DNA of 58,127 nucleotides from a virus, in the IMG/VR virus record IMGVR_UViG_3300038406_000088, positions 1 through 58,127 of that record; one strand, given 5' to 3'. Below, one piece after another: positions 1 to 58,127 of the stretch. The translations under genes were made by a program, and so were the position numbers. The notes under the pieces are model-generated. The model saw nothing but the letters and a program-made list of their open reading frames with translations. It was not told the DNA's origin and did no database searches. Position 1 is the first letter of the stretch. Each line of letters starts with the position of its first letter.

Positions 1-127
1 TATAGAGAGAACAATGCAAAGTATCCCTGCAATCCCTGCAATCCCTGCAAGGCGAAGCCCGAAATCCGGTTACAGAAAGTGAGAATTTTGCCGTGGCGAT
101 TCGAGATCTACGACAGCAGATGCCCGT
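1..127. repeat. Terminal overlap identical to 58001-58127 (circular-assembly overlap)
   Basis: Bases 1-127 are repeated exactly at 58001-58127. The length equals a common assembler k-mer size. Confidence 0.9.
24..50. repeat. 3 tandem copies of TCCCTGCAA (same locus as 58024-58050)
   Basis: The string atccctgcaatccctgcaatccctgcaa was read directly. It is the reverse orientation of the TTGCAGGGA repeats at 57722-57942. Confidence 0.9.
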
Positions 128-608
128 GGACGGCGAAGTCAGCGTGAGCCCTTGGGAGTCGATCCTCACCGAGGTACGCCGTTCGGCGTACCGAGCATCG
201 TGGGTCGATGATCGAGTCGAGCAGGAGGCGCAGCGCGAACGCGAGTTGGAAGCGCAGGCGCACGACTGGGACCCCAAAGACTTCGAGATTGCGCGAGCGA
301 GGCAGAGCAGGGAGCTACGGGAGTGGGTCAAGCTCAGCAGGGAAGAGCGCTCGCACGGAGCCCAGGTAGCCCGTGCAGCCGTCTCAGCGGGCCTCTCAGA
401 GCGCTACATCGAGTCGGTGCAGGCGGAGGCACGGAACATCGCGAGCGTGCTCCAGAGGGCCCTACAGGCGGCCGAACTGAGCGATGAGCAGTGGATGGCG
501 GCCACGGCGGAGTTGCGGGTGGGGCTCGCGGAGATGGGGCGCGAGTTGAGCGCAAGGCACTCAAGTATGGGCGGCCGGTTCCCGGAGCGCCCTGGGATCG
601 AATCTTGA
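93..608 (+). CDS. hypothetical protein (Arg/Glu-rich, helical)
   Basis: 171-aa ORF with a GTG start. It is the first gene downstream of the repeat/AT-rich region. No recognisable motif. Confidence 0.55.
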   Translation: MAIRDLRQQMPVDGEVSVSPWESILTEVRRSAYRASWVDDRVEQEAQRERELEAQAHDWDPKDFEIARARQSRELREWVKLSREERSHGAQVARAAVSAGLSERYIESVQAEARNIASVLQRALQAAELSDEQWMAATAELRVGLAEMGRELSARHSSMGGRFPERPGIES

Positions 609-760
609 CAGTGTCTAGAAGGCGCAACTACGAGTGTGCAACTTACCTTTCGAGAATTTTTACTTCCCGCAAGCTAAGTTGCTTGTGATACGCTTGACCT
701 GCTAAAACGCTCCGCCAGCGCGGGAACGCTGCGGAGCAGGCCGACTGATTTGGAGTCAAC

Positions 761-1237
761 ATGAATAAGTATACACGCGATCAGGTCCGATTCTGGGATA
801 CTGTTCTCAAAACGGACACGTGTTGGTTGTGGAAGAAGCCACGTGAAGACGGCTACGGTCGGTTCTTCATGCAAGGCGGATTCCACCAGGCGCACCGAGT
901 GTCCTACGGGTGGGAGCACGGAGAAGTGCCGATCCACCTCGTGGTTGACCACTTGTGTCGAGTGCCCGCCTGTGTACGCCCCTCGCATCTAGAGCCGGTC
1001 ACCAATGCGGAGAACATGCGCAGGGCTGTACGTAAGCCACGCAGCACGGCTCCCAGCGTGGAAGAGCCCGCTGCCAAGCCCCAGCACAACGTGGGATCTA
1101 GGCCCCGGTACTGCACAGCGTGCCTGAAACCAGCTGCGGAGTGCGAGAACATTGTCAAGCGCGTATGTGCACCATGCCGTGAGGAGCACACAGCTAAGGC
1201 AATGGCAGCGCTCAACGCCCGCATGGGCGGTAGATAG
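761..1237 (+). CDS. HNH homing endonuclease
   Basis: Carries DTCWLW..GYGRF..AHRVSY..VDHLCRVPACVRPSHLEPVTNAENMRR, a typical HNH_3/AP2-type signature. Confidence 0.85.
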   Translation: MNKYTRDQVRFWDTVLKTDTCWLWKKPREDGYGRFFMQGGFHQAHRVSYGWEHGEVPIHLVVDHLCRVPACVRPSHLEPVTNAENMRRAVRKPRSTAPSVEEPAAKPQHNVGSRPRYCTACLKPAAECENIVKRVCAPCREEHTAKAMAALNARMGGR

Positions 1238-1276
1238 CCAGCGCGCCCGCCCAGAGCAACGCTGAGCCACGTACAC

Positions 1277-1309
1277 CCAAAGGGGGTCTCCCAGTGAGGC
1301 CCCCTTTGG
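1277..1309. terminator. bidirectional hairpin terminator
   Basis: CCAAAGGGGG-13 nt-CCCCCTTTGG lies between convergent genes. Confidence 0.6.
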
Positions 1310-1388
1310 CGTGCCCCGTACAGGACCATACAGCGGGTATGCAACAGGGGCACCCCATGGCGGGATGCCCCTGTGTGTAGCTATGTGG

Positions 1389-1610
1389 TTACGATCCGAA
1401 CATGCCGGTGTCGATCACGCCGTTGTCCCCCTCGTTGCGCTTGAGTGCGCGACGACGCAGGTCCCTGCGTGAGCGGTCGAAGGCCGCTTGATCTTCGGCT
1501 CGCGCCTTGCGCTTGTCCATCTCGGCGCGCTTGGCGTTGGAGTCACCCTTGGTGCTCTTGATACCCTTCATGACCTTGTCGAACGTGTCGTCTTTCTTCG
1601 CCATCATCAT
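1389..1610 (-). CDS. hypothetical small basic protein
   Basis: 73-aa Lys/Arg/Asp-rich ORF at the end of the leftward operon. Confidence 0.5.
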   Translation of the reverse strand: MMMAKKDDTFDKVMKGIKSTKGDSNAKRAEMDKRKARAEDQAAFDRSRRDLRRRALKRNEGDNGVIDTGMFGS

Positions 1611-1786
1611 GTCCTTTCGTCGTGAACGTCTAGCTTACCACAGCGCGAGGGAGAGCGGTGGTCAGGGTCGGTGTCCGATTTGAAAGGGTTTTTCTTTTTC
1701 GGGCCGATTGTCGGTGCAGAGCCCCTAAATGACCGGCGGGTGATGTCACTACCTCGATCGGCAAGCGCTTACACGTTTCCCCGAAG

Positions 1787-1812
1787 GAGAGGGCCCTTTC
1801 GGGCCCTGTCTC
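1787..1812 (-). terminator. hairpin terminator
   Basis: GGGCCC-tttc-GGGCCC stem sits directly after the stop codon at 1813. Confidence 0.5.
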
Positions 1813-2076
1813 CTACTTGCCGAGGTATTCGCGGCCCTTGCCTGTGAGTTCCCAAGTGACGATTTCGACGCTCACCGTGTAACCGGTCTTGTACGTGTGC
1901 GTCTTGACCCGTTCCGTCTGCACCTCGGTGATGAGGCCAGCTTTCACGAGTGCCTGCCCCGTGGTGACGCGGATGTAGAGGAGATCGTCAGTGGTCAGGT
2001 TCCAGTTGTTCGCGACCTTGCCGGGGTTGTCGGCGATGGTCTGGATGGCCGTGGTCTGCGCCTTCGAAAGCTTCAT
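1813..2076 (-). CDS. hypothetical protein
   Basis: 87-aa ORF with a plausible promoter upstream. Confidence 0.6.
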   Translation of the reverse strand: MKLSKAQTTAIQTIADNPGKVANNWNLTTDDLLYIRVTTGQALVKAGLITEVQTERVKTHTYKTGYTVSVEIVTWELTGKGREYLGK

Positions 2077-2114
2077 GGTGTTCCATCCTTACGTCGTTGA
2101 TCTTTGTAATACCA

Positions 2115-2144
2115 ACTCTAGCAGCCCCTTACCGACATCTGCAA
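2115..2144 (-). promoter_or_regulatory. putative SigA-type promoter
   Basis: The minus strand reads TTGCAG-N18-TAGAGT. Confidence 0.4.
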
Positions 2145-2167
2145 GGGGCCACCCGAACTTTCTCAGA

Positions 2168-2464
2168 TTACTTTCCGTCAGGATCTTGACCTGCGGTTTC
2201 GTCCAGTTTCTGGTCTGCCAGTCCTCGCAGGAGCTTCACGACGTACTCGGCTCCCTTGGCTTGTGCCTTGGTGAGCTTGGTACTGGACGCTTCCCAGTTG
2301 AACTCTTCCAAGATCTCCACGAGCCGGATCGCGTGGTTTTTGTGAGCCAGCTTCTCAAGCTGGTCGATCCGCGTATGGTACCGCTTGATCTGGTCTTCGG
2401 ACTGCTTGCGTTCGAACGCGATCACCTTGTACAGGGGCTTCTCGGTTTCGGTTTCCTCTGTCAT
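2168..2464 (-). CDS. hypothetical protein
   Basis: Start chosen at MTEETETEK, downstream of the hairpin at 2485-2510. The ORF track extends to 2512. Confidence 0.5.
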   Translation of the reverse strand: MTEETETEKPLYKVIAFERKQSEDQIKRYHTRIDQLEKLAHKNHAIRLVEILEEFNWEASSTKLTKAQAKGAEYVVKLLRGLADQKLDETAGQDPDGK

Positions 2465-2484
2465 CGTCTGCCATTTCGTCTGGC

Positions 2485-2510
2485 GCGGACGGGCCTTTCG
2501 GCCCGTCCGC
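2485..2510 (-). terminator. hairpin (terminator/attenuator)
   Basis: GCGGACGGGCC-tttc-GGCCCGTCCGC forms an 11-bp stem. Confidence 0.55.
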
Positions 2511-2514
2511 ACAC

Positions 2515-2748
2515 CTAGTCGGTTACCCGAATTTCGCGCATGAACCGGAGGATCTCCTGCTGGTCTTCGTGGGCGAGTGCTGAACGCGACATGCAGGTTT
2601 CAACAACAGCGTACGCACCAGCGGGGCGCATGTACTTGCTGAGTCCGTCGAACAGGAGGAAAGCGGCGACTGTTGCGGCGTCGGTACCCTTCGCGGCGGC
2701 GATGTAGAAACCGGACTTCAGTTCAGTGGCCTTAGACATGTCAATCAT
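2515..2748 (-). CDS. hypothetical protein
   Basis: 77-aa ORF downstream of a promoter. Confidence 0.55.
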   Translation of the reverse strand: MIDMSKATELKSGFYIAAAKGTDAATVAAFLLFDGLSKYMRPAGAYAVVETCMSRSALAHEDQQEILRFMREIRVTD

Positions 2749-2779
2749 CCTCGCGTCGTTGATCGTTGCTTACCTCCAA

Positions 2780-2808
2780 AGCCTAACACCCGCCCGCGCT
2801 GAGCGCAA
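2780..2808 (-). promoter_or_regulatory. putative SigA-type promoter
   Basis: The minus strand reads TTGCGC-N17-TAGGCT. Confidence 0.45.
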
Positions 2809-2942
2809 CCTTTCTAGCAAGATTTCTCGTGGAAAGTTTCCCTACCCCGGTGCGCACGGTAACACACCGAGCCGAAAGAGAAGGCCCAACCTCACGGACG
2901 GGCCCTCTCCGAGTGCACACCTACATGCACTTCGAGCTTACC

Positions 2943-3146
2943 TCACGCTTCGACCGGCCGCGCGATGATCACGTGGTTCCCGCCGTTTTCTTCATCGGGA
3001 ATGCTGTGCTGATGCGAGCCGTAGTCGACAGCGAAGCTGATCGTGTACCCGACCGCGCCCGCGCACTCTGAGCAGTAGTCCGGTGCTTCGGGGTCGATAG
3101 GGTGCGTGGTCTCGATAGACCATTCGCCTACGATGGTGGTGTACAT
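2943..3146 (-). CDS. hypothetical protein
   Basis: 67-aa ORF in the leftward gene train. Confidence 0.45.
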   Translation of the reverse strand: MYTTIVGEWSIETTHPIDPEAPDYCSECAGAVGYTISFAVDYGSHQHSIPDEENGGNHVIIARPVEA

Positions 3147-3155
3147 GCGCCTATT

Positions 3156-3530
3156 CTACCAGGCCAGAGGCCAATCGGCGGGGCGATGGTGGTTGACTTC
3201 GGCATGGAGTTTCGCGGCGTCGTGCGGCAGTAGCTCAGTCTGGAAGTAGCAGACGCATGTACTGCAATACACACCGTAGCTCCCATCTCCAAGTGGGTCT
3301 GCTCGGAACTCCCGAGGCTTGTACACGCGCTTGTACCCGTGGTAGCGCATGAAGCTGTCCATGGCATCCGGTTCGATACGCCTTGCGGTCTTGAACGGCA
3401 TACCGGTTCGGCTGTCGATCTCCCACCACGGGATTGACACGCCGTCACTGTCGAAGGTCATCTCAGGCAGTTCGGGGGTATCCCAGTTGTCAGGGTCATT
3501 CTGGTACCCGATGATCTCAGGCTTGCCCAT
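3156..3530 (-). CDS. hypothetical protein
   Basis: Start chosen at MGKPEIIGY. The longer ORF (to 3665) would overlap the upstream gene. Confidence 0.5.
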   Translation of the reverse strand: MGKPEIIGYQNDPDNWDTPELPEMTFDSDGVSIPWWEIDSRTGMPFKTARRIEPDAMDSFMRYHGYKRVYKPREFRADPLGDGSYGVYCSTCVCYFQTELLPHDAAKLHAEVNHHRPADWPLAW

Positions 3531-3699
3531 CCCAGTCCCCTTCCAGGTTGATAGGCTCGGAAGGGGTCGAAACGTGGTACCAGCGCTCAACGTTGGTGAT
3601 CTCGGCATCCATCCAGTTCCCGAGCATGGAGAACAGGGGGCCAGGGATCTTGTCGCCGTTCTCATCGCGGAGCGTGAGACGGAAATGTGTCTGTTCCAC
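3517..3699 (-). CDS. hypothetical protein
   Basis: GTG start after an AGAAGGTGGGAAG ribosome-binding site, overlapping the upstream stop by 1 nt. Confidence 0.45.
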   Translation of the reverse strand: MEQTHFRLTLRDENGDKIPGPLFSMLGNWMDAEITNVERWYHVSTPSEPINLEGDWDGQA

Positions 3700-3965
3700 T
3701 ACTTCCCACCTTCTGCGGGTAGCTGCTTGAGTCGATAGTCGATCTCGCGCCACACCACGTTGAGCGCGTCAACGGCTCCGGTGCGGTACTTTCCACCTTT
3801 GGTGTTGGCCTGGTCGCGTTTGATGTCAATCCAGTCTTGCAGGGATTCAAGTTCGGAGCGGGTATCGTTCACTTCCCACCCCCGTTCGGCTTGGGGTTGC
3901 AGGTCGGGCAGAGCGAAGAGCAGGCTCCGCAGCGTGTGTTCGTCATGATCGTGTCCTCTCGTCAT
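3699..3965 (-). CDS. hypothetical protein
   Basis: ATG start at MTRGHDHDE. Confidence 0.5.
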   Translation of the reverse strand: MTRGHDHDEHTLRSLLFALPDLQPQAERGWEVNDTRSELESLQDWIDIKRDQANTKGGKYRTGAVDALNVVWREIDYRLKQLPAEGGK

Positions 3966-4021
3966 GGAGTCTTTGGTCCAGTATAGCAAAACCCCGCACC
4001 TCTCGGTACGGGGCCTGTCTG

Positions 4022-4348
4022 CTAGTTCGACTTGGCGTAGATGCCTTCCGAGTGCCAGGTGGCGAAATACTGGGCCTCTTCGAGCGTGTCGAAGATCTTG
4101 TCAGGCTGGATGTTGCTGCCGCTGTAGCTGCGAATCTGGCCGTTCACGTAGCACCGGAGCGCGTAGCGCTGGGGCTCGATGTGGTGGGGAGCTTTCCCCC
4201 ACGGCCGGATGGTGAACTGGTGGGGAGTGATCCCCTTGACATCGCTGGTGCCGCTGACGGAGGTAGCCCCTCCGTTGAACTTGGACCAGATGATGTGATC
4301 CCGAAGTTCGTAGTTCTCGGGAATCGCGAAGCCGATACGGTTCGTCAT
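4022..4348 (-). CDS. hypothetical protein
   Basis: 108-aa ORF with an AAAGGA ribosome-binding site upstream. Confidence 0.6.
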   Translation of the reverse strand: MTNRIGFAIPENYELRDHIIWSKFNGGATSVSGTSDVKGITPHQFTIRPWGKAPHHIEPQRYALRCYVNGQIRSYSGSNIQPDKIFDTLEEAQYFATWHSEGIYAKSN

Positions 4349-4403
4349 GATCGTTCATCCTTTGTCTTTGTTCTACCCTGTTGTCTTGTAAGAACAACGA
4401 TAG

Positions 4404-4434
4404 CACCCCCTGAACGGTGTTGTCCAGGGGGGTG
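4404..4434 (-). terminator. hairpin terminator
   Basis: CACCCCCTG-12 nt-CAGGGGGGTG lies after the stop at 4467. Confidence 0.45.
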
Positions 4435-4466
4435 TCAGATATTTCTTTTCGGTTGTGTTTTCCCAG

Positions 4467-4793
4467 CTAGACGCCGTGTTCCTCTTCCAGTTCCTCGGCG
4501 AGATCGATCAGGTAGTACACATCGTCAGCACTTCCGCCGTCTGCCTTGATCGCCTTAACGCGTGCGCGGATCATCTTCGGCAGGCTGTGCCCAAGGACAT
4601 CAAGCACACTTTGCTGCAATATTTCCTGGTCAGTTCCGTCGATCGCATACGTCAGTAGATGATACGGGGGCTTATCCGGGCCGCGAAGCACGTTGTTCCA
4701 CAGGTGTTCGGCCGCTTCATCGAGTGCATCTTTTCCGAGGTATGAGTACGGCATGTCTTTGACGTCGATTGGACGCTGTTTGCGCTTCGCCAC
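4467..4793 (-). CDS. hypothetical protein
   Basis: GTG start chosen just after the upstream stop. The ORF track start is 4826. Confidence 0.5.
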   Translation of the reverse strand: MAKRKQRPIDVKDMPYSYLGKDALDEAAEHLWNNVLRGPDKPPYHLLTYAIDGTDQEILQQSVLDVLGHSLPKMIRARVKAIKADGGSADDVYYLIDLAEELEEEHGV

Positions 4794-4795
4794 GG

Positions 4796-4978
4796 CTACC
4801 CCCGCTTCGGCTTGTGCGTGAGCCAACTGCGCTTGACCCGGTCGTACGCTTCGTATTCGACGTTGTCAGCGACGTCTTTGCGCCCAGCGGGGGCCGCGAA
4901 CGGCGTCCAGGTCGACGCCGGTCGCGCGGGGGCAGACTTGGCCTGCCCGTAGTCGCGCTTCGGGACTTTTCGAGCCAT
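4796..4978 (-). CDS. hypothetical protein
   Basis: 60-aa basic ORF. Confidence 0.45.
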   Translation of the reverse strand: MARKVPKRDYGQAKSAPARPASTWTPFAAPAGRKDVADNVEYEAYDRVKRSWLTHKPKRG

Positions 4979-4981
4979 GAT

Positions 4982-5176
4982 TCACTCCTCCGTGTCGGTG
5001 TTGGCAGGCATACGCTCCAGAACACTCTGGAGACGTTCGCGGGTGTTCTTGAGGTAGCCCTTAGTGGCGTCGGTGTTGGGGAGCGAACCAGCTCGGAGGC
5101 GCAGGCTCATGACTTCCGATGCGACCAGGGCGCGAACGTCCGAGGCCTCTTGATCGGTCAGTTCGATGTTTACCAT
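4982..5176 (-). CDS. hypothetical protein
   Basis: 64-aa ORF. TAGGCT -10-like element upstream at 5208-5213. Confidence 0.55.
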   Translation of the reverse strand: MVNIELTDQEASDVRALVASEVMSLRLRAGSLPNTDATKGYLKNTRERLQSVLERMPANTDTEE

Positions 5177-5278
5177 GTCTTGTGTCCTCTCATCGTGTGT
5201 CCGGTTGAGCCTAACACCCCCCTCACGGAGGTCCGCAAGGGGGTGTCGAGGTTTTCTCAGATTGTGTGTTTGTGCAGG

Positions 5279-5551
5279 TCAGGGAACCATTCCCAGCGCC
5301 TTCGCGGTGTCGCACGGCCACGGAACGCCGTGGGCGTCCGCATCTCCGCACGTCGAGCAGGCCGGTTCGATGTAGCCGTATCGACCGTCAGGCAGCTCCC
5401 CCTGCACGCCTTCGAGGACGGGCGTATGCAGTCGCAACGCCGCGTCGATCATCGCCTTAGCTTCGGCAAGCTCGGCTCGCAGCGTCTCGGTGGGCATCGG
5501 GAAGTTGTACATGGGACCCGAGTCGCGGGTGGGGTACTTTCGTTCGGTCAT
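5279..5551 (-). CDS. hypothetical protein
   Basis: 90-aa ORF. Confidence 0.55.
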   Translation of the reverse strand: MTERKYPTRDSGPMYNFPMPTETLRAELAEAKAMIDAALRLHTPVLEGVQGELPDGRYGYIEPACSTCGDADAHGVPWPCDTAKALGMVP

Positions 5552-5561
5552 TGGTCGTCTC

Positions 5562-5723
5562 CTAGTAGTTCGGGGTTTTCCAGTAAATTTCAGAGATGAG
5601 TTCGTCGCGCTCTTTGCGCGCCTCGTCGCGTTCGCGTCTCAGCTCGTCGCGCTCCGCTGCGAGGTCGGCGATCATCCGCACGTGACCCTCGTTGCCAGCC
5701 CTGAGCATTTCGAGTTCGGTCAT
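5562..5723 (-). CDS. hypothetical coiled-coil protein
   Basis: Start at MTELEML after an AAAGGA ribosome-binding site. Glu/Arg-rich. Confidence 0.5.
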   Translation of the reverse strand: MTELEMLRAGNEGHVRMIADLAAERDELRRERDEARKERDELISEIYWKTPNY

Positions 5724-5794
5724 GTCGTTGTCCTTTGGTCTTGAATCGAATGCCGGACCCCGAAGGGTCCGGCTCCCCCGATGATGTTGCGAGA

Positions 5795-6250
5795 TTAAGC
5801 GTACCACTTGTCTGTAGAAGTCAAGACGTACCGCAAGGGCGAACGGCACCGACCGCAAACGTGCATGTCCATGTTACGGTTTTTACGGTGCCGGGGTCCG
5901 AAATCATGCCCGTTGGTGCACATGAGCTGGTACTTTGCTTCGGGCATTTTCACGCTGGCGTCCGCGCACCGCTGGGGTTTCGCCCCGACCTTGCGTGCCA
6001 TCGCACACCACTTCGGGCCGTGACCGTGACCAGGACCTACCAGAGCGTGCGCAATCTCGTGCAGGATCGTCTCATGCACCTCCGCAGGCGTGTTCAGCTC
6101 GACATAGTAGCGGGACAGCGTGATCCGTTTCTTGTTGAAAGTGCACTGCCCGCAACGGCGCTTGGCGTTGTCGAAGGCGAATGACCAGCCGTCAAGCTGG
6201 TACAACTCCATCATGTTGTGAGCGTGCATCGCTGCGTTATCGAGATCCAT
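5795..6250 (-). CDS. SprT-like zinc metallopeptidase
   Basis: HEIAH (HExxH) motif plus a C-terminal Cys/His zinc ribbon. Start at MDLDNA after a GGAAGGA ribosome-binding site. Confidence 0.7.
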   Translation of the reverse strand: MDLDNAAMHAHNMMELYQLDGWSFAFDNAKRRCGQCTFNKKRITLSRYYVELNTPAEVHETILHEIAHALVGPGHGHGPKWCAMARKVGAKPQRCADASVKMPEAKYQLMCTNGHDFGPRHRKNRNMDMHVCGRCRSPLRYVLTSTDKWYA

Positions 6251-6281
6251 CTTGCATCCTTCCGTCTTCGGTCTTGTCTCG

Positions 6282-6311
6282 ACAGTACACGACGCTTGCG
6301 AGCCTGCGCAA
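6282..6311 (-). promoter_or_regulatory. putative promoter of the leftward early operon
   Basis: The minus strand reads TTGCGC-N18-TACTGT. Confidence 0.45.
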
Positions 6312-6320
6312 CGGGGTGGC

Positions 6321-6349
6321 TTGCGCAATCTTCGAGGCAGGTGTATCGT
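6321..6349 (+). promoter_or_regulatory. putative promoter of the rightward small-gene operon
   Basis: TTGCGC-N17-TATCGT, divergent from the promoter at 6282-6311. Confidence 0.5.
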
Positions 6350-6380
6350 GAGACATACGACCACGACGAAAGGACCAACG

Positions 6381-6638
6381 ATGACAGTCAAGCTTCACGA
6401 ACTCCCGGCTCCGATCCGCAAGGTTATCGCGGCCAGTGAGCACGCGGCGCACCTCGCTTACGCGGACGCTCTCAACCACGAGACCACCGACTATGACGAG
6501 ACGTTCGCCCGCGTGCACTTCTCGTACACCGACATGTGCGAGCAACTCATGGTCTGCTACACGTACGGCTGCTACGAGCGGACCGACCTCGGGCAGTACT
6601 GCGACAAGCACAAGGCGCACGAGGTGATGGGACTGTGA
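6381..6638 (+). CDS. hypothetical protein
   Basis: ATG after a GAAAGGA ribosome-binding site. Cys/His-rich C-terminus. Confidence 0.55.
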   Translation: MTVKLHELPAPIRKVIAASEHAAHLAYADALNHETTDYDETFARVHFSYTDMCEQLMVCYTYGCYERTDLGQYCDKHKAHEVMGL

Positions 6639-6817
6639 GCGGCGTCAAGACGGACGGTTGGGAACTTGACCCCAAGCAGATCCGCAAGGTCATGGCGACC
6701 CTGTCCGATGATGAACTGCACGCGAACCTGAGCCACACGTGGCCGCGAATCAGGGAAGCTGCCGAAGCCGAAGCGGCTGCCCGGTGGGCCGAAACGATCA
6801 TGCCGAAGGATGCCTAA
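6635..6817 (+). CDS. hypothetical protein
   Basis: GTGA start/stop overlap with the upstream gene. Confidence 0.45.
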   Translation: MSGVKTDGWELDPKQIRKVMATLSDDELHANLSHTWPRIREAAEAEAAARWAETIMPKDA

Positions 6818-7218
6818 TGGGGATGTACACGCAATTGATGTTCAACGCTGAACTGCGGAAGGACACGCCGGACCAGGTGATTTCCCTTCTCGAATTCATG
6901 ACCGGGGATGAACGATACGGAATTGCTCCGAAAACTCCGGAACACACGCTTTTCGACACCGAACGATGGACGTTCATGCTGGTCAGTTCCAGTTACTACT
7001 TCGAACCGAATGCGTCGAAGACGTTCTTCCGCAAGGACGAAATCACAAAGTCGTATCACTTGTCTGTGCTTTGCGACCTGAAGAACTACAGCGGGGAAAT
7101 CGAGGCGTTCCTTGATTGGATCATGCCGTACTTGGACGACTCCAATCGCCGGGTACTGGGGTGGACCTGGTACGAAGAGAACGACGAACCCACCCTGATT
7201 CGAACGGAAGAACGATGA
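6817..7218 (+). CDS. hypothetical protein
   Basis: TAATG overlap with the upstream gene. 133 aa. Confidence 0.55.
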   Translation: MGMYTQLMFNAELRKDTPDQVISLLEFMTGDERYGIAPKTPEHTLFDTERWTFMLVSSSYYFEPNASKTFFRKDEITKSYHLSVLCDLKNYSGEIEAFLDWIMPYLDDSNRRVLGWTWYEENDEPTLIRTEER

Positions 7219-7448
7219 GCTACCCGAAGACGTACACGCTGCACCGGATCACGCCCGATGGCGTCGAGAAAGTGCAGAAAGACCTGACGATGCCGCAGGC
7301 ACGCGTTGCGCTGCGCTACGTGCTCACCGACAACAACGCGACCGACTACGAGAGTGCTCGGGACGCCGCTTCATCGATCCGCATGACCGGCGAGCGCCTG
7401 GAACGCTACGGGTATACGTTCTGGGTGGAACGGGAGCGGCAGGCATGA
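7215..7448 (+). CDS. hypothetical protein
   Basis: ATGA overlap with the upstream gene. Confidence 0.55.
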   Translation: MSYPKTYTLHRITPDGVEKVQKDLTMPQARVALRYVLTDNNATDYESARDAASSIRMTGERLERYGYTFWVERERQA

Positions 7449-7615
7449 CCGAAGACGAACGACTGGCTGAACGGGCGCGCCGCATCCACGGTGACAACCC
7501 GTTCAGCCCTGAGAACATGGCGCGCGACTCGAAACTGAAAGGCGTCGAGCGGGATGCTGTTCCGGTCGAACGGACCATCGATGCACTGAAACGACACAGG
7601 GAAGAGGACGAATGA
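7445..7615 (+). CDS. hypothetical protein (56 aa, below ORF-track cutoff)
   Basis: ATGA overlaps at both ends. Translates as MTEDERLAERARRIHGDNPF... Confidence 0.45.
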   Translation: MTEDERLAERARRIHGDNPFSPENMARDSKLKGVERDAVPVERTIDALKRHREEDE

Positions 7616-7800
7616 CGGACATGACCGAAGACGAGTACGTGTACCAACCGACGATGTACATCGTCGAGCTGACGCGAGAAGACGCGATCAACCTTGTACA
7701 CGCCGCGCACACGCACGCTGAGCGGCTGATACCGGTCGAATCCAAGCGACTGGTGGACAGCGCCAACCGCTTGGCGAGCCAGACCGTGCACTACAGCTAG
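7612..7800 (+). CDS. hypothetical protein
   Basis: 62-aa ORF. Confidence 0.5.
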   Translation: MTDMTEDEYVYQPTMYIVELTREDAINLVHAAHTHAERLIPVESKRLVDSANRLASQTVHYS

Positions 7801-7807
7801 CAAACCG

Positions 7808-8104
7808 ATGACGTACCACTGGGCTCACGCGCACTACGCGAAAACACAGCACGCGTACAAGAACCAGATTCCCGGACTTCCGTCCGCGTGTGGGCGTGGC
7901 AGGTTTCCCCAGGACGCCGCCACGCCCACCATTCCCGTACCGGCGTGCAAGTGGTGCTCCGCGATCACCAAACCACCGAACGCGGAGACGTTGGGCGGAT
8001 CGTTTGAGAAGGGATACCCATGGGCACAGCACAGCGACTGGCACCGGTCGCGGGCCGGAAAGCAACACCACTTGCCCGAACCGCGTTCGCGGTATGGGGA
8101 CTGA
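7808..8104 (+). CDS. hypothetical protein (uncertain)
   Basis: 98-aa ORF with Cys pairs. Its 3' end overlaps the better-supported start at 8020 by 85 nt. Confidence 0.3.
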   Translation: MTYHWAHAHYAKTQHAYKNQIPGLPSACGRGRFPQDAATPTIPVPACKWCSAITKPPNAETLGGSFEKGYPWAQHSDWHRSRAGKQHHLPEPRSRYGD

Positions 8105-8196
8105 TGACCGAAGTCGTCGGCGCGACCTTAGTCGTCGGCACATTGACCGTAACCGCGCTAGCGTCCGCCGCAACCGGCCTCGCGCTGGCGATCTGA
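8020..8196 (+). CDS. small membrane protein (58 aa)
   Basis: GAGAAGGGA ribosome-binding site. Hydrophobic C-terminal half, read by hand. Confidence 0.4.
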   Translation: MGTAQRLAPVAGRKATPLARTAFAVWGLMTEVVGATLVVGTLTVTALASAATGLALAI

Positions 8197-8202
8197 GAGG
8201 AT

Positions 8203-8496
8203 ATGAGCATGACAGAAGACAAGCAACCCGATGCTACTGACCATGCGTTCGCGCTGGTTGAACACGTCAACAAGTTCGCGAAGATCGCGCCGACGATGGC
8301 GGCGTGGGAACACGACAGGTCCGCGCTCGCCGAGCACCATGTGTCAGCGGCACGTGCGATCGTGTCTGGTGGTACCGAGCTACGCAAAGTGCTGTGGGCG
8401 CTTGAAACCGTGGCAGAGAACATCGTCAAGGCGCATGACGATGCGCAGGAGAAGCGCCTTGACGCGTTCTTCGAGACCACTATCGAGGGAGTGTGA
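8203..8496 (+). CDS. hypothetical protein
   Basis: 97-aa ORF with a GAGAGGA ribosome-binding site. Confidence 0.55.
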   Translation: MSMTEDKQPDATDHAFALVEHVNKFAKIAPTMAAWEHDRSALAEHHVSAARAIVSGGTELRKVLWALETVAENIVKAHDDAQEKRLDAFFETTIEGV

Positions 8497-8594
8497 ATCC
8501 CGAGGTGCTTGCCACGCTTGTCGGGCTGCTCGCCATGATCCTGTTCGTACTCGTCTGCTACATCATCGAAGCGGTTTGGAACCGGCGACGATGA
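8493..8594 (+). CDS. tiny membrane protein (33 aa)
   Basis: GTGA overlap with the upstream gene. One hydrophobic helix. Confidence 0.35.
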   Translation: MNPEVLATLVGLLAMILFVLVCYIIEAVWNRRR

Positions 8595-8716
8595 ACGAGC
8601 GGAAAGGTTGGGTCATCCTCGCTGTTGGCGTGTTCCTCTTCGCAGTCTTCTGGCTGGGGTTCGCGCTGGCGATGTACTTGTACAGCACGGATCTCGCAGA
8701 GAGGATCTTGCAGTGA
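8591..8716 (+). CDS. tiny membrane protein (41 aa)
   Basis: ATGA overlap. Translates as MNERKGWVILAVGVFLFAVFWLGFALAMYLY. Confidence 0.4.
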   Translation: MNERKGWVILAVGVFLFAVFWLGFALAMYLYSTDLAERILQ

Positions 8717-8982
8717 ACGCCGATGCGCTGATAGTGGCATGTACGCCCGCGCTGGTGTTCGTTGGGTCAGCGATCGCTTACTACGGTTTCACCGAACGCG
8801 GTGACCCTGATCCGGTTCCGAGGGTTCGCAGAGGCGAATCGGAGTATGAGCCGTGGGGCATTCCGTGCCGCGTGCGGGCGTACCGGCTTCCTGGTGACGG
8901 CATCCGCAGATCGTACAAAGACGCACAGCACGACACACGACAACTGATGAAGATCATTGACACGGAAGGCGGAAAACGATGA
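8713..8982 (+). CDS. hypothetical protein with an N-terminal transmembrane helix
   Basis: GTGA overlap with the upstream gene. Confidence 0.45.
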   Translation: MNADALIVACTPALVFVGSAIAYYGFTERGDPDPVPRVRRGESEYEPWGIPCRVRAYRLPGDGIRRSYKDAQHDTRQLMKIIDTEGGKR

Positions 8983-9212
8983 GACGATCACCCATCGACA
9001 TGATGACGGCAGCGGAGATTGCCGAAGAGTACGGGTTTCATCTGACGCACATCTATTCACTCACCGGTCCGACGAACGCGCACCGTGACGCGGAGCTATT
9101 TCGGAGTCGAGTAGAGACGGACCCGAGCTGGCGAGCGGCTTACAATCCGAAGGCGAAGTACGTCTACCCAAGGTCGGCCGTGAAGGCTTGGCTTCGGAAC
9201 CGGGCGAAGTGA
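8979..9212 (+). CDS. helix-turn-helix DNA-binding protein (possible small terminase or excisionase-like)
   Basis: MTAAEIAEEYGFHLTHIYSL resembles an HTH motif. It is the last gene before terL on this strand. Confidence 0.4.
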   Translation: MRRSPIDMMTAAEIAEEYGFHLTHIYSLTGPTNAHRDAELFRSRVETDPSWRAAYNPKAKYVYPRSAVKAWLRNRAK

Positions 9213-9219
9213 CACAGAG

Positions 9220-9249
9220 ACGGCCACCTCTTGCGAGGTGGCCGTTTTC
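9220..9249. terminator. bidirectional hairpin terminator
   Basis: ACGGCCACCTC-ttgc-GAGGTGGCCGT followed by TTTT. Confidence 0.65.
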
Positions 9250-9250
9250 G

Positions 9251-9835
9251 TTATTCGGATTGTTGCTTTTTCAGCCGCTGCTTTGCGTTCCATGCACGCT
9301 TTCGATCTAGCCTGCATGCTCTGCAATCCCTACCGCCGTTAGGTCGGCTGTACGTGTTTTCGGGGGTGTAAGCGTGCCCGTTGTCGCAGTGATCCTTGCG
9401 CGCGTTTTTCGCCGCGAAACTTTCACCGCGCATCATGTTTTCGTACGGCGTCACAGCTTCGAGGTGCAACGGGTTGCAGCATTTCCGGTTACGACACAGG
9501 TGGTCGAGCTCCATGCCCTCGGGGATTTTGCCCACAAGATGTTCGTATGAAAACCTGTGAGTGAGGATAGTCTTTGTTGCTGCTGTGAACATTGTCCCGT
9601 ACCCACCCGGGTTGGTACAGCCTGTCCAGTTCCAGCATGTTTCTGTCTTTTCGACACGAGTCATAAAGTGTTCGAACGTGATGCCGATGAACATCGGCTT
9701 AATCGGGGTCAGTTCTTTCCCCGTGTACTGCTGCTGATAATGACTGTTACACCAGCCCTTTGCCCACACGTCGCGTTGGCAACCGGAGAACGAGCAGGTA
9801 GACTTAGGCATATCGACTCCTTGTAAGTCGGTCAC
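9251..9835 (-). CDS. HNH homing endonuclease
   Basis: TCWNWTG..GYG..THRFSYE..LDHLCRNRKCCNPLHLEAVT plus Cys-rich ends. GC is visibly lower than the flanking sequence. Confidence 0.85.
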   Translation of the reverse strand: MTDLQGVDMPKSTCSFSGCQRDVWAKGWCNSHYQQQYTGKELTPIKPMFIGITFEHFMTRVEKTETCWNWTGCTNPGGYGTMFTAATKTILTHRFSYEHLVGKIPEGMELDHLCRNRKCCNPLHLEAVTPYENMMRGESFAAKNARKDHCDNGHAYTPENTYSRPNGGRDCRACRLDRKRAWNAKQRLKKQQSE

Positions 9836-9866
9836 ATCCCCGGTCGTTCGCGCGACGCGGGGATCT

Positions 9867-11459
9867 TTGCTGTACCTAGGGTATCATGACCTCATGGATG
9901 CTTTCGGTTTGGATCTGGGTTCCGCCATCACGGATGCCTTTGATGATCTCACGAAAGCCAAAGTCGACTATGTGAATGACCCCGTAAGGTGGGCAGCGGA
10001 ACGCGGCAAGGCGCACCTGTGGTCAATGCAGAGAACCATCCTTGAGTCTGTTCGAGATAATCGGCGAACGGCAGTCCATGCCTCGCACTCAGTAGGTAAG
10101 TCCTATGTTGCCGCCATGGCCGCATGTTGGTGGATTGACTCTCATGTCCCGGGTGAGGCGTTTGTCCTAAGTTCTGCCCCTACGGCCGCGCAGGTACGCG
10201 CCGTCCTCTGGAGGACGATTAATCGTATTCATGCCAAAGCGGAGCTACCGGGAAGAATGAACCAAGTTGAATGGGTATTGCCTACTGGTTCCGACTCCGA
10301 AGAATTGGTAGCTATTGGGCGTAAACCTTCGGAACACTCCGAAGCTGCGTTCCAAGGGGTCCATGCCCGGTATGTTCTCGTGATTCTTGACGAGGCGAGC
10401 GGCGTCCCCGAATCGCTCTGGACGGCCGCCGAAAGTATAGCGAGCAACAAGAATGCGCGCATCTTGTGCATTGGTAATCCAGACCTCACATCAGGCCCTT
10501 TTGCGGACGCGTGTAAGCCCAGTAGCCCCTTTAACGTGCTGCACGTCGGGTATCAGCATTCCCCAGCCATGACCGGCGAGGATGTTCCGCAGCATGTGCT
10601 GGAAGAACTGATTTCCCCCGAATGGGTCGAAGACCGCAGACAGGCATGGGGGGAAGATTCCGCCCTATTTCAGGCAAAGTGCTTGGGGGAATTTCCGAGC
10701 GCATCAGCCGATCCATGGCGCGTGGTTCCCGAGGCGAACGCTGCGCAGTGCCGCTACATCGAACCGGCGTACAACCCCGATGCCGTACGCATCGGCGGGA
10801 TTGACGTTGGTGGTGGTGGTGACCGTACGGTCCTCGTGGAGCGCGTAGGGAGCGCTGTGCGCCGTATCGAGAGCTTCGCAGACACTGACCCCATGAAGAC
10901 GGTCGGCCGTTTGGCGAACCTGATCCAGGAGTGGAATCTTGAAAAGGTCAAGATCGACGTCGCGGGCCTGGGCTGGGGCATCGCAGGCCGATTGAGGGAA
11001 GTCCTCAAGGAGCGCGGGAGCAAGTGCACCGTCAAGGGGCTGAACTTCGCTTCCCGCTCAACACAGCCGAAGCGCTTCCTCAACTTGAGAGCAGAAGCGT
11101 GGTGGAACGGTCGCGAACTGTCACGAAACGAACTGTGGTCGTTGGCGAACCTTGATGACGACGCTATTGCCGAGCTGACCATGCCGCGCTATGAGATCGT
11201 AGACAGCTCGGGAAAGATCAAGATTGAAAAGAAAGATGAGGTGCGCGAACGCCTCGGGCGCTCCCCCGACATCGCCGACGCGCTGTTGCTCGCGTTCTAC
11301 GACGGGACCGGGAACGCAGAGGCTCACGACCCGAGGCAGGCGTACGCGGGTGCACGGCTCGATGAGGTCGCGGGGACGTACAGCCACTTCGGCGGCCCGC
11401 AGATCGAAGGCTTGCCCTTCTCGATTCCGACGCCGCTCGGTGGCCGTCTGACACGCTAA
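9867..11459 (+). CDS. terL: terminase large subunit
   Basis: Walker A-like HSVGKS and Walker B VLVILDEASG, with a C-terminal nuclease-like half. TTG start at 9867; an alternative ATG lies at 9894. Confidence 0.85.
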   Translation: MLYLGYHDLMDAFGLDLGSAITDAFDDLTKAKVDYVNDPVRWAAERGKAHLWSMQRTILESVRDNRRTAVHASHSVGKSYVAAMAACWWIDSHVPGEAFVLSSAPTAAQVRAVLWRTINRIHAKAELPGRMNQVEWVLPTGSDSEELVAIGRKPSEHSEAAFQGVHARYVLVILDEASGVPESLWTAAESIASNKNARILCIGNPDLTSGPFADACKPSSPFNVLHVGYQHSPAMTGEDVPQHVLEELISPEWVEDRRQAWGEDSALFQAKCLGEFPSASADPWRVVPEANAAQCRYIEPAYNPDAVRIGGIDVGGGGDRTVLVERVGSAVRRIESFADTDPMKTVGRLANLIQEWNLEKVKIDVAGLGWGIAGRLREVLKERGSKCTVKGLNFASRSTQPKRFLNLRAEAWWNGRELSRNELWSLANLDDDAIAELTMPRYEIVDSSGKIKIEKKDEVRERLGRSPDIADALLLAFYDGTGNAEAHDPRQAYAGARLDEVAGTYSHFGGPQIEGLPFSIPTPLGGRLTR

Positions 11460-11461
11460 AA

Positions 11462-11489
11462 GGGCCCGACATCCCCCGATGTCGAGCCC
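11462..11489 (+). terminator. hairpin terminator
   Basis: GGGCCCGACATC-cccc-GATGTCGAGCCC lies after the terL stop. Confidence 0.55.
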
Positions 11490-11527
11490 TTCGCATAGCC
11501 TTGCGGCATGTTCAGTTTAGCAGGCTG

Positions 11528-11743
11528 TCAGTCTCTGTCCTGCTCTCGTGCGCACCATTGGCACACTGTTTCCAGGTTGTCATAGCTGTCCGGTTTGAAC
11601 CAGACACGGCGCACGACCTTGAGCATCTTCGCGGGCGGGGTCCGTCCGCAGTTGCTGGTGCACCGGTACCCGTCGCGCTCTTTGATGATCGGCGTGAACA
11701 GCTTGTGGTCACCACCGACAGGCGGCATCATCGTCATCGTCAT
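11528..11743 (-). CDS. small HNH-like (beta-beta-alpha-Me) nuclease, degenerate
   Basis: DGYRC..C...NLETVCQWC pattern. ATGA overlap with the upstream gene. Confidence 0.45.
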   Translation of the reverse strand: MTMTMMPPVGGDHKLFTPIIKERDGYRCTSNCGRTPPAKMLKVVRRVWFKPDSYDNLETVCQWCAREQDRD

Positions 11744-11979
11744 CGGGGCAGCCGCGAAACGAAGATCTCGGGAACGAGGGCACCGGGGTTGTCGGTCATC
11801 GACACGAGTCGGGTACCGACCGCGTTGGCGTAGGCGCGGGCACGCATCTCCCACGCGTTCATGAGGGTGGCGAACTTCGCGGCGTTGGTGAGGTCACCGG
11901 CCTGTCGGGCGCGGGCAGCGCGGTTCCGGTCGAGGTTGCGCATCGTGGTGGCCTGGTTGAGGAGAGCGAGAGCAGACAT
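11740..11979 (-). CDS. hypothetical protein
   Basis: Start at MSALALL after an AAAGGA ribosome-binding site. Confidence 0.5.
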   Translation of the reverse strand: MSALALLNQATTMRNLDRNRAARARQAGDLTNAAKFATLMNAWEMRARAYANAVGTRLVSMTDNPGALVPEIFVSRLPR

Positions 11980-12018
11980 GGTCTTTGTCCTTTGCGTCGT
12001 GTGTCTTGGTACCTCTCC

Positions 12019-12047
12019 AAGGTATGCCGTGCGGGACCGACCGTCAA
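12019..12047 (-). promoter_or_regulatory. putative promoter
   Basis: The minus strand reads TTGACG-N17-TACCTT. Confidence 0.4.
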
Positions 12048-12147
12048 GACCGGCGAGCAAGATTTCTCGAATTATTTTGTGGGACCCCGGTGCAGCGTGC
12101 GCGCCTGGCTTGGTGTAGGGTAGAGACAACGACGGAAGGACATAAAG

Positions 12148-12453
12148 ATGAACGTCAAGACCTGGGAAGTTGTCGAAGAGACGAACGCATGGACTGGTGA
12201 GGTCACCACCCGTCACCTTCGCTTCTACTCCAACACCGAACGCACCAACCGTACCTACTCGCAGGTGTACGAGCTGGCGGGACGAATCTACTGGTCAGCG
12301 AACATCTACATTGCTTTTCGTCCCGACCTCTCCCGCCTGTTGTCCGGCCGTTATGCCGCTGTCCCCGGTGCGCTCGCAGTGGCGAAGATGCGCGCCTCAC
12401 GGATTGCGCTGGACGCGCTGCGGAAGGCAGAGACGCGGCGACACGCCGTGTAG
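12148..12453 (+). CDS. hypothetical protein
   Basis: 101-aa ORF with a GGAAGGA ribosome-binding site. Confidence 0.55.
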   Translation: MNVKTWEVVEETNAWTGEVTTRHLRFYSNTERTNRTYSQVYELAGRIYWSANIYIAFRPDLSRLLSGRYAAVPGALAVAKMRASRIALDALRKAETRRHAV

Positions 12454-12467
12454 GTCAACCGAATAGC

Positions 12468-12497
12468 GCCCCGGACTGTACGAATGTCCGGGGCTTT
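12468..12497 (+). terminator. hairpin terminator
   Basis: GCCCCGGAC-9 nt-GTCCGGGGC followed by TTTCG. Confidence 0.6.
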
Positions 12498-12590
12498 CGT
12501 GTGCCCAAAAGTCAGAGCGGTGCTCTCGTCTGTGCTACCGTGACTCGATGAGTGACACGGTGATTACAAGCGAATCAAGAGGTGACAGCC

Positions 12591-13277
12591 ATGCCTAGCA
12601 ATTGGCGATTGGCGAAGAGTCTCGACGTTCTGCGAGACGAGATCAAATCGAAGTATTCCGGGACTACTGTCTGGACTATCGGAGACGCTGACCACCAGAG
12701 CGGGTACTCAGATCACAACCCCACGACTAAGGGCGTTGTCTGCGCTATCGACGTCAAGGCCGATGGCGGTATGGAGCTCCACGCCTTCGTGCGGCACCTG
12801 GTCACGAACCAGCACCCGAACCTGCGGTACGTGATCTTCAATCGGAAGATCTACCAGCGTAGGAACAAATTCGCTGCACAGGACTACAACGGCAGCAATG
12901 CACATGCGACCCATGTGCACGTGTCCGTTGGCAACGGCCCGGATGGCCGGAGCACGAGCGGCTACGACAGCACGGCATCGTGGGGGATCGATGATCTCGG
13001 CAAACCCCCCGCGCCCTCCGCGCCAGCGAAGCCGAGCAAGCCGAGTACCGAAAAGAACAGGTTGGGGGACAAGATGCCGACACTCAAACGCGGTAGCAAG
13101 GGAACCGACGTGCGCCGTCTGCAAGGGCTGCTCACTGCAAACGGGTACAAGACCAACATGGACGGCATCTTCGGGCCACAGACCGAAAAGAAGGTTCGGG
13201 CGTTCCAGTCGAAGCACGCGAAGCCCGTGGACTCCATTGTCGGGAAACTGACCTGGAATGCCCTGCTGGGTGTCTAG
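12591..13277 (+). CDS. endolysin: LAS/M15-type zinc peptidase plus a PG_binding_1 domain
   Basis: SDH..AIDV and HATHVHVS metal-ligand pattern. The C-terminus GTDVRRLQGLL..NGY..DGIFGPQTEKKVRAFQ is a classic peptidoglycan-binding repeat. Confidence 0.8.
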   Translation: MPSNWRLAKSLDVLRDEIKSKYSGTTVWTIGDADHQSGYSDHNPTTKGVVCAIDVKADGGMELHAFVRHLVTNQHPNLRYVIFNRKIYQRRNKFAAQDYNGSNAHATHVHVSVGNGPDGRSTSGYDSTASWGIDDLGKPPAPSAPAKPSKPSTEKNRLGDKMPTLKRGSKGTDVRRLQGLLTANGYKTNMDGIFGPQTEKKVRAFQSKHAKPVDSIVGKLTWNALLGV

Positions 13278-13580
13278 GTGCTGCCCGAACTGAGCCCTGA
13301 GGTATGGACCGCAGCGGGAATCATCGGGGCCGCGCTACTAGGCGGTATTGTAAGAAAGGTGTGGAATCCCTTGCGTAAGTTCGTCGCAACCGTCGATGCC
13401 ATCGCGGGCAGGCCGGAGCGCTACCCCGGTGACGAGGAGGCGCAGCCCGGACTTGCCGAACGCTTCGACAGGATCGACAAGTCGATCAAGGGCGTCAACG
13501 AGAAGCTGACGGCGATGCGATCCGAAGTCGACGCCGTGAAGACGCACGTACAGAACCTGGAAACGGAGTGCCCGTCATGA
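13278..13580 (+). CDS. lysis-associated membrane protein (N-terminal transmembrane helix plus coiled coil)
   Basis: One hydrophobic helix followed by a helical acidic region. Sits directly after the endolysin. Confidence 0.45.
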   Translation: MLPELSPEVWTAAGIIGAALLGGIVRKVWNPLRKFVATVDAIAGRPERYPGDEEAQPGLAERFDRIDKSIKGVNEKLTAMRSEVDAVKTHVQNLETECPS

Positions 13581-13774
13581 GCGGACCACGCGCAACCATC
13601 TACGCACTCGGCGCGGCGCTGATCGCAGTGTTCGCCTACTACACCGGAGCTACGTCGGAAGAGGTCGCGCTCTGGGCTGCACTGCTCGCAGCGACGATCC
13701 CGTTCGGCGCGCTCGTTCTCGCGACCGTGAAGACGTGGCCGCGCAAGCCGAAGGCGGAATCTGATAATGCCTGA
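13577..13774 (+). CDS. holin candidate (2 transmembrane helices)
   Basis: ATGA overlap. Two hydrophobic helices and a charged C-terminus. Confidence 0.5.
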   Translation: MSGPRATIYALGAALIAVFAYYTGATSEEVALWAALLAATIPFGALVLATVKTWPRKPKAESDNA

Positions 13775-14099
13775 GTGGTGGCTAGTCGCGCTGGCATCGC
13801 TCGCGGCTTACCGAGTGACACGACTAGTCACCTCCGACAAGATCACGGAACCGATTTTCGACCGACTGCGGTTCGGACTCGAACGCCGTTGGTACGAGAA
13901 GCACGGGCCGATCGGGTCTGATACGCACTTCAATTCGAAGCTGGCGTACCTACTCTCGTGCCCGTGGTGCCTCGGATTCTGGGTGTGCGGCGTGTTCACG
14001 GTGGTACTATCGGTGGCGTATGGACTCGATTACCCGATACTCACATGGTTGGCAATGTCAACCGTGGTCGGGTTCTTGGGACGCATCGACGGGGATTAG
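13767..14099 (+). CDS. DUF1360-like membrane protein
   Basis: AAYRVTRLVTSDKIT and CPWCLGFW motifs resemble DUF1360. Confidence 0.5.
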   Translation: MPEWWLVALASLAAYRVTRLVTSDKITEPIFDRLRFGLERRWYEKHGPIGSDTHFNSKLAYLLSCPWCLGFWVCGVFTVVLSVAYGLDYPILTWLAMSTVVGFLGRIDGD

Positions 14100-14107
14100 G
14101 GCAACAC

Positions 14108-15520
14108 ATGGGACTTCCGGCGTTCGGCACTACGCTCATAGCGTCCGCTTCCGTGCTGTCCCCTGCACGCGCCTACAACCCCCAGTACACCTCCGTACAG
14201 GATCAGCTCTGGGATTACTACTACCGGCTGGAAGAGTTCTCGGCTGCGGTCAACTGGAAGGGCAACGCGCTTTCGCGCGTTCGACTGCTCGCAGCTGAGT
14301 ACATCCCTGGTGGCGACGAACCGTTGCCGATCGCCGAAGGACCGGCCGCCGATGCGGTAGCTCGGCTCGCGGGCGGTATCGGCGGGCAGTCGCAGCTCAT
14401 GAAGCTCATGGGGATTCACTACAACGTCCCCGGTGAGGGTTGGCTTGTCGGCCACGAAGACGAAGACGGCGAAGAGATTTGGGCGGTATATTCCGCTGAC
14501 GAACTCCGCGTGCGCGAAGGCGTGTATCAGCTCCGCGTAGGCGAGTCGCAACGCGCCTGGGAAGCGCTCGGGTCTGACACGATGGTGGTCAGGTTCTGGC
14601 GTCCCGACGAGCGGTACTCGTACCGCGCGACCTCGGTAGCGGCGCACGCGCTCGGGTCAATGAGCGAGCTTGATCTCATCAATAAGCGCATCGTGGCGGA
14701 AACCGTATCGCGTCTGGCGTCGAACGGCATCCTGCTCTACGACCGTGGCAAGCTCTCGTTTCCGCAGACCGCGAACCCCAGCGGTGTGGAAGGGCAGGAC
14801 CCGTTCGCGCAAGTCCTCGTTGAAGTCGCGTCGCGCGGTATCAAAGACGCGATGAGCGCGGAAGCGGCGCTCAAGCTACCCGTGGGCGTCGACCTCGGGG
14901 ACAACACCGAAACCAAACTTGCTGATGTCATGATGGCGTTGGACCTGTCGAACCCGATCGATGACAAGCTCATTCCCCAACGCGAAAGCGCGATCCGGCG
15001 TCTTGCCACGGCGCTTGACCTTCCGAGTGACCTGCTCCTCGGCGTGTCCGGCATGAATCACTGGGGTGCGGCACAGGTTGAAGAGTCCGGCATCAAACTC
15101 CACATTGCGCCTGACGCTGAGATGATCTGCCACGCGCTCACGAAGGGGTACCTCACCCCAGTGCTTCGCGCGGGCGGGCATGACCTGATCGGCCCCAACG
15201 GCGGCCGTATCGTCATGTGGTACGACCCGTCGGAGATCGTGCAGCGTCCCGACAAGTCGGATGACGCGATCCTGGCGTATGACCGACTGGAGATCAGCGG
15301 TCGGGCGTTGCGTCGTGAGATCGGCATGTCGGAATCGGACAAGCCGAGCTCTGCGGACTTGGACGAGATGACCGATAAGCTCGAACGCCGCAGCATGGGC
15401 GCGGCGGCTGTCGCGAACCCCCCACAGGCTGAACCTGAGATGGGCACGGAGTCAACGGAAGGTGACGCAGGTGCCGAAGATCCCGCGAACACGCAGGCGC
15501 GGAACCCGGGTGAGGTCTGA
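14108..15520 (+). CDS. portal protein
   Basis: About 470 aa, positioned before MuF/protease, with an acidic C-terminus. Start chosen to avoid overlapping the upstream gene. Confidence 0.75.
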   Translation: MGLPAFGTTLIASASVLSPARAYNPQYTSVQDQLWDYYYRLEEFSAAVNWKGNALSRVRLLAAEYIPGGDEPLPIAEGPAADAVARLAGGIGGQSQLMKLMGIHYNVPGEGWLVGHEDEDGEEIWAVYSADELRVREGVYQLRVGESQRAWEALGSDTMVVRFWRPDERYSYRATSVAAHALGSMSELDLINKRIVAETVSRLASNGILLYDRGKLSFPQTANPSGVEGQDPFAQVLVEVASRGIKDAMSAEAALKLPVGVDLGDNTETKLADVMMALDLSNPIDDKLIPQRESAIRRLATALDLPSDLLLGVSGMNHWGAAQVEESGIKLHIAPDAEMICHALTKGYLTPVLRAGGHDLIGPNGGRIVMWYDPSEIVQRPDKSDDAILAYDRLEISGRALRREIGMSESDKPSSADLDEMTDKLERRSMGAAAVANPPQAEPEMGTESTEGDAGAEDPANTQARNPGEV

Positions 15521-17853
15521 TGGCTACCGTTCCGCTGCAAACCTTGGAAGAACTCGAACTCAGTTCCGAGGAGTTCGAGGCGCTGGTCATGGCCGGTCTG
15601 ACGGCCGCGATGATCGAAGTGATGAACACCGAGGACATCGACCGCGCGTTGCGTGAAGCGGATCAGACCGCGATGGACGCTATCGTGACGATCTGGGCTG
15701 CGTATGTGGCTGCCGAACTGTCACCTGCGCTTGAGCTGAACATGCTGAACGCGAGCGTTTCCACGATCGCCCATCTCGCCGAAGCGGTCGGCAATCCACT
15801 TACGCTGCTCGCTGACCAACCGCTCGACACCGAACTGTACCTACAGCAGGCAGTGAACCGCCTTGTCGGCATCGGCGATGCGCTGTGGTTCAATGCGCGT
15901 GCCGCGCTGGTTGAGGGTACCGAGCTTGGCGAGTCGATTCCGAAGCTCGCCGCTCGTGTCCGTGACGCGGTTGGCGTGACTGAAGGTCGCGCGCGGATGA
16001 TTGCCAGAACGGAAGTCCACGGCGCACGCAACACGGTAGCTATGGGCACCATGCAGCGATTCGAGTCTGCCTATGGCATCCCCGCCGGTGTCATGCGCAA
16101 GGAGTGGCAGGCGACCGAGGACACGCGCACGCGCGTAGAACACCGCGAAGCAGACGGGCAGACGGTTGCGTTCAGCGAGCCCTTCATAGTAGGCGGATTC
16201 CCACTGGCGTTTCCGGGGGACCCGACTGGACCGGCTTCACTCGTCATAAATTGCAGGTGTAGTCCTCTAGCGGTGTTCAACCCCGCTGATCTGAACCTGA
16301 ACGACAACGGCGCGGTACTCACACTGAACGCCGCAGCCTACGAAGAGGAGCAACCCATGCCTTGGCGAGTCGAGACGGGCAACGCGGAATGCGGAGCCGG
16401 GCAGTATGCCGTGGTCAAAGAGGCTGACGGAGAAGTCGAGGGTTGCCACGACACGGAAGAGGCGGCGCTCGCTCAAATGGCAGCGCTGTACGCGTCCGAA
16501 ACTGATCGTGCTGCACCGATGGCGCGGAATGTTGCCCCGTGGTCAGGCGTGATCGTGGTCGAAGGTGCACCTGCCTACGACGGCCAGGAGTACGCAGTTG
16601 GTGCACTCACGTGGCCCGAACTCGGCGCAACCGAATCACTTGAGATTCCGCTCGGCTGGAAGTACGAACGCGCGCATGGCGGCGTTGACAACGGCAACAC
16701 CGTGGATGTCGGGCGTGTTGACCACATCGAGCGCATTGGGAACGAGATCCACGCGCGTGGCGTGCTTGACCTGGATTCCCCTTGGGGCCGCGAGGCTGCT
16801 CGGCAGATGGGTACCCGGATGGATCCAGGATTCCTCGCGGGCATCTCCATCATCGATGACAGCGGCAACCAAGGTGATGTCGAAGTCGTCATGCCTGATG
16901 GTTGCGAAGAGCTGTCCGAGGACGCCGAAGGCTCCGAAATCGCACGCTGCATGACCGCTGAAAAAGTCATCTACCATTCCGGTAGGATTCGTTCCGCAGA
17001 CCTGGTGAGCATCCCCGCCTTTGTTGAAGCTCGCGTGTACCTGGACGACGAAACCGCTGTGCCCGAACCTACTGCCGATGATCTCGACGCGGAAGAACTC
17101 GTCACCGCTTCGGCGTACACGATCACGATTCCCGATCTTCCCCCGGTCGACTGGTTCGATGAGCCGAAAGAGGTTCCCGAGATCGGTGCCATCACGGTCA
17201 CTGACGACGGCAGGTTCTTCGGCTACCTCGCGCCCAAGCAGGTGGCGCACCGAGGTTACCGCGACAAGCGGGTCACGGTGCCTACGGGCAACGTCGACTA
17301 CGGCATTTGGATGAACCGCGCAACCATGGTTGACGACGGCAAGGGCGGATACACGAAGATCGCCACCGGCCCCATCACGATGGACTGCGGCCACGCGCCG
17401 ATGGGTCCGAAGGGCTCGGCTCGGCGCGAGCACTACGACAACGCGTGCTCGGTGGTCGCTACGGCTCGTGTTGGGGAGAACGCGCGCGGCGTGTGGATCT
17501 CGGGCGCACTCATTCCCGGTGTCGACGCTGGGCAGGTGGCGCGCATGATGGCGTGCCAGTTGTCCGGCGACTGGGGTCCGCACCGCGAGAAGCCGGGGAA
17601 GCGCGAGCTTGCCGCTGCGCTGCTCGTTCCGGTGCCAGGGTTCCCGACGCGTAGCCGGTCGTTCACGATTCAGGGCGGTGAACTCGCCAGAACGGTAACG
17701 CCGGTCCGATTCGGTACACACGCGGGCGTGGTTGAGCCTGTGGGGATGCGTGCCGCTGTCGACAGGATGGCTGCTCAAGTGGGCCGCGATCCTGAATCAA
17801 GAATGCGTGAGTTCGCCGTGAGCTTGCGCAAGACCTTGAGAGGTGATGAGTGA
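15520..17853 (+). CDS. MuF-like head morphogenesis protein fused to a capsid maturation protease
   Basis: The N-terminus carries ARTEVHGARN (MuF/SPP1 gp7-like). The C-terminal half carries LTWPE..PLGW..HGG..VGRVDHIER.G.EIHARGVLD..EAARQ, as in prohead proteases. Confidence 0.75.
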   Translation: MATVPLQTLEELELSSEEFEALVMAGLTAAMIEVMNTEDIDRALREADQTAMDAIVTIWAAYVAAELSPALELNMLNASVSTIAHLAEAVGNPLTLLADQPLDTELYLQQAVNRLVGIGDALWFNARAALVEGTELGESIPKLAARVRDAVGVTEGRARMIARTEVHGARNTVAMGTMQRFESAYGIPAGVMRKEWQATEDTRTRVEHREADGQTVAFSEPFIVGGFPLAFPGDPTGPASLVINCRCSPLAVFNPADLNLNDNGAVLTLNAAAYEEEQPMPWRVETGNAECGAGQYAVVKEADGEVEGCHDTEEAALAQMAALYASETDRAAPMARNVAPWSGVIVVEGAPAYDGQEYAVGALTWPELGATESLEIPLGWKYERAHGGVDNGNTVDVGRVDHIERIGNEIHARGVLDLDSPWGREAARQMGTRMDPGFLAGISIIDDSGNQGDVEVVMPDGCEELSEDAEGSEIARCMTAEKVIYHSGRIRSADLVSIPAFVEARVYLDDETAVPEPTADDLDAEELVTASAYTITIPDLPPVDWFDEPKEVPEIGAITVTDDGRFFGYLAPKQVAHRGYRDKRVTVPTGNVDYGIWMNRATMVDDGKGGYTKIATGPITMDCGHAPMGPKGSARREHYDNACSVVATARVGENARGVWISGALIPGVDAGQVARMMACQLSGDWGPHREKPGKRELAAALLVPVPGFPTRSRSFTIQGGELARTVTPVRFGTHAGVVEPVGMRAAVDRMAAQVGRDPESRMREFAVSLRKTLRGDE

Positions 17854-18005
17854 TGGGCTGCAACTGTGGCAAGAAAAAGGGCGGGGTGTCGGTGTTCTCC
17901 ACGGAGGAACAGGCGCGTATTGCCAAGCAACGGAACGTGACGGTCATGACTTCGGCTGGTTCTTCGAACGGTTCGAAGACGAAGACCGCTACGACGGACA
18001 GCTAA
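17853..18005 (+). CDS. hypothetical small protein (50 aa)
   Basis: TGATG overlap with the upstream gene. Translates as MGCNCGKKKGG...; sits between protease and capsid. Confidence 0.3.
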   Translation: MGCNCGKKKGGVSVFSTEEQARIAKQRNVTVMTSAGSSNGSKTKTATTDS

Positions 18006-18094
18006 TAGCACACGATTCCAAGGCGATTTCTCAATTTCGCCTGTGAATCGTGTGTAGAATCCGAGTATTCACTTCAATACACAGAGGGAACGCG

Positions 18095-19894
18095 ATGTCA
18101 AAGGACAACGAGGCGGGGCAGACCCTGCCGGACGGGGGCGACGAGCTTACCGCCGCATTGGCGGGTAAGTCCGAAGCCGAACTGTCCAACATGCGTGACG
18201 ATCTGGTCGCGGCGTTTGACGCCATCTACCAGGACGGCAAAGCGGATATCGACGCTGACGGTTTCGCGAAACTCGAAGTCATCAAGACGCAGATCCTCGC
18301 GGTGAACACCACGGCCGAAGAGGTCGCGACAACCAAGCGCGCGAACGCCGAACGGGCCGCCGCTCTCCGCGAGGCCATCAAGCCCGCGAAGACTGAGGCT
18401 GTCGAAGACGGTGAAGGCGGCACCGAAGCCGGGGACGACGCTCCCGAGGCTGCGGCTCCCGAAGCGAGGGAACTCGTTTCCGCTGGCATCGATGAGAAGG
18501 TGCTCACCGCTTCCATCACGACCGCCATCGGCGAGACCATGAAGGCGTTCGCAGGTGACTACCTCAAGCCGACGACCGACCTGAACCAGCGCGTGCGACT
18601 CGGCACGATTCAGCAGTACGCGCCCGACGCCAAGGTGCACGAGGCTCGCTCTGAGGCCGTGATCGTGGCTTCGGCCGACATCCCCGGCTTCGCACAGGGT
18701 GGCCGACTCGACAACATCACGCAACTCGGTGAAGCAATGCACCGACGCGCGAAGATGCTCCCGGTCGGGCGCACGGGCAACCCCGAAGCGGTTCCGGTCG
18801 CGAGCCTGGAGCGCGAGTTCACGTTCACCCTGAACAAGAACTCCACGCCTGACGACGTGAACGAAGTCCTCAAGGCCGCTGCTGATGAGGATGTCCTCGT
18901 GGCCGCTGGCGGATGGTGCGCGCCTTCGGAGATCTCTTACGATTTCTTCAACGTCGTCTGCGAAGACGGCATGATCGACCTGCCGACCGTGGGTCTGTCG
19001 CGCGGCGGCGTGCAGTACCCGACCTCGCCGAGCTTCGGCGACCTCGCGTCTGACCCGGGCATCGTCTGGACCTGGACCGAGGCCGACGACATCGAAGCGG
19101 TCGACAGCTCGTCTGTCTTCAAGCCGTGTGTGCGTGTCGAGTGCCCGACGTTCGTTGACCGGCGCGCCGACTGTGACGGTTTCTGCGTCACGGCCGGTAA
19201 CCTGATCGACTACGCGTACCCCGAACTGATTCCCAACTGGCTGCGGCTGGTCATGGCGATCCGTGCGAAGGCAACGAACGCGCGCATCATCGATCTGATG
19301 CTGAACGGCGGCGGCTCAGGTGACGCGATCTCCGCGTCCATCGCGGTTGACCACTCCGGCCTGCTCGGTGCGACCACTTCGGCGCTGCTCAGCTCCATCG
19401 AGCTGTCGGCGGTCGACTACCGCGAGAAGTACTCCATGTGCTTTGACGCGATCCTCGAAGTCGTCATGCCCCGTTGGGCTCAGGCGGTCATCCGCGCTGA
19501 CCTCGCGAACCGCGACGGTATCGACGTCTTCGGCGTCACGGACGGCATGATTGCCGACTGGTTCAACATCCGTGGCGTCCGCGTGCAGTTCGTCGGCGAC
19601 TGGCAGGTCCGGTCCGGCACGGACCCGGGCAGGGCCACCCCGGCCACCGGCTGGCCGCTGACCATGGATTACATGATCTACGCTCCGGGCACCTTCATCC
19701 GAGGCAACTCGATGTCGCTCGACCTCGGCGTTGTTCGTGACTCCGTGCTGAACTCCACCAACGACCACACGGCCGCATGGGCTGAGGACTGCTATGCGCT
19801 GCTGAAGCCGGGGCACGAGTCCCGCGTGGTCACGGTCGACATCTGCTCGTCTGGCGAGATCGGTGCCCGCACGTTCACGTGCGAGGGCTCGTAA
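18095..19894 (+). CDS. major capsid protein with a long N-terminal scaffold-like (delta) domain
   Basis: AGAGGGAA ribosome-binding site. The roughly 170-aa acidic helical N-terminus is followed by an HK97-like body. Confidence 0.75.
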   Translation: MSKDNEAGQTLPDGGDELTAALAGKSEAELSNMRDDLVAAFDAIYQDGKADIDADGFAKLEVIKTQILAVNTTAEEVATTKRANAERAAALREAIKPAKTEAVEDGEGGTEAGDDAPEAAAPEARELVSAGIDEKVLTASITTAIGETMKAFAGDYLKPTTDLNQRVRLGTIQQYAPDAKVHEARSEAVIVASADIPGFAQGGRLDNITQLGEAMHRRAKMLPVGRTGNPEAVPVASLEREFTFTLNKNSTPDDVNEVLKAAADEDVLVAAGGWCAPSEISYDFFNVVCEDGMIDLPTVGLSRGGVQYPTSPSFGDLASDPGIVWTWTEADDIEAVDSSSVFKPCVRVECPTFVDRRADCDGFCVTAGNLIDYAYPELIPNWLRLVMAIRAKATNARIIDLMLNGGGSGDAISASIAVDHSGLLGATTSALLSSIELSAVDYREKYSMCFDAILEVVMPRWAQAVIRADLANRDGIDVFGVTDGMIADWFNIRGVRVQFVGDWQVRSGTDPGRATPATGWPLTMDYMIYAPGTFIRGNSMSLDLGVVRDSVLNSTNDHTAAWAEDCYALLKPGHESRVVTVDICSSGEIGARTFTCEGS

Positions 19895-19930
19895 TCGAAC
19901 ACGAGACGAAAAGAGAGGAGGTGAGCGGCG

Positions 19931-20830
19931 ATGAGTCGCGGAAGATTCCAGATCCCCAGTGACGCACTGCCGTTCACTTCCCCTGCGTACGACCTGTTGA
20001 CCACCGCAACGCAGCTCGCACTGCCCGACAACGCTCATTGGAAGATGGGCCTACAGTGGCAGTCGATGTGTCCGGACGCAGATGGTACGTACGGGGAATG
20101 CACGAGTCCGGACGGGACACCGGTCCCCGCGCCCAAGGCTGATACTTGGAGCAGGCATACACGCGGAGCGACGCCGGTAACGGTGTACAGCCGCATCGAT
20201 TGCGCTCCGGTAGCGGAGTGGGACCAGCTTCCCGAGCAGAATCGGCAGGCGCTGCTACGTGCCGAAGCTGCCGAACTGGAACGCATCATCTGGACTGGTG
20301 AGGCGGAACAGGACAGCGGCAACGTTACTGTGTTCCCGCACCTTGCCGACGACGGACCGACCGTTATCGACGGGGATGACATCCTCCAGGTTGCCGCAAC
20401 GGTAGTCACGGACATCCCGCAGACGATCGAGGTCGGCATCGGGATGTTGGAAGACGCTATGCGGGACTGCTACCACGGCGTAGCCACCCTGCATGTGCCG
20501 ATTCGGCTCGGTGCGCTCATGGCGGAAGCCGTACTGCTGGCACCGCGCGCGGGCGTCATGTACACGTCGTCGGTCGGTTCGAAGGTGGTGCTCGGTGAAT
20601 ACCCGGGTACCGCTCCGGACGGGACGAGCACTGACGGTGTGACGTGGGTGTACGCCACAGGTGCCGTGTTCTTCCAGCGTGAGCCTACGCCGCACACCTT
20701 CACGCCTGTCGAGTCGTTCGATCGTGACGTGAACACGCTCAGCATGATTGCGGAGCGAACCTATGTCGTCGGTTGGGATTGCTGCCTCTTGGCGATTCCG
20801 ATCCTGAACGGCGAAGACATCACATCGTAA
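19931..20830 (+). CDS. second capsid-like structural protein (vertex or minor capsid?)
   Basis: 299 aa, immediately after the major capsid gene. The assignment rests on size and overall pattern only. Confidence 0.35.
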   Translation: MSRGRFQIPSDALPFTSPAYDLLTTATQLALPDNAHWKMGLQWQSMCPDADGTYGECTSPDGTPVPAPKADTWSRHTRGATPVTVYSRIDCAPVAEWDQLPEQNRQALLRAEAAELERIIWTGEAEQDSGNVTVFPHLADDGPTVIDGDDILQVAATVVTDIPQTIEVGIGMLEDAMRDCYHGVATLHVPIRLGALMAEAVLLAPRAGVMYTSSVGSKVVLGEYPGTAPDGTSTDGVTWVYATGAVFFQREPTPHTFTPVESFDRDVNTLSMIAERTYVVGWDCCLLAIPILNGEDITS

Positions 20831-20845
20831 GGGGGTTGATACAGG

Positions 20846-21514
20846 ATGTCACAGTGCGCTAATCCAATCAGAGGCGAAATCGTTCGCTTCACACTGCTTG
20901 ACCAGTGCGGAGTCCCCGTTACGGGTGATGGCTCCGCTCAGGTCACCACGGACGCGTGGACGGAAATCACCGTCACGCCCAACTATGAAGACGGTACCCG
21001 CCTTCTTCAGCTCAAGGCCAACGGGGAACCGTGCGTCAACGAGCAGAGCCCGTCATTCCTGAACTGGATTGATGAGGTCACGAACCTGTGCACGCTCGAC
21101 GTTGACCTGATCGCGCTGGTGTTCGGCGAAGACCCGATTGTGTCGGTTGCTCAGGCTGACTTCGTCGGTGTGCAGTTCGGTACCGGCCTGTTGAATGCGC
21201 GTTTCTCCAAGGAGATTTGGCAGCCTGTTGCGGGAGAAGATGCCTGCGACGCCGAAGGCAATCAGCGGTGGATTTATTGGGCGTTCCCGCACGAGTACAA
21301 CGCTCGTGTTGAAGCGCTCACGTTCACGAACGACGTGTTCACCTTCGGTTTCGCGAGCATGAGCAAGCCCGCGTCGCCGCTGTGGAACATCGGTGACCCG
21401 TGGCTGTCCGACTCGCCTGTCAGCACGTGGGAACCGGGGAAGCACTTCGCTTTCGCGATCACCACGGTTCAGCCTCCCGAGCCCGCTTGCGGCGCTGTGG
21501 AGATCGGTAGCTGA
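20846..21514 (+). CDS. putative major tail (tube) protein
   Basis: 222 aa. The N-terminal pattern (RFTLLDQCGVP..., GEPCVNE..., LCTLDVDLIALVFG) resembles siphovirus tube proteins. No other candidate precedes the chaperone genes. Confidence 0.45.
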   Translation: MSQCANPIRGEIVRFTLLDQCGVPVTGDGSAQVTTDAWTEITVTPNYEDGTRLLQLKANGEPCVNEQSPSFLNWIDEVTNLCTLDVDLIALVFGEDPIVSVAQADFVGVQFGTGLLNARFSKEIWQPVAGEDACDAEGNQRWIYWAFPHEYNARVEALTFTNDVFTFGFASMSKPASPLWNIGDPWLSDSPVSTWEPGKHFAFAITTVQPPEPACGAVEIGS

Positions 21515-21521
21515 TAGGATA

Positions 21522-21542
21522 GATGGGCAGATGTAGCCCATC
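21522..21542 (+). terminator. weak hairpin after the putative tail-tube gene
   Basis: GATGGGC-7 nt-GCCCATC. Confidence 0.3.
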
Positions 21543-21602
21543 ATGCCGGGGGAGCGTTTACCTAGTCACCGGGTTACGCTCCCCCATTTCCATGTCGGAA
21601 GG

Positions 21603-22238
21603 ATGACGATGCAGGACGATTCCGTAAGCCCATTTCTCGGTACTGGACATGGCCGATCGGGAACGATGTGGACTGCGGAGTTCTTCACGCGTATCGGTTT
21701 CCCCACGTACCATGAGCGACAATTCTCCCCAGTGCGATCGCACACGTTGACGCATCATGAGGTGTCGTGGCTTGCGATCCCGTTCCTGCCATCAATTCCA
21801 CGTGGCACGAGGATATTGCGCGTGGTTCGAAACCCGTACCATGCTGTTATGTCCGGGATGCAGATGGACTTCCAAGAGCGACCGGGAGCCACGTCGTTTG
21901 ACCGGTTCATGGAGCAGCATCGGCCTGATATCGCAGACGCACCAGACAAGCTGACACGCATTATCCGGTGGGTGGCGTTGTGGGACTCACCGCTAGATCA
22001 GACGCCACATAAGGTGATCCGACCTGATGCTGACGCGTTGGACCGGCTAGGCGAAGTGGTCGAGTACGCGACGGGCATATCGGTCTCTCAAGAGCACACG
22101 GCGCACGCGTGCGCACAGCTCGGCAGCAAGGTGAACACGAAGGCAGTGCGCAGGAACCCAACCACACGTGAGGACATCGATGGGCATCCCGAAGGCTGGC
22201 GAATCCGGGAACGAGCGGAACGGTTCGGGTATGCTTGA
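21603..22238 (+). CDS. sulfotransferase-like protein
   Basis: GTGHGRSGT resembles the PAPS 5'-phosphosulfate-binding loop. VVRNPYHAVMS resembles the RDPxDxxxS 3'-phosphate motif. Confidence 0.55.
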   Translation: MTMQDDSVSPFLGTGHGRSGTMWTAEFFTRIGFPTYHERQFSPVRSHTLTHHEVSWLAIPFLPSIPRGTRILRVVRNPYHAVMSGMQMDFQERPGATSFDRFMEQHRPDIADAPDKLTRIIRWVALWDSPLDQTPHKVIRPDADALDRLGEVVEYATGISVSQEHTAHACAQLGSKVNTKAVRRNPTTREDIDGHPEGWRIRERAERFGYA

Positions 22239-22294
22239 GTCGGTGATCCCGCAACTGATACACTCACATGTTCTTAGGATGGAGGAGGACAAAG

Positions 22295-22831
22295 ATGCAC
22301 GACAACACGACATGCAAGATTGATGGATGCAACTCCAAGGTTTCTAGGCGCGGGTGGTGCAACGCTCACTATCTGAAGTGGTATCGACACGGTGACCCTA
22401 ACCGAGATTACAACTCAGAAACTGAAATCACGGAAAGATTTTGGTCAAAGGTTGATGCGTTTGGGGATTGCTGGGAGTGGTTGGGAAGCAAAACTGCTGC
22501 AGGTTACGGTGTCTTTTCTGAGAGAAACTGCAAGGTGTATGCACACAGGAAGGCGTACACGGTCTTGATAGGTCCGATCCCTGATTCGCTGGTGATCGAC
22601 CATCTGTGCAGAAATGTTTCGTGTGTCAACCCCGATCACCTCGAAGCTGTTACGCAGGGCGTTAACGTAAAGCGGGGGATCGCACCAATGGCGGTAAACG
22701 CCAAGAAAACACACTGTCCTCGTGGACATGAGTACACGCAGGAGAACACGTATCGTAAACCTCGAACAAACTATCGTGAGTGCCGACAGTGCACAAGGGT
22801 TAACGCCGCGTCTCGTGGGGGTGCGTCGTGA
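22295..22831 (+). CDS. HNH homing endonuclease
   Basis: GGAGGAGGA ribosome-binding site. CKIDGC..RRGWCNAHYLKWYRHGDP, CWEWLG..GYG and IDHLCRNVSCVNPDHLEAVT motifs. Lower GC. Confidence 0.85.
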   Translation: MHDNTTCKIDGCNSKVSRRGWCNAHYLKWYRHGDPNRDYNSETEITERFWSKVDAFGDCWEWLGSKTAAGYGVFSERNCKVYAHRKAYTVLIGPIPDSLVIDHLCRNVSCVNPDHLEAVTQGVNVKRGIAPMAVNAKKTHCPRGHEYTQENTYRKPRTNYRECRQCTRVNAASRGGAS

Positions 22832-23478
22832 CAATTCCTCACGTGATGCACCACATCTGGCTAGGTAGTCCGTTGCCGGAACATCTTGCCTCGAACATCC
22901 GGGAGTGGCAAAGACTTCATCCCGAGTGGGAATCATTGGTGTGGGGCGACAAAGACTTCGGCTGGCTGCAAAACCAAGCACTGTTTGACCGGGCAGGCGA
23001 TCTGGTCCCTCGTGACGCTGTTTGGCAGTTCAAATCTGATTTGTGTAGATACGAAATCCTGTTGCAGTACGGCGGATGGTACTGTGATACAGATACCCGT
23101 CCTCTTCGTGCGATCGATTCCGCGCTAGCTGGGCATGACGTGTTCGCGGCGATGGAAGATAGCAATTACGTGGGAAATACCTATCTGGGTTGTACTCCTG
23201 ATCATCCGATAATGCGTGAGATCATCGGGGCCATTCCCAGAAACGTCAACCGTAACCAAGGTAAGCGTCCGAACGTGCTTACGGGACCTAAATTCATCAC
23301 TCCGATCTGGAAGCGGAACGGGGGGTATGCGGCACAGCCTCACCTTTGGTACCCATATAGCTACACTCACGTGAAAAGCGGAACTGTTCCTACCGATTAT
23401 CACCCGGAAGCGTTTGCGGTTCACGAGTGGTTTCACACCAAGAGCGTTATGGAGGCAAGACGTGCTGTCACTCGATGA
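22828..23478 (+). CDS. GT32-type glycosyltransferase (DXD sugar-binding region)
   Basis: HHIWLG...P, SDLCRYEILLQYGGWYCDTDT matches the Gly_transf_sug signature. Lower GC. Confidence 0.75.
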   Translation: MTIPHVMHHIWLGSPLPEHLASNIREWQRLHPEWESLVWGDKDFGWLQNQALFDRAGDLVPRDAVWQFKSDLCRYEILLQYGGWYCDTDTRPLRAIDSALAGHDVFAAMEDSNYVGNTYLGCTPDHPIMREIIGAIPRNVNRNQGKRPNVLTGPKFITPIWKRNGGYAAQPHLWYPYSYTHVKSGTVPTDYHPEAFAVHEWFHTKSVMEARRAVTR

Positions 23479-24088
23479 ACTCGCCGAACTCGACGGGCTG
23501 ATTCCCCGCGAAGTCGGCGAACACCTGCTCAAGCTCGCGGCGCGCGTGCCAGTCGATCAAGCCATCGTGGAACTCGGATCGTACCGAGGCAAGTCCACGT
23601 GCTACCTGGCGACCGGAGCGCGGCAGGGCAACGGCGCGCACGTCTACGCCGTTGACGCGTGGTCCGAGGAGGTTTCTGCGTGGCGCAGCAAGATTCTTGA
23701 TCGGCTGCCTTCCCCGTTGTACGCGGACTTCCGTGCGCAGGTCTCGAAGGCCGGTTTCAGCGACGAACACGTAACCGCTGTCAAGTCACTGTCGACCATG
23801 GCCGGTGACCACTACGAAGGGCCGCCGGTCGGCCTGCTGTACATCGATGGGGACCACGCGAAGCGCGCCGCTATCGCCGATCTCCGTGCATGGCGATCGC
23901 ACCTCACTGACGATGCCCTGGTGGTCTTCGATGACTACGCCATGACGAATAATCCCGGTGTCAAGGTCGCGGTTGAAGCGCTCACCGAATCCGGCGAGCT
24001 TGCCGACGTGCAAGAGGTCGTGTCGCGCATCGCGGTATGCAAGCTCGGTGCCGTTCGTGGCACACGAAAGCCGGGAGTGGGGAAGTGA
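23462..24088 (+). CDS. class I SAM-dependent methyltransferase (Methyltransf_24-like)
   Basis: VELGSYRGKST, YIDGDH and VVFDDY motifs. GTG start overlaps the upstream stop. Confidence 0.7.
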   Translation: MLSLDELAELDGLIPREVGEHLLKLAARVPVDQAIVELGSYRGKSTCYLATGARQGNGAHVYAVDAWSEEVSAWRSKILDRLPSPLYADFRAQVSKAGFSDEHVTAVKSLSTMAGDHYEGPPVGLLYIDGDHAKRAAIADLRAWRSHLTDDALVVFDDYAMTNNPGVKVAVEALTESGELADVQEVVSRIAVCKLGAVRGTRKPGVGK

Positions 24089-24666
24089 AGTCAATCAACT
24101 ACACGCCCGCAGGTTACTGGGATCGCAGGTACCGCGAGGGTCGAACATCTGGCGCGGGCTCCGAAGGCGACGAAGGCGCGTACAAGGCGGCGTACGTCGA
24201 ACGGTTCATCATTGATAACGATGTTGAGAGCGTGATCGACTGGGGGTGCGGAGACGGGCAGGTACTCGCACAGATCGAGCTGAACGGCGCTCGATACACC
24301 GGCATCGACGTATCTGAGACGATCGTCAAGCGCATGCGTGAACGGTTCCCGCATCGTCGGTTTCTATCGTCAACCGACGCGCATGATCGTTGGTCGCACG
24401 AACTGGGGCTCAGCATGGACGTGCTGTTCCACCTGCCCGACGACGCCGATTACTTCGGCTACCTTGATCAGCTTTTCGGCAGTGCGACGCGGTTCGTGGT
24501 CATCTACGCCACGAACTACGCGGGTGGCCGAACGGCGCGGCACGTCTTCCGACGCGAGTTCACGCCCGACATCAAGGAGCGGTTCCCCGACTGGAAACTC
24601 ACGACTGTTGAGACGCCGCTCCGCGAAGGGCTCGCGTCGTTCTTCGTGTACGAAAAGAAGGCATGA
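24085..24666 (+). CDS. class I SAM-dependent methyltransferase
   Basis: VIDWGCGDGQVL and GIDVSE motifs. GTGA overlap with the upstream gene. Confidence 0.7.
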   Translation: MKSINYTPAGYWDRRYREGRTSGAGSEGDEGAYKAAYVERFIIDNDVESVIDWGCGDGQVLAQIELNGARYTGIDVSETIVKRMRERFPHRRFLSSTDAHDRWSHELGLSMDVLFHLPDDADYFGYLDQLFGSATRFVVIYATNYAGGRTARHVFRREFTPDIKERFPDWKLTTVETPLREGLASFFVYEKKA

Positions 24667-25493
24667 TGCGACTCTCAGTGAAGATCATGGCGCACAAGAA
24701 GCGTGCGCGGCATATCCCCGGCCTCCTCGAACGACTCGGACTCACCGATAAAGACGTGATCTGGGATCGTCGCAGTGACAGGTGGGATACCGGCCGTCGC
24801 GCATGGGAAGCGGTAGACCAGACGGCCGACTTCGGATGCGTGCTCCAGGATGACGCATTGGTGCCGCTTGACTTCATCGCAGGCATGGAAAAGGCGCTGA
24901 CCTACCTGCCCGAACGCGCGCTCGTATCTCCGTACACGGGAACACGCAGACCTTCGGCAAGCCGTGTCGAACGCGCTGTGATCGAGGCGCGCAAGGCGGG
25001 TGTGTCATGGATTCGTATGCCGTCGCTGAACTGGGGTGTCGGCATCATCGCGCCGACAGACATCATCGATCGCATGTTGCCGTGGTGCGACAAGCAGCAG
25101 TACCCGAACTATGACCGCCGTATCGGCCGATACGCCATCGACGTTCTCGGCATCCCCACGTGGTGTACGTGGCCCTCACTCGTGGATCACCGCGATGACG
25201 ACAGCCTCGTGGGACACGGGCAAGGCCGCAAGGCGCATCAGTTCCTCGGTGAGGACGTTTCCGCGCTCAGCGTGAAGTGGGACAGCTCTTACGTTGATCT
25301 CTCCCCGAAGATGGTCGTAGGGCGTCGTTTCCCGAAACGGCCCGTCGCTAGCGTCTTCAACCCGCAGCCTGCCGAAGAGGTGTCGGGGGTGCGAGCGGCC
25401 CGCGTGGCGAGCAACCGACAACGTGCCGCTTCGGTGCTACGCGTACCAAGGCAAGGCGGAACACCTGATGTACCGCCGAAGCGCCCGGCATAG
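24663..25493 (+). CDS. GT-A-like glycosyltransferase (putative)
   Basis: LQDDA (DXD-like) and SLVDH motifs. ATGA overlap. Basic, disordered C-terminus. Confidence 0.5.
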   Translation: MMRLSVKIMAHKKRARHIPGLLERLGLTDKDVIWDRRSDRWDTGRRAWEAVDQTADFGCVLQDDALVPLDFIAGMEKALTYLPERALVSPYTGTRRPSASRVERAVIEARKAGVSWIRMPSLNWGVGIIAPTDIIDRMLPWCDKQQYPNYDRRIGRYAIDVLGIPTWCTWPSLVDHRDDDSLVGHGQGRKAHQFLGEDVSALSVKWDSSYVDLSPKMVVGRRFPKRPVASVFNPQPAEEVSGVRAARVASNRQRAASVLRVPRQGGTPDVPPKRPA

Positions 25494-25533
25494 CGTCTCA
25501 CAGGCGGTACACTGATCTGCACGGGGGTTGGCA

Positions 25534-26730
25534 ATGGCGATAGCGCAGTACACGGACAAATTCTGGTATCCAGATGGCACGCTGGCGACAAACATTGCGG
25601 TGCGTATCTTCCCGCTGAACTCGAACATCCTCGCGCCGCTGTTTGCTGATCTTGCCGCTACGGTTCCGTTGGATAACCCGCTCACGACCAGCGGAACCGG
25701 TGACATATCGTTCTTCGCCGAAGAGGCCGAATACTGGCTGCACATCGACACCGAGACGTTCCGTATCCGGGTCGGTCCCGAACCCATCGACCCGGCCAGT
25801 GAAATTGCCGCAGCCGTCCTATCGACGGGCATCACGGCCGGGGGCGACCTCTCCGTGAACGCCGTAAGTTCCTCCGCTATCGACATCGCCCCGCTCACCG
25901 GGTACATCACTGATTTCACGCCCGACCCGTTCGCGCCGACTATCACCCGCATCACGTACCCGGGCGGGACGGTGGAAATGGACGCGGGTGCGCTGGCCCG
26001 GACGGCCACGGCGTGGCTCATGGACGCGGGCCAAGTGATCACACAGCAAGCGCTACCGCCCTCGAACGCGCAGCGCCGCACCCATATTTTCCTTGGCGTG
26101 ACCGCACAAGTCGGCGGCGTCATCATTGTCGACCAGTCGCTACCGGTCATCATGCAGCAACCCGCGAACCAGCTCACGGACCTCATGACCGCGCTCGGGG
26201 CGTTCAACATCTCCGGGAACCAGATCACCCCCAACGGCGTCAACCGCATGATCGACCACGCCGCCGGGACCCTGTTCTCTCAGGCGTTCAACCACTTCGT
26301 GGGGTCGGTACAGACGGACGACCCGCACGTGTCCATCAGCGGCGCGCATTCACCGGTGAACTTCCGCTACGCCACTCGTGACGTGAATGTACTGTTCGGA
26401 CCGTTGACGAACCTGGTCGACGTGGCGAATTACGATGTCGGCGGCGTCGTCACGCCTGTCGGCGGCGGCGCGAACACCAGCACCATTCACCGTGTGTTCA
26501 TGTTCGCGAACAATAACCCGGATGACCAGATTGTTTTGCAGTACGGGCAAACCACGTATTCGAGCCTCGCCAACGCCGTCAACTCTATCGGCGCCGGAAC
26601 GTTCATACCGAACCCGCTCATGCGGGCCGCCGCGTTCCTCGGGTATATCTGTGCCACCCGCACCGCCACGAACCTCTCCGACACCGCGCAAGCCGTGTTC
26701 GTGGCCGCAGGAAAGTTCGCCACGCCGTAA
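25534..26730 (+). CDS. hypothetical virion protein
   Basis: About 398 aa, between the island and the connector genes. No motif recognised. Confidence 0.5.
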   Translation: MAIAQYTDKFWYPDGTLATNIAVRIFPLNSNILAPLFADLAATVPLDNPLTTSGTGDISFFAEEAEYWLHIDTETFRIRVGPEPIDPASEIAAAVLSTGITAGGDLSVNAVSSSAIDIAPLTGYITDFTPDPFAPTITRITYPGGTVEMDAGALARTATAWLMDAGQVITQQALPPSNAQRRTHIFLGVTAQVGGVIIVDQSLPVIMQQPANQLTDLMTALGAFNISGNQITPNGVNRMIDHAAGTLFSQAFNHFVGSVQTDDPHVSISGAHSPVNFRYATRDVNVLFGPLTNLVDVANYDVGGVVTPVGGGANTSTIHRVFMFANNNPDDQIVLQYGQTTYSSLANAVNSIGAGTFIPNPLMRAAAFLGYICATRTATNLSDTAQAVFVAAGKFATP

Positions 26731-26739
26731 GGAGGTCCC

Positions 26740-27594
26740 ATGCCAGTTATCAATCCTATCCCGACAGCCGCAACGGCTGGAGGTGCAGCGTTCGGTTCGT
26801 GCCAAGCGTGGAATCTGTCGTGCGCTACTTTCCCCGAATCGGTGACGCCGGAGCTTGAAGCCACGGCGGCAATGATCGCCACCGAAATCCTGTGGAACCG
26901 AACGAAACGCCAGTTCGGCGTCTGCTCGGTGAAGCTGCGACCGTGCCGGAAAGACTGCCTCCCCGCTGGTCCGTGGATTCCCACGACGGGCGGGTGGTAC
27001 GACTTCACCGGCTCATCGTGGCCGTTCCCGCAGCCCGCACTCATCGGCGGCGCGTGGATCAACATCGCGTGCGGATCATGCTTCTCCGACTGCTCGTGCT
27101 CGCACATCTCCGAAGTGCGCCTTCCATATCCGGTAGCCTCGATTACCGAGGTCAAGGTTGACGGCGTTGTGCTGCCTTCCACGGCTTATCGCGTGGACAA
27201 CTTCAACCTCCTCGTTCGCATCGACAGTGAGGAGTGGCCGCGGTGCAACGATATGAACCTCGAAGACACCGAGGTAGGTACGTGGTCGGTGACCGCCGAT
27301 TACGGGCAGGAGGTTCCCGAGCTCGGCAAGCTCGCAGCTGGTCAGCTCGCGGTGGAGATCGCGAAACGGTGCGTGAACGCCTCCGGTTGCGTCCTACCAT
27401 CCGGCACCGTGCAGGAGGTGACGCGGCAAGGCGTCAAAAAGGTGTTCTTCGATTCAGAGACGGCTTTCAAAGGCGGCATGACGGGTATGTACTGGCCTGA
27501 CCTGTTCATCAAGACGTACAACCCGAGCGGCACTGGTATCGCCACGATCTTTGATATCGACGGGTCACGACCACGGCGGGCAGGTACCTCCTGA
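26740..27594 (+). CDS. head-to-tail adaptor (putative)
   Basis: Position, plus a gp6-like segment ATEILWNRTKRQFGVCSVKLRPC. Confidence 0.5.
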   Translation: MPVINPIPTAATAGGAAFGSCQAWNLSCATFPESVTPELEATAAMIATEILWNRTKRQFGVCSVKLRPCRKDCLPAGPWIPTTGGWYDFTGSSWPFPQPALIGGAWINIACGSCFSDCSCSHISEVRLPYPVASITEVKVDGVVLPSTAYRVDNFNLLVRIDSEEWPRCNDMNLEDTEVGTWSVTADYGQEVPELGKLAAGQLAVEIAKRCVNASGCVLPSGTVQEVTRQGVKKVFFDSETAFKGGMTGMYWPDLFIKTYNPSGTGIATIFDIDGSRPRRAGTS

Positions 27595-28157
27595 TGGTGT
27601 TCACCAATGCGAACCCCTTCGCGGGGTACGAACTCGCCGAGCACCTGCGAGACTGCATCGTTCCCTACCTTGAGGGCACGACCACCGGCCTGCCCGGTCG
27701 GGTGTGCATCACGACGGGGCAAATCGCCTGGGACGACTGCGAGTGCGGGCAGCTCGTTGTCTCGCTTGACAGGCCGTACGAGTCGGGCACGTTCCCGAAT
27801 CCCTGGGATGCGACGGAGAACGCAGGCACGCGCAAGTGCGGTGCTCCGCTGTTCGTGTTCCAGTACACGGTGTCAATGCTCCGGTGCTCACCGACCGGTG
27901 ACGACATGGGGAACCCTCCCCCGTGCTCTGAGGTCGACGCAGCGGCGCGCGTGGCTATCGAGGACGCGTGGGCGGTACGGGCCGGACTCATGTGCTGCCT
28001 ATGCGCGGGCTCCACGCGTACTGACGGGGTGAAGCTGTTCGACCGGTACACGATCGGTCCTCAAATCATGGTGGGGCCTATGGGAGGCTGCCAGGGCTCC
28101 GCGGTCACGGTGCAGATCGGTGTGCCCAACGGCGGATACCCTTGCGATATCAGTTAG
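27594..28157 (+). CDS. head-tail connector protein (putative), Cys-rich
   Basis: Position, with an ATGA-type overlap. Confidence 0.4.
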   Translation: MVFTNANPFAGYELAEHLRDCIVPYLEGTTTGLPGRVCITTGQIAWDDCECGQLVVSLDRPYESGTFPNPWDATENAGTRKCGAPLFVFQYTVSMLRCSPTGDDMGNPPPCSEVDAAARVAIEDAWAVRAGLMCCLCAGSTRTDGVKLFDRYTIGPQIMVGPMGGCQGSAVTVQIGVPNGGYPCDIS

Positions 28158-28164
28158 GGGCGTC

Positions 28165-28500
28165 ATGGCGACATCAAAGGTTCGGCATTCAACCAATTAC
28201 GGGAACATCCGCGTACTGATGACCTCTCCGACTTCCGGTGTCGTGATGAACCTACGCGCTCGCGCGCTCGCCACGCAGGCAGCCGCTAAGCGCCGACTCA
28301 ACTCCGATCCGCGTCGCATCGATACGGGACTGCTGGTGAACTCCATTCAGATTCGGGAGTACATCCGAAACGGTGCTATTGTTGATCGGATCGGTACCGA
28401 TGTCGAGTATGCCAACTACGTGCACCAAGGCACTCGGTACATGGAGCCCAACCCGTTCCTGGTTGACGGACTTCGGGAAGGCTTCACGCAGTTTTCCTAG
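28165..28500 (+). CDS. HK97 gp10-like tail/neck protein
   Basis: YANYVHQGT motif. Sits before the chaperone genes. Confidence 0.55.
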   Translation: MATSKVRHSTNYGNIRVLMTSPTSGVVMNLRARALATQAAAKRRLNSDPRRIDTGLLVNSIQIREYIRNGAIVDRIGTDVEYANYVHQGTRYMEPNPFLVDGLREGFTQFS

Positions 28501-28512
28501 AAAGGTGACATC

Positions 28513-28845
28513 ATGACTCGTAAGAGCTTTACCACTCGCAAAGACCGCATCGATTTCGACATCGATGAAGAGGTGTTCTACCTCCGGCCGAACGTTTCCG
28601 CAGGTCAGATGTTCAACGTGTCGTCCCTCAAGGGCAAGATGGACGCGGCGATGGGTGACCCCGACAGCAACGCGGGAAAAGTGCTCATGCAGGAACTCAG
28701 GGAAGTCTTCGAAGAGGAATCGTTCAATCGATTCGAACGGCGATTTTGGGGCGAGTACGGACCCATCGATATCCAGACGTTCAATGAAATCATCGAATGG
28801 ATCTTCGGCGAAGCACTGGGAAAAGAGCCTACCCCGCAGTCCTAG
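28513..28845 (+). CDS. tail assembly chaperone (G-like, unshifted product)
   Basis: Sits before the tape measure gene and contains a slippery heptamer near its 3' end. Confidence 0.7.
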   Translation: MTRKSFTTRKDRIDFDIDEEVFYLRPNVSAGQMFNVSSLKGKMDAAMGDPDSNAGKVLMQELREVFEEESFNRFERRFWGEYGPIDIQTFNEIIEWIFGEALGKEPTPQS

Positions 28846-29225
28846 CACTGACGGACCTTGTTCTGAGTGAGAAGGTCTGGCCTGTTTTCGACGGTTGGTG
28901 CGCCTCCCGAGGTATCGACCATGAGGATATGCGTTGGGATCGATGGCTCAACCTGGTGTACTACTTCGCCACCCGGAACGCCTCAACCGAGGACAAAGAG
29001 AAGTTCGACGCGGCGATTGCCGAACAGGTAGCGGAGTGGAATCTACGGAAGTCGCAACCTGCTATCGCCAAGGCACTTGCGGCTCCGAAGAGTGGGAAAC
29101 CGGAACGCAAGCGCGCGCCGAAACCCGCATGGTATGGCGACGACAAGACGAACACCTTCAATTCGAAGGCTGCAATGGCGACGTTGACCGCACCGGGAGT
29201 GAGCGGCAGGAGACGCGGGAAATAG
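28513..29225 (+). CDS. tail assembly chaperone, -1 frameshift fusion (G-T-like)
   Basis: A -1 slip at G_GGA_AAA (28818-28824) joins frame 1 to the frame-3 ORF ending at 29225. Confidence 0.65.
28590..28609 (+). repeat. 20-nt exact repeat GAACGTTTCCGCAGGTCAGA (copy A)
   Basis: Identical to 42006-42025. A 15-nt core recurs at 40302-40316, and a 16-nt copy lies inverted at 40240-40255. Confidence 0.9.
28818..28824 (+). promoter_or_regulatory. -1 programmed ribosomal frameshift slippery site GGGAAAA
   Basis: X_XXY_YYZ phasing was checked by hand against frame 1 (CTG GGA AAA). Confidence 0.65.
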
Positions 29226-29268
29226 GCGGTACACTGTGAGCGCAGGTTAACGGGGTTGAGGTGCGGTA

Positions 29269-31734
29269 ATGGCTGGTCCGCTCGATGAAGCGTTTGTCGA
29301 GATCACTGCCGAGCTTGACACTCGGCAACTACAGCGTGCCGCGCGGTCCGCCAGCCGCACTGTTGAGCGGTCGCTCACACGAGGTGTTGACCGCGCCGAG
29401 AGGTCGATTGCACGGGGCAGCGGGCGAATCGGGTCACAGGCCGGTGAAGATTTCGGCGACGGGTTCGGTTCCGGACTACGCGACACGTTGTCGTCTATTG
29501 CTGACATTAAGCTTCCGGTACCAGCTTTTGCCGCATTGGGCCTCGCACTCTCCGCCGCAGCGGCATCCGCCGTGCAGTTCGCAGCCGCGTTGGCACCTGC
29601 GGTAGGCATCGTGGCGGCGTTGCCGTCCGGCATCGGCGTGCTATCCGCAGGGCTGTCTACGCTCAATGTAGCGACGCTCGGAGTAGGGGAAGCATTCGAG
29701 GCAGCGGCCACGGGCAGCGCCGAAGAGTTTCAAGAAGCCATCGAGGATATGGCACCTGCGGTGCAGGATGCCGCTCAGGCCATCCGGGACATGATGCCGG
29801 AACTTGAAGAGCTACGCGACACCGTACAGGATGCGTTCTTTCAGGACTTTGATGATGTTCTGAACTCGCTTGCGGAGACGCTGCTTGGTCCGGTCACCAC
29901 AGGCATGACCGCAGTCGCCACCGAAGCCAACGGCGTCATTACCGCCCTTGCGGGCGTGGCAACCTCGGCGCAGGGTATCGAGTTCGTCAATCAGAGCTTT
30001 GACATCATGGCGACGATCCTTGCCCAGATGCAGGAGCCACTGACGGCGCTATTCGCCGCGTTGCTGAACGTCGGTACCGCGCTCAATGCGGCGTTCGGGG
30101 ATACCGCAGGGCAGGGCATCGCCGACGTGACAACACGGTTCGCGGAGTTCTTGAACCAAGCCGCCGACTCTGGGCAAGCCGTAGCGTGGGTGAGCGACGC
30201 TCTCGCCGTGTTCCAGGCGATCGGCGATATCCTCTCCCCGATCATCGGTATCATCGGGTCGATCGGTGCCGCTGCGCAGGCAACCGGCGGCAACATCCTC
30301 GGTGTGTTCGGGCAGGCCCTACAGGTCTTCGATGACTTTCTCGCATCGGCGCAAGGGCAGTCGGCGCTGATCTCGATCTTCGAGGCGCTGAACCAGGTGG
30401 GAGCGGCGTTCGGTACCGTCCTGGCGAACATCGCCCCGGCATTGCCCCCGCTTTTCAGCGGTTTGTCTAGTATTCTCAGTGCGGTTATCCCCCTCCTGGG
30501 ACCTTTGTCTAAATTGGTCGGTTCTGTCCTAGGTGCGCTTGCGCCCATTCTTGGCGCGGTTGCATCTGCCATTCAGCCGCTCATCGGACCTTTGACAAAA
30601 GTGCTTGATCTGCTTGGACCGATCCTTGTTGACGCGATTACGGCGCTTATGCCGATTATCGAGCTACTTGCCGATTTGCTCGGCGGTGTGCTAGGTGTCG
30701 CAATTGAGCTAGTTGCATCCGTTTTGGAGGCACTAGCCCCGGTTATCTCTGCTGTACTCGAAGCGCTGCAGCCTTTGATCGAGTCACTAGAACCGCTATT
30801 TCAGGTGCTCGGCGTTGTCGCAGATCTGATCGGTACTGTCCTTGGCCCGATCATTCAGGTACTCGGCGCTGGCTTGCTGTGGCTTGTAGATAACGTGATT
30901 ATCCCGTTTGTGATCCCCGTGATTGAACTGCTGATCAACCTACTTGCGGCTGGCCTCGGAGCAACGATTCAATGGGTAGTTCAGCAGTTCCAGGGGGCAG
31001 GCGAAGGACTAGCGGTTATCTTCAACTTCATCCGCGAGGCCGGGCAGGTGCAAGTTGATGCCATGATTGCCGCTTGGCGTGTGTTGAGTACGTCTTTCCA
31101 AGTGGCGTGGAGCGTTATCAACGCTCGGGTGTTCACCCCGCTCAAAAACGGGATCAACACGGTTAAAAGCGTCGTTTCGGCTGCTCTGTCTGGTATCCGG
31201 TCGAGTTGGGACAGCTTCGTCAGCTTCATCAAGGGCATCCCGGGCAAGATCAGCGGCGCACTCAGCAGCATGTTCTCACCTCTGGCGACGGGGTTCAAAT
31301 CCGCTATCAACTCAGTCATTCGCGGGTGGAACAGCCTGTCGTTCTCGGTCCCCTCGGTCGACCTCGGACCGCTCGGCAGCGTAGGCGGCTTCACTGTCTC
31401 GACACCGAACATCCCGCTACTTGCCTCTGGCGCACTGGCGACGGGGCCGACCCTGGCCATGGTCGGCGAAGGCCGGTTCAATGAGGCGATCCTTCCGCTA
31501 GGCGACCCGCGCGTAGACAGCTTGCTTGCTTCGGCATTGAGCCGTGCAGGAGCCGGTAACCAGGACGCGCGCGGCGGTGGAGACACGATCAATGCCACAG
31601 GTGTCAGCGGTGACAATTACTTCGTAGTGAAGATCGGCGATCGGGAGATTACTGATATCGTTGTGGAGAAGCAGAACGAGATGAACCGCAACCAACTGCG
31701 CAGGGCTCGCGCGGGTACCGGAAGGCTCGCATAA
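29269..31734 (+). CDS. tape measure protein
   Basis: 821 aa, Ala/Gly/Leu-rich with internal periodic repeats, following the frameshifted chaperones. Confidence 0.85.
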   Translation: MAGPLDEAFVEITAELDTRQLQRAARSASRTVERSLTRGVDRAERSIARGSGRIGSQAGEDFGDGFGSGLRDTLSSIADIKLPVPAFAALGLALSAAAASAVQFAAALAPAVGIVAALPSGIGVLSAGLSTLNVATLGVGEAFEAAATGSAEEFQEAIEDMAPAVQDAAQAIRDMMPELEELRDTVQDAFFQDFDDVLNSLAETLLGPVTTGMTAVATEANGVITALAGVATSAQGIEFVNQSFDIMATILAQMQEPLTALFAALLNVGTALNAAFGDTAGQGIADVTTRFAEFLNQAADSGQAVAWVSDALAVFQAIGDILSPIIGIIGSIGAAAQATGGNILGVFGQALQVFDDFLASAQGQSALISIFEALNQVGAAFGTVLANIAPALPPLFSGLSSILSAVIPLLGPLSKLVGSVLGALAPILGAVASAIQPLIGPLTKVLDLLGPILVDAITALMPIIELLADLLGGVLGVAIELVASVLEALAPVISAVLEALQPLIESLEPLFQVLGVVADLIGTVLGPIIQVLGAGLLWLVDNVIIPFVIPVIELLINLLAAGLGATIQWVVQQFQGAGEGLAVIFNFIREAGQVQVDAMIAAWRVLSTSFQVAWSVINARVFTPLKNGINTVKSVVSAALSGIRSSWDSFVSFIKGIPGKISGALSSMFSPLATGFKSAINSVIRGWNSLSFSVPSVDLGPLGSVGGFTVSTPNIPLLASGALATGPTLAMVGEGRFNEAILPLGDPRVDSLLASALSRAGAGNQDARGGGDTINATGVSGDNYFVVKIGDREITDIVVEKQNEMNRNQLRRARAGTGRLA

Positions 31735-33839
31735 TGGCTACGTTGACCGCACAGTACTTGCCAAGCTTGGGACGTGTCCGGCTTACCCTCGGTGCTCCGA
31801 CTCCGAACATCAGGTACCAGCTCCAACGCTCTACTGACGGTGGCACCACGTGGGTTGACGTGCGCGGCGGGTCCGGCATGGGCACGCAAGGCGTCACTGC
31901 CGTAGACGACTACGAGTACACGCCGAACGCCGATAACCTGTACCGCGTGCTAGAGCCGGTCTTCTACGACTCATTCAACCGCGCATATCCAAATGGAGGC
32001 ACGCTCGAACTGACCGGCTCTGCGACCAGCTATGCCAGCACGCCGGACGCTGCCTCACTGGACCTCACAGGAGATCTTGACATCCGCGTTGATGCCACGA
32101 TGACGTGGCACAGCATGACCAGTACGCTACTCGGTAAGTATGTTACTACCGGCAATCAGCGCTCATACCGAATGGTCATCATCCCCGAAGGAAAGATCCG
32201 ACTCGTCTACTCCACGGATGGATCTAACGCGTTCCTGTTCACCTCAACCGTACCTGTGCCTATCACGCAGGGGCGACTTGCCGTTAGGGTCACGCTTGAC
32301 GTAGACAATGGGGCCGGTGGGCACACGGCTACCTTCTATACGTCCGTAGGCGGTGTGGACAACGGATGGGTGCAGCTCGGAACTCCAGTAACCAGTGCTG
32401 GCACGCTTACGCTATTTTCGGGTACGGCACCGCTAGAGGTTGGATCAAGTACCAACGGTACACAGAACCTGTTGACAGGGCAGGTGCACGCGGCGCAGCT
32501 TCGTTCCAGTATCGGCGGAACCGTTGTCGCGAACCCTGATTTTTCTGCACAGGCTCCCGGAACCGTCAACTTCGTTGACTCAACCGGCAAGACCTGGACG
32601 GTACACGCAGGTGCATCCATCATCACGATCGCACCGGTACCCGGTACCGACTGGGGTACCACAGACACCGGGCAAGCCTGGAACACCGGCACCTCTTCCA
32701 GCGGTTTCGCGGCGTGGGTGAACAACGGCGTTGGCGTAGTCCGGAGCACGCAGCCGAACGGACACATCGTTGAGCAGTTGACCGATGCCATCCCCGGACT
32801 AGAAGATGGCGATCTCACTTGGTCCGCAATCTTCCCCGGTTCACATGATTCCATGGACGTATCGGTCGAATGGGGCGCGGGGCTCAGGTCTACCGACTTC
32901 GCCAACATGTACGAATCGAACCTGCGGTTTCGCACCGAAGCTGATGACTTCGCGGTTGAGCTGAGTATCGGGAAGTTCGTCGCGGACGTATACACGCAAC
33001 TGGGAACCGCCACGGTCGGCATTTGGACCCCTGGCATCCCGTGGCATGTACGTTTTCGCGTGCAGGGGACCAGTCTTGCGGCGAAGGCGTGGCATGAAGG
33101 CGGCAGCGAGCCTTCCAACTGGACTGTGTTCGTAACCGATACTTCTATCGTTGCTGGTACCGCTGTGAACATGCGGTCTTTCAAGGCCAGCGGTGACGCG
33201 TTCGAGCAGTGGTTTGGGCCGATGTCGGCCGATACGATCCCGCCGACTGTCGGTGCCACGGCTGCAATCACCCCGACGCAGCTAGAGACGTTTCTCAAGT
33301 CGATCACGTACCCGCTCTTGAACCGGGAACTGGATTGCGTGAACTGGGATGCTCTCAGCCGTGACTCGCGTGCGGGATTCTTCGACATCAAAGGGCGTCA
33401 CGAGATCCTGGCGATCGCCGACGTGGGATCATCCGGATCGTTCACGCTGACGTTCGCTACGGAGGATGACGCCACGCTTCGCGGTGTGCGCTCACTGCTG
33501 ACGTACGGGGGCATCCTGTACCTGCAACCACCGGGCGACGTTGAGGAGGACTGCCCCACCGATTACTCCGGCATTCCTGACGGGTACGTGATGTGGGACG
33601 GGCACGAGGAGCGGCACTCACTGCCGGGAACGAACATCAGGGGTTGGAGCGTCGGCTTCGTGCGGGTGGCCGCTGTAGACCTGAACGGCGTCATCCCCAC
33701 TACCATCACGTGGCAAATGCTTTGGGACATGATCGGAGCAGACGGCACCTGGGAAGACGTGTGGGCCACGTGGCCGACCTGGCAAGATCTTTGGCTAGAA
33801 GAGGGTAGCGCGAGCTCGTTCGGGGGGGAAGTGCTGTGA
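31734..33839 (+). CDS. minor tail protein with a LamG/concanavalin-like segment
   Basis: Position after the tape measure gene. The lectin-like segment is at about aa 90-200. Confidence 0.6.
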   Translation: MATLTAQYLPSLGRVRLTLGAPTPNIRYQLQRSTDGGTTWVDVRGGSGMGTQGVTAVDDYEYTPNADNLYRVLEPVFYDSFNRAYPNGGTLELTGSATSYASTPDAASLDLTGDLDIRVDATMTWHSMTSTLLGKYVTTGNQRSYRMVIIPEGKIRLVYSTDGSNAFLFTSTVPVPITQGRLAVRVTLDVDNGAGGHTATFYTSVGGVDNGWVQLGTPVTSAGTLTLFSGTAPLEVGSSTNGTQNLLTGQVHAAQLRSSIGGTVVANPDFSAQAPGTVNFVDSTGKTWTVHAGASIITIAPVPGTDWGTTDTGQAWNTGTSSSGFAAWVNNGVGVVRSTQPNGHIVEQLTDAIPGLEDGDLTWSAIFPGSHDSMDVSVEWGAGLRSTDFANMYESNLRFRTEADDFAVELSIGKFVADVYTQLGTATVGIWTPGIPWHVRFRVQGTSLAAKAWHEGGSEPSNWTVFVTDTSIVAGTAVNMRSFKASGDAFEQWFGPMSADTIPPTVGATAAITPTQLETFLKSITYPLLNRELDCVNWDALSRDSRAGFFDIKGRHEILAIADVGSSGSFTLTFATEDDATLRGVRSLLTYGGILYLQPPGDVEEDCPTDYSGIPDGYVMWDGHEERHSLPGTNIRGWSVGFVRVAAVDLNGVIPTTITWQMLWDMIGADGTWEDVWATWPTWQDLWLEEGSASSFGGEVL

Positions 33840-34786
33840 CCGACAGGACCAATAACGACCTGGCGGCGTTGCTGACGCCAGCGCCTTCGCGCGGTGTCCA
33901 GTTCAGTCAGGCGAAAGTACTCACCTGGAATAATGAGACGCTGCACAACACCTTGGAATGGCGCGGCATCACGATTACCGACGTTCCGATCGTAGAGGGT
34001 ATCAACGCGCTCGTGATCCGGCCGGGTGATGTCGTCGGTATGCTCGGGTGGGCCCCTGAGAACGCCAAGGGTGTCGGTACCTGGTGGATTCTCGGGAAGC
34101 TCTCCAATCCCGGTGAGTTCGTTGCCGATCTGAATGTCACTGCTAAACTATTTACGTTCGTCACCGAAGACGGATACCCACTTGCCTTCTTCGGGAAAGA
34201 ACTCGACGGCGATCCCGCGTGGGCACTATTCTACGGCGGTATTGACGAGCAGCGCGCTTTGACCATTCTCAATGGCGAATCGCTGTACGCGCACTACCGT
34301 GACGGCACTGTCGCGTGGAGAATTCAAGGGACGCTAGGTAGCCAGTTCTTCGCCATCAACGACGAGTCTGGCAACGAAGTGTTCTCTACGGATGGAGCAA
34401 GCCAGACCGGTCTAGCGCGTCCTTACCTGAACATCCCTATGACACCCTCTTCTGGAACGTCTGTTGTCATCGGTGGCCCATTCTGGCCTGCGTTCACTAA
34501 CGTGAACTACCAGGAGGTGTTCCACGGGTTCAGCACGATTTGGCATCCGCGCATCTCTGTCGGCGTACAGCAGAGCGTCACGGCCGGTACCGTGGAATGG
34601 CAGCTTCGTCTTGACGGTGTTACGGCTGGGTCCGGCTCGGGTGGTACAAACGCCACGTTCAACGTGCCGGGGTGGGGGTCCACTACCAACCCTGGCGCTT
34701 TGCGTTCAGTGCAGCTCTTCGCCCGGAACACCTCAGGGACACAGTCGCGTGTGAACGTCGATCGCTGCTACGGATTGCAGTCGTAA
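33836..34786 (+). CDS. minor tail protein
   Basis: Position, with a 4-nt overlap. Confidence 0.55.
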   Translation: MTDRTNNDLAALLTPAPSRGVQFSQAKVLTWNNETLHNTLEWRGITITDVPIVEGINALVIRPGDVVGMLGWAPENAKGVGTWWILGKLSNPGEFVADLNVTAKLFTFVTEDGYPLAFFGKELDGDPAWALFYGGIDEQRALTILNGESLYAHYRDGTVAWRIQGTLGSQFFAINDESGNEVFSTDGASQTGLARPYLNIPMTPSSGTSVVIGGPFWPAFTNVNYQEVFHGFSTIWHPRISVGVQQSVTAGTVEWQLRLDGVTAGSGSGGTNATFNVPGWGSTTNPGALRSVQLFARNTSGTQSRVNVDRCYGLQS

Positions 34787-35898
34787 TGGTCACCGCTGCC
34801 GACTTCGCAGAGCTTATCGCCGGATCCCATACCGCGCGTTTCCGCGCCACGCTCGTTGAGGGGTACCAGACCGGAAGCGATCCTTCCGGCCTGGCGGTTC
34901 GTGTCGTCAGCGGCGGGGTCGAATTCGACGCTTCGGCCGACATTCGAGCCACAGGCGGCGTGACTGTCGTGCAGGAATGGCCTACCGCTCGTGACCTGGG
35001 CTTCGCGCCGTACGGCAGTGAGGTGTTTCTCGCTCGTGGGGTCGAGACCGGTGCGGCGGGCGTGCTGTGGGCACCGCTCGGGTACTACCGGATCAGTGCC
35101 ACCACACAGTCTGATGCGGCCCGTGGCCCACTGTCGTTGGACCTTGAGGATCGCATGGCAACGATCATCGACAGCCGGTTCATGTCGCCGCGCCAGTGGC
35201 TCACTGGCACGCTGGTAGGCGACATCATCGATGAGGTTGTTCTTGAGGTGTACCCGGATGCGGTGATCGTCTGGGATGACGACTCCGATCAATCACAACT
35301 CGGACGCTCGTTGATCGCGGAGGAGTCTCGTCTAGAGATCATCAAGACGTTGGCTGACGGGCTTGGTAAAATCTTCTATTGGGATGAGATCGGGCGTCTC
35401 GTTTTCAAAGACATTCCCTCTGAAACAGACATCATCTGGACAGTGAACGCCGGTCATGACGGGGTCATGGTTGAGGCCAACCGGTCGCTGTCGCGAGAAC
35501 GCGTCTACAACGCGGTCGTTGTCACCGGTGAAGGTGCGGACCAACTCACCCCGGTTCGCGCGGTGTCTGTCAACGCTCAGGAGTCGAGCCCTACCTTCTT
35601 TGGTGGTCCGTTCGGGCGGATACCGCGCTTCTACTCTTCGTCGTTCATCACCACGCAGTCGCAGGCCGAAAACGCGGCGGTCAACCTCCTGCGGCAGACG
35701 CTCGGCGCACCGTACGATGTCGGCCTGTCTGCGGTACCCAACCCTGCCGTAAGACCGTATGACGTGATTCGAGTGGTGTACAACGACGGCACGCGGGAGA
35801 CGCACATCGTTGACCGCGCGTCGATTCCCTTCGATGTGTCATCTCCGATCGCGATCGCCACTCGGCAATCTACCATCATCCACGTGGGGGTTCTCTAA
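34786..35898 (+). CDS. minor tail protein
   Basis: TAATG overlap. Start at MVTAADFAEL. Confidence 0.55.
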   Translation: MVTAADFAELIAGSHTARFRATLVEGYQTGSDPSGLAVRVVSGGVEFDASADIRATGGVTVVQEWPTARDLGFAPYGSEVFLARGVETGAAGVLWAPLGYYRISATTQSDAARGPLSLDLEDRMATIIDSRFMSPRQWLTGTLVGDIIDEVVLEVYPDAVIVWDDDSDQSQLGRSLIAEESRLEIIKTLADGLGKIFYWDEIGRLVFKDIPSETDIIWTVNAGHDGVMVEANRSLSRERVYNAVVVTGEGADQLTPVRAVSVNAQESSPTFFGGPFGRIPRFYSSSFITTQSQAENAAVNLLRQTLGAPYDVGLSAVPNPAVRPYDVIRVVYNDGTRETHIVDRASIPFDVSSPIAIATRQSTIIHVGVL

Positions 35899-36449
35899 TG
35901 CCTATGACACCGACGTACGGGTTCGAGTACGAAACCCCGTTGACGAAGCCGGGAATCACGCTGACGGGTGACTCGGACGGATCGTCACCGATTCTTGCTG
36001 AACAAGTTGAGACTGCGCTTGCTGGCATCGACGCGCGTCTCGCTTCGGCCGAAGGTGACATCGCTGCACTGCAAGCTGTGTCGCCGAGCGATACCGGTTG
36101 GATTGCGCTGGGTGTTACCGCAGGTAGCGGCTACTCGGTGACTACGAACCTCTATCGTAGATGGGGACCGGTCGTTTCGATCCTCATCAACCTGGAGCGC
36201 ACCGGCGGTGCCTTTGCGGCCAACAGCCAGGGCGGCATCGCCGATACCACGATTTGCACGATCAGCACCGCTGAGGCGCGTCCTGACCAGCGGTGTCAAT
36301 GCGTCGCTAGGATCACCTTGACCTCAGGCATGTTGGATATCAACACCACAGGGATTATCACGATCACGGATATGCACTCTGACTCGCTGGTCAACACGAA
36401 CGACATCATCCGCATTCAACACACCTACTTCGTGTCGACGTTCAACTAG
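35898..36449 (+). CDS. minor tail / fibre protein (paralog 1)
   Basis: The N-terminus MPMTPTYGFEYETPLTKPGITLTG..PILAEQVE..L is shared with the next gene. Confidence 0.55.
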   Translation: MPMTPTYGFEYETPLTKPGITLTGDSDGSSPILAEQVETALAGIDARLASAEGDIAALQAVSPSDTGWIALGVTAGSGYSVTTNLYRRWGPVVSILINLERTGGAFAANSQGGIADTTICTISTAEARPDQRCQCVARITLTSGMLDINTTGIITITDMHSDSLVNTNDIIRIQHTYFVSTFN

Positions 36450-36458
36450 GGGATACCG

Positions 36459-36944
36459 ATGCCGAACACGAGCAACTACGGATTCGACTACGAGTCGCCT
36501 ACGTCCCTACCAGGGACAACGCTCACCGGGGGGCCTACCTCATCGCTGCCGATCTTGGCCGTACAGGTGGATGCTGCCCTGGCTGCATTGAACACCACGG
36601 TGGTAGACCAGGCATCGTCGATCGCTGACCTCGATGCACGGATCGACACCAATCAAACGAACATCACGAATCTGACCAACTGGACACGTCACGGTACGGT
36701 GCTCGTCAACTTCACGTCGTCGGGAAGCTTCACGACAGTCGTGAACTTCGGGTTCACGTTCCCTACTGTCCCGGCTGTGGTGACGAACATCGATTCGGGC
36801 GCGGGACCGACAGCACGTTTCGAGACACGAGCAATCACGTTGACGACAACAGGCTTCACGCTCTTCGTGTACTCCAGCGTTGTCGGTGGTACGGCCACAT
36901 GGGTTGACGTTCCTGTGAGCTGGGTTGCTAACTATCGTCCGTAA
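36459..36944 (+). CDS. minor tail / fibre protein (paralog 2)
   Basis: The N-terminus MPNTSNYGFDYESPTSLPGTTLTG..PILAVQVD..L parallels paralog 1. The C-terminus diverges. Confidence 0.55.
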   Translation: MPNTSNYGFDYESPTSLPGTTLTGGPTSSLPILAVQVDAALAALNTTVVDQASSIADLDARIDTNQTNITNLTNWTRHGTVLVNFTSSGSFTTVVNFGFTFPTVPAVVTNIDSGAGPTARFETRAITLTTTGFTLFVYSSVVGGTATWVDVPVSWVANYRP

Positions 36945-37353
36945 GTACCTGACGCTTGCGGCAACGCCATGTGACGGCACAGCTCGCGCATACCTGCCAC
37001 TCCTCATCTTCTGCTGTGATGACGAGGCTTCCCTTACAGACCGGGCACGCGACACGATACCGGAGGCGGATCATCGCGCGCCGCTGCTTGGGCGATAGTC
37101 CACCCCATACGCAGTAGGCAAACCCGCCGTTCATCTGGTCGCTGTCGAGTCCCGCGAGCAGGCATTCACGCCGCACCGGGCACTGCTTACAGAACGCTGC
37201 TGCGGTAGGGCTGACAATGCCGTCGTTGGGATCTGCATCCCATGGGTCGATGCGTGCCGCATATCCGCGACATGCAGCTTTGTTCCGCCAGTCGGGCCGT
37301 GGCACCTTGCTTTCACTAGGTGCCCCTGACAGTTTGTCACCGTGTTGTGTCAA
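36928..37353 (-). CDS. whiB: WhiB-family regulator with a C-terminal zinc-ribbon extension
   Basis: C..CxxCxxxxxC cluster, the VWGG turn, then CPVC...CASC. Confidence 0.7.
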   Translation of the reverse strand: MTQHGDKLSGAPSESKVPRPDWRNKAACRGYAARIDPWDADPNDGIVSPTAAAFCKQCPVRRECLLAGLDSDQMNGGFAYCVWGGLSPKQRRAMIRLRYRVACPVCKGSLVITAEDEEWQVCASCAVTWRCRKRQVLTDDS

Positions 37354-37364
37354 GTTGTTCGCCT

Positions 37365-37634
37365 CTATCTTTCCCCGTAGCGCTTATCGGCTCGCAACAG
37401 GTGCAGCGCACGAAGTCCTGATACCCACATGGCCGCAGCCAGCGTCAGGATCACGGTGGGGAGCACCCACGGGTGCTCGTACATGAACTGCTCTCGCGGA
37501 GTCCAATGCACCATGTCGATAGTGTCGTTCGACAGTTTCACGGCTACCGCCAGTGCGATTACCGTGGTGAGCGTGCAGAGTGCTGTACCGCCTGCCCATG
37601 CTGATAGTTCAACTTTGAACCGATACCAGTTCAT
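37365..37634 (-). CDS. membrane protein
   Basis: 89 aa with 2-3 hydrophobic helices. Confidence 0.5.
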   Translation of the reverse strand: MNWYRFKVELSAWAGGTALCTLTTVIALAVAVKLSNDTIDMVHWTPREQFMYEHPWVLPTVILTLAAAMWVSGLRALHLLRADKRYGER

Positions 37635-37867
37635 CGGAGTCGACGCGCCTTCCCGCTGTCCTCGAACCGTTGCGCCAGACGCTCAGCGTGCCGAATGGAG
37701 CGGCACGAGCGCGTGTCGATGGCCTTGGTCCCCCACTTATCGTCAACGGACTGCACCCACAGATTCGCCTTACCGGTCGTTGTCGCCAGCAGGATGAACC
37801 TGTACCTGAAACTTTCCGCGTTGTACCTGTTCGGGCTCTCTGCGTCTTTCTGCCATTCGAGTCTCAT
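37631..37867 (-). CDS. hypothetical protein
   Basis: 78-aa ORF with a 4-nt overlap. Confidence 0.5.
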   Translation of the reverse strand: MRLEWQKDAESPNRYNAESFRYRFILLATTTGKANLWVQSVDDKWGTKAIDTRSCRSIRHAERLAQRFEDSGKARRLR

Positions 37868-39690
37868 CGGTCATTCCTCCTGTTGAACGCTGCCTCAAGT
37901 TTATCTCTGCGGTATCCTCGCACCTTCTCACCGTTGCCCATTGCGAAGGCGTTCGGCTCAACCTCGACGCCGTGCACGCGCATACGCACGTGCACCTCAG
38001 TGTCAGCGACACCGAGCGCGATAGCGAGCCGAGCTGTTGACACACCTTGCAGCCCCTCGGACAGTTCAAGCGCGACCACAAGCGCATCTTTCGCGTCGAC
38101 CACGGGGGCGAGCGTCTTCGCCCGACGCCACGGCGAACGCGGTTCAAGCGCCTTCACGTGCTCTTTCGTCATGTGCCACACGCGGGTAGGGTCCGGTGTC
38201 CGGTCCTCACCTTGCACGCGAACCAGCGACCACCCGCCCTTGAGGAGGTCTTCTGCGTGCCATCCCTTAGCGGTGGCGTCCTCGCCAAGCACGTTGCGAG
38301 CCTCGGTGGGGGACGATACCGCCATGCACACCTGCGAGGTCAGCTGAGCCGAGATAGCGGAGTCGAGACCCTTACCGGGGCCGGTCACTGTGGGTTTCTG
38401 CGTGGCCCACCAGAGCGGAATCTCTGCCGATCGTGCGCGTCGAGCGATCGAACGCAGTCCGGTCACGGCGTCGGGCACTTCCGACATGAGTTCTGCACCC
38501 TCATCGACAACAACAACGATGCGCGGACGTTCTGGCGTAGGCTCCCAGGTGTCGAGGCTTTCGGTACGCATGATCGCCTCACGCTCTTTCATCTCGGTCA
38601 CTAGATCGCCAATGACCGACTGGATACCGTCTGCCTCGGATTCGACGCGAGCGACATGTGACCACAGCGCGCCTTCTACTTTCAGGTCGATGATGACGAT
38701 CATGGTGTTCGGGAGCGCGAGCGCTTCCGCCATGAGCACACGCAACGCCACCGACTTGCCAGCACCGGACATGCCCGCGACACTGAGCCGGTCGGTCACG
38801 TCGACACTGACGACTTCGCCCGTGTCCGCGTTGAGTCCCAGTCCCTTTCGTTCCGGTGACCAGGTGAGGTCAAGGTCCCGCACGCGAGTGCGGATGCGAA
38901 GGACAGCCCGGTCTGCGGTACCGCCCGGCTTGACTTGCGTCTTGACCTCATCAGGAACCGCGAGCAGTGCTCGCAGTTGATCGACCTGGGTGTCCAGCTT
39001 TGCTGGCGTCCACAGTCCCGCGAACTCCATGGGGATCAAGATGCCGGACTCATCGATGACCGGAGCACCGGGGAACACCTCGTGCAGCTTGCGATCGGCG
39101 GCGTTGGCCTCCCAGGTGTGCACCCGATCGATGATCGCGGATTCGTGCCTGTTGGGCTTGAGACCCGCCTCAGCGTGTTTCCGGGAGAACAGGCGCGTCT
39201 TCTCTTCGACGGGGGCGAGCGTGGTCACCGACTGCACCGGCTCCGCGTCGTCGCGGTGCGTCCAGCCCAGCCACGCCAGGTATCCGTACGCAGCAGGCCA
39301 TGCGAGGAGCGCACCGGGGTTGCCTTCGATGAGCATCCACGGGGGAACGATGAGCGCGCTCGCAGGGACAGCGAGCGTGAGCGCGCATCGGAGCGCGCGC
39401 GTTCCGAATGCGCGCGTGCTCACCTCAATGTCGGTGAGCGCGTTCGCGCGCGCGGGAGGCGCGCTGTGCGCGCGCCTGTTCTTCGACATGCGCGCGTGCG
39501 CGCGCATCGCTCGTTGATGCTGAGCGCTGAGCGCGCGCGCATCGCGCTCCTTGATGTGCGCCTCGATGCCTTCCGCGCGCGTCCATGCGCGCGCATCTTC
39601 GGCGAGCGCGCGCGCACCCCGCAGGGTGTAACCCCACGAGGTGCGCGCCATGCGCGCGTATGCGCGCTCGTTGTTCTCTTCGGCGCTCAT
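37864..39690 (-). CDS. FtsK/SpoIIIE/TraB-like DNA translocase
   Basis: Walker A GMSGAGKS and Walker B VVVVDEGAEL. N-terminal hydrophobic segment and an Arg/Ala-rich N-terminus. Confidence 0.8.
   Translation of the reverse strand: MSAEENNERAYARMARTSWGYTLRGARALAEDARAWTRAEGIEAHIKERDARALSAQHQRAMRAHARMSKNRRAHSAPPARANALTDIEVSTRAFGTRALRCALTLAVPASALIVPPWMLIEGNPGALLAWPAAYGYLAWLGWTHRDDAEPVQSVTTLAPVEEKTRLFSRKHAEAGLKPNRHESAIIDRVHTWEANAADRKLHEVFPGAPVIDESGILIPMEFAGLWTPAKLDTQVDQLRALLAVPDEVKTQVKPGGTADRAVLRIRTRVRDLDLTWSPERKGLGLNADTGEVVSVDVTDRLSVAGMSGAGKSVALRVLMAEALALPNTMIVIIDLKVEGALWSHVARVESEADGIQSVIGDLVTEMKEREAIMRTESLDTWEPTPERPRIVVVVDEGAELMSEVPDAVTGLRSIARRARSAEIPLWWATQKPTVTGPGKGLDSAISAQLTSQVCMAVSSPTEARNVLGEDATAKGWHAEDLLKGGWSLVRVQGEDRTPDPTRVWHMTKEHVKALEPRSPWRRAKTLAPVVDAKDALVVALELSEGLQGVSTARLAIALGVADTEVHVRMRVHGVEVEPNAFAMGNGEKVRGYRRDKLEAAFNRRNDR
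39381..39668. repeat. alternating-GC motif patch 1 (about 15 runs containing GCGCGC)
   Basis: Hand count. Includes the palindrome ATGCGCGCGCAT and a purine/pyrimidine alternation longer than 20 nt at 39487-39507. Confidence 0.85.
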
Positions 39691-40148
39691 CAGAATCCGC
39701 CAAGAGCCTCAGCAACGAGACCCTGCACAATGACCGTCAGGCCGCCGTACAGTACTTGAGCGAGCCCGAAAACCCACCCGTCCGCGCCGTGCGCAGCGAT
39801 GGGGCCGATCAGGAGCGCCCAGATAGCGGCGTTGTTGTAGTCGGGATCGCTCCAGATGTCCGCCACGGTCGCCACGATGGCGAGCACGCAGATAACACCC
39901 ATAACGGCGTGAGCGGGCACAGCACCGAAGTTGCCCAACAGGCTGGTGAATCGGTCTGCGATCCACGTTGACCACGTGGATGCGTAGATGAGGAACGAGG
40001 CGAAGATACCAAGCCCGAGAGCCACGTACGCCGCCTTCGTGCCCCGGCCCCACTTGTAGTTGATGATGTGCGCGGCGATGAACAGCACCACGGCGATCGG
40101 GCCGGTAGCGGGGTTGTTGGTGGCGTCTACAGCTGCCATAACTTCCAT
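39690..40148 (-). CDS. membrane protein (about 4 transmembrane helices)
   Basis: 152 aa, very hydrophobic. Overlaps the FtsK-like start by 1 nt. Confidence 0.6.
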   Translation of the reverse strand: MEVMAAVDATNNPATGPIAVVLFIAAHIINYKWGRGTKAAYVALGLGIFASFLIYASTWSTWIADRFTSLLGNFGAVPAHAVMGVICVLAIVATVADIWSDPDYNNAAIWALLIGPIAAHGADGWVFGLAQVLYGGLTVIVQGLVAEALGGF

Positions 40149-40192
40149 CAGTGCATCCTTTCGTCTGTGTCTTAGGTCTGCATTAAATTATA
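40149..40192 (-). promoter_or_regulatory. promoter (-10 TATAAT) plus conserved leader
   Basis: The minus strand reads TATAAT...CAGACCTAAGACACAG..GAAAGGATGCA..ATG. A paralogous copy lies at 43979-44016. Confidence 0.5.
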
Positions 40193-40239
40193 CACCTGCC
40201 CGGCACGGCACACCAGGTGGGATGCCCTCGTGGTCGCGG

Positions 40240-40316
40240 TGACCTGCGGAAACGCTTCGAGAGCGGTGCTCTCGGCACACCGTGCCGGTGTGCCAAAACA
40301 GCGTTTCCGCAGGTCA
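40240..40316. repeat. 16-bp perfect inverted repeat enclosing two hairpins (three-way junction or cruciform)
   Basis: TGACCTGCGGAAACGC pairs with GCGTTTCCGCAGGTCA. The inner hairpins are at 40258-40274 and 40274-40294. Confidence 0.8.
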
Positions 40317-40332
40317 ACCGTGGTTTAGTGGT

Positions 40333-40386
40333 GTGCCAGCGGGTGTGCCGCTGGCACGGTCCCGGCACACCTTCCCCAAGGGTGTG
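40333..40386 (-). terminator. two tandem hairpins after the stop at 40402
   Basis: GTGCCAGCG-7 nt-CGCTGGCAC and CACACC-9 nt-GGTGTG. Confidence 0.4.
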
Positions 40387-40401
40387 TCGGTCGCTGTGCC
40401 G

Positions 40402-41643
40402 CTAGTACCCGAGCGCCTTGCGCACCGGGGTGAGCCACTTGCCCGCGTGTCCGATGGACTTCTCGGTGGCAGCAGCCAGCCACTTCTGCGTAGGGAGCTT
40501 GCCCCGCTCCGCCACGAACGCAGTCATGCGGACCTTGACATCCTCGGGGATGGTTTCCTGTGCGGTGATCGCCTCGATCATGGCGTCGTTGCCATGCGCG
40601 CGCGTGGCAGCCTCGTGCGCGCTCACCGTCTCCGATGCGCGCGTGTCCTCGGTGAGTGCGCGCGCATCGTCAGGAACATGCGCGCTCACTTCGAGTGCGC
40701 GCGCGGGAGGCGCGCTCACCGGTCGCACGGCGCGCGCGTTGTGCGTGCGCGCGCTCATCGATGCGCGCTCGTTCCAAGGGTTCATGTGCGCGACCGCTTC
40801 GGGAGCGAGCGCGCGCGCACCGACATAGCGCGCGGCGATGCGCGTCTGAATGCGCGCGCGCACTTCCGGCGTGAGGATGCCGAGCGCATCCGCGCGCGCC
40901 CATGCGCGATCGTATGCGCGCTTGTAGAACGCGCGCGTGATCTTGGGTCCGACGTTCGCGGCGTACGCGCAATTGACGATCTGCGTGATGAGTCGTTCGG
41001 TAAGCACCGTGTTCGCGTCCTGCGACGTAGCCTTGCCACGCTTCATACGCCACCAGGTGACCAGAGCGGACGGCTTGTGCGGACGCCCGAAGGTGATGAC
41101 CACGTGCCACGCGACAGCCGCCAGGAGCGGCCACAGCGCGAAGATAGGGCTACCTCCACCCCACCAGGCGATCACTCCCATGAGTGAGGCCATCATCCAA
41201 ACACCGGCTTCGTACCGGTTGAACCCTTCGCCCCTGGTCATGTGCCGAAGGGACAGCGCGCCCAGGATCGCAAGCCACGCCTCGAAGACGATCACAGCGG
41301 AGATAGCCGCATCAACGGAGGTGAGCCCAATGTGCTGGATAGCAGTGATCGTGGCGTGCGCGCTCAAGTTGGTGGCCGCGAGCGCGACGAGCGCGACCGC
41401 GCTCATGAGCGTGATGCGCAGACGCGCGTCTGCGCGCGCGCCTGATGCGCGCGCATCGGCCTTGCGTTGCGCGCGCGCTTCCATGTCGGGGCGCTTGATC
41501 TCTCCCCAAATGCGCGCGCGTTCCCGTGCGCGCTCGCGCGCGCCCTGAGAGGTGCGCCAGAGGATGAGCGCGAGCATGAGCGCGCCGAGCGCGCACGCGC
41601 TCATGAGTGCGCCTGCTGGTGTTGACGTGAAATCGTTCATCAT
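40402..41643 (-). CDS. polytopic membrane protein (DUF2637-like?) with Arg/Ala-rich termini
   Basis: The central section has about 5 hydrophobic helices. Start chosen at MMNDF after a GAAGGA ribosome-binding site. The family assignment is from memory only. Confidence 0.5.
   Translation of the reverse strand: MMNDFTSTPAGALMSACALGALMLALILWRTSQGARERARERARIWGEIKRPDMEARAQRKADARASGARADARLRITLMSAVALVALAATNLSAHATITAIQHIGLTSVDAAISAVIVFEAWLAILGALSLRHMTRGEGFNRYEAGVWMMASLMGVIAWWGGGSPIFALWPLLAAVAWHVVITFGRPHKPSALVTWWRMKRGKATSQDANTVLTERLITQIVNCAYAANVGPKITRAFYKRAYDRAWARADALGILTPEVRARIQTRIAARYVGARALAPEAVAHMNPWNERASMSARTHNARAVRPVSAPPARALEVSAHVPDDARALTEDTRASETVSAHEAATRAHGNDAMIEAITAQETIPEDVKVRMTAFVAERGKLPTQKWLAAATEKSIGHAGKWLTPVRKALGY
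40594..40937. repeat. alternating-GC motif patch 2 (about 16 runs containing GCGCGC)
   Basis: Hand count, with recurring (A/G)TGCGCGC context. Confidence 0.85.
41355..41605. repeat. alternating-GC motif patch 3 (about 8 runs containing GCGCGC)
   Basis: Hand count. Confidence 0.8.
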
Positions 41644-41683
41644 GAGTCCTTCATCTTGGGGGACTCCCACCATAGCACGAAAG

Positions 41684-41712
41684 AAAGCGGGCACCCAAGG
41701 GGTACCCGCTTT
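41684..41712 (-). terminator. intrinsic terminator-like hairpin
   Basis: The minus strand reads AAAGCGGGTACC-cctt-GGGTGCCCGCTTT followed by CTTTCTTTCG. Confidence 0.6.
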
Positions 41713-41955
41713 AAACGAGCGGCGGGAGTCGAACCCGCTTTGATACTCAACAGGACACTAGCCGATACCCTGCCTTCAAACTGCCCTTGCCGATCGGACG
41801 GCTCAGGATTCCGCCGGTACTCATCTCGTGTGGTGAACACCCGACCCATTACGATCGTCGTCCACACCCCGGAAGAGATACCTTCCGAGGTCCTGTACCC
41901 CGCAAGCGTAAACGCTCAATAACGTTCCCTACACGGTGCTGACCGGTACCTCATT
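41713..41955 (-). ncRNA. structured RNA with a tRNA-like T-arm (ncRNA or attenuating leader)
   Basis: A promoter lies upstream and a terminator downstream. GCGGG-TTCGACT-CCCGC T-arm at 41722-41738. No credible ORF. Confidence 0.45.
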
Positions 41956-41961
41956 GTCCTA

Positions 41962-41990
41962 AGCCTAACAGGTGTCCCCGATGCTGTCAA
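41962..41990 (-). promoter_or_regulatory. consensus-like promoter
   Basis: The minus strand reads TTGACA-N17-TAGGCT. Confidence 0.6.
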
Positions 41991-42005
41991 CACCGGGGTA
42001 ACCCT

Positions 42006-42025
42006 GAACGTTTCCGCAGGTCAGA
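42006..42025 (+). repeat. 20-nt exact repeat GAACGTTTCCGCAGGTCAGA (copy B)
   Basis: Identical to 28590-28609. Spans the stop codon of the gene at 42021-42584. Confidence 0.9.
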
Positions 42026-42584
42026 CCAGGTACCACAGGTACTTGGTACCTTCGGTGTTCTCCGTGCGGACCTTCCCGTCACTCTGGAGACGGCGCAGCG
42101 AGGTGTACACGTTCGCCTCCTTCTCGCGGAGTTCCGTAGCAAGCTGGGGCTTCGAGAGCCCTTCCGGGTTCTCGGCGAGCAACTGGAGAATCGTAGCGTT
42201 GCGCTTCGCCACCGCAGCGGACATCGGACGGCCGCGCTTGGGTTCGGGCGTGTACTCGGTGTCGACGCGGTGGGTGCCCCCTTCGAGTCGGCCGCCATTG
42301 GGGTCGGACTCGGCCTCGGCAATTGCCGCCATTGCCTCAGGGTCAGCGAGAATGGCTGCCGTCTCCTCTTCCGAGGTGTACTCGGGTTCAGGCGAATCCG
42401 CGTGAACCAACGCAGCCGCTTCCGCAGCCGCTGCCTTCATCGCTTCGAGATCAGGCTTCGGCTCCGCAACCGGGGTGGGCGTCGCACGAGGCGCAGCCTT
42501 CGGCGCAGGCTCTTCCGCCTTCCGCTGCATCTCCGCGCGCTTCTCGAACGCGTTCTTTTTCTGTCGGTTTGTCGCCACGTACAT
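42021..42584 (-). CDS. winged-helix DNA-binding protein with a Pro/Ala/Glu-rich N-terminus
   Basis: The C-terminus ILQLLAENPEGLSKPQLATELREKEANVYTSLRRLQSDGKV resembles MarR/ArsR-type winged helix-turn-helix domains. Confidence 0.5.
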   Translation of the reverse strand: MYVATNRQKKNAFEKRAEMQRKAEEPAPKAAPRATPTPVAEPKPDLEAMKAAAAEAAALVHADSPEPEYTSEEETAAILADPEAMAAIAEAESDPNGGRLEGGTHRVDTEYTPEPKRGRPMSAAVAKRNATILQLLAENPEGLSKPQLATELREKEANVYTSLRRLQSDGKVRTENTEGTKYLWYLV

Positions 42585-42605
42585 GAGTTTACCTCCAAAG
42601 AGTGA

Positions 42606-42631
42606 AAGGGGACCCCAGTCGGGGTCCCCTT
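42606..42631 (-). terminator. hairpin terminator
   Basis: AAGGGGACCCC-4 nt-GGGGTCCCCTT followed by a T-rich tail on the minus strand. Confidence 0.6.
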
Positions 42632-42637
42632 GGGTGT

Positions 42638-43171
42638 TTAGAAGCCGGGATCGATCGTGCTGCCACCGGCCATAGCGGGAGCGCCGCCACCAACAGGGGG
42701 GAACTCGGTAACCGCGATAGCGCCGTCACGCGGAGCGCTGAAAGACCAGCTCACCTCGACCTGAGGGTTGCCTTCGCGGTCCATCTTGACCTCGTTGTTC
42801 TTCCGGTTGTCCGTGGCAACCTTGGTCTTTGCCGTCACGGTCTTGCCGATGATCGCACGCGCCACCTGGTCAAGGGTGGGCCGGTGCTGCAAGACGGTTT
42901 CGTCCGTGATGCCGAACGCCTTCATGTTCTGCATGAAGATGTTGATCGTCTTCTCGGTCTGGTAAATCTTGTGGTAGAACGTCGTCGGACGCTTACCGGC
43001 GTGCTCGCCTTCGGTGATCTTGAGTCGAGTCTCGATGAAAGCGTTGCCGTTCTGGTTCTCCCCGGCTTCGGCCGACTCGATCCGGCACTGGTAGACACCC
43101 ACGGGGGCGACCTCAGTGTGTCCGTTCTCCTTCGCCTTAGCGACCAGGACATCCCACGGGACAGTAGTCAT
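42638..43171 (-). CDS. ssDNA-binding-like protein (DUF669-like)
   Basis: Sits next to the AAA ATPase and Cas4 nuclease. Gly-rich linker and C-terminal IDPGF tail. Confidence 0.45.
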   Translation of the reverse strand: MTTVPWDVLVAKAKENGHTEVAPVGVYQCRIESAEAGENQNGNAFIETRLKITEGEHAGKRPTTFYHKIYQTEKTINIFMQNMKAFGITDETVLQHRPTLDQVARAIIGKTVTAKTKVATDNRKNNEVKMDREGNPQVEVSWSFSAPRDGAIAVTEFPPVGGGAPAMAGGSTIDPGF

Positions 43172-43183
43172 GTTCTGTGTTCC

Positions 43184-43978
43184 TTACTCCGGCACGAAGC
43201 CGGGGAAGATTTGGCCCATCATCTTCGTGATGTTGGGGTTTTCAACGGTGTTGTTCTCGAACCGGTCTTCGAAGTGCGAACCGGTGATGTAGTTCGGGTT
43301 CGGCTTCACCATGAGCGAGCGAACCAACGGGCTGTCAGCGGCAATGATGCCATCCGCGTTCGGGACCTGCTTGACCGTGAGGCAAGCCGTGGTGTTCATC
43401 CAGTAGGCGATGCCCTTTCGAAGCGCGCCCTCCATGTTCGGTACGTACTTGCCGTCCGACCGAAGGTCACCTTCGGCAGTGAACACCGCGACCCGGAACG
43501 GGTTGCGCACGTCCTTCACCATGTCACGGAACCGCTGCACCTTCTCGGACATGCGGGTCAGGAGCTGACCCCAGTCCGAATACTGCTGGTTCCCGGACTG
43601 GAAACCGGGCAGCGCTTCTTTGCAGCGTTTCTGGAGTTGCGTCACCGAGTCGACAACGATCGACTGGAACGGGTGGTCAGGCTGGATAGTCCACCCGATG
43701 ACCTGCTCGACGGTTTCCCATCGGAGCACGTCGACCACGCAGATGTCCCAAGTCCCGTCCGCCTTCGGTGGCGCTTCCTTGGGGTCCCACCACACGACGC
43801 GGTAGGGCTGGTTCGGGTTGTTGGGGTTCTTACGCCCCTCGAACGCGTTCCAGCTCCCCTCCGCGTCGAGCGCGAGCACCGGCCCGGGGCAGCTCGCCCC
43901 AAGCGTCGACTTGCCGCGCTTAGTTTCGGCGTAGACGAGAAATGTCGCGTTGTGTCGCGGGTTTCTGTCTTGTGTCAT
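43184..43978 (-). CDS. RecA-like AAA ATPase (AAA_24/Sak4-like)
   Basis: P-loop YAETKRGKST near the N-terminus. Confidence 0.65.
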   Translation of the reverse strand: MTQDRNPRHNATFLVYAETKRGKSTLGASCPGPVLALDAEGSWNAFEGRKNPNNPNQPYRVVWWDPKEAPPKADGTWDICVVDVLRWETVEQVIGWTIQPDHPFQSIVVDSVTQLQKRCKEALPGFQSGNQQYSDWGQLLTRMSEKVQRFRDMVKDVRNPFRVAVFTAEGDLRSDGKYVPNMEGALRKGIAYWMNTTACLTVKQVPNADGIIAADSPLVRSLMVKPNPNYITGSHFEDRFENNTVENPNITKMMGQIFPGFVPE

Positions 43979-44016
43979 TGCATCCTTTCCCTTTGTCCTA
44001 GGTCTGAATTATATCA
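43979..44016 (-). promoter_or_regulatory. extended -10 promoter (TGaTATAAT) plus conserved leader
   Basis: The minus strand reads TGATATAATTCAGACCTAGGACAAAGGGAAAGGATGCAATG. Confidence 0.55.
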
Positions 44017-44970
44017 TGCGGCGTAGCGGGCAAGCGGGTCACGCTCGCTGAACTCCTCCCGCACCATGTCCTCAGCTCGTGACCCGTCATCGAACATTGG
44101 GCACAGCGTGAAGAACTGGCACCGCCAAGAACAGGTGTCGTCAGGGCTCGGCTCAGCGATGTGCGCCTGCTCTTCGACCGTGGCGTCTTTGAGCAACGCC
44201 TCAAGTTCGAAAATCTTCGTGATCTTCCGCTTCATGTGCAGTTCGTACGAGGCGATCTGGTCGTCGTTGTGGTTTACCTCGAACCGGTCATAGAACGGCG
44301 GTTTCGCCTGCTTGCCGCGCTTGACCTTTTTAAGGACGTTGTACAACGCGCCGTCGCTCCACGTGCCAGCCGGTTGCGTCATGCGTTCCAGCCACGCGTA
44401 GTGGAGCATCTGCGGGTTCATGTGCAACGTACTCAGCGCGGAGGTGAGGCTAGCTGCCGTCTTGTGGTCAACGAACTTCCGCGCGCCGTCCATCAGCCGA
44501 AGCACGCGAGCGTCCAACTTGCCGACGACTTCGAACTCACCGAACCGCTCCACGATCTCAGGCGCGAACTCCGAACCGCGAACCGACACGATCTCCTCAA
44601 TCGCGGTGAACTCGATACCGGCATCGACGCCGGACTCGGCAACCCAATCGGCGTAGCCTTCCAGCATCGCGCGTTCGAGTTCACAGTCCTTGTCAAAGGC
44701 TTTGGACACCTCCACATCGGGATACACACCCAGTTCGGCGCAGTTCTCCAGATACGCCTGCCAGTCGGCATCCTGGGCGGCCTTGAGTACATCAAGGTAC
44801 GCCTCAGGGTTCGGCCCGTAGAACGCCTCCAATCCGGTGTGCACGCGACTGCCGGACCGGAGCGGCCCCGAAGGGTTGAGCGCGACCGGCGACAAGCGTC
44901 TGTAGTCACTCAACCACCACCTGCGAGCACAGGCGAACGTCTTAAACTCACTCTGGCTGAATCTTCGCAC
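44014..44970 (-). CDS. Cas4/RecB-family PD-(D/E)XK exonuclease
   Basis: N-terminal Cys plus C-terminal CSWRCQFFTLC cluster, with a D..DHK nuclease core. Confidence 0.7.
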   Translation of the reverse strand: MRRFSQSEFKTFACARRWWLSDYRRLSPVALNPSGPLRSGSRVHTGLEAFYGPNPEAYLDVLKAAQDADWQAYLENCAELGVYPDVEVSKAFDKDCELERAMLEGYADWVAESGVDAGIEFTAIEEIVSVRGSEFAPEIVERFGEFEVVGKLDARVLRLMDGARKFVDHKTAASLTSALSTLHMNPQMLHYAWLERMTQPAGTWSDGALYNVLKKVKRGKQAKPPFYDRFEVNHNDDQIASYELHMKRKITKIFELEALLKDATVEEQAHIAEPSPDDTCSWRCQFFTLCPMFDDGSRAEDMVREEFSERDPLARYAA

Positions 44971-45118
44971 GTTCCCTCTCCTCCTTCACTTCGGCCTCGT
45001 ACCTCGGTGCCCAGCGTTCCACGAACGTTCTGAGGTTCGCGATGCGCTTGCGTTTCTTCTCTTTGGCGATGTACTCGGGCGTTGCCCGTGGGTCAGAGTA
45101 GTTCATGCTCGGTGGCAT
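44948..45118 (-). CDS. hypothetical basic protein (56 aa)
   Basis: TGATG overlap with the helicase stop. Read by hand; below the ORF-track cutoff. Confidence 0.4.
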   Translation of the reverse strand: MPPSMNYSDPRATPEYIAKEKKRKRIANLRTFVERWAPRYEAEVKEERERAKIQPE

Positions 45119-47058
45119 CAGTCCCCCATCAATCCGGTTGCTTCGATCCGGGCCGCTTCCGCGTCCAGATCATCGGTGGTCTTGCCCAGCGCGAGGAGCT
45201 TAGCGCGGTCGCGCACGATCTCCTCAAGCCGTTCCGCTTTGTCGTACAGTCTTTCGAGTTGCGTCTCTTCGATCGTGCCAACGGCCACCAGGTCGATGAT
45301 CGTCACCTTGTCATGCACTTCGGAGCCGATGCGGTGGATGCGATCGACGCCCTGGTTATTGTCGATGGCGCTCCAGGATCGTTGAAGCCGAACCATGGTG
45401 TCAGCGCGCGTCAGATTCAGCCCGACGCCACCGGCTTTGTAGGTCAGCAGGATGTAGTCGATCTTGCCATCCTGGAACGCCTGCACTGCTGCGTCACGCT
45501 CATCCCCTGACACGCCACCGGTCACCCGAGCGAACGGGATACCGGCATCGGTCATCCGCGTGGCCGCGAGGTCGATGAGCTGCCGGTGCTCAGCAGCGAT
45601 GACCATGGGCTTGCCCGGCTCGTCTTCGATGATCGACATGAGTTCATCGATCTTCGAGGATTTCGGGCTGTCGGTAAGCGACACGATCCACGTAGCGGGG
45701 TCTTCGGGGGTCTCCCCCTGGTCGACCTCACAGTATGCGGACGCGAATTGCAGCAGTCGGGTCGCCCCCGCAAGGTTCCCGTTGGCGACGAGAACCGTTC
45801 CGTCCTCAAGCACCGTGACGAGCCGTTCGGCAATGTCCTTGTACGCCTTCGCCTGCTTGGGGCTCATCTCGACATCGCGTCGCATGAACACCTTGTCGGG
45901 CAGCTGCTTGAGTACATCGGCCTTGATCATGCGGCGGAAGTGCGGGTCAAGGATCTTGAAGAACTCCTCTTTCGTCTCGGGCTTGAGGCCGACAATCGAC
46001 ATGCCGCCGAAGTGGTTGTACTCGATCCGGGCGTAACGGTCGATGAAGGCGGACTTCGAAGGGAACACGTCAGGCGCGATAGCGTGCCCGATCGACCACA
46101 GGTCACCAGGGTGGTTCGCCACCGGCGTACCTGTGAGCGCCCAGCGGTATTCGACAGTCGGACCGTGAAACACGTTCCAGATAGCGCGCGTCTGCAAGGC
46201 GTTCGGGTCCTTCACCCTGTGTGCTTCATCGAGTACGCACACCTTGAACGGGATGCGGTTCAGTTCCTTTTCGTGTACCTCGCAAGCGGACTCTTTCAAG
46301 TCCGGTGTTCCCGGCTGCGTCTTCGTCTCGCACTCCATACAGCGCTTGAGGCGCGTCGAACCGTAGGGGGACAGACGGGAATGCAACTTCATCGCTTCGA
46401 TGTTCACGATGATGACAGCATTGTCGGCTTCGGCTGCTTCGTTGATCTGCACGCGGCGCTTCGCAGCACTGCCCTGAATGACAAACGGGTTCGCCTCAGG
46501 AAGCCACCGCTTGATCTCGCGTTCCCAGTTCCGTTTCAGGGAGTTGGGGCACACGATGAGGGCCGGGTACGCACCCCCGCCGTACTCGGGCAGGATCATG
46601 TCAACGCGCCGCATGGCTGCAATCGTCTGAAAAGTCTTGCCGCTGCCCATCTCGTCACCAAGTAGTGCACTTCGGGCAAGCACCATGAAGTCAGCGCCCG
46701 GAATCTGGAACGGGTACAGCTTCTCATCGTGGTCGTTGACCGACTGGTAGTCAGGGTGTGGTGCCATCGCTTCGCGAAGTTCCAACACCCGGTCACGACG
46801 GTCACGAGCGGATCGCGCCCAAGCGGCAAGCTCGGGTTCGACCACGATGCGGTCACCGAACAGTTCGCGCAGCACGATGCACGCGGCGTAGGACTTCGGG
46901 AGCGTCCAGCGCTTTGCTTTCCGGTCCCACTTCTTGCCTGGGATCATCTTGATCTGATAGGAGTCGTTCCAGAGCGTTTCGTCAGGCTCCCCGTTCGCCT
47001 TGCGGCTGAACAAGGTGATCCGGTCGTCTTCGCCGATCTCGGCATAGATCTCATTCAT
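45118..47058 (-). CDS. SNF2-family helicase
   Basis: Motif I DEMGSGKT, motif II DEAH, motif V/VI GGVGLNLT and QGVDRIHRIGS. A Cys-containing insertion lies between them. Confidence 0.9.
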   Translation of the reverse strand: MNEIYAEIGEDDRITLFSRKANGEPDETLWNDSYQIKMIPGKKWDRKAKRWTLPKSYAACIVLRELFGDRIVVEPELAAWARSARDRRDRVLELREAMAPHPDYQSVNDHDEKLYPFQIPGADFMVLARSALLGDEMGSGKTFQTIAAMRRVDMILPEYGGGAYPALIVCPNSLKRNWEREIKRWLPEANPFVIQGSAAKRRVQINEAAEADNAVIIVNIEAMKLHSRLSPYGSTRLKRCMECETKTQPGTPDLKESACEVHEKELNRIPFKVCVLDEAHRVKDPNALQTRAIWNVFHGPTVEYRWALTGTPVANHPGDLWSIGHAIAPDVFPSKSAFIDRYARIEYNHFGGMSIVGLKPETKEEFFKILDPHFRRMIKADVLKQLPDKVFMRRDVEMSPKQAKAYKDIAERLVTVLEDGTVLVANGNLAGATRLLQFASAYCEVDQGETPEDPATWIVSLTDSPKSSKIDELMSIIEDEPGKPMVIAAEHRQLIDLAATRMTDAGIPFARVTGGVSGDERDAAVQAFQDGKIDYILLTYKAGGVGLNLTRADTMVRLQRSWSAIDNNQGVDRIHRIGSEVHDKVTIIDLVAVGTIEETQLERLYDKAERLEEIVRDRAKLLALGKTTDDLDAEAARIEATGLMGD

Positions 47059-47061
47059 CCT

Positions 47062-47580
47062 TCATCCTTCCGTCGTAGGTTCCATCTTAGCATCCCGTAC
47101 CAGTTCTGACCAGCGGGGATAGTCAACGTCCTTGAGGAGCGCGAACGCCTGTCGGGCGGCGTCGTTGGCGTGACCCATGCCGGGGGTGTACCAGCCGACC
47201 TTGCGCAGCATGTCATCTGAGGCGAACTTGAGGTTAGCTTTCGCATAACGCACAAGTCCGTTACCTTGTGTAATGTGCGAAGCGGCTCGGACCATGCCGG
47301 TAACTTCAAGGGCGTCGGTGTTCTGCGTAAGCTTTGCGGTTTTCGAAGTGATGATGAATCGCTCTACAGCGTAGTAACGACGCTGATCCCAACAGTGTTT
47401 ATCGAACTTGATGCCGCCTTGCCGAAGCTTGCCCCACACGTTATCGGCGGGAACTTGCAACGGTGTGATTCGAACGTCTTCACAGCAAGGCGAATCGCAA
47501 CGTTGGTACACGAAGATCCCAGTCATGGTGCCTGGATCAACACCGATAATCGCATATGAGTCATTCACACTAAATGTCAC
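47062..47580 (-). CDS. RuvC-like Holliday junction resolvase
   Basis: IIGVDPG and HANDAARQA motifs. GTG start at 47580 or 47568. Confidence 0.6.
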   Translation of the reverse strand: MTFSVNDSYAIIGVDPGTMTGIFVYQRCDSPCCEDVRITPLQVPADNVWGKLRQGGIKFDKHCWDQRRYYAVERFIITSKTAKLTQNTDALEVTGMVRAASHITQGNGLVRYAKANLKFASDDMLRKVGWYTPGMGHANDAARQAFALLKDVDYPRWSELVRDAKMEPTTEG

Positions 47581-49384
47581 GCTTTTCCGCCCATCGCTTA
47601 GCTGTTGCCCCGCCCGCGGTAAGTGGGATGGACAACAGGCTGTCATCATTCATAACGTCTTTCATGGTCGCGATAACGTCTGAGACCTCGCTGTCGGGCA
47701 CATCTGCGATCACTTCGTCGTGCACCACCAGCGCAAGATAATCCCCGATGCCTGCTGCGTCCAACTGTAGGAGCGCGCCCTTCATGATCTCAGCAGCAAC
47801 GCCTTGGATCTGGTGGTTCACGAGCTGGTAGAACAGGTTCGGGTTGTGTTGTTGGAACCTTCGCCCGGTGAGCGGAGACTTCACGTACCCCACGCCATCC
47901 TCGCGGTACCGCTGCGAGGCGAGACGCTGAATCGTCTGCTGATGTGCGGGCACACCCGCATACGTGCCGTTGAAGTCAGCGGCAAGCTTCTCGATCTCGG
48001 CGAGCGGTCGCTTCGTGGTCGTCGCCAGCTTGTCGTTGCCCGCTCCGTACAGCGTGGCGTAGGTGTAGCTCTTCGTAAGGTTGCGCTGCGGACTCTTCTT
48101 GGTGATCGTCTCGTCCTGGTAGATCTTTTTCGTGAGCGCCACGAAAAAGTCTTCATCTGAGAGAAATGCCTCCCTAAGTCCTGGATCTCCCGAAAAGGAC
48201 GCCATTACCCTTAGCTCGATTTGATCGTAATCGAACAGGACAAACGTGCTATCAGGCGACGCAACGATGCAGTTTCGAGCGATCTTGCTCAGCGGGTCCG
48301 ACTCGTCCACTCGGGTGAGCTGTTGCAGGTTCGGGGATGAACTGCTCATACGGGCAGTTTTCACCCCAAACGCGCCTGCGGACTGCTCTTTGTACCCGAG
48401 TGTATTTATTGAAGTATGAATCCTCCCATCGAAGGATGAATACTCCAAAAACCTCTTAAGGTACGTCGAGTTGATCTTTTCCGCCTGCTTGCGTTGCTGC
48501 AAGAGCGCTGCCAACGGGTGGTCGATGCCCTCAAGCGCGAACTTGTCCAGCGACCACGCGCCGCCGTCCGTCCGCTTCCACAGCTTCACGCCGTCCGCAA
48601 TGAAGAGGTCGGTCACCTGCGTAGCCGAGCCGAGATCAATGCCGAACTCATCGAAGCCGCGCTTCGTGAGGTCGACGTGCAGTGCGTCTAGCTCGGTACG
48701 CTTCGCCTGGGTGTACTCGCGGTCGCAGGCTACGCCCTTCATCTCCATCTTGTCGGCCAGCCAGCCAGTTGCGAGTTCGAGGTCATAAGCCCTGGGTGCG
48801 ATAGCCATTACCGTGGGTGCATGATGCTCCCACAGCAACGCGGTAATCACGCAATCGAGTGCTGCATATTGCCAATACGCCGCACACGGACCGGTGGCAC
48901 TGATGGGTACCGTCGCCCACGTATACCCCCCAGAGTGCATCAAGGAGTCCAAAGAACCTTGCATTGCCGCCGCTCGCGGGTCAATGTGCTTCGCAGACTG
49001 CTGCTTGAGCCCGATCGACACGGACGGGTCAACGATGTGACACAGCATCATCGTGTCATCGGTCAGGTGCGGGGGCAGGTGGATGTCGTGGTTTCGGAGC
49101 ATCGCGAGATCGAAACGAACATTGTGGCCTACGAACCTCCCCTTGCGCGACCACCGGTCAATGATCTCCTCGACCAGTCCCTTCCAGCGGTCAATCGGGA
49201 TAGCCCAGCCGTCGCTAGCGGTCCCAAACTGCACGAGTCTTACCTTATCGCGCAATTTGTCAATTCCGGTCGATTCGCAGTCGACCGCCAAGCGCTCGCA
49301 GGTGAGTCCCGAAAGCCAATCGAGGCACGCCGCAACATCTTCGTACGTCTCCACCAAATGGAGACTAACCCCCTCAAGAGCCAT
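47570..49384 (-). CDS. polA: DNA polymerase I (family A) with 3'-5' exonuclease domain
   Basis: ExoI VDCESTG, motif A DYDQIELRV, motif B RNLTKSYTYATLYG, motif C VHDEV. Confidence 0.9.
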   Translation of the reverse strand: MALEGVSLHLVETYEDVAACLDWLSGLTCERLAVDCESTGIDKLRDKVRLVQFGTASDGWAIPIDRWKGLVEEIIDRWSRKGRFVGHNVRFDLAMLRNHDIHLPPHLTDDTMMLCHIVDPSVSIGLKQQSAKHIDPRAAAMQGSLDSLMHSGGYTWATVPISATGPCAAYWQYAALDCVITALLWEHHAPTVMAIAPRAYDLELATGWLADKMEMKGVACDREYTQAKRTELDALHVDLTKRGFDEFGIDLGSATQVTDLFIADGVKLWKRTDGGAWSLDKFALEGIDHPLAALLQQRKQAEKINSTYLKRFLEYSSFDGRIHTSINTLGYKEQSAGAFGVKTARMSSSSPNLQQLTRVDESDPLSKIARNCIVASPDSTFVLFDYDQIELRVMASFSGDPGLREAFLSDEDFFVALTKKIYQDETITKKSPQRNLTKSYTYATLYGAGNDKLATTTKRPLAEIEKLAADFNGTYAGVPAHQQTIQRLASQRYREDGVGYVKSPLTGRRFQQHNPNLFYQLVNHQIQGVAAEIMKGALLQLDAAGIGDYLALVVHDEVIADVPDSEVSDVIATMKDVMNDDSLLSIPLTAGGATAKRWAEKRDI

Positions 49385-50072
49385 CTTTATCCCTCATCTT
49401 TCGTCGTTGTCGTCCTCTGCGCTGTCCTTCATTCTTGCATGTACGACATGCTCGGTGTCCGTAAGTGTTGTAGATGGTGTTTTCTTCTGTGTACGCGTGA
49501 TTATTGGGGCAGTGAGTGATTTTTGAAGCACTCAGAGCTGCATGCAATCCAGCGATGCCTCTTCTGGTGTTTTCACCAGTCGTTACCGGTTCGAGATGAT
49601 CGGGGTTTACACAGGACTTGTTCTTGCACAAATGATCTATCACCAAGGATTCTTGGATCGGCCCTACTAGATTTTCCCACGCAAAACGGTGCGCATACCA
49701 CCATGTGTAGTGCACCCGGAATTTTCCATACCCGCGCCGGTCGCGCGTTCCAACCCATTCCCAGCAATCACCATCGGCATCAACATGTGCCCAAAAACGT
49801 TCTTCCGGTGATCCGTCGATGCGCTTGCGTACTTGGTACTCTGGGTTTCCGTATCTGTGCCACCTCTGATAGTGCTTTGAGCACCAGCCTCGCGTAGCCT
49901 TCTTGCTTTCGCATCCTTCAATCGAGCATCTGTTATCGTTGAGCACGACGGACACCTCTATAACTCGCTGTTCGTCCACGTCCTCGGCGGGTGCAACCGC
50001 GCGAGGACTCTTCTTTACATAGTATACATCAGTCCGGAGCTCCGAAGAGCCCCGCACCCTAGCTGGATACAA
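49374..50072 (-). CDS. HNH homing endonuclease
   Basis: CSIEGC..RGWCSKHYQRWHRYGNP, CWEWVG..GYG and IDHLCKNKSCVNPDHLEPVT motifs. Low GC. Its stop overlaps the polA start by 11 nt. Confidence 0.85.
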   Translation of the reverse strand: MYPARVRGSSELRTDVYYVKKSPRAVAPAEDVDEQRVIEVSVVLNDNRCSIEGCESKKATRGWCSKHYQRWHRYGNPEYQVRKRIDGSPEERFWAHVDADGDCWEWVGTRDRRGYGKFRVHYTWWYAHRFAWENLVGPIQESLVIDHLCKNKSCVNPDHLEPVTTGENTRRGIAGLHAALSASKITHCPNNHAYTEENTIYNTYGHRACRTCKNEGQRRGRQRRKMRDKDGS

Positions 50073-50289
50073 CCTGGTTTCGACTGATGTAGTAAGCAGG
50101 AATCGTCACGGGCCACATCGCCCCTACACCGACAGACACGATAATGGCTGACCATATTTCGTCCTCTTCCATATCCTCGTGTCTTGTTGCTGGTATTGTC
50201 CCCATTACGTTTTTTACCGGTTGAAACAGGATAATTCCTGCCCCTATGGACGATAGTAGATATCCGATTATAAAAAGGGCATGCCACAT
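50059..50289 (-). CDS. membrane protein (2 transmembrane helices)
   Basis: Start at MWHALFIIGY. Low-GC segment. Confidence 0.45.
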   Translation of the reverse strand: MWHALFIIGYLLSSIGAGIILFQPVKNVMGTIPATRHEDMEEDEIWSAIIVSVGVGAMWPVTIPAYYISRNQVVSS

Positions 50290-50338
50290 CGCGGCGGCCT
50301 TCCGATTGCCTTGGCTGGTGTGTCTCAATCATAGCGAA

Positions 50339-50367
50339 AGACCCGGTGCCCCATCGACACCGGGTCT
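50339..50367 (-). terminator. hairpin terminator
   Basis: AGACCCGGTG-9 nt-CACCGGGTCT followed by TTCG on the minus strand. Confidence 0.6.
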
Positions 50368-50379
50368 GACGTCTTATCG

Positions 50380-50583
50380 CTAGCTATAATGCTTGTTGTG
50401 GTGCCCGATGTGCAGCATCTCGCAGGAATCGCAACGGTAGATGTCCCAGTCCGCTGCCTTCTCGCCTTCGCGCTGCATCATGTATCTTCGCGCCTTACGG
50501 GCCACCTTGCGGTCACTGTATCCGCGCTTGCCCGACTCGTGGCATATCGTAATGAATTTGAGCCTAGGTGGGCCTCCTGCCAT
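50380..50583 (-). CDS. hypothetical basic Cys/His protein
   Basis: About 67 aa with C..C..H..H near the C-terminus. Confidence 0.45.
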   Translation of the reverse strand: MAGGPPRLKFITICHESGKRGYSDRKVARKARRYMMQREGEKAADWDIYRCDSCEMLHIGHHNKHYS

Positions 50584-50759
50584 CACACCTCGCCGTTCAC
50601 GATCGCTTCGATATCAGTCCGGTAGAACCGGTTGTGACCGCCTGGCGTTTTGATCGCCCGAATGAGTCCCCGTTCTGCCCAGCGCGTGACCGTCTTGGCA
50701 TCGACGCGCAAAGCCTTCCCGACCTCACTCGGTGTCATGAGTTCCTTGGTTTCGCTCAT
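50583..50759 (-). CDS. excisionase/MerR-type HTH DNA-binding protein (58 aa)
   Basis: Hand translation gives MSETKELMTPSEVGKALRVDAKTVTRWAERGLIRAIKTPGGHNRFYRTDIEAI, an HTH_17-like pattern. Confidence 0.6.
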   Translation of the reverse strand: MSETKELMTPSEVGKALRVDAKTVTRWAERGLIRAIKTPGGHNRFYRTDIEAIVNGEV

Positions 50760-50768
50760 GGTGTCCTC

Positions 50769-50966
50769 TCAGTACTCACGCACGATGGCCTTGAGGAGTT
50801 CATAACCCTCATAGCCGAATTCGACTTGCACCCGGTTCCCGTTGACATCAGCAGCCGTCATGACCCACATGCCGCTTGGGTACGCCATGGTGGGCGTTCG
50901 CTTGGCGAACGTAAACCGCTGGTTTTCGATCAGATGCTCTGACCCTTGATACTCGACTTGGTTCAC
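50769..50966 (-). CDS. hypothetical protein
   Basis: GTG start after an AAGGAGAGAAG ribosome-binding site. Confidence 0.45.
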   Translation of the reverse strand: MNQVEYQGSEHLIENQRFTFAKRTPTMAYPSGMWVMTAADVNGNRVQVEFGYEGYELLKAIVREY

Positions 50967-51190
50967 GTCTTCTCTCCTTGTGTCTTCGACATGCACGGGA
51001 TGCACAGGTCTGCCTGTAGCAATCTGACAATGTACTGTCGGTTGCCCGGAGCAGTCAGACCGGTAACGTCCAGGACGTTCCCGTCCGGTCCCCGGAGTGT
51101 GTCCCCGATGAATGCGGCGTGCCAGTAGTTCGGGTGCTGATTGGTGCCGAGCTTCGTTCCGCAGCCGTCGCACTTGATTTCGGTGCTCAT
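50963..51190 (-). CDS. zinc-ribbon protein
   Basis: CDGC...CIPC pairs. Confidence 0.5.
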   Translation of the reverse strand: MSTEIKCDGCGTKLGTNQHPNYWHAAFIGDTLRGPDGNVLDVTGLTAPGNRQYIVRLLQADLCIPCMSKTQGEKT

Positions 51191-51193
51191 CGG

Positions 51194-51352
51194 CTAGAAC
51201 CAGTCGTCATCGATGATCAGCACTGAAACACCCCAGTACAGCAGGAACACGACCGCAGCGACCACCCAGGGCCACGGGTTGTCGTATCCGATCAGATGCG
51301 TGACAAGTGCTCCGATGAGCGCGAGAACGATCGAAGCGATGAGGTGACCCAT
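51194..51352 (-). CDS. tiny membrane protein (52 aa)
   Basis: Hand-read ORF with two hydrophobic stretches. Confidence 0.4.
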   Translation of the reverse strand: MGHLIASIVLALIGALVTHLIGYDNPWPWVVAAVVFLLYWGVSVLIIDDDWF

Positions 51353-51486
51353 CACTGCCTACCGATCCACTGCCCGAATTCGAGGAGAATCCAGAACAGC
51401 AACGTCCCGAACCCGATCACGGCCGGAATGAGCACGAGGATCACGCCGATAGCGCAGCCGTTGAGCTTCGGTTTGTCGTCGGTCAT
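51352..51486 (-). CDS. tiny membrane protein (44 aa)
   Basis: Hand-read ORF with a TGATG overlap. Confidence 0.4.
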   Translation of the reverse strand: MTDDKPKLNGCAIGVILVLIPAVIGFGTLLFWILLEFGQWIGRQ

Positions 51487-51819
51487 CTACTTTCCTCCCA
51501 GCCCGGGAAAGTTTGCGTTGTCGAGTCCCGTGAAGAACACCCCGTCACCGGTCCGGTGTTCTCCTGCGTGTCCCTTCACAAAGATGCACGGTTTCGATGC
51601 CCCGGTGTATTTGCCGTCAAGGTATCCATGCAGGCTGACGTTGCACGGCAGCACTGGTTCAGATTCGGCCTTCGGCGCGGCTTTCGCCAGTTCGGCGTAC
51701 ACGGCAGCCTTCGCAATGGCTTTTCCGATGTCGTTGCCCGGTGACTCTTTCCACGTGGTTTCTAGCCACGCTTCGGCCTTGTCCGCGTAGTAACGGAAGT
51801 CTTTCAGTTCGTCACTCAT
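51487..51819 (-). CDS. hypothetical protein
   Basis: 110-aa ORF. Confidence 0.55.
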   Translation of the reverse strand: MSDELKDFRYYADKAEAWLETTWKESPGNDIGKAIAKAAVYAELAKAAPKAESEPVLPCNVSLHGYLDGKYTGASKPCIFVKGHAGEHRTGDGVFFTGLDNANFPGLGGK

Positions 51820-51968
51820 CGTTTCTTTGCTCGCTTTCGCATCATTCGTTCAACTCGCGTCATGTCTCGGTGTTCGATCCACTTGAGGATGCCCCAGAAC
51901 GCAGGAACCGACAGCATGAGACCGATCATCCCGCCGATCAGCGCCGCTAGCAGTCCGGTGTCACTCAT
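51816..51968 (-). CDS. tiny membrane protein (50 aa)
   Basis: Hand-read ORF with an ATGA overlap. Confidence 0.4.
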   Translation of the reverse strand: MSDTGLLAALIGGMIGLMLSVPAFWGILKWIEHRDMTRVERMMRKRAKKR

Positions 51969-52141
51969 CAGTACATCACCGGTCCCTTCATCAACTTGGC
52001 CTGCTCGGTGTACATCTCGGCGACGCTAAGGTATGACTTTGCAGACTCGTTACACCCGTTTTTAGCCTTCTCACTGGCTGATTGCAACGCCTCATCGGCC
52101 TTGCGCATGTAGTACTCGAAACTCTTCGATCCATCACTCAT
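51968..52141 (-). CDS. hypothetical protein (57 aa)
   Basis: Start at MSDGSKSFEYY. Confidence 0.45.
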   Translation of the reverse strand: MSDGSKSFEYYMRKADEALQSASEKAKNGCNESAKSYLSVAEMYTEQAKLMKGPVMY

Positions 52142-52355
52142 CGTTGTTCGTCTCCAGTTCGCAGTTGTCTGGGCAGCACATGTGAAACTCGCGCACGGTC
52201 TTCGTGACCGAACAGTGTGACCAGTGGTGTCCCTGGTAGCCAGAGCATCCACCACACCTACCGCAGTGGTAAGCGTAGTTGTGACACCCTGACTTGCAGT
52301 TGTCGTTCGGCCCCTGCGTAGCGATCGGGCCTCGGTACTTCGACTGCTCACTCAC
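52134..52355 (-). CDS. Cys/His-rich small protein
   Basis: GTGA overlap. 11 Cys in 73 aa. Confidence 0.45.
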   Translation of the reverse strand: MSEQSKYRGPIATQGPNDNCKSGCHNYAYHCGRCGGCSGYQGHHWSHCSVTKTVREFHMCCPDNCELETNNDE

Positions 52356-52549
52356 TCTGACCACTCCCGCAACAGAACGATGTTGCTCACGTGCAGACTC
52401 CCGAGTCCCGAATTCCGCTCTTTGATACCGGCTTCGATCTCCTCGACTGCCTCTTGACTGTCGATCGGCGCACCCCATCTGTCGATGAACACGCGCCCAC
52501 TGCCAGTAGCGAAGTTGTATGCGATCATGTACCGATACCACTTAGTCAT
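52352..52549 (-). CDS. hypothetical protein
   Basis: Start at MTKWYRYM. Confidence 0.45.
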   Translation of the reverse strand: MTKWYRYMIAYNFATGSGRVFIDRWGAPIDSQEAVEEIEAGIKERNSGLGSLHVSNIVLLREWSE

Positions 52550-52889
52550 CTTCGACCTCTCCCGTCCTCTCGATCCATAGCACCTGGTACGCAACCGGCG
52601 TTCCTCGGAACACGAGACGCGTCGAGTGCTGGATAGTGTCGCCATGTACCAGGTCGTCATACTGGACAGACCACGCTTCGGCGTGTCCTTCGCACTCAGC
52701 GCGCAGCTTGTCAGACAGGTTCTTGAACTCTGCTCGGGCTGCGTCCTGGTCATCGTTGATCACGCAGTACGTGATATCGAAACGGCCGACGTTCAGCGGG
52801 AACTCTTTGGTGTAGTGCAGGAACGAGGCAGCGGACTGCAACCCGCGAACGAGCTGGTCACGCTTGGTTTCAGGTTCAGTGTTGAACAT
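52542..52889 (-). CDS. hypothetical protein
   Basis: Start at MFNTEPE after a GACGGAAGGA ribosome-binding site. Confidence 0.5.
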   Translation of the reverse strand: MFNTEPETKRDQLVRGLQSAASFLHYTKEFPLNVGRFDITYCVINDDQDAARAEFKNLSDKLRAECEGHAEAWSVQYDDLVHGDTIQHSTRLVFRGTPVAYQVLWIERTGEVEDD

Positions 52890-53058
52890 GATGATCCTTC
52901 CGTCTTTGATCGTGATCGTGGGGTGATGTTTCTGGGAGCAGTCCCACCCCTCTAAGACTGCTCCCGCTCGGTAAGCACCGAGTTCCTTCGCCCGAAAGCA
53001 TTGGAGAGACTTGTCAAACCTACCATGGTGCGCCCGTTCGTGCAACATGGGGCCGGTG

Positions 53059-53640
53059 TCACGCGAACATGTCATCCTCGGGCGCCAGCGGCACGATGTC
53101 CTCGAACCGTTCGAGTACGCGGTCAATCGACTTGTCGACAGCGGCAGCGGCACGAAACGCGATGGCGTTCGGGAGCGGAATCTTCGGCGGGTGCCCGTTC
53201 TTGCTCTTGACGTAGAGCGATTTGAGGACTTCAAGCGCGTCCGGCGTCCACGTGGTCGACACCCGCTGGTCCTCACCGGGGATCGTGGACTTGCCGATGG
53301 TGAGTACCAGGAACATCGGAACGTTGTCGTCAGTGTTCACGCCCATGATCGCCACGTCGGCCCAACGGCACGCGGAGCACGTCTGGCCACGCGGCAGCAC
53401 CGTACCCGGCATGTGTCCATTGTGGGTTCCGTTCCGATGACGAGAGGACCCGAAGCCCAGTACTCGGCCGGTGAACGCCTGACCGGAAACGGTGAAGTCC
53501 TTCACGGTGGGGTCATCGAACTCGCACTCTTCGGCGGCGAACTCCGCGAACTCGTCCGAAACAACGTCCAGAGTTCCTTCGCCATTGTCCCAACCCTTGA
53601 CGGTAGCCTCGCGCGTCTCGTCATCTCGGTACACATCCAT
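53059..53640 (-). CDS. hypothetical protein
   Basis: Start at MDVYRDDE. Acidic N-terminus. Confidence 0.55.
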   Translation of the reverse strand: MDVYRDDETREATVKGWDNGEGTLDVVSDEFAEFAAEECEFDDPTVKDFTVSGQAFTGRVLGFGSSRHRNGTHNGHMPGTVLPRGQTCSACRWADVAIMGVNTDDNVPMFLVLTIGKSTIPGEDQRVSTTWTPDALEVLKSLYVKSKNGHPPKIPLPNAIAFRAAAAVDKSIDRVLERFEDIVPLAPEDDMFA

Positions 53641-53641
53641 G

Positions 53642-53782
53642 CTAGTTCTCCTCATCTTCGTGTCGTTCGTCGGTTTCGTACCAGTCGTCCTGGTGAGATT
53701 CGCGCGCCGCTACGGCAAGGTGTTCCCGGATCGCCTTGAGGACCGCAGGGTCCTCATACATCCCCATGTCAGTGTTGCTCAT
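53642..53782 (-). CDS. hypothetical acidic protein (46 aa)
   Basis: Hand-read ORF with a GAAGGGA ribosome-binding site. First gene of the leftward replication-side operon. Confidence 0.4.
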   Translation of the reverse strand: MSNTDMGMYEDPAVLKAIREHLAVAARESHQDDWYETDERHEDEEN

Positions 53783-53833
53783 GGTGTGTCCCTTCATCAT
53801 CTTTCGATCTTCTCAATCGTGTCGGTAGTTGCA

Positions 53834-53907
53834 AGGCCGGATCGCTTCCCTCGCCCAGGCATGAGCACTGTTAGTAGTTAGTTCGTAACTTCTAATCGAT
53901 CCGGCCT
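53834..53907. repeat. 11-bp inverted repeat AGGCCGGATCG/CGATCCGGCCT flanking a 52-bp AT-rich spacer
   Basis: Read directly in the divergent intergenic region 53783-53972. Confidence 0.8.
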
Positions 53908-53972
53908 CGCTACGCAACACTAGCACATGGTGTAAGCTGGTGGAACAACGACCAACGATGAAAGGATGCAGT

Positions 53973-54857
53973 GTGGCTACAGTCCCATTCTCAGATACAA
54001 GTGCAGGCGGGCAGGCTCCCAGCGCGGGAGCGGTGGCATACGCGTGCTCGCAACTCGGTTTCAAGGTGTTTCCTTTGGTACCGAACTCGAAGAGGCCAGC
54101 GATTGAGGGCTGGAAGGCGAAAGCCACGTCCGACCTTGACCAGATTCGAGAGTGGTGGGCCGGTGGCGAGTTCACCGGCTGCCCGGTCGGCATCGCCACC
54201 GGCCCTGGCTCGGGCGTGTGGATCTTGGACATTGATACCAAGCACGGGATCAACGGATTCGAGGTGTTCCACGACCTCGCGAAGGCGAACGGCGCTGGCG
54301 TCGAAGAGTTCACCCGAACCATGACCGTAGCCACTCCCTCAGGTGGGGCTCACCTGTATTTCCGGTGGGACGAGACAGCGGACGCCGAAGGCGGCGTGCG
54401 CAGCGACTCGTCCGGTCACCTGGCACCAAACCTGGATGTGAAGGGCATCGGAGGACTCGTGAAAGCTCCCGGCTGCGGCGGCTACCAAATCGTTCCCAGG
54501 GGCGGCATTCGGAGTACCGTTATCACCCCCGCTCCCGAGTGGCTGGTGAAGCTCACGCGCAAGCCGCCCGCCGAGCAGTACGCCAACGAGCCGCAGTATG
54601 AACCAGGCAGCAACGCCGCTGAGCGCGAAGCGAACCGCATCCTTGACCGCATGGGGGAAGCGGCTCCCGGCACCCGCAACAAGGCGCTGAACCTGGCGTC
54701 GTACCTCCTCGGGAAGACCGGCGTCATGAGCAGGGATGAGGCTTGGAGACAAGTTCGGACCACCATGTTCTCCATTGGCGCGAACGACAGTGAGGCGGCT
54801 CAGCGGCAGTCTTTCGAGTCCGCTTGGGCGTCGGGAGTGCGGGACCGGAACGTGTGA
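53973..54857 (+). CDS. bifunctional primase-polymerase (Prim-Pol)
   Basis: FPL.PNSKRP, GVWILDIDTKHG and TPSGGAHLYF motifs. GTG start after a GAAAGGA ribosome-binding site. Confidence 0.7.
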   Translation: MATVPFSDTSAGGQAPSAGAVAYACSQLGFKVFPLVPNSKRPAIEGWKAKATSDLDQIREWWAGGEFTGCPVGIATGPGSGVWILDIDTKHGINGFEVFHDLAKANGAGVEEFTRTMTVATPSGGAHLYFRWDETADAEGGVRSDSSGHLAPNLDVKGIGGLVKAPGCGGYQIVPRGGIRSTVITPAPEWLVKLTRKPPAEQYANEPQYEPGSNAAEREANRILDRMGEAAPGTRNKALNLASYLLGKTGVMSRDEAWRQVRTTMFSIGANDSEAAQRQSFESAWASGVRDRNV

Positions 54858-54884
54858 TAGGATGCTTGCTAAGGAGGTGACGCA

Positions 54885-55064
54885 ATGAGCGAAGAGAAGA
54901 TCACCGTTCGCATGGATCGGTCCTCGTGGAACCAGATCACCCGTGACCTGGAAAAGTTCTACGCCATGGATGTCGAAGAAACGGAAGTCTGGGAATCCGT
55001 CGAGATCAAGCGCGACGACGACACCTGGTCTTCACCGGCCGAGGATTGGAAGATCGGCCTATGA
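54885..55064 (+). CDS. hypothetical protein (59 aa)
   Basis: AAGGAGGTGA ribosome-binding site. Hand-read ORF. Confidence 0.5.
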   Translation: MSEEKITVRMDRSSWNQITRDLEKFYAMDVEETEVWESVEIKRDDDTWSSPAEDWKIGL

Positions 55065-55228
55065 ACAAGGAACAACGCGTCGAACGCGCACGAACAGCTG
55101 CCGCTGCAAGGTGGGCAGGCAAGACCAGCGCCGACAAGCGGAAACAACGCCTGGTCATGCTCGAAGCGCAGGCCGAAAACCTCGGGTATCGGCTGGTGCC
55201 CGTTGACGACGACACGAAAGAGGACTGA
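55061..55228 (+). CDS. hypothetical basic protein
   Basis: ATGA overlap. Start at MNKEQRVERA. Confidence 0.45.
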   Translation: MNKEQRVERARTAAAARWAGKTSADKRKQRLVMLEAQAENLGYRLVPVDDDTKED

Positions 55229-55231
55229 ACG

Positions 55232-55450
55232 ATGAAGCGTGAACTCAGCGGTTCGCCCGACTGCCAGAACTACGGGTACACACCCGACCCGTGCTCTCCG
55301 AACTGCACAGTGGCCCGATGCGCGGCCAGCGACCCGTACCTGTACCCGGACCCCGCTGTGAACGGGTGGGATGATCGGACCATGTTCGGCACGGACGGCT
55401 ACTCGACCCCCGACACCGTTCGCGGTGCCGACTGGAAGAAAGAGGACTAG
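55232..55450 (+). CDS. hypothetical protein
   Basis: 72-aa ORF. Confidence 0.5.
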   Translation: MKRELSGSPDCQNYGYTPDPCSPNCTVARCAASDPYLYPDPAVNGWDDRTMFGTDGYSTPDTVRGADWKKED

Positions 55451-55453
55451 AAG

Positions 55454-55615
55454 ATGGCACTCTGGCACAACCGACAGCCCAACCCCGAACGCAACGAACC
55501 CACCACCCGCACTTCACGAGACAACTGCACCGCAAGGCGCGATTCACAGCGGGAAACACGCACCGACAACGCGCAGAAAGACATGAAGCGCAAACCGTTC
55601 GAAGAGGGGCGCTGA
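55454..55615 (+). CDS. hypothetical basic protein (53 aa)
   Basis: Hand-read ORF that fills the gap before 55617. Confidence 0.35.
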   Translation: MALWHNRQPNPERNEPTTRTSRDNCTARRDSQRETRTDNAQKDMKRKPFEEGR

Positions 55616-55616
55616 C

Positions 55617-55943
55617 ATGACCACCAAAATGACCGACACCCAACGGCAGGACATGCGTCGTGAAATCGTCCTGCGCGAGATCAACCAAGGAGCGCTCGCG
55701 GGGATGCCCAGCGACATCACCGCTTCCGCTGCCGATCTCGTCTTGAACGCACTTGACGCTTTCGACAACTGGTCACGCGACACATGCCCTCGTGATCTCA
55801 TCGAAGCCGAAGCGCTGGAACTCCAGGCGATCATCTACCAGGCCACGCCTGGCCGCAAGACGACGTACGGGGATGTCGCTCACCAGCTTTCCGAGCACGC
55901 ACGCCTGGCACGTGAAGACCATGCCGAATCCCTGAGCTCATAG
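55617..55943 (+). CDS. hypothetical protein
   Basis: 108-aa ORF. Confidence 0.55.
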   Translation: MTTKMTDTQRQDMRREIVLREINQGALAGMPSDITASAADLVLNALDAFDNWSRDTCPRDLIEAEALELQAIIYQATPGRKTTYGDVAHQLSEHARLAREDHAESLSS

Positions 55944-55950
55944 GCAGCAA

Positions 55951-55980
55951 GAAACCCCCGGGTGTGAGCCCGGGGGTTTC
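55951..55980 (+). terminator. hairpin terminator
   Basis: GAAACCCCCGGG-6 nt-CCCGGGGGTTTC forms a 12-bp stem. Confidence 0.65.
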
Positions 55981-56032
55981 CCATCCCGCTGTACTTCATG
56001 CGTCGACTGCAACGACAACGAAAGGAACGTAC

Positions 56033-57688
56033 GTGGACAACGATACCACGCCATCGAACAACGGCAACATGGGCAAAATGAGCGAATTGGACCTGCAACA
56101 ATACATGCTCGGGGAACTCGCACCGAAGCAGCCCGCCGAACCCGTGCCCACCAGCACCGGTGGTGACCAGCTCACCATGACCCCTGACGGGCATCTCACC
56201 ACGCACATCACCATCCCTGACACGCTCAAACTCCTCCCTCGGTGCCTCGACTTCGGCGAGCCCGTTCCTGGACCCCACAGGCCGGGAGCGGTCGCGCGTC
56301 TCATCGCGCACATGCTCGCCGATGACGAGGGTGTGCACCTCAGGCACTGGAGGGACGGTTGGTACATCTGGCGGGACCAGCGAACCGGAGGGCGATACCG
56401 ACCCTTCGGGCAGGTCGACAACAAGTACGCCGTTCCCGACATGGTTCGTGCGCTCATGGACAACGCCACCTATCAGCACGAGACGCAGCGAAAAGGCGTA
56501 GAGGTCAAAGACTGGGACCCCAACAACCGGAGTGTCAAAGAGGTCACCGACGCTCTCGCCGCTGCCTCTCGCCCCGATGAGACCATGTCCGCAGGAACGT
56601 GGATCGGCAACGACGCCGCGACGCGGGAACTCGAAACACCAGGCAACGAGGTCACCTGCGTCGCCAACGGGTTGCTGTGGTGTCCCACGTCCGGAGGCGC
56701 GGACGCTCGCCAGCTCATGCCGCACACACCCGCGTTCTTCACCGATGCCGCCGTGGCCGTCGACTACGATCCCGAAGCCGAATGCCCGCTGTGGCTGAAA
56801 TTCCTGGACGAGCTGTGGCCTGACGACCACGCCTCGCAGCGGCTCCTGCAGGAATGGTTCGGATACGTCCTCACACGCTCGACATCGCTGCAGAAGATCC
56901 TGGTCCTTGTCGGGCCGCGCCGTTGCGGCAAGGGGACAGCCGCGTGGGTGCTTGAGGAACTGCTCGGCGGTCGCAGCGAAGTCGACCATCCGCTCATGTC
57001 CACGTTCGGCGACAAGTACGGGCTGTCTAACATGCTCGGGAAGCGCCTTGCCATCTTCGGTGACGCGCGCATGGAGAAGTCCGAGGCGTCGATCGTGGAA
57101 AAGCTCCTCATGATCTCGGGTGAGGACCCCGTGACCGTGGAACGCAAGTACCTCTCGCCGGTCATCACCAAACTCGACGTGCGTCTCATGATCATGTCCA
57201 ACTCCATGCCCGACCTCAGAGACACCACGGGCGCGCTGGCCGGTCGATTCCTGCCGCTGCCCATCAGGATCGAAGGGTTCTACGGCAAGGAGGACCGAAA
57301 CCTGAAGCACAAGCTCGGGTCGGAACTCACCGGCATTCTCAACTGGGCGCTGGAAGGCGCGGACCGGCTGTGGGCCAACGACGGGAAGTTCACCGTGGGG
57401 GAGAACGTTAAGGACGCCATGAGCAAGGCCGACCGTTCCGGTAGCCCGCTTAAGGCGTTCGTCATGGATCGGCTTGTGTTCGAGGCGGGCTCCGCAGCCA
57501 CCAAGGACAGCGTGTACTGGGCTTACGAGGCGTGGTGCGAGGCGGAGGGATACCACAAGAAGGGCAAAAACGTGTTCTTCCGGGAACTGTTCGCCATCTA
57601 CCCGAGCCAGCTCGGCGACGGGAGGCACACGATCCAGGGGAAGCAGCAGACGGTGCTCACCGGGGCGTATCTTAGCTCCGAATTCTGA
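56033..57688 (+). CDS. P4/D5-type primase-associated SF3 helicase
   Basis: Walker A GPRRCGKGT and Walker B-like LAIFGDARME. GTG start after a GAAAGGAA ribosome-binding site, downstream of the hairpin. Confidence 0.7.
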   Translation: MDNDTTPSNNGNMGKMSELDLQQYMLGELAPKQPAEPVPTSTGGDQLTMTPDGHLTTHITIPDTLKLLPRCLDFGEPVPGPHRPGAVARLIAHMLADDEGVHLRHWRDGWYIWRDQRTGGRYRPFGQVDNKYAVPDMVRALMDNATYQHETQRKGVEVKDWDPNNRSVKEVTDALAAASRPDETMSAGTWIGNDAATRELETPGNEVTCVANGLLWCPTSGGADARQLMPHTPAFFTDAAVAVDYDPEAECPLWLKFLDELWPDDHASQRLLQEWFGYVLTRSTSLQKILVLVGPRRCGKGTAAWVLEELLGGRSEVDHPLMSTFGDKYGLSNMLGKRLAIFGDARMEKSEASIVEKLLMISGEDPVTVERKYLSPVITKLDVRLMIMSNSMPDLRDTTGALAGRFLPLPIRIEGFYGKEDRNLKHKLGSELTGILNWALEGADRLWANDGKFTVGENVKDAMSKADRSGSPLKAFVMDRLVFEAGSAATKDSVYWAYEAWCEAEGYHKKGKNVFFRELFAIYPSQLGDGRHTIQGKQQTVLTGAYLSSEF

Positions 57689-57720
57689 CTACGCAGAGTG
57701 ACGAAAACGGGGGTCGGTAC

Positions 57721-57763
57721 CTTGCAGGGATCGGGGGTCGATCCCTGCAAGCTATCCCTGCAA
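57721..57763. repeat. 13-bp-arm palindrome CTTGCAGGGATCG/CGATCCCTGCAAG plus one further ATCCCTGCAA
   Basis: Read directly. Confidence 0.9.
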
Positions 57764-57856
57764 GTTGGGGTGTTTGGCTTCAGAGAGTTATCGATTCTAA
57801 GCTGTATGTGTTGTACTGAAAAGACTACATAGCGTAGTCGAGCTGATTTTGGGGCC

Positions 57857-57942
57857 TTGCAGGGATGCTTGCAGGGATACTGCAGGGATGCTTGCAGGGA
57901 TAAAACACCCTCTGACCTGGTACTTGCAGGGATTGCAGGGAT
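57857..57942. repeat. six TTGCAGGGAT repeats (one is CTGCAGGGAT)
   Basis: Copies start at 57857, 57869, 57880, 57892, 57924 and 57933. The first four are spaced 11-12 bp apart. Confidence 0.9.
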
Positions 57943-58000
57943 AAAACCTAACCAGTTCAGGAGTGTGTAAATATACAGTGTACGGAGTAGTGTTGTTCTG

Positions 58001-58127
58001 TATAGAGAGAACAATGCAAAGTATCCCTGCAATCCCTGCAATCCCTGCAAGGCGAAGCCCGAAATCCGGTTACAGAAAGTGAGAATTTTGCCGTGGCGAT
58101 TCGAGATCTACGACAGCAGATGCCCGT
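58001..58127. repeat. terminal overlap identical to 1-127
   Basis: Exact 127-bp identity with the window start. Confidence 0.9.
58023..58050. repeat. three tandem inverted-orientation copies (ATCCCTGCAA-TCCCTGCAA-TCCCTGCAA)
   Basis: Read directly. They follow the roughly 37% GC stretch at 57961-58020. Confidence 0.9.

What the first reader, a model, noticed from the sequence alone, without database searches (positions are those of the whole stretch)
42006..42025. A 20-nt exact repeat links the early regulatory region to the tail-assembly-chaperone gene
GAACGTTTCCGCAGGTCAGA occurs at 42006-42025. There it spans the stop codon of the winged-helix gene and lies about 16 bp upstream of the -35 element of the TTGACA/TAGGCT promoter. 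The identical 20-mer occurs at 28590-28609 inside the chaperone gene, about 210 nt upstream of the frameshift site. A 15-nt core recurs at 40302-40316, and a 16-nt copy lies inverted at 40240-40255.

My rough estimate of the chance expectation for a 20-nt identity in 58 kb is below 0.01.

The early genes are transcribed from the minus strand, so minus-strand RNA covering 42006-42025 is perfectly complementary to the plus-strand late mRNA at 28590-28609. Two readings are possible. Either this is a dispersed operator for one DNA-binding protein (stoperator-like), or it is a trans antisense interaction that couples early transcription to expression of tail genes.
Basis: partly seen in the sequence, partly recalled or inferred. 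Interest (0 to 1): 0.7.

Follow-up and report, generated by a model that had tools for sequence, protein, structure and literature searches.

The report
Widespread actinobacterial 20-bp DNA box
The 20-base repeat is real, but it does not privately link early and tail genes in this phage: it is one copy of a roughly 20-bp DNA box found almost unchanged in hundreds of actinobacterial phages, plasmids and chromosomes, probably a docking site for an unidentified conserved protein.

Summary
GAACGTTTCCGCAGGTCAGA is exact at 28590 and 42006, and the 15-nt core is exact at 40240(-) and 40302(+).

- **Chaperone-gene copy:** it drifts by synonymous changes at the same rate as the rest of the gene in relatives, and only near-identical genomes keep it. 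The antisense model therefore has no comparative support.
- **Intergenic copies:** these are strongly conserved. The copy at the wHTH stop codon sits 15 nt upstream of a conserved TTGACA-17-TAnnnT promoter, and the inverted pair lies inside a GGCACACC repeat array.
- **Distribution:** the same motif (consensus GAACGTTTCCGCAGGTCAGAGC) occurs in at least 120 genome loci (mostly Streptomyces), 402 actinophage records and about 40 plasmids. Almost all copies are in unannotated DNA: near cos ends, beside attP cores, within iteron arrays or after tRNA genes.
- **What it is not:** it has no Rfam family, no consistent fold, no fixed orientation to transcription and no shared neighbouring gene.

Best reading (about 0.45): a duplex-DNA site for a conserved, probably host-encoded, factor, used much as enterobacterial elements use IHF or Ter sites. 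I found no published description.

The parts
42006..42025 (+). Full-consensus motif copy. It overlaps the TGA stop of the wHTH gene and lies 15 nt upstream of the -35 of a minus-strand promoter.
   Evidence: The copy is exact in 8 related IMG/VR loci. A 28-nt block, CCTGAACGTTTCCGCAGGTCAGACCAGG, is invariant in 9 genomes.
41962..41990 (-). Sigma-A-type promoter: TTGACA (41985-41990), 17-nt spacer, TAGGCT (41962-41967).
   Evidence: Read directly from the sequence. In relatives the -35 and the spacing are kept, while the -10 varies within TAnnnT (TAGGCT, TATTGT, TAGGGT, TATGGT). The consensus scanner did not list it, because TAGGCT matches only 3 of 6 positions of TATAAT.
42021..42584 (-). 187-aa protein with a C-terminal winged-helix/HTH domain. 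Its stop codon lies inside the motif.
   Evidence: Weak Pfam HTH_IclR match, E = 0.0055. No PHROG family. No tblastn hit in the phage collection. The C-terminal 70 aa are conserved in relatives.
40240..40255 (-). Motif copy forming the left arm of an inverted pair.
   Evidence: Conserved in L002, L004, L007, L010 and L011. In three of these five relatives the first base changes C to T in both arms.
40301..40316 (+). Motif copy forming the right arm of the inverted pair, 47 nt from the left arm.
40207..40371 (.). Array of the 8-mer GGCACACC/GGTGTGCC surrounding the inverted pair. It lies in the 253-nt gap upstream of the operon holding the 152-aa membrane-protein gene and the FtsK-like gene.
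   Evidence: 6 of the 8 genome copies of this 8-mer fall here; sequence.
28590..28609 (+). Full-consensus copy inside the putative tail assembly chaperone gene (28513-28845), encoding NVSAGQ. It is lineage-specific and shows no selection as a nucleotide motif.
5264..5287 (+). Degenerate copy (GTGTGTTTGTGCAGGTCAGGGAAC). The TGA stop of the upstream minus-strand ORF appears to lie inside it, and a TTGCGG-19-TAGGCT promoter-like site follows. The layout matches that at 42006.
   Evidence: Position-weight score 19.6, with none this high in 10 shuffles. The ORF boundary and promoter-like site were read by eye from the sequence.
689..712 (-). Degenerate copy (GAGCGTTTTAGCAGGTCAAGCGTA) in an intergenic gap about 50 nt upstream of an HNH-like + strand ORF.
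   Evidence: Position-weight score 16.8, with 0.1 expected per shuffled genome; sequence.
57910..57920 (+). Half copy (CTCTGACCTGG) embedded in a TTGCAGGGAT iteron array with an AT-rich tract. This is probably the replication origin, just downstream of the D5-like primase-helicase gene.
   Evidence: Pfam assignment of gene 55964-57688.

Best explanation
**What it is.** The 20-mer is this phage's version of a self-contained sequence box of about 19-22 bp, with consensus GAACGTTTCCGCAGGTCAGAGC. The box is shared almost unchanged across Actinobacteria and their mobile elements.

**How it most likely works.**
- It acts as double-stranded DNA, as the recognition site of a conserved sequence-specific protein.
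- That protein is most likely host-encoded, because the replicons carrying the box share no gene.
- Mobile elements place the box beside sites where large nucleoprotein complexes assemble or need insulating: cohesive ends, attP cores, iteron arrays of origins, partition or transfer loci, and gene-end/promoter junctions.

**In this phage.**
- The working copies are the intergenic ones: 42006 (and the degenerate 5264), each at a stop-codon/promoter junction, and the inverted pair 40240/40302 at the centre of an 8-mer repeat array.
- The copy in the tail-chaperone gene is a lineage-specific occurrence with no detectable selection.
- There is no evidence for early-late antisense coupling.

**Shown versus inferred.**
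- Shown: the distribution, the conservation, the context grammar, the lack of a fold and the lack of a fixed orientation to transcription.
- Inferred: protein binding, host origin of the factor, and an architectural or roadblock role.
For: **Breadth**
- The exact 20-mer is in 16 IMG/VR loci in at least 5 unrelated contexts.
- Runs of 17-20 exact nucleotides covering CGTTTCCGCAGGTCAGAGC occur in 402 phage records: 355 Mycobacterium, 25 Streptomyces, 13 Gordonia and 3 Corynebacterium. Almost all listed rows show no annotated feature under the match.
- About 40 actinobacterial plasmids also carry it.

**Context grammar**
- It lies next to the tmRNA-type attP core in Adephagia, and on both sides of that core in Squirty.
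- It lies 30-100 nt from genome ends in BFK20, BigNuz, Gandalph (two copies), PegLeg and many Cluster F phages.
- It is interleaved with iterons:
  - CL31: three copies, each 4 nt before a GTGTGGTA iteron, with an AT-rich tract after the primase/polymerase gene.
  - pRL2: among GTTCAGTT repeats.
  - Plasmid NEAU-sy36: among GTGTGGCAC repeats.
  - L005: among GGTGACAG repeats at the end of a RepA-like ORF (my reading of the translation; not scanned against Pfam).
  - Paenarthrobacter: in a cluster of DnaA-box-like sequences upstream of a dnaB-like gene.
- In the window it lies inside the GGCACACC array, and a half copy lies inside the TTGCAGGGAT array.

**Selection on intergenic copies**
- A 28-nt block is invariant in 9 genomes, while the DNA beyond the -10 is barely alignable.

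**Self-contained**
- A logo from 69 independent contexts shows information only within the roughly 22-nt box.

**Not an RNA element**
- There is no Rfam match.
- Solitary copies do not fold better than shuffles on either strand.
- Both orientations relative to local transcription occur, roughly 8 versus 6 among the loci I inspected.

**Not tied to a neighbouring gene**
- Proteins flanking the motif in different replicons share no similarity.
- The wHTH protein is absent from the phage collection.
Against: - No binding protein is identified, and nothing here shows binding.
- Near-perfect conservation of 19-20 nt across genera is tighter than for most architectural-protein sites such as IHF or Fis. 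parS and Ter are precedents for such conservation.
- From general knowledge, the known actinobacterial host factor for phage integration (mIHF/sIHF) is reported to bind DNA without sequence specificity.
- About half of the contexts have an inverted partner at variable distance (3-52 nt). The window family shows a change in both arms that preserves pairing. Both points fit a hairpin, cruciform or terminal-inverted-repeat reading.
- Host chromosomes seem to carry only one to a few copies. Most of these (80 of about 120 loci) lie beside one tRNA-Met gene and could be relics of integrated elements rather than host regulatory sites.
- Orientation rules are tendencies, not laws. At right genome ends about 59 phages carry the motif on the minus strand and 6 on the plus strand, and these phages are heavily redundant by cluster.
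Confidence: 0.45

Rival explanations
1. RNA-level or structural element. The motif is one arm of a hairpin that acts as a factor-independent or factor-assisted transcription terminator/insulator or as an RNA processing site at gene ends. In the DNA version it forms a cruciform.
For: - Palindromic versions exist. In 27 Streptomyces loci a perfect 16-bp-stem hairpin lies between a galE-like gene and a cation-efflux gene (both named from reading the translations).
- Inverted pairs occur in the window (47-nt spacer), L040, Squirty and JustBecause.
- Three of the five relatives change the first base in both arms, which preserves pairing.
- Many copies sit just after a gene or tRNA 3' end, and two window copies contain the upstream gene's TGA stop.
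Against: - Solitary copies, which are the majority, show no significant fold on either strand.
- The spacing between arms is highly variable.
- Both orientations relative to transcription occur.
- Tandem direct copies interleaved with iterons (CL31, pRL2, Gandalph) do not fit a hairpin.
- No U-tract rule emerges from the logo.
- There is no Rfam family.
Confidence: 0.17
2. Phage-encoded regulator site. The wHTH protein encoded next to the 42006 copy, or another phage protein, binds the dispersed copies as operators, in the manner of stoperators.
For: - The motif abuts the wHTH gene and a conserved promoter in all 9 related genomes.
- The wHTH domain is conserved alongside the motif.
- The intergenic copies lie at operon junctions.
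Against: - The motif is identical in hundreds of replicons that lack any homologue of this protein.
- There are only 4 exact and 2-3 degenerate copies.
- The motif lies downstream of the wHTH gene, not upstream of it.
- Copies occur in both orientations.
- The chaperone-gene copy is unselected.
Confidence: 0.12
3. Relic or active ends of a very small mobile or recombining element. The motif is a terminal inverted repeat or a recombination core spread by transposition or site-specific recombination, not by selection for a host-factor site.
For: - Inverted pairs enclose short variable cargo (window, Squirty, L040, and the galE-adjacent hairpin with almost no cargo).
- In Streptomyces, direct repeats TCTGACCTGCGG and TCTGACCTGCAG flank a block of about 100 bp beside tRNA-Met.
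- There are three tandem copies in L059.
- The motif is associated with integrase genes and tRNA/tmRNA attachment sites.
Against: - No transposase or recombinase is consistently nearby.
- Copy number per genome is low.
- Both relative orientations of pairs occur (JustBecause versus the window).
- Strong purifying selection on single copies at fixed distance from a promoter, and fixed 4-nt phasing with the CL31 iterons, both indicate function in place.
Confidence: 0.12
4. Trans antisense coupling. Minus-strand early RNA across 42006-42025 pairs with the late chaperone mRNA at 28590-28609 and modulates tail gene expression.
For: The two sites have perfect 20-nt complementarity between opposite-strand transcripts. 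The promoter and gene layout make it plausible that both are transcribed.
Against: - The chaperone copy is exact only in four loci whose chaperone protein is identical to the window's.
- Relatives at 87-98% identity have 1-3 substitutions in the 20-mer (all but one synonymous), at the gene-wide rate. Relatives at 70% identity have 8-9 differences.
- The same motif is conserved in hundreds of phages with no chaperone-gene copy.
Confidence: 0.03

Closest known systems
IHF-binding sites of enterobacterial mobile elements (lambda attP H sites and cosB I1, P1 parS, pSC101 and R6K origins)
   Same: - A host-factor site reused by unrelated phages and plasmids.
- It is placed between element-specific repeats: arm-type sites, terminase-binding repeats, iterons or ParB boxes.
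- It is found at attP, near cos, in origins and in partition sites. These are the contexts seen here.
   Different: - IHF sites are degenerate (WATCAANNNNTTR), whereas this box is about 19-20 nt and nearly invariant.
- Actinobacteria lack IHF.
- Their mIHF/sIHF is reported as not sequence-specific (general knowledge).
- No binding was tested here.
Ter sites bound by Tus (E. coli chromosome, R6K, R1) or RTP (B. subtilis)
   Same: - An asymmetric, high-information site of about 20-23 bp.
- Few copies per replicon.
- Found on chromosomes and plasmids.
- Often in inverted pairs a few tens of bp apart and close to origins.
- Orientation matters.
   Different: - No Tus or RTP homologue is known in Actinobacteria (general knowledge; not tested here).
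- Many copies here lie at attP, at cos ends and after tRNA genes.
- Polarity relative to origins or ends is only a tendency.
Stoperators of Cluster A mycobacteriophages
   Same: A short asymmetric DNA site dispersed in a phage genome, mostly in short intergenic gaps.
   Different: From general knowledge, stoperators:
- number 20-35 per genome;
- are oriented with transcription;
- are cluster-specific;
- are bound by the phage's own repressor.

Here there are 4-7 copies in both orientations, and the same sequence occurs in unrelated phages, plasmids and hosts.
parS (ParB) and NBS (Noc) sites
   Same: - Precedent for a 14-16-bp protein site kept identical across wide taxonomic ranges and copied onto plasmids and phages.
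- The left part, (T/C)GTTTCCG, resembles a parS/NBS half-site (TGTTTCAC / TATTTCCC).
   Different: - parS and NBS are palindromes, whereas this box is asymmetric and its right half is unrelated.
- The resemblance covers about 6 of 8 bases of one half-site and may be coincidental.
REP/BIME and MITE-like extragenic palindromes
   Same: Extragenic location, often after gene ends, occurring as singletons or inverted pairs.
   Different: - REPs are high-copy and species-specific.
- This box is low-copy per genome and conserved across genera.
- It is mainly on mobile elements.
sps palindromes bound by SpdA2, and 8-bp TraB recognition repeats (clt), of Streptomyces conjugative plasmids (PMC4170104, PMC4447253)
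   Same: - A short motif conserved among otherwise variable Streptomyces plasmids.
- The window carries an FtsK/TraB-like gene beside an 8-mer repeat array that surrounds the box.
   Different: - sps is a 12-bp palindrome inside spdA genes.
- TraB repeats are plasmid-specific 8-mers.
- Neither matches this 20-bp box.

Membership tests
Stoperator-type dispersed operators (Cluster A mycobacteriophages) | Tens of copies spread over the genome. | tested here: not met
   4 exact-core copies, plus 2 significant and 1 marginal degenerate copies.
Stoperator-type dispersed operators (Cluster A mycobacteriophages) | Sequence specific to one phage immunity group and bound by that phage's own repressor. 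| tested here: not met
   The same box is in 402 phage records of many clusters and genera, in plasmids and in chromosomes. The adjacent wHTH has no homologue in the phage collection. Binding itself is not testable here.
Stoperator-type dispersed operators (Cluster A mycobacteriophages) | One orientation relative to the direction of transcription. | tested here: not met
   The window has an inverted pair, and the copies at 42006 and 28590 lie in oppositely transcribed regions on the same strand. Other replicons show both orientations.
Trans-acting antisense RNA / mRNA pair | Extended complementarity between two transcripts. | tested here: met
   20 of 20 nt between the minus-strand transcript at 42006-42025 and the plus-strand transcript at 28590-28609.
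Trans-acting antisense RNA / mRNA pair | Both partners conserved, or co-varying, in relatives. | tested here: not met
   The target copy decays at the synonymous background rate, while the 42006 copy is invariant.
Trans-acting antisense RNA / mRNA pair | Both RNAs present together, with duplex-dependent effects. | not testable with these tools
   No expression data are available.
Intrinsic (hairpin) transcription terminators | A stable stem-loop formed by the element, usually followed by a U tract. | tested here: inconclusive
   - Palindromic versions form a 16-bp stem.
- Solitary copies fold no better than shuffles.
- The logo shows no conserved T tract.
- The scanner found no terminator at the window copies.
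Known RNA families (Rfam 15) | Match to a curated covariance model. | tested here: not met
   Only tRNA was found in host loci. Nothing was found at the motif, even at E up to 10.
Architectural host-factor sites (IHF-like usage) | Placement beside attP cores, cos ends, and origin or partition repeats in unrelated elements. | tested here: met
   Adephagia, Squirty, BFK20, BigNuz, Gandalph, CL31, pRL2, NEAU-sy36, L005 and the window arrays.
Architectural host-factor sites (IHF-like usage) | Bound and bent by a host nucleoid-associated protein. | not testable with these tools
   Needs EMSA, footprinting or ChIP.
Replication-fork or translocase barrier sites (Ter-like) | An asymmetric site of about 20 bp, low in copy number, in inverted pairs or next to origins. 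| tested here: met
   Logo; inverted pairs; origin-adjacent copies.
Replication-fork or translocase barrier sites (Ter-like) | A cognate contrahelicase protein (Tus or RTP) and polar arrest. | not tested
   No search for such a protein was possible without a candidate. Polarity relative to genome ends is a tendency only.
REP / MITE-type repeats | High copy number in the host genome, or terminal inverted repeats with target-site duplications and an associated transposase. | tested here: inconclusive
- No transposase is nearby.
- Direct 12-nt repeats flank a 100-bp block beside tRNA-Met.

The most novel reading that the evidence does not exclude
Actinobacteria possess a so-far undescribed, highly sequence-specific DNA-binding factor whose 20-bp site (GAACGTTTCCGCAGGTCAGAGC) is a common currency of their mobile elements. 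Phages, plasmids and integrative elements of Mycobacterium, Streptomyces, Corynebacterium, Gordonia and Arthrobacter all plant it beside cos ends, attP cores, iteron origins and promoters. Often the copies are mirror-image pairs flanking the site of DNA cleavage or exchange. The factor would shape or insulate these complexes, as a functional analogue of IHF sites or Ter sites in a phylum where neither is known.
Probability: 0.4. Interest if true: 0.8.

Novelty: new variant of a known kind. Interest (0 to 1): 0.6.

Why it matters
**Reach.** If the box is a host-factor site, a single 20-bp sequence marks functional non-coding regions (origins, packaging sites, attachment sites, insulated promoters) in hundreds of actinobacterial phages and plasmids. 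These include the large mycobacteriophage collection used for genetics and therapy, where such regions are almost entirely unannotated.

**Directly testable.** It gives a one-step handle: an oligonucleotide pull-down to find the protein. It also gives an annotation rule for cis-acting regions, and a candidate part for vector design in Streptomyces and Mycobacterium.

**For this phage.**
- It relocates attention from a supposed early-late antisense link to two cis-regulatory regions (40.2-40.4 kb and 41.96-42.03 kb).
- It points to a probable origin at 57.7-58.05 kb.

Tried and rejected
- **attP core of this phage.** Rejected: no integrase was found among the large ORFs I scanned, and there are several copies per genome.
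- **Part of a tRNA, tmRNA or other stable RNA.** Rejected: ARAGORN and Rfam find only the neighbouring tRNA, and the motif lies 11-12 nt outside it. In Adephagia it lies outside the 24-bp tmRNA core described in PMC3203893.
- **Sequencing or assembly artefact or adapter.** Rejected: the motif occurs in finished isolate genomes, at conserved positions and in frame in a gene.
- **CRISPR repeat remnant** (it ends in GCGGAAAC). Rejected: there are no arrays, and it is abundant in phages of M. smegmatis, which lacks CRISPR-Cas (general knowledge).
- **Promoter for SigA, an ECF sigma or a SigF-type sigma.** Rejected: no -10 or -35 partner is conserved at any distance in 69 independent contexts.
- **LexA, DnaA, GlnR, KstR, DasR or dif sites.** Compared from memory only; none fits. 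Not counted as tests.
- **Shared neighbouring regulator.** An all-against-all BLASTP of flanking proteins from 9 replicons found nothing.
- **Literature.** String searches with overlapping 10-13-mers found only a phiJoe cloning primer that starts in a one-mismatch copy. The Cluster K, CL31, extrachromosomal-prophage and SpdA2 papers do not describe the motif.
- **Low-GC hits** (L014, L016, L086, a faecal phage, and Salmonella or Rhizobium plasmids). Treated as chance-level matches, given the size of the collections.
Full report
**1. The observation**

GAACGTTTCCGCAGGTCAGA is exact at 28590-28609 and 42006-42025, both on the + strand. No further match appears with up to 3 mismatches, against 0.01 expected in shuffles. 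The 15-nt core CGTTTCCGCAGGTCA is exact four times: 28593+, 40240-, 40302+ and 42009+.

- The 42006 copy contains the TGA stop of the minus-strand gene 42021-42584. This is a 187-aa protein with a weak IclR-type HTH match.
- On the minus strand the motif is followed after 15 nt by TTGACA, a 17-nt spacer and TAGGCT.
- The 28590 copy lies in gene 28513-28845, where it encodes NVSAGQ.
- That gene precedes an 821-aa ORF and ends with an overlapping -1 frame and the slippery G_GGA_AAA at 28818-28824, 209 nt downstream. This layout is typical of a tail assembly chaperone. No Pfam or PHROG family matched, so the assignment is an inference.

The expectation for any 20-nt identity in 58 kb is about 0.007. 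Block shuffles gave longest repeats of 15-17 nt in 28 of 30 trials.

The window is a circular assembly: 1-127 equals 58001-58127. The genome is 60% G+C and actinophage-like. It encodes:
- WhiB;
- an FtsK-like protein, closest to those of Streptomyces BD phages;
- PolA;
- an SNF2 helicase;
- PrimPol;
- a D5-like primase-helicase;
- no integrase among the ORFs I scanned.

**2. The chaperone-gene copy is not maintained**

Fourteen loci encoding relatives of the chaperone were fetched.
- Only four loci whose chaperone protein is identical to the window's keep the 20-mer.
- Relatives at 87-98% protein identity all read GCT instead of GCA in the core. Some also have GGC for GGT, CAA for CAG or AGC for AAC.
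- Relatives at about 70% identity encode AGIAAGQ, with 8-9 differences in the 20 nt.
- At positions where the amino acid is unchanged, third-position divergence in the motif codons is 0.12-0.29. In the rest of the gene it is 0.11-0.25.

So the copy evolves as ordinary coding DNA. Parsimony suggests that the exact match in the window arose from a 19/20 ancestor by one synonymous change. How a near-match first arose there (chance, or a short conversion tract) cannot be decided.

**3. The intergenic copies are strongly maintained**

The 42006 copy:
- It is exact in eight related contigs.
- The 28 nt CCTGAACGTTTCCGCAGGTCAGACCAGG are invariant in nine genomes.
- The -35 and the spacer are nearly invariant.
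- The -10 varies only within TAnnnT.
- The DNA beyond the -10 is barely alignable.

This supports a real promoter, with the motif fixed at about -51 to -70.

The inverted pair 40240/40302:
- It is conserved in five relatives.
- Three of them change the first base C to T in both arms.
- It lies at the centre of a GGCACACC/GGTGTGCC array. Six of the eight genome copies of that 8-mer fall in 40207-40371.
- The array lies upstream of the membrane-protein and FtsK-like genes.

Degenerate copies from the position-weight scan:
- 5264-5287 scores 19.6, with none this high in shuffles.
- 689-712 scores 16.8.
- At 5264 the TGA stop of the upstream minus-strand ORF appears to lie inside the motif, and a TTGCGG-19-TAGGCT site follows (read by eye). 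This repeats the 42006 layout.

A half copy, CTCTGACCTGG, lies at 57910-57920. It sits inside a TTGCAGGGAT iteron array with an AT-rich tract, directly after the D5-like helicase gene. This is probably the origin.

**4. The motif is not private to this phage**

IMG/VR viral contigs: the exact 20-mer occurs in 16 loci.
- 3 are in the chaperone-gene context.
- 8 are in the wHTH/promoter context.
- 5 are in unrelated contexts.

Arthrobacter, Paenarthrobacter, Amycolatopsis, Saccharopolyspora, Krasilnikovia and Mycobacterium also appear.
- 80 loci place the motif 11-12 nt after a tRNA-Met gene. A conserved block of about 60 nt and a second partial copy follow.
- 27 loci carry a perfect palindromic version between a galE-like gene and a cation-efflux gene, both named from reading the translations.
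- Other copies lie beside a tRNA-Lys-like 3' end, beside an Arthrobacter tRNA-like 3' end, and in a Paenarthrobacter cluster of DnaA-box-like sequences upstream of a dnaB-like gene.
- Another lies upstream of a tyrosine-recombinase-like ORF in an element that also encodes a relaxase-like protein.

Annotated phage collection: 402 records carry runs of 17-20 exact nucleotides covering CGTTTCCGCAGGTCAGAGC. They comprise 355 Mycobacterium, 25 Streptomyces, 13 Gordonia and 3 Corynebacterium phages, plus Saccharomonospora and Nocardia. In nearly every listed row there is no annotated feature under the match.

Plasmids: about 40 actinobacterial plasmids also carry it.

The few low-GC or non-actinobacterial hits are at the level expected by chance for collections of this size.

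**5. Context grammar elsewhere**

| Context | Replicon | Arrangement | Calls |
|---|---|---|---|
| Attachment site | Adephagia | Motif 14 nt from the tmRNA-type core, between arm-type repeats and the core | 28, 30; PMC3203893 |
| Attachment site | Squirty | CTCTGACCTGCGG and CGTTTCCGCAGGTCAGAGC flank the core as a mirror pair | 37, 38 |
| Attachment site | phiScoe55, phiJoe | A one-mismatch copy precedes attP and the serine integrase gene | 24, 65, 67 |
| Genome end | BFK20 | 30 nt from the left end | 61, 67 |
| Genome end | BigNuz | 54 nt from the right end | 29, 31 |
| Genome end | Gandalph | Two direct copies about 50 and 85 nt from the right end, beside TTCGATC repeats and an HNH gene | 66, 67 |
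| Genome end | PegLeg, JustBecause | Several copies in 1.3-3 kb of non-coding right end | 35, 38, 59, 67 |
| Genome end | Many Cluster F phages | About 66 nt from the right end | 86 |
| Repeat array | CL31 | Three direct copies, each 4 nt before a GTGTGGTA iteron, then an AT-rich tract, just after the primase/polymerase gene | 62, 67 |
| Repeat array | pRL2 | Two direct copies among GTTCAGTT repeats upstream of a parA-like gene | 40, 43 |
| Repeat array | Plasmid NEAU-sy36 | Among GTGTGGCAC repeats | 42, 43 |
| Repeat array | L005 | Among GGTGACAG repeats at the end of a RepA-like ORF (my reading of the translation) | 15, 58 |

At right genome ends the motif is mostly on the minus strand (about 59 phages against 6), but these phages are redundant by cluster.

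**6. What it is not**

- There is no Rfam family, even at permissive thresholds.
- Solitary copies fold no better than shuffles on either strand.
- A logo from 69 independent contexts shows information only in gAACGTTTCCGCAGGTCAGAgc. No promoter element or T tract is conserved at any fixed distance.
- Both orientations relative to local transcription occur.
- Proteins encoded next to the motif in nine replicons share no similarity.
- The window's wHTH protein has no tblastn hit in the phage collection.
- I found no paper that prints the motif. The only hit is a phiJoe primer.

**7. Interpretation**

The data fit a self-contained box of about 20 bp, read as duplex DNA by a conserved sequence-specific factor. 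Because the carriers share no gene, that factor is most likely host-encoded.

The contexts are those in which enterobacterial elements use IHF sites: attP, cosB, origin iterons and parS. The asymmetric, high-information, low-copy character, sometimes with mirror pairs, also recalls Ter sites.

Binding, the identity of the factor and its effect (bending, roadblock or insulation) are inferences.

Weaknesses:
- The conservation is tighter than for typical architectural sites.
- mIHF/sIHF is reported as non-specific (general knowledge).
- Half of the contexts have inverted partners at variable spacing, and the window family shows a pairing-preserving change. This keeps a structural (hairpin or cruciform) reading and a terminal-repeat reading alive.

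I put the host-factor reading at about 0.45. The rivals are:

| Rival reading | Confidence |
|---|---|
| RNA-level or structural element | 0.17 |
| Phage-encoded operator | 0.12 |
| Mobile-element relic | 0.12 |
| Antisense coupling | 0.03 |

**8. Verdict on the finding**

- The repeat is real and non-random.
- The early-late link through the chaperone gene lacks comparative support.
- The broader phenomenon appears undescribed in the literature I could search, and it is directly testable with an oligonucleotide pull-down.

Noticed in passing
window 57722-58051 and 1-51: - Eleven of the twelve genome copies of TTGCAGGGAT lie here. Most of the direct copies are in 57857-57942 and three inverted copies are at 58023-58050, flanking an AT-rich tract.
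- A half copy of the motif (57910-57920) lies inside the array.
- The array begins about 35 nt after the D5-like primase-helicase gene (55964-57688), so this is probably the replication origin.
   Followed up: partly
window 40207-40371: - Six of the eight genome copies of GGCACACC/GGTGTGCC lie here, in both orientations, with small internal hairpins (GAGAGCggtGCTCTC and GGCACACCgtgccGGTGTGCC).
- The region is upstream of the 152-aa membrane-protein gene and the FtsK/TraB-like gene.
- It resembles the 8-bp repeat clt loci of Streptomyces conjugative plasmids, or an iteron array.
   Followed up: partly
window 39379-41610: - GCGCGC-rich palindromes of the ATGCGCGCGCAT type are repeated many times. 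They lie inside the coding sequence of the FtsK-like N-terminus and of the 430-aa membrane protein, giving RAHARM/ARERAR peptide repeats.
- A 20-nt exact repeat, GCGCGCGCGGGAGGCGCGCT, is at 39446 and 40697.
- The pattern is reminiscent of the sps palindromes inside spdA genes of Streptomyces plasmids (PMC4170104), but the sequence is different.
   Followed up: no
window 41695-41961: About 250 nt lie between the conserved TTGACA/TAGGCT promoter and the start of the 430-aa gene, with no convincing ORF. This segment is poorly conserved in relatives. It could be a long leader or a small RNA.
   Followed up: no
window 1-127 and 58001-58127: The window ends are an identical 127-nt overlap. The contig is therefore a circular assembly of a 58,000-bp genome, and the physical ends are unknown.
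   Followed up: yes
L017 4801-5010 (Streptomyces sp. YU58) and about 80 other Streptomyces loci: tRNA-Met is followed, in order, by:
- the 20-mer after 11-12 nt;
- a conserved 60-nt block (ATTTTGTCCTGTCGGATCGTCAACTTTGCCTGAACGGACTGAATCCGCTGCTCGTGAGTT);
- a second partial copy (TCTGACCTGCAG) about 100 nt on.

This looks like a small conserved element or an integration scar.
   Followed up: partly
L162 1150-1400 (Corynebacterium phage CL31, record 18350-18600): An unannotated origin-like region lies just after the primase/polymerase gene. It has three motif copies phased 4 nt before GTGTGGTA iterons (seven iterons in all), followed by a TA-rich tract.
   Followed up: partly
L059 (Streptomyces sp. 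SM11), about 1310-1370: Three tandem 18-nt copies of the motif lie directly beside a tRNA-like 3' end.
   Followed up: no
window 37864-41694: The phage carries a module resembling a Streptomyces plasmid transfer/spread region: an FtsK/TraB-like translocase, two membrane proteins of 152 and 430 aa with no family match, and an 8-mer repeat array. This is unusual in a genome in which I found no integrase.
   Followed up: no

Follow-up and report, generated by a model that had tools for sequence, protein, structure and literature searches.

A convergent repeat array downstream of an SF3 helicase gene as the probable replication origin of an undescribed family of soil phages

Introduction

What is the function of a non-coding stretch, packed with short repeats, that separates a helicase gene from its downstream neighbour in the genome of an uncultured phage? 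The stretch lies in IMG/VR record IMGVR_UViG_3300038406_000088, whose entire 58,127 nt are referred to here as the window. A search of the phage collection by DNA similarity with the phage genome gave no match, and phage databases contained no close relative of the 57–64 kb family to which this phage belongs. An earlier note had read the repeats as an iteron-type replication origin beside Prim-Pol and helicase genes, and had named a terminase recognition site and a multi-operator switch for the following gene as alternatives. Here, we analyse the anatomy of the repeat array, its conservation among relatives and the co-variation of its repeats with the neighbouring proteins, and weigh these readings against one another.

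Organisation of the locus

Positions 1–127 of the window are identical to positions 58001–58127, as the earlier note had seen, which makes the contig a circle of 58,000 bp; owing to this circularity, positions 57689–58092 form one unbroken non-coding stretch of 404 bp. Searching for TTGCAGGGAT with at most one mismatch returned 16 matches against 2.5 ± 1.8 expected, a number reached by 0 of 100 shuffles. Three of the matches are the overlap counted twice, which leaves 13 unique copies: a lone copy at 3837–3846 and 12 in an array spanning 57722–58050, between the SF3 helicase gene and gene 93-608, with the first repeat 34 bp past the helicase stop codon (Table 1). The count of twelve given in the earlier note is hence reproduced, with the copy at 57880–89 (reading CTGCAGGGAT) being the only one of the twelve to carry a mismatch to TTGCAGGGAT. 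The lone copy at 3837 was considered as a second, crr-like site and is treated as a chance occurrence: 9-mers of each locus's own repeat outside the arrays numbered 5 in 21 loci, where a cross-locus control gave an expectation of 2.6, and did not lie at homologous positions.

Table 1. Positions of the repeats, boxes and genes at the locus (window coordinates).
Feature	Position	Strand	Details
Prim-Pol primase gene	53940–54857	+	Pfam PF09250, E 2.9e-27; upstream partner of the helicase
SF3 helicase gene (D5/P4-alpha/SaPI-Rep-like)	55964–57688	+	574 aa; putative initiator
Predicted C-terminal winged-helix domain of the helicase	57446–57685	+	residues ~495–574
R554 and T563 codons	57623–57625; 57650–57652	+	wing of the predicted winged helix
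Left bracket box GAATTCTGACTACGCAGAGTGACG	57680–57703	+	overlaps helicase stop codon; 21.1 bits by PWM
Distal repeat group	57722–57763		forward 57722–31, reverse 57741–50 and 57754–63; first two copies form a 13-bp-arm palindrome
4x forward repeats	57857–57901	+	57857–66, 57869–78, 57880–89, 57892–901; spacing 12/11/12 bp
Conserved box CTCTGACCTG	57910–57919	+	between 4x and 2x forward repeats
2x overlapping forward repeats	57924–57942	+	57924–33, 57933–42; 9-bp spacing; left arm of 20-nt inverted repeat
AT-rich core	57943–58022		80 bp, 38% GC; between last forward and first reverse copy; putative DNA-unwinding element
3x reverse repeats	58023–58050 (also 23–50)	−	58023–32, 58032–41, 58041–50; 9-bp spacing; right arm of inverted repeat
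Right bracket box GAAATCCGGTTACAGAAAGTGAGA	58061–58084 (also 61–84)	+	just 5' of gene 93-608; 40.9 bits by PWM
Gene 93-608	93–608	+	171 aa; directly after array; function unassigned

The internal arrangement agrees with the earlier description in nearly every part. The distal palindrome is exact, with 57721–57733 pairing with 57739–57751 (13-bp arms, 5-nt loop), has a predicted fold of −17 kcal/mol (z = −5) as single-stranded DNA and is followed by the additional reverse copy; the four phased and the two overlapping forward copies lie where they had been placed, and AAAAC directly follows two forward copies. The three reverse copies do stand at the 9-bp spacing reported before, but begin at 58023 and not at 58024. 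The core is enclosed by a perfect inverted repeat of 20 nt (57923–42 with 58032–51), formed by the core-proximal forward and reverse copies. Within the core, the inverted repeat noted earlier as TTGTTC/GAACAA proves to have 7-bp arms, TTGTTCT (57993–99) and AGAACAA (58008–14), and the core also contains a conserved AATGCAA box at 58013–58019. That the array converges on AT-rich DNA also stands, whereas the statement that this is the AT-richest part of the genome goes too far: the lowest 80-bp GC window genome-wide starts at 57941 (0.36) and is tied with one at 48401, so that the core is the joint and not the sole AT-richest spot. Cumulative GC skew, which the earlier note had suggested as a check, has its minimum at the array (67 raw, or 57,266 when detrended) and its maximum at 35,539, with the minimum being confounded by gene orientation. 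The bracket boxes were scored with a position weight matrix (PWM) trained on the right-hand box at each of 22 loci, and the next best site in the genome after the two boxes reached only 9.5 bits. Known RNA families gave only a sub-threshold chance match, from a plant microRNA family, and a consensus scan of the + strand found no sigma-70-like promoter and terminator-like sites that were weak only.

The contig was linearised (58001 = 1) inside the AT-rich core, perhaps by chance (~0.7% for the whole interval) or perhaps because coverage is interrupted there, as it would be at a physical end.

The two upstream genes were correctly named in the earlier note as Prim-Pol and helicase, with three small genes lying between them. 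The helicase matches DUF5906 (4e-14), D5_N and Pox_D5 in Pfam and "DNA primase" families in PHROG (1e-59); its best PDB sequence match is 7OLA (SaPI5 PriRep, also PriRep5; E 3.7e-8, at low identity), "P4 family primase" annotations occur among its homologues, and in several distant homologues the Prim-Pol is fused to the helicase (P0059, P0075, P0087, P0108). For the product of gene 93-608, 123 homologues carry "hypothetical protein" names only and tblastn against phages gave no match; its AF2 model is a long helical hairpin, for which Foldseek returned generic coiled-coil matches only. Two HNH genes lie further along the genome, at 761–1237 and 9251–9835. The former was considered as a packaging HNH and set aside, being detected in none of the 12 relatives compared (L061 carries one), and both are taken to be mobile homing endonucleases.

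Conservation of the array among relatives

The comparison set comprised 22 relatives with helicase identities of 50–97%. The order Prim-Pol, helicase, repeat array and gp93-608 homologue is common to all of them as far as their sequences extend, with the Prim-Pol found in every relative whose sequence reaches far enough upstream and the gp93-608 homologue in every relative whose sequence continues past the array. An array lies 3' of the helicase gene in 22/22 relatives and, at nearly all loci, shows the distal inverted group, the 4+2 forward copies, the AT-rich gap and the reverse copies. In nearly all relatives the distal group consists of one forward copy followed by reverse copies, usually two, in the locus's own repeat sequence; the copies of the 4x block stand 11–13 bp apart at most of the 22 loci, with degenerate blocks in L011, L053 and L062, and the AT-rich gap measures 79–94 bp with 29–46% GC in 21/22. 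The exception is L055, where the repeat is close to a palindrome and cannot be assigned an orientation. The repeat sequence itself falls into about nine types (TTGCAGGGAT, GTGCAGGGAT, TGTCCAGGGAT, GGGTCAGGGT, TGTCCGGGGT, TGTCyGGGAT, TGTTCCGGGA, GTGCCGGGAT and GATCCGGGAT). The question raised earlier, whether related phages keep the repeats, thus has a divided answer: array and layout are kept, the repeat sequence is not. At more distant loci (26–41% helicase identity), about 12 of 28 have locus-specific arrays of opposed orientation after the helicase stop codon.

Several elements between and around the repeats are conserved in their sequence. The CTCTGACCTG box has the consensus t.TgA.CTG over 22 loci, whatever the repeat type, and the AATG-CAA box is near-invariant across loci; the left bracket box is kept in all relatives regardless of the frame of the stop codon, the right one in 22/22 loci, and the AT-rich core is conserved as sequence and not merely as AT-rich DNA. 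Because the core, these two boxes and both bracket boxes are conserved in this manner, the region appears to do more than bind the helicase, with a promoter being one possible additional role of the conserved core and boxes.

Co-variation of the repeats with the helicase wing

The AF2 model of the C-terminal domain of the helicase has pLDDT values above 90 over the last ~80 residues and the topology H-E-H-H-E-E. Foldseek ranked the RFX DNA-binding domain best (E 2e-4), with ORC/Cdc6 winged helices weaker and the P4 origin-binding domain 1KA8 as a weak match (E 0.32; 26% identity over 58 columns). In the RFX DNA-binding domain, the major groove is read by the wing and not by a helix (PMC4333399). 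Residues 554 and 563 of the phage helicase (model residues 127 and 136) fall on the paired wing strands 124–130 and 133–143 of the model.

These two residues are the ones that follow the repeat class. We scanned 1470 alignment columns from Prim-Pol, helicase, gp93-608 and the upstream gene in 23 loci, 665 of the columns being variable and ungapped, for columns that separate the 15 loci with CAGGG repeats from the 8 with CCGGG repeats: only R554 (R versus K) and T563 (Q/T versus P) of the helicase do so, with no class-separating column in Prim-Pol, gp93-608 or the upstream gene over these loci. Shuffling the labels gave two or more such columns in 1 of 500 trials, and the repeat class switches at least seven times on a neighbour-joining tree of the helicase core. 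The L011 helicase is 100% identical to those of L005 and L006 over the ATPase core and diverges in the last ~110 residues only; this divergence carries over to the array, with identity remaining at 88–98% in the AT-rich core and the downstream gene. Three repeat types were also predicted from the wing sequence alone and recorded before the DNA was fetched, and all three predictions came true (L053, TGTTCCGGGA; L056, TGTCCGGGGT; L061, TTGCAGGGAT), the repeat of L061 being identical to that of the window in spite of a helicase identity of 56%.

The co-varying codons lie only 70–100 bp from the array, and joint recombination of the helicase 3' end with the array could give a correlation free of function. 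Against such an origin of the correlation stand the observations that just two neighbouring wing residues correlate, that the equally near N-terminus of gp93-608 does not, and that K554 together with P563 recurs in otherwise very different C-terminal domains (L004/L056, L012, L011, L060). The product of gene 93-608 was also considered as the repeat-binding protein or as a small terminase subunit (TerS) and rejected: it has no column co-varying with the repeat class, is modelled as a helical hairpin and gave no TerS-like match. The comparison of sequences thus provides indirect but strong indication that the helicase would bind its own repeats specifically, and points to the helicase itself, rather than a separate initiator, as the likely repeat-binding protein.

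Discussion

As the repeats change in step with two helicase amino acids across 22 relatives, the array is very probably a replication origin, and we assign positions 57689–58092 with good confidence as that of this phage, classing it with the origins that self-loading SF3 initiator-helicases employ. The origin proposed in the earlier note is in this way supported by the conservation of the array, the co-variation with the wing, the homology to SaPI5 PriRep and the GC-skew minimum. The beta-hairpin wing of the C-terminal winged helix would let the helicase recognise the 10-bp repeats; the left 4+2 forward and the right three reverse copies, facing each other across the core, would nucleate helicase assemblies on both sides, after which the core would melt, the helicase would load itself and initiation would proceed bidirectionally, with the separate Prim-Pol priming synthesis by the family-A DNA polymerase of the phage. 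Further roles in the origin would fall to the bracket boxes, both 24 bp long, and to the distal group of inverted repeats. The GC-skew minimum and the joint AT-richest window, both compositional features, fit a fragment that supports initiation and melting.

In the SaPI replicon, pri lies upstream of rep and the origin immediately downstream of rep; this origin holds 6–12 repeats and an AT-rich centre, with two or more repeats to either side pointing in opposite directions, and the repeats are bound by the C-terminal winged helix of Rep (PMC9371898). The structure 7OLA is cited in the same paper on the self-loading Rep helicases of SaPIs (PMC9371898). The phage locus resembles this design in its upstream primase, its adjacent SF3 initiator-helicase with the putative origin immediately 3' of the gene, a repeat number within the 6–12 range (12 in total), opposed sets (6 forward, 3 reverse) converging on an AT-rich centre, a predicted C-terminal winged helix as the proposed reader, repeats matched to helicase specificity and detectable homology to PriRep5. 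It differs in that SaPI repeats are penta- or hexanucleotides whilst those of the phage array are 10 bp long, in the additional distal three-repeat group with its 13-bp-arm palindrome and the two conserved 24-bp bracket boxes, in the three small genes between Prim-Pol and helicase, in the low helicase identity, and in belonging not to a satellite but to a tailed phage, whose 58-kb genome encodes a family-A DNA polymerase of its own.

The alpha protein of P4 is of the same helicase family (Pox_D5/"P4 family primase") and likewise has a C-terminal winged helix, which the fold search recovered as 1KA8. Alpha recognises short repeats, its primase is fused to the helicase and P4 needs two separate cis sites, ori and crr, whereas the phage has a single compact array and a separate Prim-Pol gene. 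In the origins of SV40 large T antigen and papillomavirus E1, inverted sets of short binding sites flank or abut a readily melted, AT-rich segment and the SF3 helicase is its own initiator, with origin-binding domains that lie N-terminal to the helicase and are unrelated to the winged helix; here the likeness is one of logic only, by which the 20-nt inverted repeat would suit the assembly of two opposed oligomers. Theta plasmids and lambda share with the phage array the clustered, phased repeats beside an AT-rich unwinding element and an initiator/repeat specificity that co-evolves and is exchanged as a module. Their initiators (RepA/pi/TrfA; lambda O) are not helicases and recruit host DnaB, usually with DnaA, and their iterons are direct repeats of 17–22 bp, in lambda inside the O gene; the phage repeats are 10 bp long, occur in both orientations and have a specificity that maps to the helicase, and no Rep_3/RepA/O-like initiator was found among the ~30 ORFs scanned, a part of the genome. 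DnaA boxes, which usually accompany such iterons, were likewise not noticed on unsystematic inspection.

Of the other readings, a regulatory operator array, in which the helicase (by autoregulation) or another repressor controls transcription through the region and of gene 93-608, is unlikely. The array does lie between two co-oriented genes, gene 93-608 has its ribosome-binding site or start codon immediately 3' of the right bracket box, the AT-rich core is conserved in sequence as a promoter would be, and repeat-binding initiators commonly autoregulate as well; such a regulatory side-role is, however, compatible with origin function. The + strand scan found no sigma-70-like promoter, the one copy outside the array is no more than chance would give, unlike dispersed operator/stoperator systems, and the arrangement directly 3' of the SF3 initiator-helicase gene, with opposed repeats enclosing an AT-rich gap of 80 bp, is the design of a SaPI origin. 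Of the multi-operator switch named in the earlier note, the form in which gp93-608 would itself bind the operators of its gene is disfavoured by the absence of co-variation in gp93-608 and its plain helical hairpin. The other earlier alternative, that the small terminase subunit binds the repeats and the array serves packaging as a pac or cos site or as the edge of a direct terminal repeat, found no positive support and is very improbable: the large subunit gene TerL lies 9.8 kb away at 9867–11459, no TerS lies beside the array, whose neighbours are the helicase and the helical-hairpin protein and not TerS or TerL, and ORFs upstream of TerL gave no TerS match. The break point of the assembler in the AT-rich core would suit packaging, as would the repeated protein-binding sites that terminase recognition regions typically have and the failure of Pfam/PHROG scans of ~30 ORFs to identify a TerS in the genome; yet the near-complete relatives (59–63 kb) are linearised elsewhere, at differing places, gp93-608 has neither repeat co-variation, a DNA-binding fold nor a TerS-like match, and the repeats co-vary with the helicase wing instead. 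Arthrobacter phage Molivia, which is among the listed TerL relatives (34–39% identity), carries a direct terminal repeat of 1,467 bp where the same two gene blocks meet, but shares TerL only, having no homologue of helicase, Prim-Pol or gp93-608. Considered as a cultured relative with known ends, Molivia (TerL only, 34% identity) is uninformative on the origin.

We give still less weight to a plasmid-type partition centromere for an extrachromosomal prophage, modelled on parC of R1. That site has two sets of repeats with ~11-bp spacing around a promoter core, which the 11–12 bp spacing of the four direct repeats and the two-sided layout of the phage array resemble; nevertheless, no ParA/ParM/ParB/ParR-like gene was detected by Pfam/PHROGs among the ~30 ORFs scanned, which include all genes flanking the array, the downstream protein has neither a ribbon-helix-helix nor an HTH fold, the specificity partner is the helicase, and the ORFs scanned, part of the genome, contained no integrase or lysogeny functions. 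Least credible of all is that the repeats are incidental, a hairpin terminator with expanded simple repeats and no sequence-specific function: the palindrome just after the helicase stop codon does fold strongly, as given above, but no T-run follows it, and copy number, spacing and orientation are kept in nearly all of the 22 relatives although the repeat sequence has turned over completely. Neutral repeats would not keep their layout while their sequence turns over, and this contradicts the incidental reading.

Returning to the array as an origin, a further-reaching interpretation can be offered tentatively, and we regard it as somewhat more apt to fail than to hold. The family may contain about nine mutually distinct origin/initiator specificities, which arose by exchange of a cassette made up of the C-terminal wing of the helicase and the array and ending at the right bracket box, between replication modules that are otherwise near-identical. 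The wing may read the repeat in the manner of RFX by a simple two-residue code, in which the pair R554 and Q/T563 stands for C-A-GGG and the pair K554 and P563 for C-C-GGG; by switching specificity, relatives that infect the same cell may escape competition for one another's initiators, or hijacking by them, and the bracket boxes may be a cis element that has not been described. If this is true, SF3 initiator-helicases would have a recognition code mediated by the wing, and a panel of potentially orthogonal origin/initiator pairs would become available. The prediction is at the level of single residues and bases, pairing helicase residues 554 and 563 with repeat position 5: were the code to hold, R554K/T563P would shift preference toward TTGCCGGGAT.

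That an origin should lie beside the helicase gene is to be expected and comes as no surprise; the type of origin is familiar, whilst the family of soil phages that hosts it is undescribed. For a large family of uncultured 57–64 kb phages, which probably infect actinobacteria, the reading locates the replication origin and names the putative initiator from sequence comparison alone. The array also offers a natural zero point for genome coordinates and a reference for coverage-based estimates of replication in metagenomes.

The repeat array and its AT-rich core

Positions 1–127 of the window exactly repeat 58001–58127, confirming the circular overlap described in the earlier note and giving a circular genome of 58,000 bp. 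A single unbroken non-coding interval of 404 bp (57689–58092) separates the SF3 helicase gene from gene 93-608. Searching the whole window for the 10-bp repeat TTGCAGGGAT with up to one mismatch gave 16 matches (three of them double-counted through the overlap) against 2.5 ± 1.8 expected, a number that no shuffle attained. The twelve claimed copies are all present as unique copies within 57722–58050, and the finer details of the claim are borne out, except that the reverse copies were placed one base off and truly start at 58023: an exact palindrome with 13-bp arms (57721–33 pairing with 57739–51) and one further copy, a forward group of four with steps of 12, 11 and 12 bp, a forward pair that overlaps, a reverse trio with steps of 9 bp, and AAAAC 3′ of two copies. 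Around the core (57943–58022; 80 bp, 38% GC), the inner copies make up a perfect inverted repeat of 20 nt. The core holds an 80-bp window with a GC content as low as any in the genome, tied with one at 48401.

Outside the array there is one TTGCAGGGAT copy, an exact one at 3837–3846 (+), 3.8 kb off in the leftward small-gene block. It was rejected as a meaningful site: over 21 loci, five own-repeat 9-mers were found outside the arrays against 2.6 expected, and in this cross-locus control their positions are not homologous between loci, which indicates that the lone copy is probably due to chance. The contig is linearised (1/58001) within the AT-rich core, and the overlap length of 127 nt is a common maximum k-mer size of assemblers; the position of the break may be coincidence or reflect a coverage discontinuity. 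The contig of one relative, L057, likewise breaks off within its own forward repeat block.

Features of the window around the repeat array
Feature	Position	Strand	Remarks
Prim-Pol	53940–54857		rightward block; three small ORFs next
SF3 helicase	55964–57688		D5_N, DUF5906, Pox_D5; then array
Left bracket box	57680–57703	+	overlaps helicase stop; 21.1 bits
CTCTGACCTG box	57910–57919		conserved across relatives irrespective of repeat sequence
AATGCAA box	58013–58019		conserved across relatives irrespective of repeat sequence
Right bracket box	58061–58084 (= 61–84)	+	40.9 bits
Gene 93-608	93–608	+	follows array; 171-aa protein
HNH endonuclease	761–1237	+	after gene 93-608
Second HNH endonuclease	9251–9835	−	directly upstream of TerL, opposite strand
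TerL	9867–11459

Conservation of the layout in related phages

Scanning IMG/VR with the helicase yielded near-identical contigs (L001–L003) and relatives at 52–62% identity (L004–L013, L015), whilst exact-protein look-ups added ten more (L053–L062). In all 22 relatives compared, the gene order is Prim-Pol, helicase, non-coding interval (340–520 bp) and gp93-608 homologue, as far as the contigs reach. Nearly all loci share an eight-part interval plan: a box over the helicase stop codon; one forward copy followed by reverse copies, usually two (the palindrome plus one); four forward copies spaced 11–13 bp; a conserved CTCTGACCTG-like box; two forward copies at 9-bp spacing; a gap of 79–94 bp with 29–46% GC and AATGCAA at its end; one to four reverse copies; and a second box just 5′ of the next gene. 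With regard to whether related phages conserve the repeats, the layout is kept but the repeat sequence differs between loci. Such turnover of sequence with copy number, spacing and orientation retained is the hallmark of a cis site whose protein reader co-evolves. About a dozen of 28 remoter loci (26–41% helicase identity) also have locus-specific repeats in opposed clusters 3′ of the helicase stop, and thus the array design seems general to this helicase family.

Repeat types of the loci, with the wing sequences from which repeats were correctly predicted
Repeat	Loci	Wing
TTGCAGGGAT	window, L003, L061	GKQQTTL (L061)
GTGCAGGGAT	L005–L010, L013, L015
kTGCAGGGAT (grouped with GTGCAGGGAT)	L058
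TGTCCAGGGAT	L057
GGGTCAGGGT and GGTCAkGG	L059, L062
TGTCCGGGGT	L004, L056	GRKPAL (L056)
TGTCyGGGAT	L012
TGTTCCGGGA	L011, L053	GKLVPML (L053)
GTGCCGGGAT	L054
GATCCGGGAT	L055, L060

The bracket boxes are two direct copies of ~24 bp (consensus GAAATCnGnTTACnGAnaGTGAc) that enclose the entire array; no other site in the genome matches well (next best: 9.5 bits), and both are kept in 22 of 22 relatives whatever the repeat type. Since the left box crosses the helicase stop in varying frames, its conservation is at the level of DNA or RNA and not of protein. A third, weaker copy (cAGAGaGTgA) follows the distal palindrome. In the clade of L005 the core is also conserved in sequence (TAGAACATATGTA...CATAGAATGTAGAAC), and this core together with the inner boxes suggests a possible promoter, priming site or host-factor site inside the origin.

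The helicase wing as probable reader of the repeats

Locus L011 amounts to a natural experiment. Compared to its relatives L005 and L006, it encodes a helicase with a 100% identical ATPase core, whilst the last ~110 residues are 60–80% identical; the DNA diverges from ~300 nt before the helicase stop through the repeats, and on the right this divergence stops at the right bracket box. The AT-rich core is ~88–90% identical and the downstream gene mostly 80–98%, with the L011 downstream protein departing from that of L006 only at positions resembling L007, a locus with the other repeat type.

We then compared 15 loci with CAGGG-class and 8 with CCGGG-class repeats across every alignment column of the Prim-Pol (370), helicase (673), gp93-608 (174) and the upstream leftward gene (253). 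The two classes have no residue in common at only two columns, helicase R554 and T563: position 554 is R in CAGGG and K in CCGGG loci, and position 563 is Q/T and P, respectively. When the labels were shuffled 500 times, no separating column appeared in 496 trials, and two or more in just one. The repeat class switches at least seven times along a neighbour-joining tree built from the helicase core, with CCGGG loci spread over at least four separate clades. Repeats predicted from the wings of database homologues, and recorded ahead of retrieving their DNA, were found in three of three cases; L061 has exactly the repeat of the window, with a helicase just 56% identical overall.

The wing codons and the first repeat are separated by 70–100 bp, so that a recombination event could carry codons and array over together. 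However, correlation with repeat class is limited to two adjacent wing positions, the start of gp93-608 is equally near the array and shows none, and the K/P pair recurs among otherwise dissimilar helicase C-terminal domains, all of which favours function over hitch-hiking. We infer that the helicase itself probably reads the repeats.

An AlphaFold2 model of helicase residues 428–574 (55 homologues) shows winged-helix topology, with pLDDT >90 across the last ~80 residues. The best fold match is the RFX DNA-binding domain (8ZJR_M, E 1.9e-4; 1DP7_P, 1.6e-3), with weaker matches to the C-terminal part of African swine fever virus PrimPol-helicase, ORC/Cdc6 winged helices and the phage P4 origin-binding domain (1KA8, E 0.32). 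In RFX1, the major groove is read by the wing and not by the helix (PMC4333399). The residues tied to specificity sit in the hairpin of the helicase domain, whilst 21 of 23 loci, spanning all repeat types but those of L059 and L062, have an almost unchanging helix segment, KGKNVFFR(D/E)L; this combination fits RFX1-style reading by the wing. Judging from the register of the modelled strands (124–130 and 133–143), R554 and T563 (model residues 127 and 136) should be cross-strand neighbours.

Probable origin function and alternative roles of the array

The nearest solved structure by sequence is 7OLA, cited in a paper on SaPI self-loading helicases (PMC9371898). In SaPIs, pri lies upstream of rep and the origin immediately downstream of rep; this origin comprises six to twelve repeats that the C-terminal winged helix of Rep recognises, with an AT-rich centre and at least two repeats per side in opposite directions, and its binding and melting do not need ATP (PMC9371898). 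The window locus displays every described feature that sequence analysis can test. It differs in repeat length (10 bp compared to 5–6 bp), in an additional distal group of three repeats, in the two flanking bracket boxes and in belonging to a 58-kb phage that itself encodes a polymerase. The conserved layout with sequence turnover, the co-variation with the wing and the SaPI-type design thus support the origin proposed in the earlier note, and we consider it likely that the array is a replication origin. It would belong to a known kind, that of self-loading SF3 initiator-helicases, and comes with additional conserved boxes and a natural series of specificities that is unusually clear.

A packaging site appears very unlikely. 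The contig break in the AT-rich core speaks weakly for it, as does Arthrobacter phage Molivia, a TerL relative whose corresponding gene-block junction bears a terminal repeat of 1,467 bp; Molivia, however, has nothing but TerL in common with the window phage, and complete-length relatives are linearised at differing points. TerL is 9.8 kb distant, Pfam/PHROG scans of ORFs including those upstream of TerL found no TerS, and gp93-608 is a predicted helical hairpin with no informative fold match and no co-variation with the repeats. The array may have a regulatory side function, but a purely regulatory array is improbable: it would not account for opposed repeat sets on the two sides of an AT-rich gap beside an initiator-helicase, and the motif is absent elsewhere in the genome save for the chance-level copy at 3837. 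A partition site is more doubtful still than packaging, as scanning about 30 ORFs (Pfam/PHROGs) found no partner gene, and neutral repeats, least probable of all, are ruled out by the conservation across relatives.

Genome setting

This is a tailed-phage genome. A short rightward gene block harbours the array, and a family-A DNA polymerase, SNF2 helicase, PD-(D/E)XK nuclease, AAA_24, DUF669 and FtsK-like protein are encoded on the − strand at 37–50 kb. The phage reference collection contained no DNA-level match to the window, and the top helicase match there has 33% identity. Remote helicase homologues bear Mycobacterium and Streptomyces names, the relatives stem from soil and farmland metagenomes, and an actinobacterial host is plausible.

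Transcription blocks are four and alternating (− strand at 37–53.7 kb and 1.4–6.4 kb), and the one that carries the proposed origin is short, running from 53.9 kb to 1.2 kb between divergent and convergent junctions. In the raw cumulative GC skew, a check proposed earlier, the minimum lies at 67, a little to the right of the reverse repeats, and the maximum at 35,539; detrending moves the minimum to 57,266. A curve of this shape is consistent with replication running both ways from the array, though gene orientation is a confounder, as it changes near both extremes. The maximum is close to the convergent junction at ~37 kb.

The product of gene 93-608 is encoded right after the array in every relative whose sequence extends there; its 123 homologues are all unnamed and none has a Pfam domain. 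The protein, predicted to fold as a long three-helix hairpin or coiled coil, may serve as an accessory factor at the origin. The HNH gene at 761–1237 is found in 0 of 12 relatives in the gene comparison, although L061 does carry one, and both HNH genes look like mobile homing endonucleases, not packaging factors.

Within the first ~60 bp past the left box, L059 and L062 have a separate GC-rich hairpin and then a T-run before the first repeats, by sequence a classical intrinsic terminator; at this position the window has the repeat palindrome only. Shortly downstream of the L059 origin region lies a small gene (L059:5410–5631) with a Pfam match to Acb2_Tad1_hairpin, an anti-defence 'sponge' family.
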